This document shows, in pieces, positions 1-11,597 of a stretch of DNA of 11,597 bases. The notes under the pieces were generated by a model. The model was not told the DNA's origin. It ran no database searches and worked only from the letters and a program-made list of their open reading frames with translations. Numbering within the stretch: position 1 is the first letter of the stretch; each line of letters starts with the position of its first letter. This stretch comes from a virus (Duplodnaviria; Heunggongvirae; Uroviricota; Caudoviricetes), in IMG/VR virus record IMGVR_UViG_638341087_000009, positions 1-11,597 of that record; one strand, written 5' to 3'. The translations under genes were made by a program, and so were the position numbers.

Positions 1-478
1 ACAGAGAATCCACCCATAACACTGTTTTTGGTTTTAACTGTTCCGCGTGCGCTGAGCCGCATTCACCGCATCACAAAATTCACTTTAAAAAGGGCGGCAG
101 AGCAGCCACGGAGTAAAACTGATACCGCCAAACGTCACCAGAAAATTGATAACAGAGGGCGTTGCAGCGGGGTTGTCACTTAAGCGTATGGTCAACCTGA
201 CAACCCGGTGTCCTCAACGGGGAAGGAATAACCCCGCCATACTTACCGCCGCGCCATTTCGCGGAGTGCCACAACCGGAAGCGCACGGTCGACGAAAATT
301 TAACGACAGGCTATCTATGAACCAGCTACCTCGCCGTGCGCTTTCGCGTTATGGTCTGACTTTTCAGGGAAATATCCTTTCAGTAAACTGTCAGTGCCGG
401 ATGCTCACCCGTGTCCGGCGCACGTACTCCACCTCACCCGTGGAGAACTCCTTAATCACCAACCCTCAGGAGGGTGAA

Positions 479-754
479 ATGTCGACTGAAAATGATGAAA
501 TCATTAACTCCCTGATACGCCAAATTAATAATTTTGATAAAGCATTGCAGCATGCTGCGGCGCGTAGTGATATAACTCTTTTAGCAATTTCATTTCTTGC
601 ATCTGTTATGGATAAAAATGAAGTCGTACGACAGAGTCTTGTTGATTATATCGACTCGCTTCAACCCGGCACTTTCAATCATGAGAGCTTCAATCATGAG
701 AAAGAGCATGTTAAGTCTGTAATTAATTCTCTTATTTTGAATCAAAAGAATTAA
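479..754 (+). CDS. Hypothetical small protein (91 aa), AT-rich insert (moron-like) in the early-left region
   Basis: ATG at 479 preceded by AGGAGGG (466-472, 6-nt spacing). Visibly lower GC than flanks. In-frame 15-bp tandem duplication (674-686 / 689-701, encoding FNHES/FNHEK). The upstream part of the 146..754 track ORF is Arg/Pro-rich, GC-rich and has no SD, so the start was moved to 479. No family recognised. Confidence 0.5.
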   Translation: MSTENDEIINSLIRQINNFDKALQHAAARSDITLLAISFLASVMDKNEVVRQSLVDYIDSLQPGTFNHESFNHEKEHVKSVINSLILNQKN

Positions 755-1052
755 TGCTTTTTGTTGCAAAGTAATTTTCAAGGGGTTCTATTCGAATCCC
801 TTTCTTTTTCATTAACAAGCCAAACCCCTTATCAATGATGTCCATTAGATCCAGGAAGTATTTTTCATGTAAATCCTGGTTATCAGAGAGCTGCTTCTCT
901 TCGTACAGACCGATAAAGGCACGACGCACGTTACCGGATATAGTATCGATGGTTTCTTTTTCTACGGTACTCAGGTCAAGAGTCGCCAGTTGGGAACGAA
1001 CTATATTCGCTGCCATTTCCTGGAATTGCATTGGTAAATCTTTAAATTCCAT
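732..1052 (-). CDS. Hypothetical protein (106 aa), last gene of the leftward early operon
   Basis: ORF with GAGG 6 nt upstream of ATG (complement of 1050-1052). Its 3' end overlaps the 479..754 gene convergently by 23 nt. No family recognised. Confidence 0.5.
   Translation of the reverse strand: MEFKDLPMQFQEMAANIVRSQLATLDLSTVEKETIDTISGNVRRAFIGLYEEKQLSDNQDLHEKYFLDLMDIIDKGFGLLMKKKGIRIEPLENYFATKSINSFDSK
780..809 (+). terminator. Candidate intrinsic terminator downstream of the 479..754 gene
   Basis: Hairpin 782-788 / 794-800 (GGGGTTC / GAATCCC, one G-U pair, 5-nt loop) followed by TTTCTTTTT (801-809). It lies inside the 3' end of the convergent 732..1052 ORF. Confidence 0.35.
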
Positions 1053-1074
1053 TATTAGCCTCGTTGGTTAGCTA

Positions 1075-1293
1075 TTAACGCGGGTATGTAATCATTCTGG
1101 CAATGCTTAATGCCGCTGCTTTTTCCAGATTGGTGATATCCTGCTCCAGAGCGGACAGATTTTCAGCCTGCTTAGCCCTGGCTTCATTAGCCCATTTCAG
1201 ATCCTGCGCTGCATTAATTTTCTGGCGCATCCACTCATAAAGTTCATCATCGGTATAGTCTGGCGAGATGATGACGGGTTCTCGTTTCTGCAT
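1075..1293 (-). CDS. Hypothetical small coiled-coil-like protein (72 aa)
   Basis: ORF with GAGGAA 5 nt upstream of ATG (complement of 1291-1293). Charged, helical-looking sequence; 22-nt gap to the next gene downstream. Confidence 0.55.
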   Translation of the reverse strand: MQKREPVIISPDYTDDELYEWMRQKINAAQDLKWANEARAKQAENLSALEQDITNLEKAAALSIARMITYPR

Positions 1294-1322
1294 ACTGATT
1301 CCTCGCGGTGCTGCTTCGCTTA

Positions 1323-1451
1323 TCAGCCGTTAGATTTTGCCGAGCTGGAAAGCGCCTGTTTAAACTCACTGAAGCTGAGAGCTTCTTCGCCTTCGGCAAG
1401 GCCTTCGAAGTATTCTTCGTAAGCCTTTTCCATGATTGTGTCGAAATCCAT
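1323..1451 (-). CDS. Small acidic protein (42 aa), not in the supplied ORF track
   Basis: Hand translation of the minus strand gives MDFDTIMEKAYEEYFEGLAEGEEALSFSEFKQALSSSAKSNG. AGGTGA lies 6 nt upstream; the start sits 1 nt after the stop of the upstream 80-aa gene. The two listed ORFs covering this interval (1247..1456 -, 1308..1505 +) look like frame shadows. Confidence 0.45.
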   Translation of the reverse strand: MDFDTIMEKAYEEYFEGLAEGEEALSFSEFKQALSSSAKSNG

Positions 1452-1452
1452 A

Positions 1453-1695
1453 TCACTCACCTGAGTTTCTTTCCAGCCAGCGACGGGCACCATTTTCGGT
1501 TTTAAACGTTTTGCTTTTGGTATACGTCATCGCGGTGAATGTGCCGTCCTGGTTGGGAAACACGCCGTACACCAGAGATTCATTGTTGCCAAGATCGATA
1601 GTATCCATGCTGACCTCATTTCCCCTTAACGCCGGGGTAGCGGAACTAAAAAACTGCTGCGCTGTTATATAAAGTGTTCCCGCCGTCATGTTCAT
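1453..1695 (-). CDS. Hypothetical protein (80 aa), first gene of the leftward early operon
   Basis: ORF with GAGGCG 4 nt upstream of ATG; sits about 85 nt downstream of the pL-like promoter. Not Arg-rich, so not obviously N-like. An internal Met would give a 50-aa product. Confidence 0.5.
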   Translation of the reverse strand: MNMTAGTLYITAQQFFSSATPALRGNEVSMDTIDLGNNESLVYGVFPNQDGTFTAMTYTKSKTFKTENGARRWLERNSGE

Positions 1696-1787
1696 ACGCC
1701 TCGGGCTGGCTACTTAACCCCTGACCACTGCCGGGTAACTCGAGGTATTGCCCTGCGTTCTGTGGGGCGGGGTGGGTTGGTGAGCGC

Positions 1788-1817
1788 ATCATAAAACACA
1801 TAAAATGTGTTAGTCAA
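1788..1817 (-). promoter_or_regulatory. pL-like sigma70 promoter for the leftward early operon
   Basis: Minus strand reads TTGACT (complement of 1812-1817), 18-bp spacer, TATGAT (complement of 1788-1793). Read directly from the sequence. Confidence 0.5.
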
Positions 1818-1831
1818 CACAAAAAAAGTGT
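1795..1831. promoter_or_regulatory. Two operator-like palindromes (ACACA-N5-TGTGT type) inside the pL-like promoter
   Basis: Site A 1795-1811 AACACA-TAAAA-TGTGTT, a perfect 17-bp palindrome in the promoter spacer. Site B 1817-1831 ACACA-AAAAA-AGTGT, overlapping the -35. Centres are 21 bp apart (two helical turns). The same motif recurs at 2849-2865. Confidence 0.5.
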
Positions 1832-1840
1832 GCGCAAGAA

Positions 1841-1872
1841 TAAAAAAACTCCCATTCAAGAGGTGATGGGAG
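1841..1872 (-). terminator. Intrinsic terminator ending the repressor/toxin-antitoxin transcript
   Basis: Stem 1849-1855 CTCCCAT / 1866-1872 ATGGGAG, followed on the minus strand by a 7-nt U tract (plus-strand A run 1842-1848). Immediately downstream of the ParE-like stop. Confidence 0.6.
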
Positions 1873-1883
1873 GTGGTTGATTA

Positions 1884-2171
1884 TTAACCGTTACCAGGAT
1901 ATTGCTGACGAGCATGTATCACGCTTACAATTTCAATGCTTGAAGTCGCTACCCTGTATAGGATTATGTAGTTAGGGTGGGTCACAATTTCTCTCAATCC
2001 AGAAACCCGTTCGCTTGGCGGGTATAGATACGGATGCTCAGATAGGGGCAGCACCGATGTTTCAATGCGTATTTTTAGTCTGCGCGCTGCCGGAGGGTTT
2101 TTTTTAGCAATGTAAGTTATAATCTGACTTAAATCATCGCGAGCAGACGGTAACCATAAAACGGGCAGCAT
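1884..2171 (-). CDS. parE: ParE/RelE-family type II toxin (95 aa)
   Basis: MLPVLWLPSARDDLSQIITYIAKKNPPAARR...YIILYRVATSSIEIVSVIHARQ fits the ParE pattern (L.W...A..DL..I..YIA...P.AA ... Y.I.YRV......I..V.HARQ). The start overlaps the upstream antitoxin stop (TAATG). The longer track ORF (136 aa) has an implausible Arg/Lys-rich N-terminal extension. Confidence 0.85.
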   Translation of the reverse strand: MLPVLWLPSARDDLSQIITYIAKKNPPAARRLKIRIETSVLPLSEHPYLYPPSERVSGLREIVTHPNYIILYRVATSSIEIVSVIHARQQYPGNG

Positions 2172-2362
2172 TACACGCTCCCGTTTTCCATGGCAATTTG
2201 ATTGATGATTTTTTCCATTTTTGCCATTACTTCGTCGTGCGGTATTGCTGGTCGTGGATCTGCAAGGCTTGCTGCAACCTTGGCGCGCAACCATTCGTTG
2301 TAACTGTTTTCTTGCTCGATAGTTTCAAATTCTGAAACTATTGGCGAAAGAACTGTGCTCAT
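2171..2362 (-). CDS. Cognate antitoxin (63 aa), ParD-like by context
   Basis: MSTVLSPIVSEFETIEQENSYNEWLRAKVAASLADPRPAIPHDEVMAKMEKIINQIAMENGSV. GAGAGG lies 7 nt upstream of the ATG; it is translationally coupled to parE. Assignment as antitoxin is strong; the exact family is less certain. Confidence 0.65.
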   Translation of the reverse strand: MSTVLSPIVSEFETIEQENSYNEWLRAKVAASLADPRPAIPHDEVMAKMEKIINQIAMENGSV

Positions 2363-2390
2363 AGTATGCCTCTCTGTCGTATGGTTGTAA

Positions 2391-2789
2391 TTATGCTCGA
2401 CGTCCTTTTTGGGCGGCGAGCCATCTTGCAACTGTGCGATCCATTGATTCTTTTTTGTCTTTCATGTCTTTAAGCATTTGTTCTTGCTCCTCTTCTGGGA
2501 AAGCCCCAAATGTTTGAAGCAAATCTCTCTGGCGCGGTCCTATTTTCATTGTATCAGGTACTACAACCTGTTCATCCTCGCTCGGAGGAAGCATGAACCA
2601 AAAAATAGGCCGAGCAGTTATTTGTGAAAGTCGATCTAAATTGTCAGGATTTGGACTAACCAAGCCTGCAGACCATCGCTGCACTGTTTGTTGCGACACT
2701 CCAACTAATTTCCCAAGCTCCGCCTGACTCCAGCCTGTTTCAGACAAGAGTTTCTTTATTCTATATGCAGTAATCTCGAGTGTTTTCAT
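2391..2789 (-). CDS. racR: Prophage repressor, RacR-like (XRE-family HTH), 132 aa from the proposed start
   Basis: HTH motif ...GWSQAELGKLVGVSQQTVQRWSAG... near the N-terminus. Start chosen at MKTLEIT (complement of 2787-2789); a TAGAAT -10 lies about 7 nt upstream, suggesting a near-leaderless mRNA like lambda cI from pRM. The alternative upstream start (2879) has no SD and would run through the operator region. Confidence 0.75.
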   Translation of the reverse strand: MKTLEITAYRIKKLLSETGWSQAELGKLVGVSQQTVQRWSAGLVSPNPDNLDRLSQITARPIFWFMLPPSEDEQVVVPDTMKIGPRQRDLLQTFGAFPEEEQEQMLKDMKDKKESMDRTVARWLAAQKGRRA

Positions 2790-2796
2790 AGTAACA

Positions 2797-2869
2797 ATTC
2801 TACTCAAAAAACGAGTAATGCGCGACACACGAAAATCGGGTTTACATATACACATTTTTTGTGTAATCT
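2797..2869. promoter_or_regulatory. Immunity switch region: divergent promoters and operator palindromes
   Basis: Leftward -10 TAGAAT (complement of 2797-2802) with a poor -35. Rightward TTTACA (2841-2846) with a -10-like TGTAAT/TAATCT (2862-2869). Palindrome TACACA-TTTTT-TGTGTA at 2849-2865 has the same half-sites as the pL operators. A second, different palindrome TACTC-N7-GAGTA sits at 2801-2817. Confidence 0.5.
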
Positions 2870-2895
2870 CCAGTCGCATGATGGAGGTACAAATA

Positions 2896-3168
2896 ATGAA
2901 TGATCATGTTAAGAAAAGGGTCGCGGGAAAATTTTCACAACGAGAACTGGCTATGTTAATGAGCACGAAACAACAAAGCGTATCTCGTTGGTTCAACTCT
3001 AAGTTCCCTGCATCAAGGGTGCTTCACTTGTGTCAATTGATGCAGTGGGAGGTTACTCCACACGAACTCCGACCAGACATTTACCCTAACCCAACCGACG
3101 GTTTACCCGTTGGATGTAAGGCTAACACATCAAATGCACCGGAGTTGATTCATGAAAATCAAGCATGA
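2896..3168 (+). CDS. ydaS: YdaS-like Cro/HTH protein (90 aa)
   Basis: GGAGG (2883-2887) 8 nt before ATG 2896. HTH-like ...FSQRELAMLMSTKQQSVSRW.... Divergent from the repressor, as in the Rac racR-ydaS-ydaT arrangement. The track ORF from 2818 is an upstream extension through the operator region. Confidence 0.7.
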   Translation: MNDHVKKRVAGKFSQRELAMLMSTKQQSVSRWFNSKFPASRVLHLCQLMQWEVTPHELRPDIYPNPTDGLPVGCKANTSNAPELIHENQA

Positions 3169-3577
3169 ACACATCCGCATGGCGATGAATGCCTGGGCGC
3201 ATCCGGACGGCGAGAAAGTACCGGCTGCGAAAATTACCAAAGCGTATTTCGAACTGGGTATGACGTTCCCGGAACTGTATGACGACAGCCATCCGGAAGC
3301 CCTGGCTCGCAATACCCAGAAAATTTTCCGCTGGGTAGAGAAAGACACTCCTGATGCGGTTAAAAAAATTCAGGCGTTGTTACCAGCTATCGAAAAAGCA
3401 ATGCCACCTCTGCTGGTGGCCCGAATGCGCAGCCATAGCTCAGCCTATTTTCGGGAACTGGTGGAGACGCGGGAACGACTGGTGAGAGACGCTGATGATT
3501 TTGTCGCAGTGGCGATCGCTGGTTTCAACCAGATGAATCGTGGTGGCCCTGCAGGAAATATTGTGGCTGTGCATTGA
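3152..3577 (+). CDS. ydaT: YdaT-like protein (141 aa)
   Basis: ATG 3152 with GGAG 7 nt upstream; overlaps the ydaS 3' end by 17 nt. Sequence MKIKHEHIRMAMNAWAHPDGEKVPAAKITKAYFELGMTF... and the synteny recall Rac prophage YdaT. Confidence 0.7.
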   Translation: MKIKHEHIRMAMNAWAHPDGEKVPAAKITKAYFELGMTFPELYDDSHPEALARNTQKIFRWVEKDTPDAVKKIQALLPAIEKAMPPLLVARMRSHSSAYFRELVETRERLVRDADDFVAVAIAGFNQMNRGGPAGNIVAVH

Positions 3578-3648
3578 CTCGCAATATTCATACCGGATCA
3601 CTTCCGGCAATTTGTGAGTAAAAAGATTCGGTATCAGAAGAGGTGAGT

Positions 3649-4686
3649 ATGGCTAACGCCTGGCTCAGATTATGGCATGACATGCCAAATGATCCTAAGT
3701 GGCGAACAATTTCCAGGGTGTCAGGACAGCCAATCGCAACAGTGATGGCTGTGTATATCCACCTTCTGGTGAGCGCGTCACGAAATGTCACGACATGTCA
3801 CGGCGTGTCACTACGTGGTCACATTGATGTCACGACGGAAGATTTAGCAAGTGCGCTTGATGTGACGGAAGACGTAATTGATTCAATTTTGCATGCAATG
3901 CAGGGGCGGGTTCTGGATGGTGACCTTATTTCCGGATGGGAAAAACGTCAGGTGCTGAAAGAGGACAATGGTAACGTTTCGCAAACGGCAAAATCCCCGG
4001 CAGAGCGCAAGAGAGCGCAGCGGGAGCGCGAAAAGCTGCGGAAATATGATGCTGATTGTCACGATGAGTCACGACGTGTCACGCATCTGTCACGACAAGT
4101 CACGACAGATAAAGATACAGATACAGAATTAAACCCCACACATAACGCGCGCATGCGCGAGAGTGCTCCAACCGGTGAGTCGAATGGTGCGTCGTTGCAG
4201 ACAGCCGAACCTGAATACCTGGACGGCCTGAGCGAACCGATCGGGAAATTTTCGATGACCACTGTCTGGCAGCCGTCGCCGGATTTTCGACAACGGGCAG
4301 CAGTGTGGGGTATGGCTCTGCCTGAGCCGGAATTTACACCTGCTGAGCTTGCCGCATTCCGGGATTACTGGATGGCGGAGGGGAAGGTTTTCACGCAGGT
4401 TCAGTGGGAGCAGAAATTTGCCCGCCACGTGCAGCACGTCAGGGCACAGGTAAAACCAGTCAGCAAGGGGGTAAGCCATGCAGCATCAGGTGGCACGGCA
4501 TCACGGGCAGTTCAGGAAATCCGGGCAGCACGCGAACAGTGGGAACGTGACAACGGATTTATCAGCAACGGAAACGGCCTGGAAGCTGTGGGAGCTTATG
4601 GGGGAGGTGTATTCGAACCGCTGGACACAGAAGAACGGGGCCGCACCTTCGAAGCTCTGGATTGCCCAGATTGGCGCGATGACTGA
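3649..4686 (+). CDS. Replication initiator (lambda O-like role); 3' boundary uncertain
   Basis: ATG 3649 with GAGGTG 4-9 nt upstream. The N-terminus MANAWLRLWHDMPNDPKWR looks like a phage replisome-organiser N-domain. The gene contains two iteron clusters in its low-complexity linker, as the lambda origin lies inside O. The last 209 nt overlap the P-like gene in another frame. Confidence 0.65.
   Translation: MANAWLRLWHDMPNDPKWRTISRVSGQPIATVMAVYIHLLVSASRNVTTCHGVSLRGHIDVTTEDLASALDVTEDVIDSILHAMQGRVLDGDLISGWEKRQVLKEDNGNVSQTAKSPAERKRAQREREKLRKYDADCHDESRRVTHLSRQVTTDKDTDTELNPTHNARMRESAPTGESNGASLQTAEPEYLDGLSEPIGKFSMTTVWQPSPDFRQRAAVWGMALPEPEFTPAELAAFRDYWMAEGKVFTQVQWEQKFARHVQHVRAQVKPVSKGVSHAASGGTASRAVQEIRAAREQWERDNGFISNGNGLEAVGAYGGGVFEPLDTEERGRTFEALDCPDWRDD
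3777..3834. repeat. Iteron cluster 1: six GTCAC(G) repeats at 10-11 bp spacing
   Basis: GTCACG at 3777, 3787, 3797 and 3829; GTCACT at 3807; GTCAC at 3818. Units resemble tGTCACGnnn. Confidence 0.75.
4058..4135. repeat. Iteron cluster 2 (five GTCACG repeats) with an adjacent AT-rich patch: candidate origin
   Basis: GTCACG at 4058, 4068, 4078, 4089 and 4099 (10-11 bp phasing), followed by AGATAAAGATACAGATACAGAATTAAACC (4107-4135). Confidence 0.7.
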
Positions 4687-5140
4687 ACAGCAAATCCGGC
4701 TGGTCTGCCGTCAGTGCATGGACCGCTGCCGGGCGGGTGAAACGTGGCCCCCGGACCTTGCTGAGTTTGTTGCACTGATTTCGGAGAGTGGGGCAAATCC
4801 ATTTGGTCTTACGGTGGATGCAGTGATGGAAGAGTACCGGCGCTGGCGCAATGAATCCTGGCGATACGACGGGAGTGATAAATACCCGTGGCCACAGCCT
4901 GTGCTGTACCACATCTGCCTCGAAATGCGTACCAGAGGGATTGAGCGCCAGATGACGCAGGGTGAGTTAAAACGACTTGCGGAACGGCAACTGACGAAAT
5001 GGGCAAAGCATGTTGGTAACGGGATGAGTGTTCCGCCAGTGCGACGACAACTGGAAGGGGCGAAACACCCGCAAGGGCCAACGCCAATTGAACGGCTGAA
5101 ACAGGAATACGAACGCCGGAAGGCAGCTGGTTTTATTTGA
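4478..5140 (+). CDS. Lambda P-like replication protein (DnaB helicase loader), 220 aa
   Basis: Segment ...DLAEFVALISE...MEEYRRWRNESWRYDGSDKYPWPQPVLYHICLEMRTRG...ELKRLAERQL... matches from memory lambda P (...FVAWCRE...YEYCRKRGLYPDAESYPWKSNAHYWLVTNLYQNMRANALTDAELRRKAADEL...). AAGGGGG (4465-4471) lies 6 nt before ATG 4478. Alternative in-frame starts are ATG 4598 and ATG 4679, the latter overlapping the O-like stop as ATGACTGA. Confidence 0.7.
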   Translation: MQHQVARHHGQFRKSGQHANSGNVTTDLSATETAWKLWELMGEVYSNRWTQKNGAAPSKLWIAQIGAMTEQQIRLVCRQCMDRCRAGETWPPDLAEFVALISESGANPFGLTVDAVMEEYRRWRNESWRYDGSDKYPWPQPVLYHICLEMRTRGIERQMTQGELKRLAERQLTKWAKHVGNGMSVPPVRRQLEGAKHPQGPTPIERLKQEYERRKAAGFI

Positions 5141-5173
5141 ATCTGAGAAACGATTTTGTCGGAGGAAATATTA

Positions 5174-5848
5174 ATGGAAACCGTATCTGACGCACTGAAA
5201 GCACTGAAAAAAGCCTCTTCACATGTGGTGGCAGCTCGCCTTGGAATCAGTCGTGAAGAGGCTGTCAACGAGCTGTGGGAACTCAAAAGAAAAGGCGTCG
5301 TTGATAAAACTGGTCACACCTGGTTTCTGGCTGGCGAAGGTGAATCCCGGGTAACCGAAGAGCGGCCAGTAAAATCTGAAGCACAGGATATGCTGACCGG
5401 GGAGGTCGAACAAAAAGTTACCGCAGACATGATGATTGAGTTTATCGGTCAGGATGGGGCTAAAACGTGTGAGGAACTGGCGGGTAAGTTCGGTGTCAGT
5501 ACTCGCAAGGTTGCTTCCACGCTGGCGGTGGTAACCGCAACGGGGCGGCTGGCACGCGTTAATCAGAACGGTAAATTTCGTTACTGCATGCCGGGCGATA
5601 ATTTACCAGCAGAGCCGAAAGCCGCGCTGGTAACGGAAAGTGATGGTAAGGCCTTTCCTCAGCCAGCAGGTGCTGCGTTACCAGTCCGGGAAGCCGCAAC
5701 ACAGGAAGAAATTAAAACAGAAACTGTGGCGGACATTGTGCAGCCGTTGCCATCGTTTACCGAAACGCAAGCAGATGAGCTGATTTTTCCGTCCCTTCGC
5801 AGGGCAAACCTGGCGCTGCGCAGGGCGAAAAGTGATGTTCAGAAGTGA
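5174..5848 (+). CDS. Hypothetical protein (224 aa) with two winged-helix-like repeats
   Basis: GGAGGA (5161-5166) 7 nt before ATG 5174. Two similar modules of about 50 aa (ALKALKKASSHVVAARLGISREEAVNELWELKRKGVVDKTG and MIEFIGQDGAKTCEELAGKFGVSTRKVASTLAVVTATGRLARVNQNG). Function unknown. Confidence 0.6.
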   Translation: METVSDALKALKKASSHVVAARLGISREEAVNELWELKRKGVVDKTGHTWFLAGEGESRVTEERPVKSEAQDMLTGEVEQKVTADMMIEFIGQDGAKTCEELAGKFGVSTRKVASTLAVVTATGRLARVNQNGKFRYCMPGDNLPAEPKAALVTESDGKAFPQPAGAALPVREAATQEEIKTETVADIVQPLPSFTETQADELIFPSLRRANLALRRAKSDVQK

Positions 5849-5959
5849 GAGCGAGTCTGCGCCGCGCTGCGGGAGCTGAACAAGCACCGGGATATTGTTC
5901 GACAGATTACTGATTCTTCCCGCCGTGTTGTATCGGAAAAGTGATTGCCGGAGGCGCTT

Positions 5960-6382
5960 ATGGCAAAAGTATTTACACAAGAAGAGCGGGAAAAAATTAA
6001 AGGGCAGGTTGTTGAACTAGTACGCCGGAGTGGGCGCGAGACGTTACGGCAACTGGAAGCCAAGACAGGTGCGACAAGATATCTGATGAGCGTTCTCGCC
6101 AGAGAGCTGGTTGCCAGTGGCGATGTATACAACTCTGGTTACGGGTTATTCCCGTCTGAACAGGCTCGTAAGGACTGGCAAAATGCCCGCAAAAAACTAT
6201 CTAGGGCAAAGGTGAAGAAACCATCTGTGGTTGATCCGGATCTTATCTGGTCATTACCAGACGGAGAAATACGCCGCTACGACAGGCGTCTGAACATAAT
6301 CTGTAGCGAGTGCCGGAAGAGCGAAGCTATGCAGCGTGTACTGGCTTTCTATCAGGGTAATTTTCAGAAGGTGCTGTTGTGA
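5960..6382 (+). CDS. Hypothetical protein (140 aa), nin-like region
   Basis: GGAGG (5950-5954) 5 nt before ATG 5960. Charged N-terminus with a C-terminal CSEC motif. No family recognised. Confidence 0.55.
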   Translation: MAKVFTQEEREKIKGQVVELVRRSGRETLRQLEAKTGATRYLMSVLARELVASGDVYNSGYGLFPSEQARKDWQNARKKLSRAKVKKPSVVDPDLIWSLPDGEIRRYDRRLNIICSECRKSEAMQRVLAFYQGNFQKVLL

Positions 6383-6487
6383 GCCAAATTAACAATCGGA
6401 ACTTCGTGAAGAGAAAGCATAATCCAAATCTGAATAATTAAGTTCAGCACTGTAAATAAAATTTAATCCTTAACTGGAGGTATATTT

Positions 6488-6700
6488 ATGTTAAATACAC
6501 AGAAAGCCATTAATGCGGAAAAATATAACGAGTGGGCAAGAAAATTCTCTGAGCAGATTTTTAAAATTACTGGCGATGAGAATGTGGCAAAAAATGAATT
6601 AGAACCGTGGACACCTGAAGGAAACGCACCAAATTATTGCTGGTGGGAGGTTGATCCGGTTGATGCTGCAAATGAAGCCATGAGTTACCACAACGATTAA
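6488..6700 (+). CDS. Hypothetical small protein (70 aa), AT-rich
   Basis: GGAGG (6476-6480) 7 nt before the ATG, in an AT-rich island. No family recognised. Confidence 0.55.
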   Translation: MLNTQKAINAEKYNEWARKFSEQIFKITGDENVAKNELEPWTPEGNAPNYCWWEVDPVDAANEAMSYHND

Positions 6701-6704
6701 TGTC

Positions 6705-6735
6705 GGGAGGCCGCCCGAAAGGGCGGTAAGAAATG
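6705..6735 (+). promoter_or_regulatory. SD-hairpin-start codon arrangement upstream of the membrane-protein gene
   Basis: GGGAGG (6705-6710), then hairpin CCGCCC-GAAA-GGGCGG (6711-6726, GAAA tetraloop), then ATG 6733. The hairpin sits between the SD and the start codon. Confidence 0.35.
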
Positions 6736-6951
6736 ACTACATTATTCAGAAAAGAATATCCGCAAAAAAGTAGGGCGACAGAATTTTTGTTTCTCATTCT
6801 GTTTATCGTATTGATGATACCGATATCCCCTCTAATTTTTGTCTGGGCAATCGGGAAAATAATTGAGCCAGTTACTGAATTGTATACCGACGTTGTATGG
6901 GCGTCGTTCAACACACTGCACAATAAAATTAATCCGTATAAGGAAAACTGA
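6733..6951 (+). CDS. Small predicted membrane protein (72 aa)
   Basis: Hydrophobic stretch EFLFLILFIVLMIPISPLIFVWAIG consistent with a transmembrane helix. Its stop overlaps the next start as TGATATG. Confidence 0.5.
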   Translation: MTTLFRKEYPQKSRATEFLFLILFIVLMIPISPLIFVWAIGKIIEPVTELYTDVVWASFNTLHNKINPYKEN

Positions 6952-6952
6952 T

Positions 6953-7216
6953 ATGGCAACTTTGACAAAAAAAGAACGGGCATGGTTAAACGAATTACAG
7001 GAAGTTCTTGATCGCTGTCCATCACCGAAAAAAATTGGCTTTTACACCATTGGCGATAAAAGCATTTACCTGTATGACCTACGCCGCATGGATGAAATCA
7101 TGGAGGCTCTTGATAATCGTTCGTCGATGGATTGGTGTGTTGCTGTTCATGATATGAATGCAGGGTTTGATGAAAAGATTTTGTTCCCCTCATCAGTTGA
7201 AAGCACTGCGGGTTAA
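6953..7216 (+). CDS. Hypothetical small protein (87 aa)
   Basis: ATG 6953 two nt after the upstream stop, with AAGGAAAA upstream. The track ORF from 6863 is an upstream extension overlapping the preceding gene. Confidence 0.5.
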   Translation: MATLTKKERAWLNELQEVLDRCPSPKKIGFYTIGDKSIYLYDLRRMDEIMEALDNRSSMDWCVAVHDMNAGFDEKILFPSSVESTAG

Positions 7217-7226
7217 GGAGTAACAC

Positions 7227-8096
7227 ATGACCACTATTACCAAAGAACGTATTGAATTGTTCATTAAAAATCCGGTTGAAAACGGGCTTACCCGTGGTGA
7301 ACAAATGGAACTGGCACGGATTGCGCTGGCATCGCTGGAAGCAGAGCCGGTGGCAAAGATTATAGCTCATTACCCATTAGGGGTTGACGTAGGCAAACAA
7401 AAATTCGTACAGGCCATTAGAGAGCTTCCTGACTTTGGCGGATATCTATTTGCCGCCCCTCCAGCGCCGATAGTGCCGGAAGAAATGTATTGGCAGGATG
7501 CGCCAGTTGAAGGCAGCAGCAAAGCGGCTGCATACGCTACAGGCTGGAACGATTGCCGCGAAGCCATGCTTCAGTCCGGAAACTTTCGGGAAAATAAAGA
7601 TTCGTCAACCAATAATTTTCGGAAAATCCCGGAAGCGTCAACCAGCTCTCCGGTAACTCCGGCTCTTCTGCCTGGTGGTTTCACCATTGAGGAGGCGAAG
7701 GAATTACATGAAGACCTGGTACGCAGCCACATAAGCAAGGCCTTAAGTGGCGAAAAGATGAAAAAGAAAGATCGCGATGCTGATTTGCGCTGGATTCATG
7801 GCGTTATAGTTCAGGCAGCGTGGTTTGTAAAAGCATCACTGGAGCAGAATGCACTATCGGGCAACTATCCGGTAACTCCGGATAGTTGGATAAGCTGTAG
7901 TGAGCGAATGCCGGATACCAAAACAGCCGTTCTTGTTGCCGTGGAGTTTGACAGGAAAGGTGACTGGCGAATGAAATGGGCGACTTACATCCCGGGGCAT
8001 CCTGACGCTAATGATGGGTGGATAATTCCTGGTGCGTCGTGGAAACCGTCACACTGGATGCCGCTACCAGAACCGCCGCAGGAGGTGCGCCAATGA
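7227..8096 (+). CDS. DUF551 domain-containing phage protein (289 aa)
   Basis: AAGGAG (7215-7220) 6 nt before the ATG. C-terminus ...WISCSERMPDTKTAVLVAV...GWIIPGASWKPSHWMPLPEPP matches the DUF551 signature recalled from memory (WxxxxExxP ... HWMPLPEPP). The roughly 220-aa N-terminal region is unassigned. Confidence 0.7.
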   Translation: MTTITKERIELFIKNPVENGLTRGEQMELARIALASLEAEPVAKIIAHYPLGVDVGKQKFVQAIRELPDFGGYLFAAPPAPIVPEEMYWQDAPVEGSSKAAAYATGWNDCREAMLQSGNFRENKDSSTNNFRKIPEASTSSPVTPALLPGGFTIEEAKELHEDLVRSHISKALSGEKMKKKDRDADLRWIHGVIVQAAWFVKASLEQNALSGNYPVTPDSWISCSERMPDTKTAVLVAVEFDRKGDWRMKWATYIPGHPDANDGWIIPGASWKPSHWMPLPEPPQEVRQ

Positions 8097-8176
8097 ACTG
8101 GCCTGAAGCATTTGCAATTACAGGCGTTGCTATGGCTATCGCTTTTTTAGTATATGTTATTTGTCGGTGGGGGTAA
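8093..8176 (+). CDS. Unannotated tiny hydrophobic ORF (27 aa): MNWPEAFAITGVAMAIAFLVYVICRWG
   Basis: ATG overlaps the upstream stop (ATGA); GGAGGTG (8081-8087) lies 5 nt upstream. One predicted transmembrane segment. Too short for the ORF track. Confidence 0.35.
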   Translation: MNWPEAFAITGVAMAIAFLVYVICRWG

Positions 8177-8211
8177 AAACGTTCGCCGGGATTAACACCA
8201 AAGGAGGGAAT

Positions 8212-8316
8212 ATGTCGGATGATATCTCACTGGCAATGGAAGGTGCGCTGGCTGTTATTGCTGTTGTGGGCGTTTACTGCCTGGTTGTGTTTTTGATGGA
8301 TCGACTAGGGAACTAA
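8212..8316 (+). CDS. Unannotated small membrane peptide (34 aa): MSDDISLAMEGALAVIAVVGVYCLVVFLMDRLGN
   Basis: Strong SD AAGGAGGG (8201-8208) 3-4 nt before the ATG. One transmembrane segment with a charged C-terminus. Confidence 0.45.
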   Translation: MSDDISLAMEGALAVIAVVGVYCLVVFLMDRLGN

Positions 8317-8324
8317 ATTCATTA

Positions 8325-8346
8325 CGATATGGGAATTCCCATATCG
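8325..8346. repeat. 22-bp perfect palindrome CGATATGGGAATTCCCATATCG
   Basis: Exact inverted repeat with no spacer, centred on GAATTC, between the small-peptide gene and the hok promoter. Confidence 0.8.
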
Positions 8347-8358
8347 GGTAAAAACGGT

Positions 8359-8386
8359 TTGCGGTAAAGCGAGAGTTAAGTAGAAT
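8359..8386 (+). promoter_or_regulatory. Candidate promoter for the hok/mok mRNA
   Basis: TTGCGG (8359-8364), 16-bp spacer, TAGAAT (8381-8386). Predicted start near 8393 gives an mRNA of about 420 nt to the terminator at 8812, similar to known hok mRNAs. Confidence 0.4.
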
Positions 8387-8440
8387 TGCTGCGGGCGCTT
8401 GAGGCTGTCTGCCTCGGGCATGCCACCGTAAGGCAGACAG

Positions 8441-8512
8441 AGAAAAGCCCCAGTTAACATTACGCGTCCGGCAAGACGCTTAACATTAATCTGAGGCCAT
8501 ATCTATGCTCTA
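8441..8512 (-). ncRNA. Candidate Sok-like antisense RNA (about 70 nt)
   Basis: Weak minus-strand promoter (TTGCCT, complement of 8543-8548; 17-bp spacer; TAACCT, complement of 8520-8525). Transcript would be antisense to the mok-frame SD and ATG (8493-8507). It would end in a minus-strand hairpin (arms 8491-8497 / 8447-8453, inner stem 8464-8468 / 8475-8479) followed by UUUUCU. Structure-based inference only. Confidence 0.3.
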
Positions 8513-8561
8513 CACACGTAGGTTAGCCTCTTACGTGCCGAAAGGCAAGGAGAAGCAGGCT

Positions 8562-8717
8562 ATGAAGCAGCAAAAGGCGATGCTAATCGCCCTGATCGTC
8601 ATCTGTTTAACCGTCATAGTGACGGCACTGGTAACGAGGAAAGACCTCTGCGAGGTACGAATCCGAACCGGCCAGACGGAGGTCGCTGTCTTCACAGCTT
8701 ACGAACCTGAGGAGTAA
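8562..8717 (+). CDS. hokD: Hok/Gef-family type I toxin (51 aa), closest to HokD/RelF; in-frame Mok-like extension from ATG 8505
   Basis: MKQQKAMLIALIVICLTVIVTALVTRKDLCEVRIRTGQTEVAVFTAYEPEE is the Hok family signature (transmembrane helix plus ...TRK.LCE..IR.G..EVAAF.AYE). AAGGAG (8547-8552) lies 9 nt before ATG 8562. The upstream in-frame ATG 8505 with its own GAGG gives a 70-aa form, as in chromosomal mok genes. Confidence 0.85.
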   Translation: MKQQKAMLIALIVICLTVIVTALVTRKDLCEVRIRTGQTEVAVFTAYEPEE

Positions 8718-8785
8718 GAGACCCGGCGGGGGAGAAATCCCTCGCCACCGCTGATGTGTCAGGCATCCTCAACGCACCCGCACTT

Positions 8786-8812
8786 AACCCGCTTCGGCGG
8801 GTTTTGTTTTTT
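8786..8812 (+). terminator. Intrinsic terminator of the hok transcript
   Basis: Stem AACCCGC / GCGGGTT with TTCG loop (8786-8803), followed by TTGTTTTTT. Confidence 0.65.
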
Positions 8813-8884
8813 CTGGTCGTTCTGGTTTACAATCCATCCGTCAGCCTGAACAACTGGCACCTGCTGCGCCAGCAGAGAAAACAG

Positions 8885-9163
8885 ATGGCGCACGATACCA
8901 AATTTTACAATTCGGATAACTCTGCCGCCCCTGCCAGCAGGCACGGGCGGCGTTCCCGCACTTTCAAATCTGACTGGTTCCAGCATCCCCCATGCACTGA
9001 AGAACAGGCCGAGTGGCTAATTCAGTGCTACCGCAGACACGGATACGAGATTAAGAAAGCCCTCAGCCTCGATTATCGTCACTGGATAATCTCCGTCAGG
9101 CTTCCTTACTCCGAACGACCACCGCGTCCGTCCCGCACATTCCAGCAACGCATCTGGAGGTAA
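8885..9163 (+). CDS. Hypothetical protein (92 aa), Rem-like by position
   Basis: ATG 8885; the track ORF from 8756 would run through the terminator. The order hok, small protein, DUF968 protein, Q matches my recollection of Qin prophage hokD-rem-ydfU-quuQ. Weak SD. Confidence 0.5.
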   Translation: MAHDTKFYNSDNSAAPASRHGRRSRTFKSDWFQHPPCTEEQAEWLIQCYRRHGYEIKKALSLDYRHWIISVRLPYSERPPRPSRTFQQRIWR

Positions 9164-9164
9164 C

Positions 9165-10211
9165 GTGCGGGTATTACTTCGACCTGTTCTGGTACCGGAA
9201 CTCGGGCTGGTGATCGTTAAGCCGGGCCGTGAATCCATGCCGGTATTCCACAATACCCGGGTACTGGTGGAGCCGGAACCGAAAAGCATGCGTAATCTGC
9301 CGTCCGGGGTCGTTCCTGCCGTTCGCCAGCCGCTGGCGGAGGATAAATCATTACTGCCATTTTTCAGCGACGAACGAGTGATTCGTGCTGCTGGTGGCGC
9401 TGGCGCATTGTCTGACTGGCTGTTGCGCCATATTAAATCCTGCCAGTGGCCACACGGCGATTATCATCACAGCGAAACCGTCATTCACCGTTATGGTACC
9501 GGCGCAATGGTGTTGTGCTGGCACTGCGACAACCAGCTGCGCGACCAGACCTCCGAATCACTGGAACATCTGGCTCAACAAAACCTGGCAGCCTGGATGA
9601 TTGACGTCATACGCCATGCAATGAATGGCTCGCAGGAGCGTGAATTATCTCTGGCTGAATTATCCTGGTGGGCGGTCCGCAATCAGGTGGCGGACGCGCT
9701 ACCGGAAGCGGTATTACGTCGTTCGCTGGGGTTGCGTGCGGAAAAAATCCGCTCAATGTACCGTGAAAGCGACATCGTACCGGGAGAGCAGACCGCCACC
9801 AGCATACTGAAGCAGCGCACAAAAAATCTTGCGCCGCTGCCTCACGCTCACCAGCAAAAACCGCCACAGGAAAAGACGGTGGTCAGCATTGCCGTTGATC
9901 CTGAGTCTCCGGAATCTTTCATGAAACGACCTAAACGTCGCCGCTGGGTTAACGAGAAATACACGCACTGGGTGAAGACACAGCCGTGTGCGTGTTGTGG
10001 TAAGCCTGCTGACGATCCGCATCACCTGATTGGTCATGGTCAGGGGGGAATGGGGACAAAATCTCACGATATTTTCACGCTACCGCTGTGTCGGGAGCAT
10101 CACAACGAGCTTCATGCGGATCCGCTGGCGTTCGAAGAAAAGCATGGTTCTCAGGTTGATTTAATTTTTCGTTTTCTTGATCACGCCTTTGCAACTGGCG
10201 TGCTTGGGTAA
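9165..10211 (+). CDS. ydfU: YdfU-like DUF968 protein (348 aa) with a Cys/His metal-binding-like C-terminus
   Basis: GTG start 4 nt after GGAGG (9156-9160). C-terminal motif ...QPCACCGKPADDPHHLIGHGQGGMGTKSHDIFTLPLCREHHNELH.... Length is close to K-12 YdfU (about 349 aa, recalled from memory). Confidence 0.7.
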   Translation: MRVLLRPVLVPELGLVIVKPGRESMPVFHNTRVLVEPEPKSMRNLPSGVVPAVRQPLAEDKSLLPFFSDERVIRAAGGAGALSDWLLRHIKSCQWPHGDYHHSETVIHRYGTGAMVLCWHCDNQLRDQTSESLEHLAQQNLAAWMIDVIRHAMNGSQERELSLAELSWWAVRNQVADALPEAVLRRSLGLRAEKIRSMYRESDIVPGEQTATSILKQRTKNLAPLPHAHQQKPPQEKTVVSIAVDPESPESFMKRPKRRRWVNEKYTHWVKTQPCACCGKPADDPHHLIGHGQGGMGTKSHDIFTLPLCREHHNELHADPLAFEEKHGSQVDLIFRFLDHAFATGVLG

Positions 10212-10223
10212 AAGAGGTGACTG

Positions 10224-10583
10224 ATGCTCATAGATTTGGTTTTACCTTACCCGCCGACGGTGAACACTTACTGGCGACGCCGTGGCAGCACATATTTTGT
10301 ATCAAAAGCCGGGGAGCGTTATCGCCGGGCTGTGGCGCTTATTGTTCGCCAGCAGCGACTGAAATTAAGCCTGTCCGGACGGCTGGCAATAAAAATTATT
10401 GCAGAGCCACCGGATAAGCGTCGTCGTGACCTGGACAATATTCTGAAAGCACCGCTGGATGCGCTGACGCATGCGGGAGTGCTCATTGATGACGAGCAGT
10501 TTGATGAAATCAATATTGTACGTGGTCAGCCAGTATCTGGTGGACGGCTGGGTGTGAAGATTTACAAAATTGAGAGTGAGTGA
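10224..10583 (+). CDS. rusA: RusA-family Holliday junction resolvase (119 aa)
   Basis: ...LPYPPTVNTYWRRRG...PPDKRRRDLDNILKAPLDALTHAGVLIDDEQ...GGRLGVKIY... matches RusA motifs recalled from memory (PPSNNRYY..., PDRRRRDLDN..K...DALT.AG...DD, GGRL). GAGGTG lies 4 nt before the ATG. Confidence 0.85.
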   Translation: MLIDLVLPYPPTVNTYWRRRGSTYFVSKAGERYRRAVALIVRQQRLKLSLSGRLAIKIIAEPPDKRRRDLDNILKAPLDALTHAGVLIDDEQFDEINIVRGQPVSGGRLGVKIYKIESE

Positions 10584-10591
10584 GCGTAAAT

Positions 10592-11122
10592 ATGATATAT
10601 CCGGAAATTACAGGCAAAAGCGGCGAACATTTACGCCTGAACACGCTGGAAGCAGTCTGGATCCAGGGGAAATTACGGATGTGGGGGCGGTGGTCGTATA
10701 TCGGTGGGGGTAAATCCGGAAATATGTTTAACCGGTTACTGGTTTCGAAAAAGCTGACGAAAACAGCAGTTAATGAGGTTTTACGCAGCATGAAGAAATC
10801 CGGGCTGGAAAAACCGGAACTTGAGGCATTTTTTCGGGATATGACCAGAGGGAAGCAGAAGAGCTGGTTGTCACATTGTACAGACACAGAGGCGTTGATT
10901 ATTGATCGCGTTATCAGTGAGGTGCTTGGGGAATATCCCGGGCTAATCAATATTCTCCGGCAAAGGTACGAAGGACGGGGAATGAGTAAGAGAAAAATGG
11001 CAGAATGTTTAAATCGTACTCACCCGGAATGGTGTTTCAGCACATGTGAGAAACGTATTGCAGGTTGGTTAGCCGTGGCTGAACACATGCTTTATGTACC
11101 TATGCACGATTCATTTCGATAA
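10592..11122 (+). CDS. Q-like late-gene antiterminator (176 aa); assignment mainly positional
   Basis: Immediately follows rusA (start 8 nt after its stop) and precedes a short terminator-bounded region, as Q does in lambdoid phages. Sequence similarity to Q families is not verified. Confidence 0.5.
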   Translation: MIYPEITGKSGEHLRLNTLEAVWIQGKLRMWGRWSYIGGGKSGNMFNRLLVSKKLTKTAVNEVLRSMKKSGLEKPELEAFFRDMTRGKQKSWLSHCTDTEALIIDRVISEVLGEYPGLINILRQRYEGRGMSKRKMAECLNRTHPEWCFSTCEKRIAGWLAVAEHMLYVPMHDSFR

Positions 11123-11129
11123 AAAAAGC

Positions 11130-11158
11130 TTGCTTTTTTACGCAGAAACAGCTTGAAT
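11130..11158 (+). promoter_or_regulatory. Candidate pR'-like late promoter
   Basis: TTGCTT (11130-11135), 17-bp spacer, TTGAAT (11153-11158), 8 nt after the Q-like stop. Weak match; placement is by analogy. Confidence 0.2.
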
Positions 11159-11216
11159 TCCTGTAAGCTTCGCAAAGCTGTATCGCGAGGCGAAATGCAA
11201 GTTTTTTCGCACAAGG

Positions 11217-11241
11217 AAGCCACCGGAAGGTGGTTTTTTTT
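11217..11241 (+). terminator. Intrinsic terminator (tR'-like)
   Basis: Stem GCCACC / GGTGG(T) with GGAA loop (11219-11233), followed by an 8-nt T run (11234-11241). Confidence 0.65.
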
Positions 11242-11364
11242 GTGTCCGTAATATACAGCAGCGCAATAAATTCGCTGGTGGTTATTAATACCGTTCTTTC
11301 AGCTTGCTGGCTTTTTCGACAAGAGTTATTGGTGTGTCACGTTAACCGAAAAAGGGAAAAAGAC

Positions 11365-11562
11365 ATGCTGAAACAGCAGGATATGACCGAAACCGCCAGA
11401 GTGGTGTTTAATGAATTAAGCGTTACCGAACCGGCGACAGTCGGGGAGGTTGCGCAGAATACTTACCTTTCACGCGAACGCTGCCAGTTAATACTGACCC
11501 AGCTTGTTATGGCGGGTCTGGCAGACTATCAGTGCGGTTGTTACAGACGCCTTCAGTCCTGA
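11365..11562 (+). CDS. Hypothetical small protein (65 aa), first gene after the tR'-like terminator
   Basis: ATG 11365 with AAGGG 8 nt upstream. The track ORF from 11230 would begin inside the terminator. Not hydrophobic, so not a holin. Confidence 0.45.
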   Translation: MLKQQDMTETARVVFNELSVTEPATVGEVAQNTYLSRERCQLILTQLVMAGLADYQCGCYRRLQS

Positions 11563-11575
11563 AGGCTTTTTATTT
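11549..11575 (+). terminator. Candidate intrinsic terminator overlapping the stop codon of the 65-aa gene
   Basis: Stem GCCTTCA / TGAAGGC with GTCC loop (11549-11566), followed by TTTTTATTT. Confidence 0.5.
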
Positions 11576-11597
11576 GTGGTGAATGGGCGGCTGGTGG

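Follow-up and report, generated by a model that had tools for sequence, protein, structure and literature searches.

The best-known small proteins that cross the inner membrane of E. coli once are regulators of fewer than 50 residues (AcrZ, MgtS, CydX, KdpF and MgrB, the Hemm/Storz class), whose genes are often embedded in operons or overlap the stop codon of a neighbour and are commonly missed by annotation. Prophages add membrane proteins encoded by morons, reportedly described by Juhala et al. in 2000 and Cumby et al. in 2012, with HK97 gp15 and its role in superinfection exclusion as an example. We compared with these systems two short ORFs that had been pointed out immediately upstream of a hok locus in the window, the whole 11,597-nucleotide stretch of Caudoviricetes DNA that was analysed. 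The peptides of ORF1 (27 aa) and ORF2 (34 aa) are similar in size to the E. coli regulators, with one hydrophobic helix and short charged tails, but they are phage-borne and lack sequence similarity to any of them. ORF2 resembles gp15-type morons in being a discrete insert, which some related phages have and others lack at one and the same site, and in encoding a small inner-membrane-type protein that is expressed in the uninduced lysogen; it is nevertheless far smaller and without sequence similarity. The comparison with Hok/Gef toxins (PF01848) is the most immediate, because these are also small hydrophobic one-helix peptides and are found in the same prophage region. Yet ORF1 and ORF2 have no PF01848 match and no recognisable mok-type leader, sok-type antisense RNA or fold-back mRNA architecture, they lack the periplasmic tail of about 25 residues that Hok has, and ORF2 is translated in normal growth. 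The two ORFs are probably genuine, independently evolving mini-genes for single-pass inner-membrane accessory peptides, which may be of a modulator or exclusion type rather than Hok-like poisons.

The locus and its predicted membrane helices

Both ORFs are on the + strand of the early-right region, with the replication genes on one side and the DUF968/RusA/Q genes on the other, rather than downstream of Q in the position of a phage lysis cassette. They follow an early gene of 289 aa with a C-terminal DUF551 domain (7227..8096, + strand; Pfam E=9.8e-21), which contains, in its codons ...Q-E-V..., the Shine-Dalgarno sequence AGGAGG of ORF1 (8080..8085). The TGA of this gene (8094-8096) overlaps the ATG of ORF1 (8093-8095) as ATGA, and ORF1 (MNWPEAFAITGVAMAIAFLVYVICRWG, 8093..8176) ends with a TAA at 8176. 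ORF2 (MSDDISLAMEGALAVIAVVGVYCLVVFLMDRLGN, 8212..8316, with its TAA ending at 8316) has its own AGGAGG (8202..8207, also found by a motif scan) 4 nt 5' of the ATG. Further downstream on the same strand come an inferred hok promoter, TTGCGG-16 nt-TAGAAT (8359..8386), and the hok/sok type I toxin-antitoxin locus (8393..8717), made of the sok region (8393-8567; Rfam RF01794, 114 bits), mok (8505-8717; Pfam HOK_GEF E=2.9e-23) and hok (8562-8717). The putative promoter, read from the sequence and the alignments, is kept in all aligned hok loci, and a strict sigma-70 consensus scan did not call it. The original prediction is therefore borne out in its lengths of 27 and 34 aa, its strong Shine-Dalgarno sequences, its ATGA overlap and its placement directly before hok. 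The one correction concerns ORF2, whose ATG is at 8212, one base upstream of a start at 8213.

The single transmembrane helix foreseen for each peptide is also recovered. ORF1 has one hydrophobic segment at residues 7-24 (mean Kyte-Doolittle 2.48) and ORF2 one at residues 13-29 (mean 2.95); the hydrophobic stretches cover 17-19 residues and the summed Hessa free energy is negative in both cases, and each peptide is thus predicted to span the bilayer once. Chance is an unlikely source of the pair, since among 5000 dinucleotide-shuffled versions of the region 1.4% contained even a single ORF of at least 27 aa with a Shine-Dalgarno sequence and an ATG, and none contained two. Family searches gave little: ORF1 has no match in Pfam or NCBIfam and no consistent PHROG, and the PADLOC-DB defence profiles returned nothing meaningful for ORF1, ORF2 or a diverged lineage of ORF2, the single weak match (Cmr5, E=0.023) being judged spurious. 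Together with this one, the other sub-threshold matches from Pfam, NCBIfam and PHROGs (PTR2, SecE, phrog_38566, phrog_4612 and phrog_35838) were mutually inconsistent and were taken as hydrophobic-helix noise. A scan of species-representative genomes found only Escherichia, Shigella, two contaminant-like mini-contigs and one weak metagenome match. Among the prophages of K-12, the two that were searched, CPS-53 (with yfdS, a DUF551 gene) and Qin (with hokD), contain no named homologue.

ORF1, a probable coupled cistron at the end of varied genes

The overlap between ORF1 and the preceding gene is a constant feature of the family. In an IMG/VR sample chosen by the N-terminal motif, each of the 88 copies has an open frame (24-27 aa) and the ATGA. 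ORF1 is likewise intact in 13 of the 13 loci that were located via ORF2, a sample without bias towards intact copies of ORF1. Most of the 88 junctions have a GGAGG-like motif about 7-9 nt 5' of the start, replaced in a few by GAAGG, GGAGA or GAGG, and the genes that precede the junctions have at least four unrelated ends (...PPQEVRQ, ...AEDVLR, ...EQKVNQ and ...KKGMNQ), with a further one in SJ46 (...RLEVR). ORF1 thus combines a start/stop overlap, a Shine-Dalgarno sequence within the coding part of the preceding gene and the conservation of this arrangement, as translationally coupled downstream cistrons do. Given the ribosome binding site in the end of the preceding gene and the overlap of ATG and TGA, we infer that ORF1 is made by termination-reinitiation upon translation of that gene. 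It may accordingly be pictured as a portable mini-cistron that would find its ribosome binding site in the final codons of any gene it follows and, if tagging and genetics confirm it, its obligatory ATGA coupling would illustrate neatly how a phage can relocate tiny genes by hooking them to a neighbour's stop codon. A programmed -1 frameshift fusing the DUF551 protein to ORF1 was considered and rejected, because no slippery heptamer was seen by eye in 8018-8093 and because the unrelated upstream genes share just the last few codons, those that encode the Shine-Dalgarno sequence.

A tblastn search found the ORF1 family in 92 phage records, and IMG/VR holds at least 500 loci; the carriers are lambdoid/Stx, P1-like and virulent rV5-like phages of Escherichia and Shigella. 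On these sequence matches, ORF1 is a widespread and uncatalogued coliphage family. The SJ46-type ORF1 gave no match to plasmids by tblastn at such a query length. The substitutions follow the pattern of a coding sequence: over 25 distinct DNA versions, pN/pS comes to 0.35 in frame, compared with 0.69 and 1.58 in the two other frames, and diversity at codon positions 1, 2 and 3 is 0.22, 0.12 and 0.43. Residues M1, W3, P4, A6, F7, G11 and W26 do not vary in six representative phages spread over about 75% DNA identity, and the length is constant over lambdoid, P1-like and virulent phages even though synonymous sites are saturated (pS 0.6-0.8). Disrupted frames in related prophages, which had been named as grounds for refutation, are rare: we found a single early nonsense allele, W3stop in POCJ13, besides C-terminal truncations by two residues such as W26stop. 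The W3stop allele and an Asp within the helix of the Sakai Sp6 copy look relaxed. Should tagging and genetics bear it out, the gene lists of Stx-converting phages and of many other coliphages would gain in ORF1 a conserved membrane peptide of 27 aa.

ORF2, a translated gene in a 175-bp insert

The two ORFs had been described as unannotated, which is right for ORF1, as it is normally left out, and wrong for ORF2. The latter is RefSeq WP_001278450.1, identical to ECs_5710 (YP_009502606.1) of E. coli O157:H7 Sakai, where PGAP calls it a hypothetical protein and where it lies in prophage Sp6, flanked by ECs_1518 (the DUF551 gene) and ECs_1520 (mokC/hok); the stretch of the two ORFs is there 1550843-1551066 of NC_002695.2. 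The same 34-aa sequence was reported as XECs145, with ribosome-profiling and RNA-seq signals in uninduced Sakai cultures (Hücker et al. 2017, PMC5597208): in LB its translatome RPKM is 346, its ribosome coverage value 4.35 and its coverage 0.99, and in BHI the last two values are 1.14 and 0.84. The ribosome occupancy that had been proposed as a check therefore exists in published form for ORF2, although the reads may be common to several near-identical prophage copies (1469 E. coli places, with a median of 2 per genome). The study left out ORFs shorter than 30 aa, and the 27 aa of ORF1 are hence outside its data. Hücker et al. gave XECs145 an upstream extension of 20 residues from a non-ATG start, and because of this extended start they found no Shine-Dalgarno sequence; they predicted a promoter 173 bp upstream of it (LDF score 2.13), and the row for XECs145 in their supplementary table holds the words "inner membrane" (PMC5597208). 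Our strict sigma-70 scan called no + strand promoter for ORF2. The exact peptide is present in 11,444 index blocks and stands beside hok in roughly every eighth complete genome of E. coli (674/5426).

Comparison with 933W-type loci, which lack ORF2, gives the limits of the insert. ORF2 and a 3' hairpin make up a discrete block of 175 bp flanked by 11-nt direct repeats, GGGTAAAAACG, with one copy at 8171..8181 and the other at 8346..8356, where the homology with 933W-type loci restarts (both on the + strand). ORF2 is therefore present or absent as a block between conserved neighbours, and in the published Sakai data it is expressed from a repressed prophage, with reads possibly from more than one prophage copy, both of which are features of morons. 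The 3' end of the insert is a perfect 22-bp palindrome, CGATATGGGAATTCCCATATCG (8325..8346), which as RNA folds into a 9-bp hairpin of -14.5 kcal/mol without a U-tract. The palindrome is conserved along with ORF2, and in one locus (L085) it is found upstream of hok without it. Minus-strand ORFs annotated in POCJ13 and HannyBb were not retained as true genes, as they are conserved neither in the window nor in other loci.

The reading frame of ORF2 has been kept as well. A set of 18 distinct DNA versions, collected by way of ORF1, has no indels or frameshifts; a stop at codon 33 does occur, and the changes are 13 synonymous to 12 non-synonymous where 26% synonymous would be expected (p=0.005). 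A diverged lineage with 69% DNA identity has the same frame, stop position and hydrophobic core and the same LMD(R/H)L tail, though pN/pS between the two lineages is no better than about 0.5, with a similar value in one other frame. With the coding pattern of ORF1 across diverged phages, and with the synonymous bias, intact frame and profiling signal of ORF2, the proposal that these are real one-helix membrane peptides, small enough to be missed in annotation, gains support. Counting both lineages, ORF2 is placed directly upstream of the hok promoter in all 10 contexts returned for the exact peptide, in about 55 IMG/VR loci and in L081, Tritos and HannyBb, the diverged lineage occupying this position in other phages.

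What the two peptides might do

Under the reading that we favour, that of two independent accessory mini-genes, both peptides would be cargo that a lambdoid prophage of E. coli carries in its early (PR-side) region, with ORF2 as a separate moron-like insert that has its own strong ribosome binding site and is translated even without induction. If the small membrane proteins already characterised in bacteria and phages are a guide, both might work by helix-helix contacts to a larger membrane protein of the host or of the phage, which would make them modulators or exclusion-type factors. A bolder version, which we hold to be unlikely, makes ORF1 a piggy-backing 27-aa effector (M-x-W-P-E/D-A-F ... 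C-R-W-G), attached by its ATGA to assorted early genes in temperate lambdoid, P1-like and virulent rV5-like coliphages alike, that would hit one conserved inner-membrane protein of Escherichia, with ORF2 as a second, lysogen-expressed peptide recruited specifically to hok loci; the outcome could be, for example, a block to superinfection or a membrane and lysis timing that ORF1 sets jointly with Hok. On present evidence these are routine small phage membrane proteins, and ORF2 has been both entered in RefSeq and published. The translation of ORF2 in uninduced lysogens and its frequency beside hok make it a cheap and well-defined target for studies of prophage exclusion or Hok modulation.

The neighbourhood of a bona fide type I toxin raises the question of whether one or both peptides are membrane poisons of the Hok, Ldr, TisB or Ibs type, normally silent and able to depolarise the inner membrane. 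Their small size, hydrophobicity and single helix fit, and promoter-like matches on the minus strand (8236->8209 and 8177->8149) could in principle yield antisense RNAs. However, such matches are not significantly enriched (3 against 0.9 +/- 1.0 expected), no Rfam family covers 7950-8392, and neither peptide matches HOK_GEF (E<=1) or any toxin model. The translation of a type I toxin is off in normal growth, whereas the ribosome coverage value of XECs145 ranks among the higher ones in exponential Sakai cultures, the opposite of a silenced toxin (PMC5597208). ORF1, which lies outside that data set, is coupled to varied genes without a leader or any sign of an antisense gene. With ORF2 well translated in healthy lysogens and ORF1 coupled in an operon, a Hok-like poison is very unlikely. 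ORF2 could instead belong to the hok locus as a protein component, such as a partner in the membrane or an immunity peptide by which the activity of Hok, or its timing in induction, would be tuned, a proposal for which position speaks, in the case of ORF2 only, as both of its lineages lie directly upstream of the hok promoter. Prophage HokW was reported to help phage release after induction (PMC8621323), which makes a membrane co-factor of Hok conceivable, but the hokW-sokW study required no such factor (PMC8621323). Moreover, ORF2 is outside the hok mRNA, 5' of its -35, it remains intact in L056-L058, where something else has taken the place of hok, and 933W-type and many other hok loci do without it, while ORF1 occurs in many contexts that have no hok, including WGPS2, VT1-Sakai, Av-05 and SJ46. 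A role as obligate partner of Hok is thus disfavoured, and we judge the whole proposal quite improbable, if slightly less so than a poison.

Two further explanations dispense with the function of the peptides. Translation itself might be what matters, if ribosomes thereby stayed on the early mRNA over the stretch from the DUF551 gene to hok and so protected it from Rho termination or decay. The tight ATGA coupling and the short spacers would suit such a role, and the 35-nt spacer between ORF1 and ORF2 is nearly invariant (1 variable site in 36), but the amino acids themselves are conserved in ORF1 (the invariant residues and the low pN/pS) and, for the hydrophobic core and the tail, in both lineages of ORF2; 933W-type phages, besides, do without ORF2. 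We give this explanation very little weight, and less still the last one, that non-functional ORFs hitch-hike on prophage DNA that spread recently. It would account for the 95-99% identity of most E. coli copies, for the odd alleles of both ORFs (the stops at W3, W26 and codon 33, and the Asp of the Sakai helix) and for the relatives of ORF2 among 1.84 billion representative proteins, of which there are seven, all close. Against it stand the length of ORF1, kept despite saturated synonymous sites, the frame-specific substitution pattern of both ORFs and the ribosomes that occupy ORF2.

Two small genes upstream of hok

ORF1 (8093-8176; 27 aa, MNWPEAFAITGVAMAIAFLVYVICRWG) and ORF2 (8212-8316; 34 aa, MSDDISLAMEGALAVIAVVGVYCLVVFLMDRLGN) are both real genes, of an ordinary kind. 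The original prediction had placed here two unannotated tiny hydrophobic peptides with Shine-Dalgarno (SD) sequences, the first starting on the preceding stop, and this architecture was confirmed: the DUF551 gene ends in a TGA that shares two bases with the ATG of ORF1 (ATGA), which follows an AGGAGG at 8080-8085, ORF2 is preceded by an AGGAGG at 8202-8207, and both peptides are of the single-helix type, with a single 17-19-residue hydrophobic segment between short charged tails. At least one ORF of at least 27 aa with SD and ATG arose in only 1.4% of 5000 dinucleotide shuffles, and two arose in none; the remaining such ORFs on the plus strand of the window are nearly all evident genes. A chance origin of the pair is thus unlikely.

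The window spans the stretch from immunity to Q in a lambdoid E. coli prophage. A copy of the DicF sRNA (92-143, minus strand; Rfam RF00039, 75 bits) marks its left edge, followed by a minus-strand three-gene module (1884-2879) resembling the paaR2-paaA2-parE2 system of O157 prophages, whose genes encode an HTH repressor (2391-2879), an antitoxin of the PaaA2 type (2171-2431; 3e-22 to Pfam PaaA2), and, at 1884-2294, a ParE toxin (6e-17). The module adjoins divergent YdaS/YdaT-like genes, after which come replication genes (DnaT-type and lambda-P domains), the DUF1627 and DUF977 genes, and the gene of the 289-aa DUF551 protein (7227-8096) preceding ORF1. Beyond the two ORFs lie, in order, hok/sok, a gene for a 92-aa hypothetical protein, DUF968, RusA, and an antiterminator-like ORF.

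The claim that both peptides are unannotated is half right, because PGAP annotates ORF2 and leaves out ORF1. The region spanning them occurs at 90% identity or more in 674 of 5426 complete E. coli genomes (median 2 copies, maximum 5), where ORF2 is the hypothetical protein WP_001278450.1 and ORF1 carries no annotation; in O157:H7 Sakai (NC_002695.2), ORF2 is ECs_5710/YP_009502606.1 of prophage Sp6. GenBank holds only sporadic entries for ORF1, e.g., ETJ68712.1. The assembly index lists the exact ORF2 peptide in 11,444 blocks; each of the ten contexts returned had a DUF551 gene on one side and hok on the other. ORF2 is therefore already known, and indeed as a translated small protein (see below), whereas ORF1 is a widespread coliphage miniprotein that is uncatalogued.

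A coupled miniprotein family in coliphages

Homologues of ORF1 were found by tblastn in 92 phage records, and a pattern scan confirmed at least 500 loci in IMG/VR. They occur in Stx and other lambdoid phages, including 933W (MTWPEAFANVGTVMAVVLVVYSICRWR), VT1-Sakai (MMNWPEAFTAVGVAIAVAFILYSLFRWG), and Stx2a_WGPS2 (MTWPDAFAIVGVAMSIALIVFAICRWG), but also in virulent Vequintavirinae such as Av-05 (MTWPEAFTTVGVVMAVAFAVYSVCRWG) and in the P1-like Salmonella phage SJ46 (MSWPEAFAIVGVAMAIAAIFIFWG). Across six representatives, M1, W3, P4, A6, F7, G11, and W26 are invariant. Profile searches gave no Pfam, NCBIfam, or PADLOC match and no consistent PHROG. In a scan of species-representative genomes, the family was restricted to Escherichia and Shigella, barring a weak metagenome match and two contaminant-like mini-contigs. 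The latter are tiny lone contigs assigned to Xanthomonas pisi (L094, 431 nt) and Acinetobacter idrijaensis (L095, 369 nt), whose copies most likely represent coliphage or E. coli contamination.

Conservation in related prophages had been proposed as a check, and it bears out the reading frame of ORF1, which is open (24-27 aa) in all 88 copies extracted and in all 13 loci found through ORF2, a sample that was for this reason not selected for intact ORF1. All 88 copies start with an ATGA that includes the stop codon of the preceding gene, most behind a GGAGG-like motif, even though at least four unrelated gene types occupy that position (ending in ...PPQEV(R/N)Q, ...AEDVLR, ...EQKVNQ, and ...KKGMNQ), with a further type in SJ46 (...RLEVR). 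This coupling rule is unusually strict. Among 25 distinct DNA versions, with the seven ascertainment codons left out, pN/pS was 0.35 in frame vs 0.69 and 1.58 in the two alternative frames, and diversity at codon positions 1/2/3 was 0.22/0.12/0.43; between lineages, synonymous sites are close to saturated (pS 0.6-0.8).

Exceptions exist. The homologue in Shigella phage POCJ13 (L003, 1214-1297) is a pseudogene because of a TGG to TAG change at codon 3 (W3stop). The POCJ13 record annotates two minus-strand ORFs over this stretch, gp72 and gp73, which lack conservation in other loci and probably represent miscalls. A W26stop allele is two residues shorter, and an allele common in O157 Sp6 (MIWPEAFAITGVAIAIDFLVYVICRWG; Sakai Sp6, L097 3344-3427, and loci L100-L109) has an Asp midway along the predicted helix, which may reflect a functional variant or relaxed constraint.

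ORF2 as a translated insert

In 933W-type loci the ORF1 stop leads directly to the hok promoter. Alignment shows that the window has 175 bp more, which hold the SD, ORF2, and a 22-bp palindrome without mismatches. Two copies of an 11-nt direct repeat, GGGTAAAAACG (8171-8181 and 8346-8356), delimit exactly this segment. The repeat pair is either an insertion footprint or the microhomology used in a deletion. The palindrome (8325-8346, CGATATGGGAATTCCCATATCG), between ORF2 and the hok -35, has a central EcoRI site and folds, as RNA, into a hairpin (-14.5 kcal/mol) that lacks a U-tract. Its role could be that of an insulator, of an RNA 3' end, or of a site bound by a dimeric protein. One locus (L085) has a near-identical copy upstream of hok and no ORF2.

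Frame-disrupting changes were looked for in 18 distinct DNA versions of the ORF2 block, unbiased as to ORF2 because they were collected through ORF1. They contained no ORF2 indels, and one allele lacks the last two residues. There were 13 synonymous vs 12 non-synonymous changes (expected synonymous 26%, p=0.005), and the replacements are conservative. The 35-nt spacer between the ORFs (8177-8211) is better conserved than ORF2 itself (variable sites 1/36 vs 23/104) and may contain, besides the SD, a promoter or other regulatory element.

A diverged ORF2 lineage (~69% DNA identity; ...LVLKCALAIVAVMAIYCLVIVLMDHLSD), probably starting at a GTG behind GGAGG, takes the place of ORF2 immediately before the hok promoter in L081, Tritos (L010, 1513-1605), and HannyBb (L009, 1498-1587), and its peptide was also found in mEp460_ev081 and Evi, by tblastn only. 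Comparison of the two lineages is weak by itself, because pN/pS is only ~0.5. The lineage has no annotation in Tritos, mEp460_ev081, and Evi, and opposite-strand ORFs are annotated over the HannyBb copy. HMMER searches of 1.84 billion representatives returned only close relatives of ORF2. The 90% protein cluster containing ORF2 has a 789-aa Stappia xanthine dehydrogenase (P0003) as its representative; this is an artefact of the clustering, and searches based on representatives would miss ORF2.

Published ribosome profiling covers ORF2. The XECs145 of Hücker et al. 2017, MCYLSVGVKTFAGIHTKGGN-MSDDISLAMEG...LGN (PMC5597208), corresponds to ORF2 extended upstream to a non-canonical start. In LB its transcriptome and translatome RPKM were 79.1 and 346.1 (ribosome coverage value 4.35, coverage 0.99), in BHI 121.3 and 150.1 (1.14, 0.84), and under cold/osmotic stress 73.3 and 1.1 (0.01, 0.37) (S2 table, PMC5597208), reads that may be common to near-identical ORF2 copies in several prophages. 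ORF1 falls outside these data because of their cut-off of at least 30 aa (PMC5597208).

Possible roles and the relation to hok

ORF1 would depend on translation of the preceding early gene, through termination-reinitiation, and would therefore be made mainly in lytic growth; ORF2 would be made from its own ribosome-binding site, also in the lysogen. Both peptides may insert into the inner membrane and, by analogy with characterised small membrane proteins, might act on a larger membrane protein to which they bind. Charge distribution suggests an N-out/C-in topology for ORF1 and is ambiguous for ORF2.

Could they instead be Hok-like toxins? This is unlikely, because healthy cells translate ORF2 well, ORF1 lacks both a leader and an antisense arrangement, toxin and RNA families gave no match in the region, and minus-strand promoter-like matches do not exceed expectation. 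Two sigma-70-like matches lie on that strand (8236->8209 and 8177->8149), a count not significantly above shuffles; as candidate antisense-RNA sites, they are antisense to the ORF2 start and the ORF1 3' end, respectively. The position of ORF2 supports a role as a dedicated partner of Hok, an idea weakened by the retention of ORF2 at loci without hok, by its absence from many hok loci, and by a functional hokW-sokW study that needed no such factor (PMC8621323).

The arrangements found were ORF1 alone, ORF1 then hok, ORF1-ORF2-hok, and ORF2 then hok, and some loci, such as L056-L058, keep ORF1 and ORF2 with other genes in place of hok. Because all these arrangements occur, ORF1, ORF2, and hok/sok are three independent mosaic units.

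Follow-up and report, generated by a model that had tools for sequence, protein, structure and literature searches.

A perfect 22-bp palindrome beside a prophage hok locus is probably the orphan of a palindrome embedded in KilA-N genes

Why should a perfect, spacer-free palindrome of 22 bp lie directly in front of a prophage toxin promoter? The element (CGATATGGGAATTCCCATATCG, with arms of 11 nt) occupies positions 8325-8346 of a viral stretch of 11,597 nucleotides, which is called here, in its entirety, the window. The initial annotation had singled it out as an exact inverted repeat with a chance expectation far below one, and both statements hold. Any perfect spacer-free 22-bp palindrome is expected about 0.003 times in 11.6 kb (11,576 x 4^-11), CGATATGGGAATTCCCATATCG found no match in 200 dinucleotide-preserving shuffles of the window, and the element is single-copy in the window even at up to 3 mismatches. 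The distances to its neighbors were each off by one: 8 nt (8317-8324), not 9, lie between the stop codon TAA (8314-8316) of a 34-aa peptide gene and the palindrome, and 12 nt (8347-8358), not 13, separate it from the proposed -35 box TTGCGG (8359-8364) of the hok promoter.

The window represents the early-right (nin) region of a Rac/lambda-like prophage and carries, in this order, a repressor gene, a cro-like and a cII-like gene, replication genes, a DUF551/EaA-like gene, two tiny hydrophobic peptide ORFs, mok/hok/sok, DUF968, RusA and a Q-like antiterminator. The features surrounding the palindrome are the following.

8093-8176, plus strand: ORF of a 27-aa hydrophobic peptide (MNWPEAFAITGVAMAIAFLVYVICRWG); its start overlaps, as ATGA, the stop codon of the preceding 289-aa gene, and its PHROG match is weak only
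8171-8181, plus strand: left copy of the 11-bp direct repeat GGGTAAAAACG, where homology to phage 933W stops, to resume at the second copy
8212-8316, plus strand: gene of the 34-aa hydrophobic peptide (MSDDISLAMEGALAVIAVVGVYCLVVFLMDRLGN), with a strong AGGAGG ribosome-binding site
8312-8324, minus strand: putative KilA-N coding remnant of about 13 nt (TAATGAATTTAGT in the window, GAGTTAATTCAAT in the intact gene, encoding E-L-I-Q), overlapping the stop of the 34-aa peptide gene
8325-8346, no strand assigned: the palindrome CGATATGGGAATTCCCATATCG, unique in the window; in KilA-N genes the same 22 nt encode D-M-G-I-P-I-S
8346-8356, plus strand: right copy of GGGTAAAAACG, whose first G is the last base of the palindrome; the hok-side junction
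8359-8386, plus strand: putative hok promoter, conserved with 933W (-35 TTGCGG at 8359-8364, 16-nt spacer, -10 TAGAAT at 8381-8386)
8393-8567, plus strand: 5' part of the hok mRNA with the mok leader and the Sok target region (Rfam RF01794, 114 bits, E = 5e-27)
8443-8513, minus strand: predicted Sok antisense RNA, placed by alignment offset from sokW of 933W (L001 2261-2331, minus strand)
8505-8717, plus strand: mok, with hok (8562-8717, 51 aa) nested within it
8786-8803, plus strand: intrinsic terminator ending the hok transcript (GC-rich stem, then a T-run), from the terminator scan

The hok locus is of the hokW/sokW type known from phage 933W. A consensus scan gives no call for its putative promoter because the -35 box matches the consensus at only 3 of 6 positions, so that the assignment rests on the Rfam boundary and on homology to hokW/sokW of 933W. 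Compared with 933W, the window contains an extra block of 175 bp, bounded by GGGTAAAAACG, which comprises the 34-aa peptide gene, the relic and, at its right end, the palindrome; GGGTAAAAACG looks like a short boundary sequence for the exchange of nin-region modules. The 34-aa peptide is annotated as hypothetical protein WP_001278450.1 in a near-identical prophage and has no match in family searches. A homologue of it also precedes hok at loci that have no palindrome, and 933W contains an unannotated homologue of the 27-aa peptide ORF (MTWPEAFANVGTVMAVVLVVYSICRWR) directly before the hok promoter. The two ORFs may thus encode membrane peptides regularly linked to hok. Two further observations concern other parts of the window. 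A sub-threshold match in Rfam to the Hfq-binding sRNA IsrK (27 bits against a gathering score of 50) covers 8726-8807, overlapping the 3' end of the hok transcript and its terminator. Next to the immunity region, a minus-strand ORF at 1884-2294 resembles, by eye, a RelE/ParE-type toxin (…HPNYIILYRV…IEIVSVIHARQ…) and has a small ORF (1453-1695) beside it.

Several familiar classes of element do not account for the palindrome. An intrinsic terminator or 3' stabilizer was rejected: no T-tract follows on either strand, as the initial annotation had noticed, the terminator scan makes no call at 8325-8346, and the element is usually intragenic where it occurs elsewhere. A known structured RNA family was rejected likewise, for Rfam gives only hok/sok, from 8393 onward, and has no match to the palindrome, be it in the window or within intact KilA-N genes. 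Presence of a single copy in the window disfavors a dispersed intergenic repeat or MITE and also a prophage repressor/Cro operator set; for the latter, related half-sites (up to 2 mismatches) stand at chance level, with 4 found against 3.0 expected and 2 of the 4 being the palindrome itself.

The same 22-mer is found far beyond this prophage family. It occurs exactly in at least 120 viral contigs and in 63 stretches of species-representative genomes, against about 0.03 expected by chance in 596 Gb, and its carriers belong to Cyanobacteria, Bacteroidota, Bacillota, Alpha-, Beta- and Gammaproteobacteria, Chloroflexota, Spirochaetes, Saccharibacteria and others. Its flanks are wholly different between hosts and have the base composition of the respective host, which rules out recent transfer or contamination. 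About 40 of the 63 matches lie at one fixed position in genes for KilA-N-domain proteins (Pfam PF04383, E down to 5e-27), 64-78 nt upstream of the codons for G-T-W-V-H-P. Most lineages read the 22-mer as D-M-G-I-P-I-S, and the Bacteroidota homologues read it one frame over, as R-Y-G-N-S-H-I, at the same position of the domain. The element is tied to the canonical KilA-N domain, whatever C-terminal domain follows. In the nearest solved structure, the APSES domain of Mbp1, the palindrome-encoded peptide aligns as an insertion between helix 2 and the beta-hairpin wing. The window palindrome fits the general form CG-N-T-N-N-GGGAATTCCC-N-N-A-N-CG and is identical to the commonest allele of the KilA-N in-gene palindrome. 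Searching other genomes, as the initial annotation had proposed, therefore reveals very strong conservation, not the lack of it that had been thought to count against a site, although the reasons are unrelated to hok.

Some of these loci deserve separate mention. Genes of the Bacteroidota type (L123, L128, L140, L160, L164, L182 and L432-L452) encode RYGNSHI, RYGNSHN or RYGNSRN and differ in length from the DMGIPIS type by 4 residues. KilA-N pseudogenes or rearranged genes are broken at the palindrome or within 19 nt of it in Oscillatoria (L163, 4291), Nostoc (L143, 955) and Xenorhabdus (L170, 507); in the last of these, the palindrome is crossed by a new ORF that starts 8 codons upstream. In a Siccibacter prophage (L019; L183, 7601), the palindrome plus 11 nt (GATTAAATTCA) is enclosed by the two arms of a larger, imperfect inverted repeat, GACGGTAATCGT ... 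ACGATTTACCGTC; this repeat is itself flanked by the direct repeats TTAAATTGGGTT and TTTAATTGGGTT and lies upstream of phage replication genes. This arrangement looks like the insertion of a 33-nt unit. Giant palindromes of about 100 bp that appeared in some viral loci were dismissed, their "arms" being the two flanks of one KilA-N gene in opposite orientations.

Is it the encoded peptide or the nucleotide sequence that is kept within KilA-N genes? The first hits had been chosen for the exact sequence, and we therefore used two further samples picked by protein motifs that exclude the palindrome, one viral (n = 80) and one metagenomic (n = 72). At least 10 of the 11 complementary pairs were present 64-78 nt upstream of the G-T-W codons in 73/80 viral and 46/72 metagenomic KilA-N genes, figures slightly inflated by taking the best palindromic 22-mer within 80 nt, against 0/80 and 0/71 in control stretches of the same size from the same genes. 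The alleles differ by paired changes (e.g., CGTTATGGGAATTCCCATAACG, CGATACGGGAATTCCCGTATCG, CGCTACGGGAATTCCCGTAGCG, CGTTGCGGGAATTCCCGCAACG, TGAAACGGGAATTCCCGTTTCA, CGATATGGGGATCCCCATATCG and CGATATTCAGATCTGAATATCG), and these shift the encoded residues in step, for example from M...I to T...V or A...A. Over 46 distinct alleles, from sequences that are related and not phylogenetically independent, 91.9% of the cells are paired versus 75.0% after shuffling, a value that none of 500 shuffles reached. Ten of the 11 arm pairs change on both sides, the covariation score is 0.50 versus 0.195, and pairing falls to 36-45% if the partner is slid by 1-3 columns. Codon usage at the site, counted in the same kind of related genes, is frozen on choices that are rare elsewhere in them: Pro is encoded by CCC in 54/54 ORFs (against 12% of Pro codons elsewhere), the second Ile by ATA in 49/49 (23% elsewhere) and Ser by TCG in 44/45 (15% elsewhere), and the preceding codon has C as its last base in 52/54. 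Taken together, the palindrome inside KilA-N genes is kept as nucleic acid, not as peptide, and thus qualifies as a cis-acting element. What it would be kept for is less clear-cut, in that template switching between the arms might keep palindromes perfect with no selection for binding.

A cis-acting element of this kind could work as DNA or as RNA. The second option, a transcript hairpin serving as terminator, insulator or 3'-end stabilizer of the peptide mRNA, or controlling processing or translation in KilA-N mRNAs, has some points in its favor. RNA folding predicts a 9-bp stem with an AAUU loop, a 4-nt-loop hairpin forms on both strands, the palindrome in the window comes 8 nt past a stop codon, and compensatory changes are what an RNA helix would also display. 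The mismatches in the stem tell otherwise, as sense-strand G.T is not in excess over A.C (6 versus 10) and no wobble bias is apparent. Moreover, the central four bases, the would-be loop, remain self-complementary in both reading frames, the palindrome occurs in either orientation and in non-coding arrays, and it is accompanied by no U-tract, no terminator call and no Rfam family. The self-complementary center, the missing G.U bias and the free-standing non-coding copies and arrays lead us to prefer a site in duplex DNA over an RNA hairpin, which we regard as very improbable.

Free-standing copies have mixed contexts, and no constant partner gene was found beside them. An Alcaligenaceae MAG (L136, 2528-2704) contains four different palindrome alleles within about 180 bp of non-coding DNA of a GC-rich genome, upstream of an 806-aa ORF that has no Pfam match. 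A tandem pair lies in non-coding DNA of Tolypothrix (L172), and copies at contig ends (L180, L146, L176) suggest a repeated element that breaks assemblies. In a Calothrix MAG (L126), two palindromes of the family (2933-2954 and 3065-3086) are located about 145 and 275 nt upstream of a KilA-N gene that has its own in-gene copy; these extra copies come directly after a ribbon-helix-helix-like gene, an operator-like arrangement seen only there.

The most attractive reading of such a duplex-DNA element is a two-fold symmetric site for a dimeric protein. From the sequence comparisons, the KilA-N protein itself would be the leading candidate, so that each gene would carry the cognate site of its own product; we put this forward tentatively, as a proposition that falls a little short of an even chance. 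Perfect two-fold symmetry, an operator-like length and the two copies upstream of the Calothrix KilA-N gene are shared with the operators of dimeric phage repressors. The palindrome differs from these in being single in the window, usually intragenic and, at 131 of 143 intact KilA-N loci, present as the in-gene copy only. General autoregulation via promoter operators was rejected on this count, a second copy nearby occurring in just 12/143 loci with Calothrix L126 as the sole clear case. Targets inside the gene of their own binder have precedents in phages. The origin of replication of lambda lies within gene O, and the Roi site of HK022 is said to lie within roi (reportedly described by Clerget and Boccard in 1996). 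In both cases protein and site travel together, as they would here if KilA-N proteins bind the palindrome. The sites of lambda and HK022 are confined to one phage family each, whereas the KilA-N palindrome spans phyla, with compensatory changes and in two frames.

A closer precedent, by analogy, is provided by a DNA element inside a defense gene that interacts with the product of that very gene. Prophages encoding BstA escape their own abortive-infection protein through aba, which acts as DNA (Owen et al. 2021, PMC8585504). The aba element of BTP1 consists of 63 bp, from -29 to +34 of the bstA start codon, with terminal CCCGCC direct repeats, and is non-palindromic; the paper makes no mention of a palindrome or inverted repeat (PMC8585504). 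For the intact alleles, the likeness is that of a short DNA element within a BstA-family prophage gene, aba being inherited together with its protein. Differences are equally evident, as the palindrome lies at +173 of the intact gene, is two-fold symmetric and is near-identical across phyla, whereas aba is cognate-specific. In BTP1, the KilA-N-like domain encoded by bstA is divergent and the homologous position carries no palindrome, and identity of the palindrome with the published aba was rejected for these differences in position and sequence.

How, then, did an in-gene element come to stand alone beside hok? In enterobacteria, the gene with the palindrome codes for a protein of 257 aa (WP_000200358.1) that has KilA-N at its N-terminus and, as its C-terminal domain, one of the BstA family (PHROG 6287, E = 3e-89; PADLOC BstA, E = 3e-21). 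RefSeq names this protein only "KilA-N domain-containing protein"; the palindrome is also present in genes for KilA-N proteins that have no such C-terminal domain. In E. coli 7/2 and in 10 viral loci, the intact 257-aa gene lies directly upstream of hok and divergent from it, in the slot that the palindrome takes up in the window, and in related Rac/lambda-like prophages this slot is found between the replication block and the NinB/Q block. At the intact loci, the palindrome is 173 nt into the gene and about 530 nt from the hok start. Its place beside hok is thus explained by history.

No KilA-N ORF was found in the window, and only 8/13 nt of the adjoining coding sequence match the intact gene, so that the palindrome is to be seen here as an orphan and not as a resident copy. 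The 8/13 match of the remnant, weak by itself, relies on sister haplotypes, in which 9-10/13 nt agree, against a background of about 27% beyond. Hok contexts with a long relic match the intact gene at 20-21 of the 30 nt beyond the palindrome, and at one locus (L354) a decayed copy of a different allele stands beside an obvious "ERIQSVK" remnant. On the hok side, similarity of the 30 nt to the gene's 5' side is at background (4-10/30) in every hok context, which places the junction exactly at the palindrome's edge. Sequence evidence thus gives good support to the view that the window palindrome is an orphan of the in-gene palindrome, left by a lost KilA-N/BstA-like gene. In the lineage of the window, the gene would have disappeared apart from its 22-bp palindrome and the next 13 nt or so of coding sequence downstream, through a palindrome-promoted deletion or recombination that would fit the position of the junction, and the fragment would now reside in the 175-bp block between the 11-bp direct repeats, beside a 933W-type hok promoter. 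The window was rejected as a simple deletion derivative of the intact-gene arrangement at L041, where the region upstream of the hok promoter is a different variant with homology only from the -10 box. Among 5,426 complete E. coli genomes, about 666 have hok with the orphan palindrome beside it, an arrangement that is rare on plasmids (5 of 72,556 records), while the intact 257-aa allele with the exact palindrome occurs in 137 E. coli genomes only.

This history has to be weighed against the role in hok regulation that the initial annotation had implied, namely that a dimeric regulator binds the palindrome and controls the adjacent promoter. The geometry would permit it. The palindrome spans about -68 to -47 relative to the start of the hok transcript, its center being about 57 nt upstream, a distance from which a bound protein can affect a promoter; the exact 22-mer adjoins hok in 79 of 120 viral loci, among the matches listed, and it is better preserved than its flanks. 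Yet hok loci sampled by their promoter, which fall into several upstream types, contain no palindrome in about half of the cases, the 933W type and two further upstream types among them. At loci with an intact KilA-N gene the site is remote from hok and intragenic, no second site or extra half-site occurs in the window, and the identical sequence in KilA-N genes of many phyla has no evident link to hok. In about 7 hok-context haplotypes, damaged palindromes (a 1-nt deletion, point changes, truncation of an arm) persist beside apparently intact hok loci. The complete hok/mok/sok locus of the window, which resembles those of Stx and lambdoid phages, lies downstream of the palindrome, which falls before the transcript start, outside the Rfam hok/sok model (start 8393), and which many loci of this family do not have. 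A hok operator is therefore improbable; in our reading, the palindrome is no dedicated operator of hok and would be either inert or a residual orphan site for a KilA-N-type binding protein. What stands of the earlier proposal is that the element is not a terminator, given the absent T-tract and its intragenic location elsewhere, and that a symmetric protein-binding or recombination-prone DNA site is its best reading. As a whole, the explanation that combines the orphan origin, a cis-acting DNA site in KilA-N genes and no operator of hok appears probable to us, with roughly twice as much speaking for it as against it.

Whether the orphan retains a function is a separate matter. At least 9 flank haplotypes keep the perfect 22-mer while their flanks are swapped or diverged, a diversity that is unusable as a test of selection because the filter limited palindrome divergence and the flanks are partly non-homologous. 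Across hok contexts, identity is 82% in the palindrome versus 56% in the adjoining remnant, which is suggestive only, the sample being small and one haplotype a truncation. This difference and the excess of orphans over intact genes in E. coli may hint that the orphan is not inert. It could have been selected after the loss of the gene to titrate or recruit KilA-N/BstA-like proteins of other prophages or phages, for example as an aba-like immunity element. Besides the preservation and abundance just described, this possibility can draw on the BstA-family nature of the enterobacterial carrier and on the fact that a short element within the bstA locus, acting as DNA and in trans, neutralizes BstA systems (PMC8585504). 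Several points weaken it. Damaged palindromes occur in about 7 hok-context haplotypes, BTP1 aba differs in sequence and place and is reported to be cognate-specific whereas the palindrome is nearly universal, and one aba copy in the chromosome was reported not to protect in trans (PMC8585504). Abortive-infection activity of the 257-aa protein is itself putative. A selected decoy hence seems unlikely to us, though less so than the other rivals of the preferred reading.

A different account dispenses with a dedicated binding protein and regards the palindrome as structure-prone DNA, a hairpin or cruciform that template switching keeps perfect and whose only effect would be to attract deletions and mosaic recombination. 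It is established that template switching can turn quasi-palindromes into perfect ones. All hok contexts have one junction exactly at the edge of the palindrome, the palindrome is joined to several unrelated flanks, and the pseudogenes of Oscillatoria (L163) and Nostoc (L143) break at it or no more than 19 nt away. As a general mechanism, palindrome-associated deletion and template switching match these edge junctions and swapped flanks and account for the rise of the orphan, but not for conservation inside KilA-N genes. Mutation alone leaves the fixed position across phyla and the frozen rare codons unexplained, as well as the core GGGAATTCCC kept in two frames and the conserved outer CG...CG, and the non-coding arrays of different alleles look like sites, not accidents. 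Structure-prone DNA as the full explanation is accordingly as improbable as a hok operator, and we return to the preferred reading of an orphaned cis-acting DNA site.

Few DNA-binding domains are as widespread among phages and large DNA viruses as KilA-N, from which the APSES factors of the fungal cell cycle descend. In neither Rfam nor, within its limits, the searchable full-text literature was a prior description of the in-gene KilA-N palindrome found; no target site of a bacterial KilA-N protein was found reported there, nor anything relevant on the mechanism of BstA after 2021. The palindrome in KilA-N coding sequence is thus apparently an undescribed DNA signal. Read in two frames, altered by paired changes that modify the encoded residues, and found in free-standing copies and arrays, the frozen 22-bp palindrome constitutes a concrete candidate target for KilA-N domains. 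How aba DNA neutralizes BstA, and where aba lies in other members of the family, are left open by the original report (PMC8585504). A bolder scenario would join both subjects: the palindrome would be the cognate target of canonical KilA-N domains, would serve BstA-like proteins as an aba-like self-immunity site and, once orphaned, would be retained as a decoy against the defense of neighboring prophages. We consider this conjunction unlikely, slightly more so than the simple decoy. If true, a prophage devoid of bstA would be immune to KilA-N/BstA-type defense by virtue of an anti-defense element made of DNA only.

To conclude, for hok biology the outcome is mostly negative, as it leaves the palindrome outside the hok/sok control circuit. 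For genome annotation, our findings illustrate that a striking "operator-like" palindrome beside a promoter can be the footprint of a lost gene, and the 22-mer may serve as a marker to find lost-gene footprints of this kind. The feature in the window is itself a probable gene remnant; the main interest lies in the covarying 22-bp palindrome embedded in the coding sequences of KilA-N genes across bacteria.

Follow-up and report, generated by a model that had tools for sequence, protein, structure and literature searches.

Positions 8359-8812 of the window, by which is meant the whole 11,597-nucleotide stretch of DNA analyzed here, contain a complete hok/mok/sok type I toxin-antitoxin locus of the hokD/hokW type. 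With a probability of roughly 0.9, the best explanation for this region is an intact hok/mok/sok module of the hokD/hokW lineage, harbored by a Qin-like lambdoid prophage in its early-right (nin-to-Q) region. A first-pass annotation of the DNA had proposed a complete hok/mok locus together with a Sok-like antisense RNA, and this assignment holds, in that the open reading frames, the leader, and the Sok features could all be placed. The locus contains no IS element, frameshift, or stop codon, and its regulatory elements are all present and in register.

The module itself is already known. The family has been studied for decades, hokD is a label in the NCBI pipeline, and matches are found in Rfam, Pfam, and PHROGs. 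The locus is thus real but ordinary, given that it occurs in most Escherichia coli genomes and that a close homologue has already been characterized experimentally. Its value as a discovery is small: it is a textbook module, routinely annotated, for which functional data on a close homologue have been published.

The hok and mok reading frames

The hok toxin gene runs from 8562 to 8717 on the plus strand and encodes a protein of 51 amino acid residues, MKQQKAMLIALIVICLTVIVTALVTRKDLCEVRIRTGQTEVAVFTAYEPEE, and not of 50 as originally listed. The encoded protein is the same as K-12 HokD, which is toxic. It matches the Pfam family HOK_GEF (PF01848) with 82.9 bits, the cut-off being 22, and PHROG 251, labeled "MokW-like host killing", at 2.8e-33. 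The gene is provided with its own ribosome site, GGAG, and its own ATG.

An in-frame upstream ATG giving a 70-residue Mok-like form had also been noted at first pass. This start codon is indeed present at 8505, and the resulting Mok-like open reading frame, delineated by 8505 and 8717 on the plus strand, encodes 70 residues in frame with hok. A Shine-Dalgarno sequence for mok, GAGG, was read from the sequence at 8493-8496 (plus strand), and its pairing was taken from the predicted folds. The mok start region lies under the predicted Sok RNA, and the translation of hok may be coupled to that of mok.

Codon 47 of hok (window 8700-8703) is TAC and falls inside a UUACGAA motif. According to a recent survey, TadA-dependent A-to-I editing of the hokD mRNA recodes the tyrosine at codon 47 to cysteine. 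The local hairpin surrounding TACG at 8700-8703, a possible TadA editing site, folds no better than its shuffled counterparts.

Promoter, leader, and terminator of the hok mRNA

A candidate hok promoter was read by eye at 8359-8386 on the plus strand. It consists of a -35 hexamer, TTGCGG (8359-8364), a 16-nt spacer, and a -10 hexamer, TAGAAT (8381-8386), and the predicted start of the hok mRNA near 8393 is positioned 169 nt 5' of the hok ATG. This is in keeping with the promoter initially proposed about 170 nt upstream. The candidate agrees with the consensus at eight of 12 positions, which is under the threshold of the consensus scan. The Sok promoter described below has the same score of 8/12, and for this reason both were missed by the scan. 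What the scan did call was a promoter-like sequence, TTAACA-18-TATGCT, inside the hok leader at 8480-8509 (plus strand; 9/12). This site was set aside as probably due to chance because a transcript starting from it would be devoid of the mok start.

The hok leader, from 8393 to 8567, aligns with positions 1-157 of the 157 in Rfam model RF01794 with a score of 114.2 bits (E = 5.7e-26), the gathering score being 59. The model carries the name "sok antitoxin". In every locus examined its match is to the strand that is sense for hok and runs as far as the hok start codon, and such a sense-strand match was observed in 48 related loci, including that of an R1-type plasmid (one example being locus L004, 432-603). 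What the match marks is therefore the hok leader, in which the sequence complementary to Sok resides, and not the antisense RNA itself.

A conserved hairpin at 8405-8440 of the leader (plus strand), characterized by a 10-bp core stem and a 16-nt loop, is evident from the Rfam alignment and the predicted folds. Its arms, CTGTCTGCCT at 8405-8414 and AGGCAGACAG at 8431-8440, form an exact inverted repeat, which extends outward into an imperfect repeat of 21 nt between 8394-8414 and 8431-8451. The first-pass annotation had recognized this repeat but had described it as long-range; the repeat is exact, but the structure is a local hairpin. The true long-range pairing, between 8393-8404 and 8767-8779, had been overlooked. 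At the other end of the transcript, the strong terminator claimed earlier was confirmed as an intrinsic terminator at 8786-8812 (plus strand), formed by a hairpin with a 7-bp stem and a 4-nt loop (8786-8803) followed by a run of T residues.

The predicted Sok antisense RNA

On the minus strand, an antisense RNA of about 71-73 nt is predicted at 8441-8513 on the basis of its fold, the related loci, and the position of a published sokW probe; both of its ends are putative. As reconstructed, its first 15 nt or so form a free 5' tail that is complementary to the mok start region; a long hairpin follows, and the RNA terminates in CUUUU. The predicted fold has an energy of -29.7 kcal/mol (z = -3.9), and none of 200 shuffled sequences folded as well. 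The putative Sok promoter was read from the sequence at 8520-8548 (minus strand), with a -35 hexamer, TTGCCT, at 8548-8543, a 17-nt spacer, and a -10 hexamer, TAACCT, at 8525-8520. Its position is conserved across the loci, and in the R1-type plasmid TTGCGC-17-TATCCT is found at the same place.

Two reagents from the published work on sokW of Sakai prophage 5 could be aligned to the window (PMC8621323). The northern probe YO-592 corresponds to window 8485-8514. Primer YO-421 was used in that study to mutate the sokW -10 element, thereby killing the promoter, and the hexamer it targets corresponds to AGGTTA at window 8520-8525. Among related loci, 37 distinct ones that belong to Escherichia, Shigella, Kluyvera, Photorhabdus, Pantoea, Erwinia, and Citrobacter likewise have a predicted Sok equivalent, 48-72 nt in length, and the stems show compensatory changes. 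The initial placement of Sok at 8441-8512, with a length of about 70 nt, agrees with the present reconstruction of approximately 8513-8441 and with the positions of the sokW probe and -10 element; it is judged to be right because the promoter, the fold, and the conserved equivalents coincide. As read from the sequence, the locus carries a putative cis-encoded Sok with its own promoter and terminator.

A possible folding switch of the hok mRNA

Three elements of the mRNA can be assigned to a possible folding switch, all on the plus strand. The tac element, GGGCGCUUGAGG, forms the 5' end of the hok mRNA at 8393-8404, as suggested by the predicted folds and by the alignment of position 1 of RF01794 at 8393. 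The fbi element, CCUCAACGCACCC, at 8767-8779, pairs with the mRNA 5' end in the minimum free energy (MFE) fold, and its position is conserved and its sequence covaries across the loci. The ucb element, or anti-SD box, AAGCCCCAG, is located at 8445-8455, and its MFE partner is the mok Shine-Dalgarno sequence when the mRNA is closed and tac when it is open.

In the MFE fold of the full-length mRNA (8393-8812), tac (8393-8404) pairs with 8767-8779, and 8447-8455 pairs with the mok ribosome site at 8488-8497. When the 3' end is shortened to give 8393-8760, tac pairs instead with 8445-8451 and the mok Shine-Dalgarno sequence with 8526-8530 in a dcb-like manner. The MFE fold of 8393-8766 differs from that of 8393-8760 in its pairing and displays no switch, and the choice of 3' end thus affects the outcome. 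Folding of the leader had been recommended at first pass as a check, and it yields the tac/fbi closed form for the full-length mRNA and the tac/ucb form with the 3' end at 8760, not at 8766. With that dependence, the predicted folds match the tac/fbi to tac/ucb rearrangement of the R1 model (PMC9841398).

Comparison among the loci also bears on the tac/fbi helix. In nearly all of them, the 12 nt at the 5' end of the mRNA have a complementary segment 45-56 nt downstream of the hok stop codon. Among distinct tac/fbi combinations, tac position 4 covaries with its partner (11 U:A, eight C:G, and four U:G pairs), and position 12 alternates between G:C and A:U. The energy of the tac/fbi duplex relative to shuffled 3' UTRs gives a weak z-score of -0.27 for the window, which is attributed to the GC-rich nature of the UTR and to a mismatch in the window copy. 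Positional conservation and covariation were therefore used in place of the shuffle z-score.

Sequence variation at tac and at the mok start

The mismatch arises at position 4 of the hok mRNA (8396), where the window carries a rare C opposite A8776, and the resulting C·A mismatch in tac/fbi is uncompensated. The energy of the duplex is -17.6 kcal/mol here versus -21.5 kcal/mol in the nearest relatives. An exact 41-mer containing the C occurs in two of 5426 E. coli genomes, with a partial match in a third, whereas the T version occurs in 1966 genomes. The predicted tac/ucb stem leaves position 4 unpaired, so the weakening would be restricted to the closed form. C8396 may consequently loosen the fbi lock and alter the kinetics of activation.

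The variability hot spot of the transcribed region lies at 8499-8518, in which 16 of 20 columns vary among 14 close relatives, hokD/hokW-type loci that are near-identical elsewhere. It takes in the 5' tail of Sok together with the initiation codon and first codons of mok, whereas the hairpin and Shine-Dalgarno sequence beside it are almost invariant in the same 14 sequences. Because target and antisense share the same DNA, changes in the hot spot would keep the pairing in cis perfect and lower the cross-pairing between copies, an argument about specificity drawn from a small sample of 14 sequences. We tentatively suggest, as a joint proposal that we regard as rather doubtful, that 8499-8518 is under diversifying selection that prevents cross-neutralization between co-resident copies and, separately, that C8396 represents a loosened lock. 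If true, the hok/sok of each prophage would be an independent addiction module or lysis timer. The window locus also adds another data point on how antisense specificity is kept apart among co-resident prophage hok/sok copies.

Genomic context

In its gene content the window corresponds to the early region of a lambdoid prophage of the Qin type. The DicF sRNA gene, present in full length at 92-143 on the minus strand (Rfam RF00039, 75 bits), is followed, in order, by genes for an HTH repressor, YdaS/YdaT-like proteins, DnaT-like and P-like replication functions, DUF1627 and DUF551 proteins, and hok. On the 3' side of hok lie a DUF968 gene, an open reading frame at 10224-10583, the counterpart of which is annotated as RusA in a related O55:H7 prophage, and a gene for a DUF1133 Q-like antiterminator. 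Window positions 1-464 and 1055-1647 are 97-98% identical to the dicF/ydfABC side of K-12 Qin, by which the prophage is recognized as Qin-like, and 8868-10211 is 84% identical to its ydfU side. From this synteny on both the dicF and ydfU sides, the locus occupies the same prophage slot as K-12 hokD, which is likewise positioned upstream of ydfU (DUF968) and a Q-like antiterminator. The first-pass annotation had placed hok in a context different from that of K-12 hokD. That view stands only to the extent that relE/relBE adjoins hokD in K-12 alone; the Qin slot is the same, and the flanks are syntenic.

Just upstream of the hok locus, at 8212-8316 on the plus strand, is an open reading frame for a hydrophobic protein of 34 residues, MSDDISLAMEGALAVIAVVGVYCLVVFLMDRLGN, whose ribosome site, AGGAGG, is a strong one. 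The annotation of E. coli O55:H7 lists it as a hypothetical protein, and searches of Pfam and PHROG with it gave no match. A perfect 22-bp palindrome, CGATATGGGAATTCCCATATCG, which contains an EcoRI site, is located at 8325-8346, 13 nt upstream of the hok -35 element. It was considered as an operator of the hok promoter and rejected as part of the module: its presence in only one of the 65 fetched loci indicates that it belongs to an upstream mosaic segment, not to the hok module.

Proposed mechanism and alternative explanations

The following mechanism is proposed on the basis of homology with R1 hok/sok and Sp5 hokW-sokW and of the predicted folds. The weak hok promoter would give rise to a stable mRNA of about 420 nt (8393-8812). 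In its full-length form this mRNA would be locked by tac/fbi pairing between the 5' and 3' UTRs, with the mok ribosome site held by ucb. Slow trimming of the 3' end would remove fbi, tac would then pair with ucb, and the mok start region would become free. During normal transcription of the prophage, a short-lived Sok of about 72 nt, produced from the opposite strand, would bind the freed mok start region, blocking the translation of mok and the coupled translation of hok, and RNase III would cleave the duplex. Should the synthesis of Sok drop, whether by loss of the element, shut-off of transcription, or prophage induction, Mok and Hok would be translated, and Hok would depolarize the inner membrane.

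By analogy with hokW-sokW, the module most likely acts after SOS induction, by helping the host to lyse and the phage to be released. Alternative roles are prophage retention and the exclusion of other phages. Chromosomal hok loci tested by others did not support post-segregational killing, as summarized in a preprint (bioRxiv 10.1101/2025.08.07.668861).

Two rival accounts of the locus deserve consideration. One holds that it only looks complete and is a silent relic, either not expressed or not activatable, as are some chromosomal hok loci. Such a fate would fit with the sub-consensus hok and Sok promoters and with the rare uncompensated change in tac, and the same preprint describes the chromosomal hokA, hokB, and hokC as inactive in post-segregational killing and rifampicin tests (bioRxiv 10.1101/2025.08.07.668861). 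We consider it improbable, however, for a locus that is free of IS elements, frameshifts, and stop codons and has every regulatory element in register, that encodes the same Hok as the toxic HokD, and that is kept in 3257 of 5426 genomes. The 92%-identical hokW-sokW, moreover, is functional (PMC8621323).

According to the other account, the 70-residue in-frame product, an N-terminally extended Hok, would be the real effector and not a leader reading frame serving translational coupling alone. The first Mok codons fall in the most variable segment, 8499-8518, and this position in the hot spot argues against selection on the Mok N-terminal peptide. The idea derives from the fact that mok and hok share one reading frame both here and in Sp5, and from the naming of the product, which is MokW to phage annotators and "MokW-like host killing" in PHROG 251. 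Given that hok is equipped with a GGAG ribosome site and an ATG of its own and that the 51-residue HokW is toxic when expressed alone (PMC8621323), this account is very hard to credit, and an intact hok/mok/sok module with Hok as the toxin is the preferred explanation.

Distribution and comparison with known systems

In the above-mentioned 3257 of the 5426 complete E. coli genomes, where the NCBI label is hokD, window 8300-8850 is represented over 80% or more of its length, with a median of two places per genome and a maximum of nine. The matching phage records number 79, VT2-Sakai (Sp5) among them. Near-identical hokD-type loci were also encountered on short contigs in assemblies labeled Veillonella, Xanthomonas, Acinetobacter, "Candidatus Scatousia", and Haemophilus (L009, L013, L041, L047, and L054). 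Contamination with E. coli or phage DNA, or mis-binning of the contigs, appears to account for these loci, and not genuine hosts.

A close relative that has been characterized experimentally is hokW-sokW of Sakai prophage 5 (the Stx2 phage VT2-Sakai; Takada et al. 2021, PMC8621323), which, like the window locus, resides in a lambdoid prophage and is 92.3% identical in nucleotide sequence over window 8349-8789. The two have identical hok promoter hexamers and an identical Sok promoter, MokW is likewise 70 residues in length and in frame with hok, and the sokW hairpin differs by one loop base. HokW, with 51 residues as in the window Hok, ends in FVDYESEK versus FTAYEPEE. Seven differences, all confined to 8498-8516, are seen over GAGGCCATATCTATGCTCTACACACGTAGG (8493-8522), a stretch that encompasses the 5' tail of Sok as well as the mok start. 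Position 4 of tac is U in Sp5 and C in the window. The two sequences diverge after fbi, and the window terminator is that of K-12 hokD. In published experiments, HokW (51 residues, expressed alone) was toxic and was neutralized by sokW in a manner partly dependent on RNase III and Hfq; mitomycin C lowered sokW and raised HokW in a RecA-dependent fashion, and deletion of hokW-sokW halved phage release (PMC8621323).

The architecture is also that of hok/sok (parB) of plasmid R1. The leader of the R1-type plasmid matches RF01794 with 87 bits, and its in-frame upstream ATG, Sok promoter position, and ucb/mok Shine-Dalgarno logic are as in the window. The predicted fold of the R1-type mRNA shows the same 5'-3' closing helix. 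R1 Hok shares 44% identity with HokW (PMC8621323), the C-terminus being the only part in which HokW and the window Hok differ. The replicon is a prophage here versus plasmid R1, and the Sok hairpin of the window is longer owing to a 16-nt insertion relative to the Rfam consensus.

K-12 hokD (relF), in the cryptic prophage Qin, encodes the same Hok protein as the window and is 98.5% identical in nucleotide sequence over 8548-8811, a region that includes fbi and the terminator. It is, in contrast, a 5'-truncated copy. Homology begins only at 8548, with relE adjoining, and no match to RF01794 was found in K-12 hokD. The boundary with relBE falls at the edge of the Sok -35 element (8548), which leaves K-12 devoid of the hok promoter and leader with its tac and ucb elements, the mok start, and Sok together with its promoter. 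A further gene, rem, separates hokD from the ydfU flank in K-12 and is missing in the window. The window locus displays the form of K-12 hokD before relBE took the place of its 5' half.

What the first reader, a model, noticed from the sequence alone, without database searches (positions are those of the whole stretch)
11123..11245. Short terminator-bounded transcript region after the Q-like gene
Directly after the Q-like gene there is a promoter-like element and, about 85 nt downstream, a strong intrinsic terminator. In lambdoid phages this arrangement (pR', the Q-utilisation site, tR') produces a short constitutive 6S-like RNA that is extended only when Q is present. The local palindromes here (AAGCTT twice, GAATTC) do not resemble lambda qut, so the Q specificity may be distinct.
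Basis: partly seen in the sequence, partly recalled or inferred. Interest (0 to 1): 0.45.

Follow-up and report, generated by a model that had tools for sequence, protein, structure and literature searches.

The report
Prophage late promoter, pause site, terminator
The stretch after the Q-like gene is the prophage's late-gene switch: a promoter, a conserved pause signal and a strong terminator that should yield a roughly 77-base RNA unless the Q protein lets RNA polymerase read on. This is an ordinary kind of element, here belonging to a Q family whose control site has not been described.

Summary
A promoter-like pair (TTGCTT 11130-35, 17 nt, TTGAAT 11153-58) follows the Q-like gene. A strong intrinsic terminator (CCACC-GGAA-GGTGG plus T8, 11220-11241) lies about 83 nt further on.

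The interpretation as a pR'/qut/tR' cassette is supported, mostly by comparison:
- **Q gene.** The upstream gene (DUF1133) is a homologue of phage 21 Q. A profile of 42 relatives hits PDB 6P18/6JNX at E = 2.5e-9.
- **Shared layout.** Across about 50 Enterobacterales loci the same layout recurs after this gene: -35, a 16-18 nt spacer, -10, then 4-7 nt, then a second -10-like hexamer TAnGCT (window TAAGCT 11164-69), then a terminator.
- **Pause element.** TAnGCT sits where lambda has its sigma-dependent pause element.
- **Promoter strength.** Distant relatives carry near-consensus promoters at this place. The window's own promoter matches only 7 of 12 positions.
- **Q binding site.** The promoter spacer varies together with the putative DNA-recognition helix of Q, which suggests the binding site lies there.
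- **Modularity.** The terminator and the leader are exchangeable modules.

E. coli O157:H7 Sakai prophage Sp9 carries the same element. No Rfam family matches it, and it is neither IsrK, IsrJ, StxS nor HnrS. No transcript data were available.

Verdict: a new member of a known kind, of modest interest.

The parts
10592..11122 (+). Q-like antiterminator gene (DUF1133 family, 176 aa from the ATG used in RefSeq; the mechanical ORF starts at GTG 10580)
   Evidence: Pfam DUF1133 at 1.1e-110 and PF06530 Phage_antitermQ at 35.1 bits, above the cut-off of 26. A profile of 42 relatives hits phage 21 Q (PDB 6P18, 6JNX) at E = 2.5e-9. RefSeq annotates it as a DUF1133 family protein. In Sakai Sp9 it is ECs_1778, 'phage antiterminator'.
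11121..11129 (+). A-rich tract just upstream of the -35, a possible UP-like element
   Evidence: Sequence AAAAAAAGC. A-rich sequence occupies the same place in many relatives. The function is inferred only.
11130..11135 (+). -35 hexamer TTGCTT of the proposed late promoter
   Evidence: A TTG-containing hexamer lies at a fixed distance (32-35 nt) upstream of TAnGCT in all 43 distinct relatives. It is TTGACA or TTGACT in Proteus, Providencia, Yersinia, Serratia, Xenorhabdus and Edwardsiella.
11136..11152 (+). 17-nt promoter spacer TTTTACGCAGAAACAGC, the candidate Q binding element
   Evidence: The spacer sequence class tracks the variant of the putative recognition helix of Q, while leaders reassort. 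T is invariant 26 nt upstream of TAnGCT whatever the register of the -35. This is inference; binding was not tested.
11153..11158 (+). -10 hexamer TTGAAT (weak; alternative reading TGAATT 11154-59)
   Evidence: It is homologous in position to TATAGT, TAGTAT, TATGAT and TAAATT in relatives. In the window it lacks the A at position 2, so the promoter fails the scan.
11164..11169 (+). TAAGCT, a second -10-like hexamer and proposed sigma-dependent pause element. The predicted transcription start is A11165 or A11166.
   Evidence: TAnG[CA]T is present 4-7 nt after the -10 in 45 of 53 loci. Three further loci carry it in a displaced copy of the cassette, and two carry TATCCT. About 0.18 occurrences per 100 nt are expected by chance. 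The start is inferred from the usual 7-nt distance and was not mapped.
11167..11191 (+). Conserved early transcribed block, predicted 5' stem-loop GCUUCGC / GCGAGGC in the window RNA
   Evidence: MFE and centroid structure of the 77-nt RNA. The sequence block GCTTCGCRAAGYT...CGC is shared across genera. RNAalifold finds no consensus structure, and single-sequence z-scores are weak.
11213..11241 (+). Intrinsic terminator (tR'-like): extended stem 11213-24 / 11229-40, core CCACC/GGUGG, GGAA loop, U8 tract 11234-41
   Evidence: -16.4 kcal/mol, z = -5.25; structure. A terminator occupies the equivalent place in 46 of 53 related loci, with at least four unrelated hairpin sequences behind the same promoter and leader.
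11365..11562 (+). First ORF behind the terminator, 65 aa, weak TrmB-like winged helix
   Evidence: Pfam TrmB E = 0.003, below the cut-off. It is annotated as a hypothetical protein or TrmB-family regulator in phages that carry other Q genes.
11549..11576 (+). Second intrinsic terminator, directly after the 65-aa ORF
   Evidence: GCCTTCAGTCCTGAAGGC followed by TTTTTATTTG in the scan. Its role is not examined further.

Best explanation
This is the late-gene control cassette of a lambdoid prophage whose antiterminator belongs to the DUF1133 branch of the phage 21 Q family.

Proposed mechanism:
1. Host sigma-70 RNA polymerase starts at a weak promoter (TTGCTT, 17 nt, TTGAAT) at about A11165.
2. 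Sigma region 2 then re-binds the -10-like hexamer TAAGCT (11164-69) in the non-template strand. It holds the polymerase at about +15 to +17 (about 11179-11181).
3. Without Q, the polymerase escapes and stops at the hairpin and U8 terminator (11213-11241), giving an RNA of about 77 nt.
4. With Q, the protein binds DNA in the promoter spacer (11136-11152) and loads onto the paused complex. It makes the polymerase ignore this terminator and the next one (11549-76). Transcription then reaches the tRNA, lysis and structural genes downstream.

Shown here: homology of the protein to Q21; conservation of the promoter position, the TAnGCT hexamer and the terminator; and the modular exchange of parts. 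Inferred: the start site, the pause, the binding site and Q-dependent read-through.
For: - Q identity: Pfam PF06530 above its cut-off. A profile of 42 relatives hits Q21 structures 6P18/6JNX at E = 2.5e-9 over two stretches, including the N-terminal W..G.L..WG.W motif.
- Layout: 43 distinct downstream regions from about 50 species share -35 / 16-18 nt / -10 / 4-7 nt / TAnGCT. Of these, 17 pass strict promoter criteria, against 1.2% of shuffles.
- Terminator: 46 of 53 loci have one 40-115 nt after the stop codon.
- Terminator strength in the window: z = -5.25.
- Exchangeable terminators: the same promoter and leader is followed by different linkers and hairpins in the window, Sakai Sp10, L004, L013 and L014. 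Of 1826 E. coli records with a match, only 624 cover at least 80% of window 11123-11250. In the spread sample, most of the partial matches cover only 11123-11199.
- Shared downstream module: phages with other Q genes share the sequence only from 11228 or 11265 onward.
- Retained when displaced: where an antirepressor module is inserted after the Q gene, the cassette is kept further downstream (L018, L146, L021).
- Late genes: holin and lysozyme lie on the same strand about 5 kb on.
- The mechanism of Q21 and of sigma-dependent pausing is taken from 10.1101/651190.
Against: - The window's own promoter is poor: 7 of 12 positions, with no A at position 2 of the -10. It was not found by the scan.
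- In part of the family TAnGCT is preceded by TGn, so it could itself act as an extended -10. In the window that would put the start near 11176 and give a 66-nt RNA.
- No transcript data were available.
- The published list of Hfq-bound RNAs of strain Sakai has no entry on the identical Sp9 element.
- The link between spacer and recognition helix could reflect plain linkage, since the two lie about 100 bp apart and in many lineages the spacer lies within the 3' end of the Q reading frame.
- The structure model of the protein was too poor to use (pLDDT 57).
Confidence: 0.8

Rival explanations
1. The region is only the terminator that ends the early-right (Q) operon. The promoter-like hexamers in this copy are an inactive relic, so no separate short transcript is made.
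For: The window promoter matches 7 of 12 positions and lacks the key A of the -10. The element sits in a prophage of a type that is often defective. No Hfq-bound RNA is listed there in Sakai.
Against: The same weak variant (TTGAAT or TTCAAT) is kept, with TAnGCT at a fixed distance, in E. coli, Klebsiella-like and Citrobacter lineages. It occurs in more than 1800 E. coli genomes. The cassette is retained even when separated from Q by an inserted module, which a mere gene-end terminator would not explain.
Confidence: 0.1
2. Besides being a by-product of the switch, the short RNA acts in trans as a regulatory small RNA of the host, as StxS does in Shiga-toxin phages.
For: The predicted 77-nt RNA has a 5' stem-loop, a single-stranded U-rich stretch (GUUUUUUCG, 11201-09) and a terminator hairpin with a U8 tail. 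That is the usual layout of Hfq-binding RNAs. StxS sets the precedent (PMC7547250). The element is at least 99% identical in 511 E. coli records.
Against: It is not among the Hfq-crosslinked orphan RNAs of Sakai. The part behind +30 is freely exchanged between relatives, so no conserved seed is apparent. No Rfam family matches. No target was sought.
Confidence: 0.15
3. Termination is controlled by translation of an 18-codon leader ORF (ATG 11196 to TAA 11252, preceded by GAGG) that runs across the terminator hairpin.
For: The ORF and a Shine-Dalgarno-like GAGG are present in the window. A similar ORF crosses a different terminator in L014.
Against: Of the 44 distinct leaders, 17 have any ATG ORF that reaches the terminator. 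These ORFs share no position or peptide, and most lack a Shine-Dalgarno-like sequence.
Confidence: 0.02

Closest known systems
Phage 21 late cassette (Q21, PR'21, Q binding element, sigma-dependent pause element, terminator)
   Same: The protein is a detectable homologue (E = 2.5e-9 to 6P18/6JNX). The order is the same: Q gene, then promoter, then a -10-like pause hexamer at the start of the transcript, then a terminator. In Q21 the binding element also lies upstream of the start site (10.1101/651190).
   Different: The relationship is detectable only with a profile: a single-sequence search gives E = 0.18, and about 40 residues of the profile are left unmatched between the two aligned stretches. 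The long loop of the Q21 helix-turn-[loop]-helix is absent in the alignment. No direct repeat of two 8-bp subsites is evident in the window's spacer. The PR'21 sequence itself could not be obtained for comparison.
Lambda pR' / qut / tR' and 6S RNA
   Same: The logic and geometry are the same. The binding site lies between -35 and -10, the -10-like pause hexamer lies right at the start of the transcript, and the terminator gives a short RNA. The distance from the -10 to the pause hexamer is 4-7 nt here and about 6 nt in lambda (from my own knowledge of the lambda sequence).
   Different: Lambda Q belongs to a different family from Q21 and Q933W, with no significant sequence or structural similarity. 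There is no sequence similarity in qut. The lambda RNA is much longer (about 190 nt, from my own knowledge).
StxS of Shiga-toxin phages (933W, Sp5, Sp15)
   Same: It is a terminated late-promoter transcript behind a Q of the Q21/Q933W family. The promoter overlaps the end of the Q gene.
   Different: There is no sequence similarity. StxS is processed from a 258-nt precursor and binds Hfq. Nothing of the kind is known for this RNA.
IsrJ and IsrK of Salmonella prophage Gifsy-1
   Same: IsrJ occupies the same slot: behind the Q gene and an inserted antirepressor module, with its own promoter and terminator, ahead of the tRNA and lysis genes. The isrK-C4-antirepressor module is inserted between a DUF1133 Q and a copy of the window-type cassette in L016, L018 and L146.
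   Different: The Gifsy-1 Q (AntQ, STM2617) is annotated as similar to phage 82 Q and was not found with the DUF1133 query. Neither isrJ nor isrK matches the window, even at E up to 10.

Membership tests
Q-dependent late-gene antitermination cassette of lambdoid phages | A Q-family antiterminator gene directly upstream | tested here: met
   PF06530 at 35.1 bits against a cut-off of 26. The profile hits Q21 chains at E = 2.5e-9.
Q-dependent late-gene antitermination cassette of lambdoid phages | A sigma-70 promoter immediately after, or overlapping, the end of the Q gene | tested here: inconclusive
   The window matches 7 of 12 positions and fails the scan. The homologous position holds near-consensus promoters in 17 of 43 relatives, against 1.2% of shuffles. 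Activity was not measured.
Q-dependent late-gene antitermination cassette of lambdoid phages | A -10-like element in the initially transcribed region (the sigma-dependent pause element) | tested here: met
   TAAGCT lies at 11164-69. TAnG[CA]T lies at a fixed distance from the promoter in 45 of 53 loci. Pausing itself was not tested.
Q-dependent late-gene antitermination cassette of lambdoid phages | A Q binding element next to the pause element | tested here: inconclusive
   The spacer class co-varies with the putative recognition helix, and T is invariant at -26. Linkage is not excluded, and no binding data exist.
Q-dependent late-gene antitermination cassette of lambdoid phages | An intrinsic terminator shortly downstream, ahead of the late genes | tested here: met
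   Hairpin plus U8, z = -5.25. A terminator is present in 46 of 53 loci. Holin and lysozyme lie downstream on the same strand.
Q-dependent late-gene antitermination cassette of lambdoid phages | Read-through of the terminator that depends on Q | not testable with these tools
   This needs in vitro transcription or reporter assays.
Rfam small-RNA families isrK, isrJ, AgvB, STnc100 and others | A match to the covariance model at the gathering score | tested here: not met
   Nothing matches 11050-11400 at the gathering score. The best sub-threshold hits are 16-19 bits and unrelated.
HnrS (EcOnc10-12) of EHEC prophages | Same locus and sequence as the 66-nt RNA of Sp9, Sp10 and Sp12 | tested here: not met
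   The coordinate checked, EcOnc10 in Sp12, lies between the endopeptidase (lysis) and terminase genes, on the strand opposite to the late genes. The listed EcOnc12 coordinate in Sp9 is about 7 kb beyond the element at 1772391-1772508. Sequences were not compared directly.

The most novel reading that the evidence does not exclude
The roughly 77-nt terminated transcript may be more than a by-product. It could be a trans-acting regulatory RNA of EHEC and other E. coli, a second StxS-like case from a different Q family. It is present nearly unchanged in hundreds of pathogenic strains. A related reading is that the early transcribed block conserved across genera (GCTTCGCRAAGYT...CGC) is part of the Q-loading signal.
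Probability: 0.15. Interest if true: 0.5.

Novelty: new member of a known kind. Interest (0 to 1): 0.33.

Why it matters
Q-type antitermination decides when a prophage makes its lysis genes, its virion genes and any toxin or effector genes inserted behind the late promoter. Control sites have been worked out for lambda, 82, 21 and 933W. I found no published description for the DUF1133 branch. That branch is common in Enterobacterales and occurs in about a third of the complete E. coli genomes searched (1850 of 5426), including O157:H7 Sakai Sp9 and Sp10.

The comparison gives concrete, testable predictions:
- a start site at about 11165;
- a TAnGCT pause hexamer conserved across the family;
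- a binding site in the promoter spacer that changes together with one helix of the protein.

If these hold, the family would be a convenient natural series for studying how Q21-type proteins read DNA. In kind, however, the element is ordinary.

Tried and rejected
- **HnrS.** The 66-nt length fits a start at 11176, so I checked whether this RNA is HnrS. The EcOnc10 coordinate in Sp12 lies between the lysis and terminase genes, and the listed EcOnc12 coordinate in Sp9 is about 7 kb from the element. Rejected.
- **Hfq-bound peak in Sakai.** No entry of Tree et al. Table S2 lies on the Sp9 or Sp10 copy. No supplementary text is held for the dRNA-seq/Term-seq paper. A search of the RNase E CLASH tables gave only a read identifier.
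- **Structure prediction of the Q-like protein.** With 29 close homologues the model had pLDDT 57. I ran no fold search because matches would be meaningless. The sequence profile against PDB gave the answer instead.
- **Conserved RNA structure in the leader.** Individual sequences fold into a 5' hairpin. However, z-scores are mostly weaker than -2, and RNAalifold on 21 leaders finds no consensus pair. Not supported.
- **Leader peptide across the terminator.** Not conserved.
- **IsrK as the sister RNA of a sister Q.** I first took it that way, because isrK follows DUF1133 genes in L016 and L018. This was wrong. Gifsy-1 AntQ is annotated as similar to phage 82 Q. The isrK-C4-antirepressor unit is a mobile module also found next to ninE in Stx phages.
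- **Phage 21 promoter sequence.** The papers held give it only in figures.

Full report
**What is in the window.** The window is part of a lambdoid prophage of E. coli. Positions 11050-11400 are 100% identical to E. coli 2013C-3277 and 99.7% identical to many O26, O103, O111 and O157 strains. It carries DicF (92-143, - strand) and a hok/sok locus (8393-8567). Next come a DUF968 gene (9165-10211), rusA (10224-10583) and a 176-180 aa DUF1133 gene ending at 11122. The gene order of these genes matches prophage Sp9 of O157:H7 Sakai (ECs_1773 and ECs_1776 to ECs_1779). The Sp9 sequence after the Q-like gene differs only by one T in the terminator U-run over the stretch of interest.

**The observation.** Read directly, the Q-like ORF stops at 11120-22. 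TTGCTT lies at 11130-35, followed by a 17-nt spacer and TTGAAT at 11153-58. The hairpin CCACC/GGAA/GGTGG lies at 11220-33, followed by T8 at 11234-41. The terminator is strong: -16.4 kcal/mol, z = -5.25, and none of 200 shuffles does as well. The whole of 11123-11245 folds with z = -3.9. The promoter on its own is unconvincing. It matches 7 of 12 positions, lacks the A at position 2 of the -10, and is not in the scan's list.

**Is the upstream gene a Q?** Pfam gives DUF1133 (1.1e-110) and also PF06530 Phage_antitermQ at 35.1 bits, above its cut-off of 26. Yin et al. assign PF06530 to the Q21/Q933W family (10.1101/651190). A single-sequence search of PDB gave only E = 0.18 to Q21. A profile of 42 relatives from many genera gave E = 2.5e-9 to Q21 chains 6P18 and 6JNX. 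It aligned the N-terminal W..G.L..WG.W motif and the C-terminal helix-turn-helix region. hhalign against the 933W Q gave a weak but same-region match. An AlphaFold model was too poor to use (pLDDT 57). I conclude the gene is a distant member of the Q21 lineage. A genomics paper reached the same label by HHpred (PMC8136144).

**Comparative anatomy.** I collected the region behind this gene from phage records, from one genome per species (51 loci) and from Sakai.
- When anchored on a recurring hexamer, 43 distinct sequences show one layout. It runs: a TTG-containing -35, 16-18 nt, a -10, then 4-7 nt, then TAnGCT (TAAGAT in two), then a partly conserved early transcribed block.
- An intrinsic terminator follows 40-115 nt after the stop codon in 46 of 53 loci.
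- In Proteus, Providencia, Yersinia, Serratia, Xenorhabdus, Edwardsiella and Rouxiella the promoter is near consensus, for example TTGACT-16-TATAGT and TTGACA-16-TAGTAT.
- 17 of 43 pass the strict criteria of the scan, against 1.2% of shuffled controls.
- In the E. coli, Citrobacter and Klebsiella-like lineages the -10 is TTGAAT, TTCAAT or T(T)AAAT(T), and weaker.
- In many lineages the stop codon of Q lies inside the -35 or the -10, as in 933W, where the annotated pR' overlaps the end of Q.

**The second hexamer.** TAnG[CA]T occurs at the expected place in 45 of 53 loci. About 0.18 occurrences per 100 nt are expected by chance. Three more loci (L018, L146, L021) have it in a displaced copy of the cassette. 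Two Pluralibacter loci have TATCCT in front of the same leader. The letters always kept (T1, A2, T6) are those that sigma region 2 reads most strictly in a -10 element (established knowledge). The hexamer starts 4-7 nt after the promoter -10, at about -1 to +6 of the transcript. That is where lambda has its pause-inducing element (my knowledge of lambda pR'). By analogy, the pause should fall about 10-11 nt beyond the hexamer, at about 11179-11181. This is inference.

**Where Q may bind.** The aligned helix that corresponds to the second helix of the Q21 DNA-binding motif comes in variants, and each goes with one class of promoter spacer:

| Helix variant | Spacer class |
|---|---|
| STCEKRI | TTTACGCA.AAAC |
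| [MI]TCRRRI | GTGAGC[CA]AGAAA |
| RTCE[ST]RI | TTGCGCGG |
| RT[YCH]Q[DN]RV | TT[AG]CCGA |
| RTCCSRV | TTTGCACA |

Leaders reassort. The E. coli-type leader occurs with STCEKRI and with MTCRRRI (L025). The Klebsiella-type leader occurs with both [MI]TCRRRI and RTCE[ST]RI. A T is invariant 26 nt upstream of TAnGCT whether the -35 starts at -35, -34 or -32. So this part keeps register with the pause hexamer rather than with the -35. This points to a binding element in the spacer, 11136-11152 in the window, as in lambda and 21. The caveat is linkage. The helix and the spacer are about 100 bp apart, and in many lineages the spacer lies within the 3' end of the Q reading frame.

**Modularity.** Of 1826 E. 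coli records that match 11123-11250, only 624 cover at least 80% of it. In the spread sample, most of the partial matches cover only 11123-11194 or 11128-11199. Behind GCGAGGCGA the sequence differs between the window, Sp10, L004, L013 and L014, but each version ends in a terminator, with at least four unrelated hairpins. Conversely, phages with other Q genes (SfV, phiP27 and several Stx2 phages) share the window only from 11228 or 11265 onward. In SfV a different Q, its own TTGCAT-17-TAAGAT promoter and an annotated terminator precede the same 65-aa ORF. A terminator that is replaceable in sequence but always present is what a functional tR' predicts.

**Downstream.** In the identical region of strain 2013C-3277 the genes all lie on the + strand. 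In order they are the 65-aa ORF, an HTH gene, tRNA-Ile/Arg/Arg, terB-like, a 645-aa DUF6645 gene, holin and lysozyme. A second terminator follows the 65-aa ORF at 11549-76.

**The RNA.** From A11165 to the U-tract the RNA is 77 nt. It folds into a 5' stem-loop (11167-73 with 11185-91), an open U-rich linker and the terminator (z = -2.8). No Rfam family matches. A shared structure is not supported: RNAalifold finds no consensus pair in 21 leaders, and single-sequence z-scores are weak. The cross-genus conservation of the first 30 or so nt is therefore better read as a DNA or sequence-level constraint, or as shared descent.

**Relation to known prophage RNAs.**
- It is not HnrS. The EcOnc10 coordinate in Sp12 lies between the lysis and terminase genes, and EcOnc12 in Sp9 is listed about 7 kb from the element.
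- It is not StxS.
- In L016, L018 and L146 an isrK-C4-antirepressor module sits between a DUF1133 Q and a copy of the window-type cassette. That module is mobile and also lies near ninE in Stx phages.
- Gifsy-1's own Q (AntQ) is annotated as similar to phage 82 Q, not DUF1133. I had first assumed otherwise.
- In Gifsy-1, isrJ occupies the slot equivalent to this element.

**What remains open.** The start site (11165, or 11176 if TAAGCT serves as the -10), the promoter activity of this weak variant, the pause, the binding site and the Q dependence are all untested. The Sakai Hfq-crosslinking list has no entry on the element. That argues mildly against an abundant Hfq-bound RNA, although the list excluded some true cases such as the Sp5 copy of StxS.

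**Verdict.** The element is an ordinary kind of control cassette. It serves a Q family whose control site I did not find described, and it has clear testable features.

Noticed in passing
L147 (Gifsy-1, NC_010392.1) 33406-33520, - strand: The Salmonella small RNA IsrJ (Rfam RF01393, 100 bits) starts just behind a TTGCAA-17-TATATT promoter that follows the antirepressor gene, and it ends at an intrinsic terminator ahead of the tRNA and lysis genes. By position it looks like the terminated late-promoter transcript of Gifsy-1's phage 82-like Q.
   Followed up: partly
L016 2075-2276, L018 2088-2268, L147 34131-34329, L146 about 1650-2500: isrK overlaps the Rfam 'a1, b1 targets of C4' model and is followed by a C4 antisense RNA and an ORF6N antirepressor gene. 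The isrK locus therefore has the RNA parts of a phage P1 immI-type (c4/ant) unit. The unit is mobile: its boundary lies exactly at the -35 that overlaps the Q stop codon, and it also sits next to ninE in many Stx phages.
   Followed up: partly
window 11196-11252, + strand: An 18-codon ORF (MQVFSHKEATGRWFFLCP) with a GAGG four bases upstream runs across the terminator hairpin. It is not conserved in relatives.
   Followed up: yes
window about 11497-11541, - strand (Sakai 1772764-1772808): The Hfq-crosslinking peak EcOnc49 of Tree et al. 2014 maps antisense to the 65-aa ORF, if the old and new Sakai coordinates agree. A weak terminator-like site on the - strand lies at 11378-11366.
   Followed up: no
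window 92-143 (- strand) and 8393-8567 (+ strand): A full-length DicF RNA (75 bits) and a hok/sok locus (sok, 114 bits), with a strong terminator at 8786-8803 behind hok.
   Followed up: no
L144 7422-7691 and L145 7728-7982 (Sakai Sp9 and Sp10): STnc100 and the anti-GcvB RNA AgvB (or a relative) lie as a convergent pair about 2 kb (Sp9) and about 1.2 kb (Sp10) downstream of the late cassette, as described for the moron site of EHEC prophages.
   Followed up: no
window 11123-11133 with 11197-11207: An 11-bp inverted repeat (AAAAAGCTTGC / GCAAGTTTTTT) brackets the promoter and early leader. It would form only in transcripts reading through from the Q gene (MFE). Its significance is unknown.
   Followed up: no

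Follow-up and report, generated by a model that had tools for sequence, protein, structure and literature searches.

The window, which is the whole stretch of 11,597 nucleotides analysed here, ends with a short open reading frame (ORF, 11365-11562) that is the first one 3' of a Q-like late antiterminator gene (10580-11122), in the slot after Q and tR' where lambda has its holin gene. What kind of gene occupies this position, and what might its product do? The earlier note had presented it as the first late-region gene, a position that our analysis bears out, and had proposed that the encoded small, soluble, Cys-containing protein could be a regulator or another moron expressed only under antitermination. 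The features of the region are listed below.

10224-10583: RusA gene, near the window end and before the Q-like gene
10580..11122, + strand: Q-like late antiterminator gene (Pfam DUF1133, 367 bits; Phage_antitermQ, 35 bits)
11130..11158, + strand: candidate late promoter PR' (TTGCTT, 17 nt, TTGAAT), as read from the sequence
11209..11241, + strand: tR'-like intrinsic terminator (stem CCACC/GGTGG 11220-11233, T8 11234-11241)
11274..11281, + strand: Chi sequence GCTGGTGG, an exact match; left mosaic boundary of the cassette
11303..11339, + strand: conserved non-coding block CTTGCTG-N12/13-AGAGTTAT-NN-GTGTGTCA, with an invariant core in 17 loci
11352..11357, + strand: Shine-Dalgarno-like AAGGGA, 7 nt before the ATG, also read from the sequence
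11365..11562, + strand: gene for a predicted 65-aa stand-alone winged-helix protein (PHROG 331; identical to WP_000917770.1)
11549..11575, + strand: hairpin and T-run (t2), the second terminator, overlapping the last codons and stop of the ORF
11572..11597, + strand: start of a structured leader RNA (first ~25 nt), cut by the window end
11590-11597: second Chi, at the start of the leader element

The 65-aa ORF is a widely conserved protein-coding gene

The ORF runs on the + strand from the ATG at 11365 to the TGA at 11560-11562 and encodes a protein of 65 aa (MLKQQDMTETARVVFNELSVTEPATVGEVAQNTYLSRERCQLILTQLVMAGLADYQCGCYRRLQS). A mechanical ORF list shows a GTG-started version of 110 aa (11230-11562), but cross-genus conservation starts exactly at the ATG at 11365 and upstream extensions annotated in some records lack this conservation, which identifies the 65-aa form as the real one. 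A search among 5.8 billion proteins returned 294 relatives at E ≤ 0.01, with hosts including E. coli, Shigella, Salmonella, Klebsiella, Citrobacter, Buttiauxella and Scandinavium; NCBI gives many of these the name 'TrmB family transcriptional regulator', while others are 'hypothetical'. The family is narrow: at E ≤ 0.001, 88 representatives were found in a set of 1.84 billion clusters (50% identity). It is not special to the window, since it is already catalogued and annotated (PHROG 331, phiP27 L23, SfV orf47) and is found in about 40% of complete E. coli genomes. Literature searches, also by way of its homologues SfV orf47 and N15 gp51, returned nothing on the 65-aa protein.

Conservation of the frame in related phages, on which the earlier note had made its reading depend, was found from M1 onwards across E. 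coli, Salmonella, Klebsiella, Citrobacter, Buttiauxella and others. For 18 codon-aligned copies from different species, the median dN/dS was 0.075 over 76 pairs (maximum 0.23), with dN of ~0.1 and saturated synonymous sites. Third codon positions of this alignment are variable in 56 of 63 columns, compared with 28 for first and 22 for second positions, and the start, stop position and length (63-67 aa) are kept among relatives. The stretch 11365-11562 is a genuine protein-coding gene that is widely conserved in lambda-like prophages. Its cassette has a GC content of 0.515 versus 0.491 for the window, which is not distinctive, and base composition therefore gives no sign of a foreign origin.

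The encoded protein is predicted to be a minimal winged helix

The description of a small soluble, non-membrane protein proved correct: the highest 19-residue Kyte-Doolittle mean is 1.04, no membrane-spanning segment is present, and the pI in this lineage, 5.1, is slightly acidic. The PHROG 331 profile matches residues 1-64 (E = 8.3e-37, 126 bits). An AlphaFold model built with a 30-sequence alignment (pLDDT 92.8, pTM 0.81) features three helices (H1 9-16, H2 26-33 and H3 37-49) that form a bundle in which H2-H3 constitute a helix-turn-helix, followed by a C-terminal beta-hairpin wing with strands at 53-56 and 59-62, as expected of a winged-helix (wHTH) protein. The wing depends on alignment depth: a first model from a 20-sequence alignment (pLDDT 83.7), now superseded, had a low-confidence helix at the C-terminus, and Foldseek with that first model gave a best E of about 1. 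On the basis of the deeper model, the protein is predicted to be a minimal stand-alone winged helix of the DNA-binding type without a characterised subfamily match, a fold that agrees with the proposal of a small regulator.

The TrmB name used by NCBI was not supported, as the match to TrmB (PF01978) scores 17.8 bits against a Pfam cut-off of 25.6 (E = 0.003). A TrmB-type sugar-responsive regulator was also rejected because there is no C-terminal effector domain; the protein ends after the wing, at residue 65. No NCBIfam model matches it, and PDB sequence searches with the protein and with the family profile gave insignificant matches only. Family-wide invariant residues comprise an N-terminal MT motif, C40, L44, T45, Q46, A50 and G51 of helix 3, and the wing end, which is aromatic-basic-basic. 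The emphasis that had been placed on cysteine is justified for one of the three Cys residues: C40 is family-wide (≥ 90% of sequences), whereas C59 occurs in one subfamily only and C57 is peculiar to this lineage, where it replaces a near-invariant Phe in the wing (F57C).

The ORF forms its own small cassette between two terminators

The RefSeq name of the protein identical to the Q-like product is 'DUF1133 family protein'. The candidate PR' behind this gene was not called by a consensus promoter scan; if active, it would yield a ~76-nt transcript ending at the terminator at 11241, which is of the same order of length as the short PR'-tR' RNAs of Stx phages. This terminator consists of the hairpin CCACC-GGAA-GGTGG and T8, extended by an A-tract/U-tract stem from 11209, and its predicted stability (-20.1 kcal/mol, z = -4.5) was equalled by none of 200 shuffles. 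An equivalent hairpin and T-run is present in all aligned relatives, and SfV has an annotated rho-independent terminator there. In total, three terminator-like sites were found in 10900-11597, where 0.8 were expected.

At the other end of the ORF, the t2 hairpin GCCTTCA-GTCC-TGAAGGC (11549-11566, 7 bp) is followed by TTTTTATTT to 11575 (-11.1 kcal/mol, z = -2.25). The TGA stop forms the first three bases of its 3' arm, so the ORF does lie between two hairpins (11209-11241 and 11549-11575) with its stop codon inside a stem, as claimed. In relatives the hairpin is preserved, as changes in its non-coding 3' arm are compensatory (GCCTTC/GAAGGC versus GCCTCC/GGAGGC or GGGGGC), and the T-run is weak or absent in several genera.

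Homology shared with phages that carry other Q types sets in between positions 11258 and 11314, just past tR' and around the first Chi. Within the resulting cassette, the non-coding block at 11303-11339 is conserved in all lambdoid copies (core CTTGCTG-N12/13-AGAGTTAY-NN-GTRTGTCA), and phages of Morganella, Providencia and Hafnia, whose proteins are 44-55% identical, have a recognisable version. The block is promoter-like (TTGCTG at 11304-11309, a 17-nt spacer and TATTGG at 11327-11332) and matches 6/12 consensus promoter positions; the promoter scan did not call it. It may represent a weak or regulated promoter, perhaps with an operator. A by-eye search of the block found no fitting LexA, CRP, IHF, sigma-54, sigma-E, sigma-32 or boxA-like sites and no convincing conserved dyad operator; a CAGA-N4-TCTG dyad was rejected, being present in some genera and not conserved in E. 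coli. RNAalifold analysis of the 5' untranslated region and block identified no pair with compensatory change and no covarying RNA structure. A possible hairpin around the ORF start codon (GTRTGTC/GACATGC) is invariant and hence uninformative. An AAGG/AGGG motif is conserved at the Shine-Dalgarno position in the alignment.

The ORF unit is its own small cassette after tR', made up of the promoter-like block, a Shine-Dalgarno sequence, the ORF and a hairpin/terminator. It is optional, as shown by Sakai Sp5, a 933W/Sp5-type phage in which Q is directly followed by tRNAs and stx2. The moron label therefore fits in terms of anatomy, as the unit is an optional insert with its own homology boundaries and terminator. 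Expression only under antitermination is doubtful, given that the promoter-like block is kept as far as Morganella, Hafnia and N15-type phages, and that the homologous gene of N15-type phages does not lie behind a Q/tR' unit.

A methyltransferase gene follows the ORF at a fixed distance in relatives

In almost all relatives the ORF is located at a fixed distance, across a leader of 147-152 nt, upstream of a gene for an M.EcoGII-family non-specific adenine methyltransferase. The methyltransferase follows in 14 of 14 loci from other species (GTDB) and, for a subfamily with only 51% identity, in 78 of 80 IMG/VR loci; the remaining two contigs end < 90 nt after the ORF, so the informative set is 78/78, and in these 78 loci the methyltransferase start always lies 353-354 nt after the ORF start. 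The same pairing is present in SfV (orf47-orf48), Morganella IME1369_02, Providencia PSTRCR_117lys and Hafnia yong2, as well as in many Stx2 phages. In phiP27 (where the ORF is L23) and 1720a-02, a 352-aa beta-class N6_N4 methyltransferase gene follows, with the tRNA-stx region just beyond, and in nearly all relatives the methyltransferase side of the cassette lies ahead of tRNA/stx or lysis genes. The gene downstream of the ORF in E. coli O104:H4 occurs twice and encodes 349 aa, the length given for M.EcoGI/M.EcoGII, and the 1720a-02 enzyme has been named as very similar to M.EcoGII (PMC5778455). M.EcoGII is a non-specific enzyme that is toxic when expressed constitutively and stays silent in the lysogen (PMC5778455), and methyltransferase homologues are inactive in lysogens (PMC6602927).

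The association is not universal. The methyltransferase-type arrangement occurs in 2,014 complete E. coli genomes, versus 725 in which an AraC-type gene follows the ORF, which is also found beside other genes, such as DUF3927. Neither do the two proteins co-diverge: identities for the small protein and the methyltransferase are 51% and 82%, respectively, in one relative (L025), and 83% and 77% in Salmonella.

The intervening leader is a conserved, structured RNA

The 147-152 nt between the ORF and the methyltransferase gene are better conserved than the ORF and have a multi-helix fold. An alignment of 13 sequences showed compensatory change in 5 of 26 pairs, and no shuffle reached the observed covariation. 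A covariance model of the leader finds it (E from 1e-11 to 8e-5) in sequences outside the building set, namely N15, phiKO2, PY54, Klebsiella 48ST307, an Enterobacter phage, Serratia OS31, Vibrio VHML and MAR, and Aeromonas PhAER-1. In the copies that were read through (N15-type phages, Serratia OS31, VHML/MAR and PhAER-1), it is located between a terminator and the methyltransferase start. The extended alignment, which was fitted to the covariance model and so favours structure, features compensatory change in 19 of 26 pairs and 93.9% of cells paired, a level reached by 0 of 500 shuffles and compared with 24-46% for slid controls.

A leader palindrome, GCTTTAGCGCTAAAGC, is less likely to be a DNA operator than an RNA hairpin, as the changes in its arms compensate one another from lineage to lineage and the leader has G-U pairs at other places. 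There is no obvious Shine-Dalgarno site before the methyltransferase ATG. Rfam 15 scans of the window, ORF region and related loci, at gathering and E-value thresholds, gave no match to the ORF region or leader; matches elsewhere were to sok, DicF, tRNAs and STnc100. Serratia OS31 and Vibrio VHML/MAR have the leader and methyltransferase without a homologue of the small protein, which is therefore not required for the leader to exist.

An AraC-family gene replaces the methyltransferase in this prophage lineage

The window stops 35 nt past the stop codon of the ORF, and its last letters (11572-11597) match positions 1-25 of the leader covariance model (R1) as a 3'-truncated hit of 15.7 bits. 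The last 1.1 kb shares 99.7-99.9% identity with prophages in EHEC genomes, among them O26 and O103, and at least 80% of it is matched in 811 complete genomes. Near-identical prophages were used to follow the region downstream, as the earlier note had suggested. In these, Q is followed by the ORF (WP_000917770.1, 'hypothetical protein') and, where the methyltransferase would be expected, by a gene for a 237-aa YdeO/GadX-like AraC-family protein (PHROG 1450), such that the ORF has no M.EcoGII-module partner here. Next come tRNA-Ile, two tRNA-Arg genes, TerB and DUF3927 genes, a SASA esterase gene, DUF1378 and DUF826 genes, and finally a class II holin and lysozyme, an order that is a Stx-phage layout without stx. 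The lysis genes lie ~5 kb downstream of the ORF; the ORF thus occupies the same slot as the lambda holin gene, as had been claimed, without standing in for a holin. In this lineage the leader is cut to its first ~60 nt, and a near-identical prophage (L003) keeps only a weak remnant of it (19.6 bits). Replacement of the methyltransferase by an AraC-type gene has occurred in this lineage.

Comparison with known systems

The small Com protein of phage Mu, encoded upstream of a toxic DNA-modification gene, activates the translation of this gene via a structured mRNA leader. The cassette described here is comparable in that a protein of ~62-65 aa is encoded just upstream of a toxic, late, promiscuous DNA-modification enzyme, with a structured leader around the enzyme start. 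The likeness extends to Aeromonas PhAER-1, where a true Com-type zinc-ribbon ORF (PF10122, 34.5 bits versus a cut-off of 22.9) fills the equivalent slot before the same methyltransferase family; it lies between the leader and the methyltransferase gene and overlaps the start of the latter. However, Com is a Cys4 zinc ribbon, whereas a winged helix is predicted here, and membership of the Com family was rejected, with no match to PF10122 at E ≤ 1 and only C40 conserved family-wide. Furthermore, Mu com overlaps mom, whereas this ORF is upstream of the leader, with a hairpin/terminator and ~150 nt before the enzyme gene, and the enzyme, unlike Mom, is an N6-adenine methyltransferase.

The controller (C) proteins of restriction-modification systems are likewise small DNA-binding proteins encoded upstream in a modification module, and the 65-aa protein, predicted to be of the DNA-binding type, could plausibly autoregulate from the conserved site at its own promoter, as C proteins do. 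These are Xre-type HTH dimers that recognise palindromic C-boxes and mainly control the endonuclease gene; in contrast, the cassette encodes a predicted winged helix and no endonuclease, and no C-box-like dyad was found. Assignment as a C protein was rejected on account of the fold and the lack of a conserved dyad in the upstream block. In comparison with BlaI/MecI, ArsR, MarR-type repressors and TrmB, the protein comprises only a DNA-binding core of 63-65 residues, without a dimerisation or ligand domain. Its role may therefore resemble that of Mu Com or a C protein, but it fails the defining structural features of both.

Further counterparts are N15 gp51, phiKO2 gp51 and PY54 ORF59, winged-helix proteins of 75-77 aa from telomere phages that are ~20-25% identical to the 65-aa protein. 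N15 gp51 and PY54 ORF59 are remote homologues (hhalign probabilities of 88% and 83%, with E-values from pairwise comparison only), and their homology is collinear from the MTE motif through helix 3. Direct comparison covered N15 and PY54; phiKO2 gp51 carries an annotation of similarity to the N15 gene and of a winged helix. All three lie in the same kind of neighbourhood, with a late promoter, a terminator, this leader RNA and a methyltransferase of the same family. The same AGAGTTA-containing block precedes the gene 50-51 operon of N15 and phiKO2, where the -10-like hexamer is better (TACAGT), and a variant is found in PY54. Unlike the lambdoid ORF, these genes precede the late promoter, share the orientation of gene 50 and do not lie behind tR'. 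Compared with lambdoid morons (lambda bor, lom and HK97 gp15), the unit is similarly an optional insert, flanked by genes that adjoin each other in other lambdoid phages, with its own terminator (11549-11575) and a candidate promoter-like element, but its base composition is not distinctive and in most phages it is tightly coupled to a second gene.

Possible roles of the 65-aa protein

The reading that we tentatively prefer, with slightly less than even confidence, is that the 65-aa protein would be a nucleic-acid-binding controller of the methyltransferase module that has been orphaned in this prophage. The winged-helix protein would recognise the conserved block at its own promoter, the leader (in DNA or RNA form), or both, and binding would set the timing and amount of the toxic methyltransferase, in a role analogous to that of Com for Mom or of a restriction-modification C protein. 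Recombination ~50 nt past the second Chi would have replaced most of the leader and the methyltransferase gene with the AraC/YdeO-like gene, and the copy in the window would be an intact but orphaned partner carrying the unusual F57C. We favour this role because of the fixed-distance linkage to the methyltransferase across relatives, and because a covarying leader lies between the two genes and a conserved cis block precedes the ORF. The PhAER-1 Com-type ORF before the same methyltransferase provides a precedent for a dedicated small controller, and further support comes from N15 gp51 and PY54 ORF59, which adjoin a late promoter, terminator, leader and methyltransferase. Control of the methyltransferase is made less secure by the leader-methyltransferase pairs of Serratia OS31 and Vibrio VHML/MAR, which have no such protein, by the failure of the two divergences to track each other, and by the acidic pI of 5.1, the lack of a convincing dyad and the 6/12 consensus positions of the block. 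The ORF without a methyltransferase in 725 E. coli genomes fits an independent function.

Such independence would be explained if the protein were an autonomous moron-type regulator of host or other prophage genes, with its own promoter (possibly active in the lysogen) and terminator, and if the adjacent methyltransferase merely shared a hotspot after tR'. The order of promoter-like block, gene and hairpin/terminator in a Chi-flanked cassette with its own mosaic boundaries, its absence from 933W/Sp5-type phages, its retention with the AraC-like gene or other neighbours and the homologue outside the late operon of N15-type phages are all consistent with this. We consider it somewhat unlikely, as chance co-location poorly explains fixed spacing to leader and methyltransferase from E. 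coli to Morganella and Hafnia, at 44-55% protein identity, and there is no known host target. A direct protein-protein partner of the methyltransferase, such as an antitoxin-like inhibitor, a chaperone or a specificity/targeting subunit, would suit a small, slightly acidic protein encoded upstream in an antitoxin-like layout, and the methyltransferase, characterised without the 65-aa protein, is toxic alone (PMC5778455). Yet, unlike in coupled toxin-antitoxin pairs, a structured leader of 150 nt and a hairpin/terminator lie between the two genes, the divergence of one protein does not follow that of the other, and each occurs without the other, the methyltransferase in several phages and the 65-aa protein in the lineage of the window, which makes such a partnership improbable.

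Proximity to late signals raises another alternative, namely a modulator of late-promoter activity, of read-through at the terminator or of the action of Q: in lambdoid phages the distance of the ORF from the late terminator never exceeds ~150 nt, and in N15 and phiKO2 the homologue directly precedes the annotated late promoter. However, it occurs with at least four unrelated Q types, a GIY-YIG gene is upstream in phiP27, and many functional lambdoid phages do not have the ORF, so we regard this role as quite improbable. The idea that there is no functional protein at all, the ORF being a by-product of conserved RNA/DNA signals between two terminators, draws on the first ~30 nt and TGCCAGTTAATACTGAC of the ORF, which are unusually conserved as nucleotides even between subfamilies. 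It is barely credible in view of the dN/dS of 0.075 with saturated synonymous sites, third positions that vary in 56/63 codons, the kept start, length (63-67 aa) and stop, and a confidently predicted fold. Returning to a controller of the methyltransferase, its most far-reaching form would be that the wHTH gene, leader RNA and M.EcoGII-type enzyme constitute a previously undescribed three-part late-gene control module with a new kind of controller, acting via the leader and/or autoregulation, that spread through lambdoid and N15-type phages and was broken by recombination here. We put this forward as a speculative and, on balance, unlikely proposal.

Taken alone, the ORF is an ordinary conserved phage gene, and its added value comes from the methyltransferase partner. 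M.EcoGII, a non-specific adenine methyltransferase, is widely used, and no description of its natural regulation was found in the searchable literature; the paper on the enzyme reports only lysogen silence and toxicity. The cassette lies between Q/tR' and the tRNA-stx region in many Stx2 phages, which makes it relevant to Stx-phage biology, and the region illustrates Chi-flanked module exchange, in which the methyltransferase was swapped for an AraC-family YdeO/GadX-like regulator. The winged-helix gene at a fixed distance, together with the promoter-like block and the covarying leader, provides a testable handle on how phages time the expression of a dangerous anti-restriction enzyme.

A structured RNA leader precedes the methyltransferase genes

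Genes for M.EcoGII-family methyltransferases in lambdoid, N15-type, Serratia, Vibrio (VHML) and Aeromonas phages are preceded by a structured RNA leader of ~145 nt, and in the copies that were read through, a terminator lies directly upstream of it. The following copies were located:

window 11572-11597, 5' end of leader only
L008 5204-5348, full copy
L101 3206-3350, full copy
L105 1867-2006, full copy
L107 1813-1956, full copy
L111 (Aeromonas phage PhAER-1) 396-534, full copy

Compensatory changes were observed at 19 of the 26 leader base pairs, and a comparison of the leader with Rfam 15 returned no family match. The leader is a candidate new cis-regulatory RNA.

In PhAER-1, the space between the leader and the methyltransferase gene contains a 62-aa ORF (L111 529-717) that is not annotated and encodes a Mu Com-type zinc ribbon (PF10122, 34.5 bits); it overlaps the start of the methyltransferase gene. 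This layout resembles com-mom, here with an adenine methyltransferase as the enzyme. Downstream of the winged-helix homologue of N15 and phiKO2 (gp51) comes a palindrome annotated as a plasmid-partition (centromere-like) site, GTGCGACCAYGGTCGCAC, past which the order is late promoter, terminator, leader and methyltransferase (gene and palindrome: L105 1506-1733; L109 203-430 and 436-453).

Chi sequences and small RNAs in the window

Chi (GCTGGTGG) occurs six times in the 11.6-kb window, versus 0.38 expected from shuffles, and five of the six sites are on the strand of rightward, late transcription:

window 3412, 6639, 9390, 11274 and 11590, + strand, Chi
window 9796, - strand, Chi

Two of these sites flank the small winged-helix ORF (11365-11562) and both coincide with its mosaic boundaries. 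The second (11590) falls within the 5' arm of a leader helix; in Hafnia, that helix is retained even with Chi lost.

Three further segments of the window carry or may carry RNAs:

window 92-143, - strand, DicF sRNA (75 bits), at the left end
window 8393-8567, + strand, sok antitoxin RNA (114 bits), in the nin region
window 11123-11241, short unit from the Q stop codon to the first terminator

The presence of sok RNA in the nin region implies a hok/sok module. The short unit features a possible promoter (TTGCTT at 11130-11135, a 17-nt spacer and TTGAAT at 11153-11158), which would direct synthesis of an RNA of ~76 nt, similar in size to the short PR'-tR' sRNAs made by Stx phages. Matches to Rfam within this unit were all sub-threshold (isrD, STnc560). 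Its counterparts in Serratia OS31 and PY54 gave weak isrK matches.

The small ORF and the gene downstream

The first ~30 nt of the small ORF (11365-11395) and the stretch TGCCAGTTAATACTGAC (11480-11505) are conserved at the nucleotide level, including third positions, across subfamilies whose proteins are only ~50% identical. This pattern of conservation hints at a signal in RNA or DNA that overlaps the coding frame, or at recombination between subfamilies. Codon 57 (11533-11535), a conserved hydrophobic wing position of the protein, encodes Cys in the window lineage versus Phe in nearly all relatives, changing YQFGCY to YQCGCY, and the same lineage also carries I29V. This might reflect relaxed or altered constraint following loss of the methyltransferase.

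The next gene past the window end was read in L003, a 99.9% identical prophage, where it occupies the methyltransferase slot of the relatives:

L003 10198-10911, AraC-family regulator of 237 aa (HTH_AraC; PHROG 1450; YdeO/GadX-like, below cut-offs)

The L003 gene may be a member of the PatE/PsrA/PsrB group of prophage regulators, which govern acid resistance as well as type III secretion (PMC10877973).
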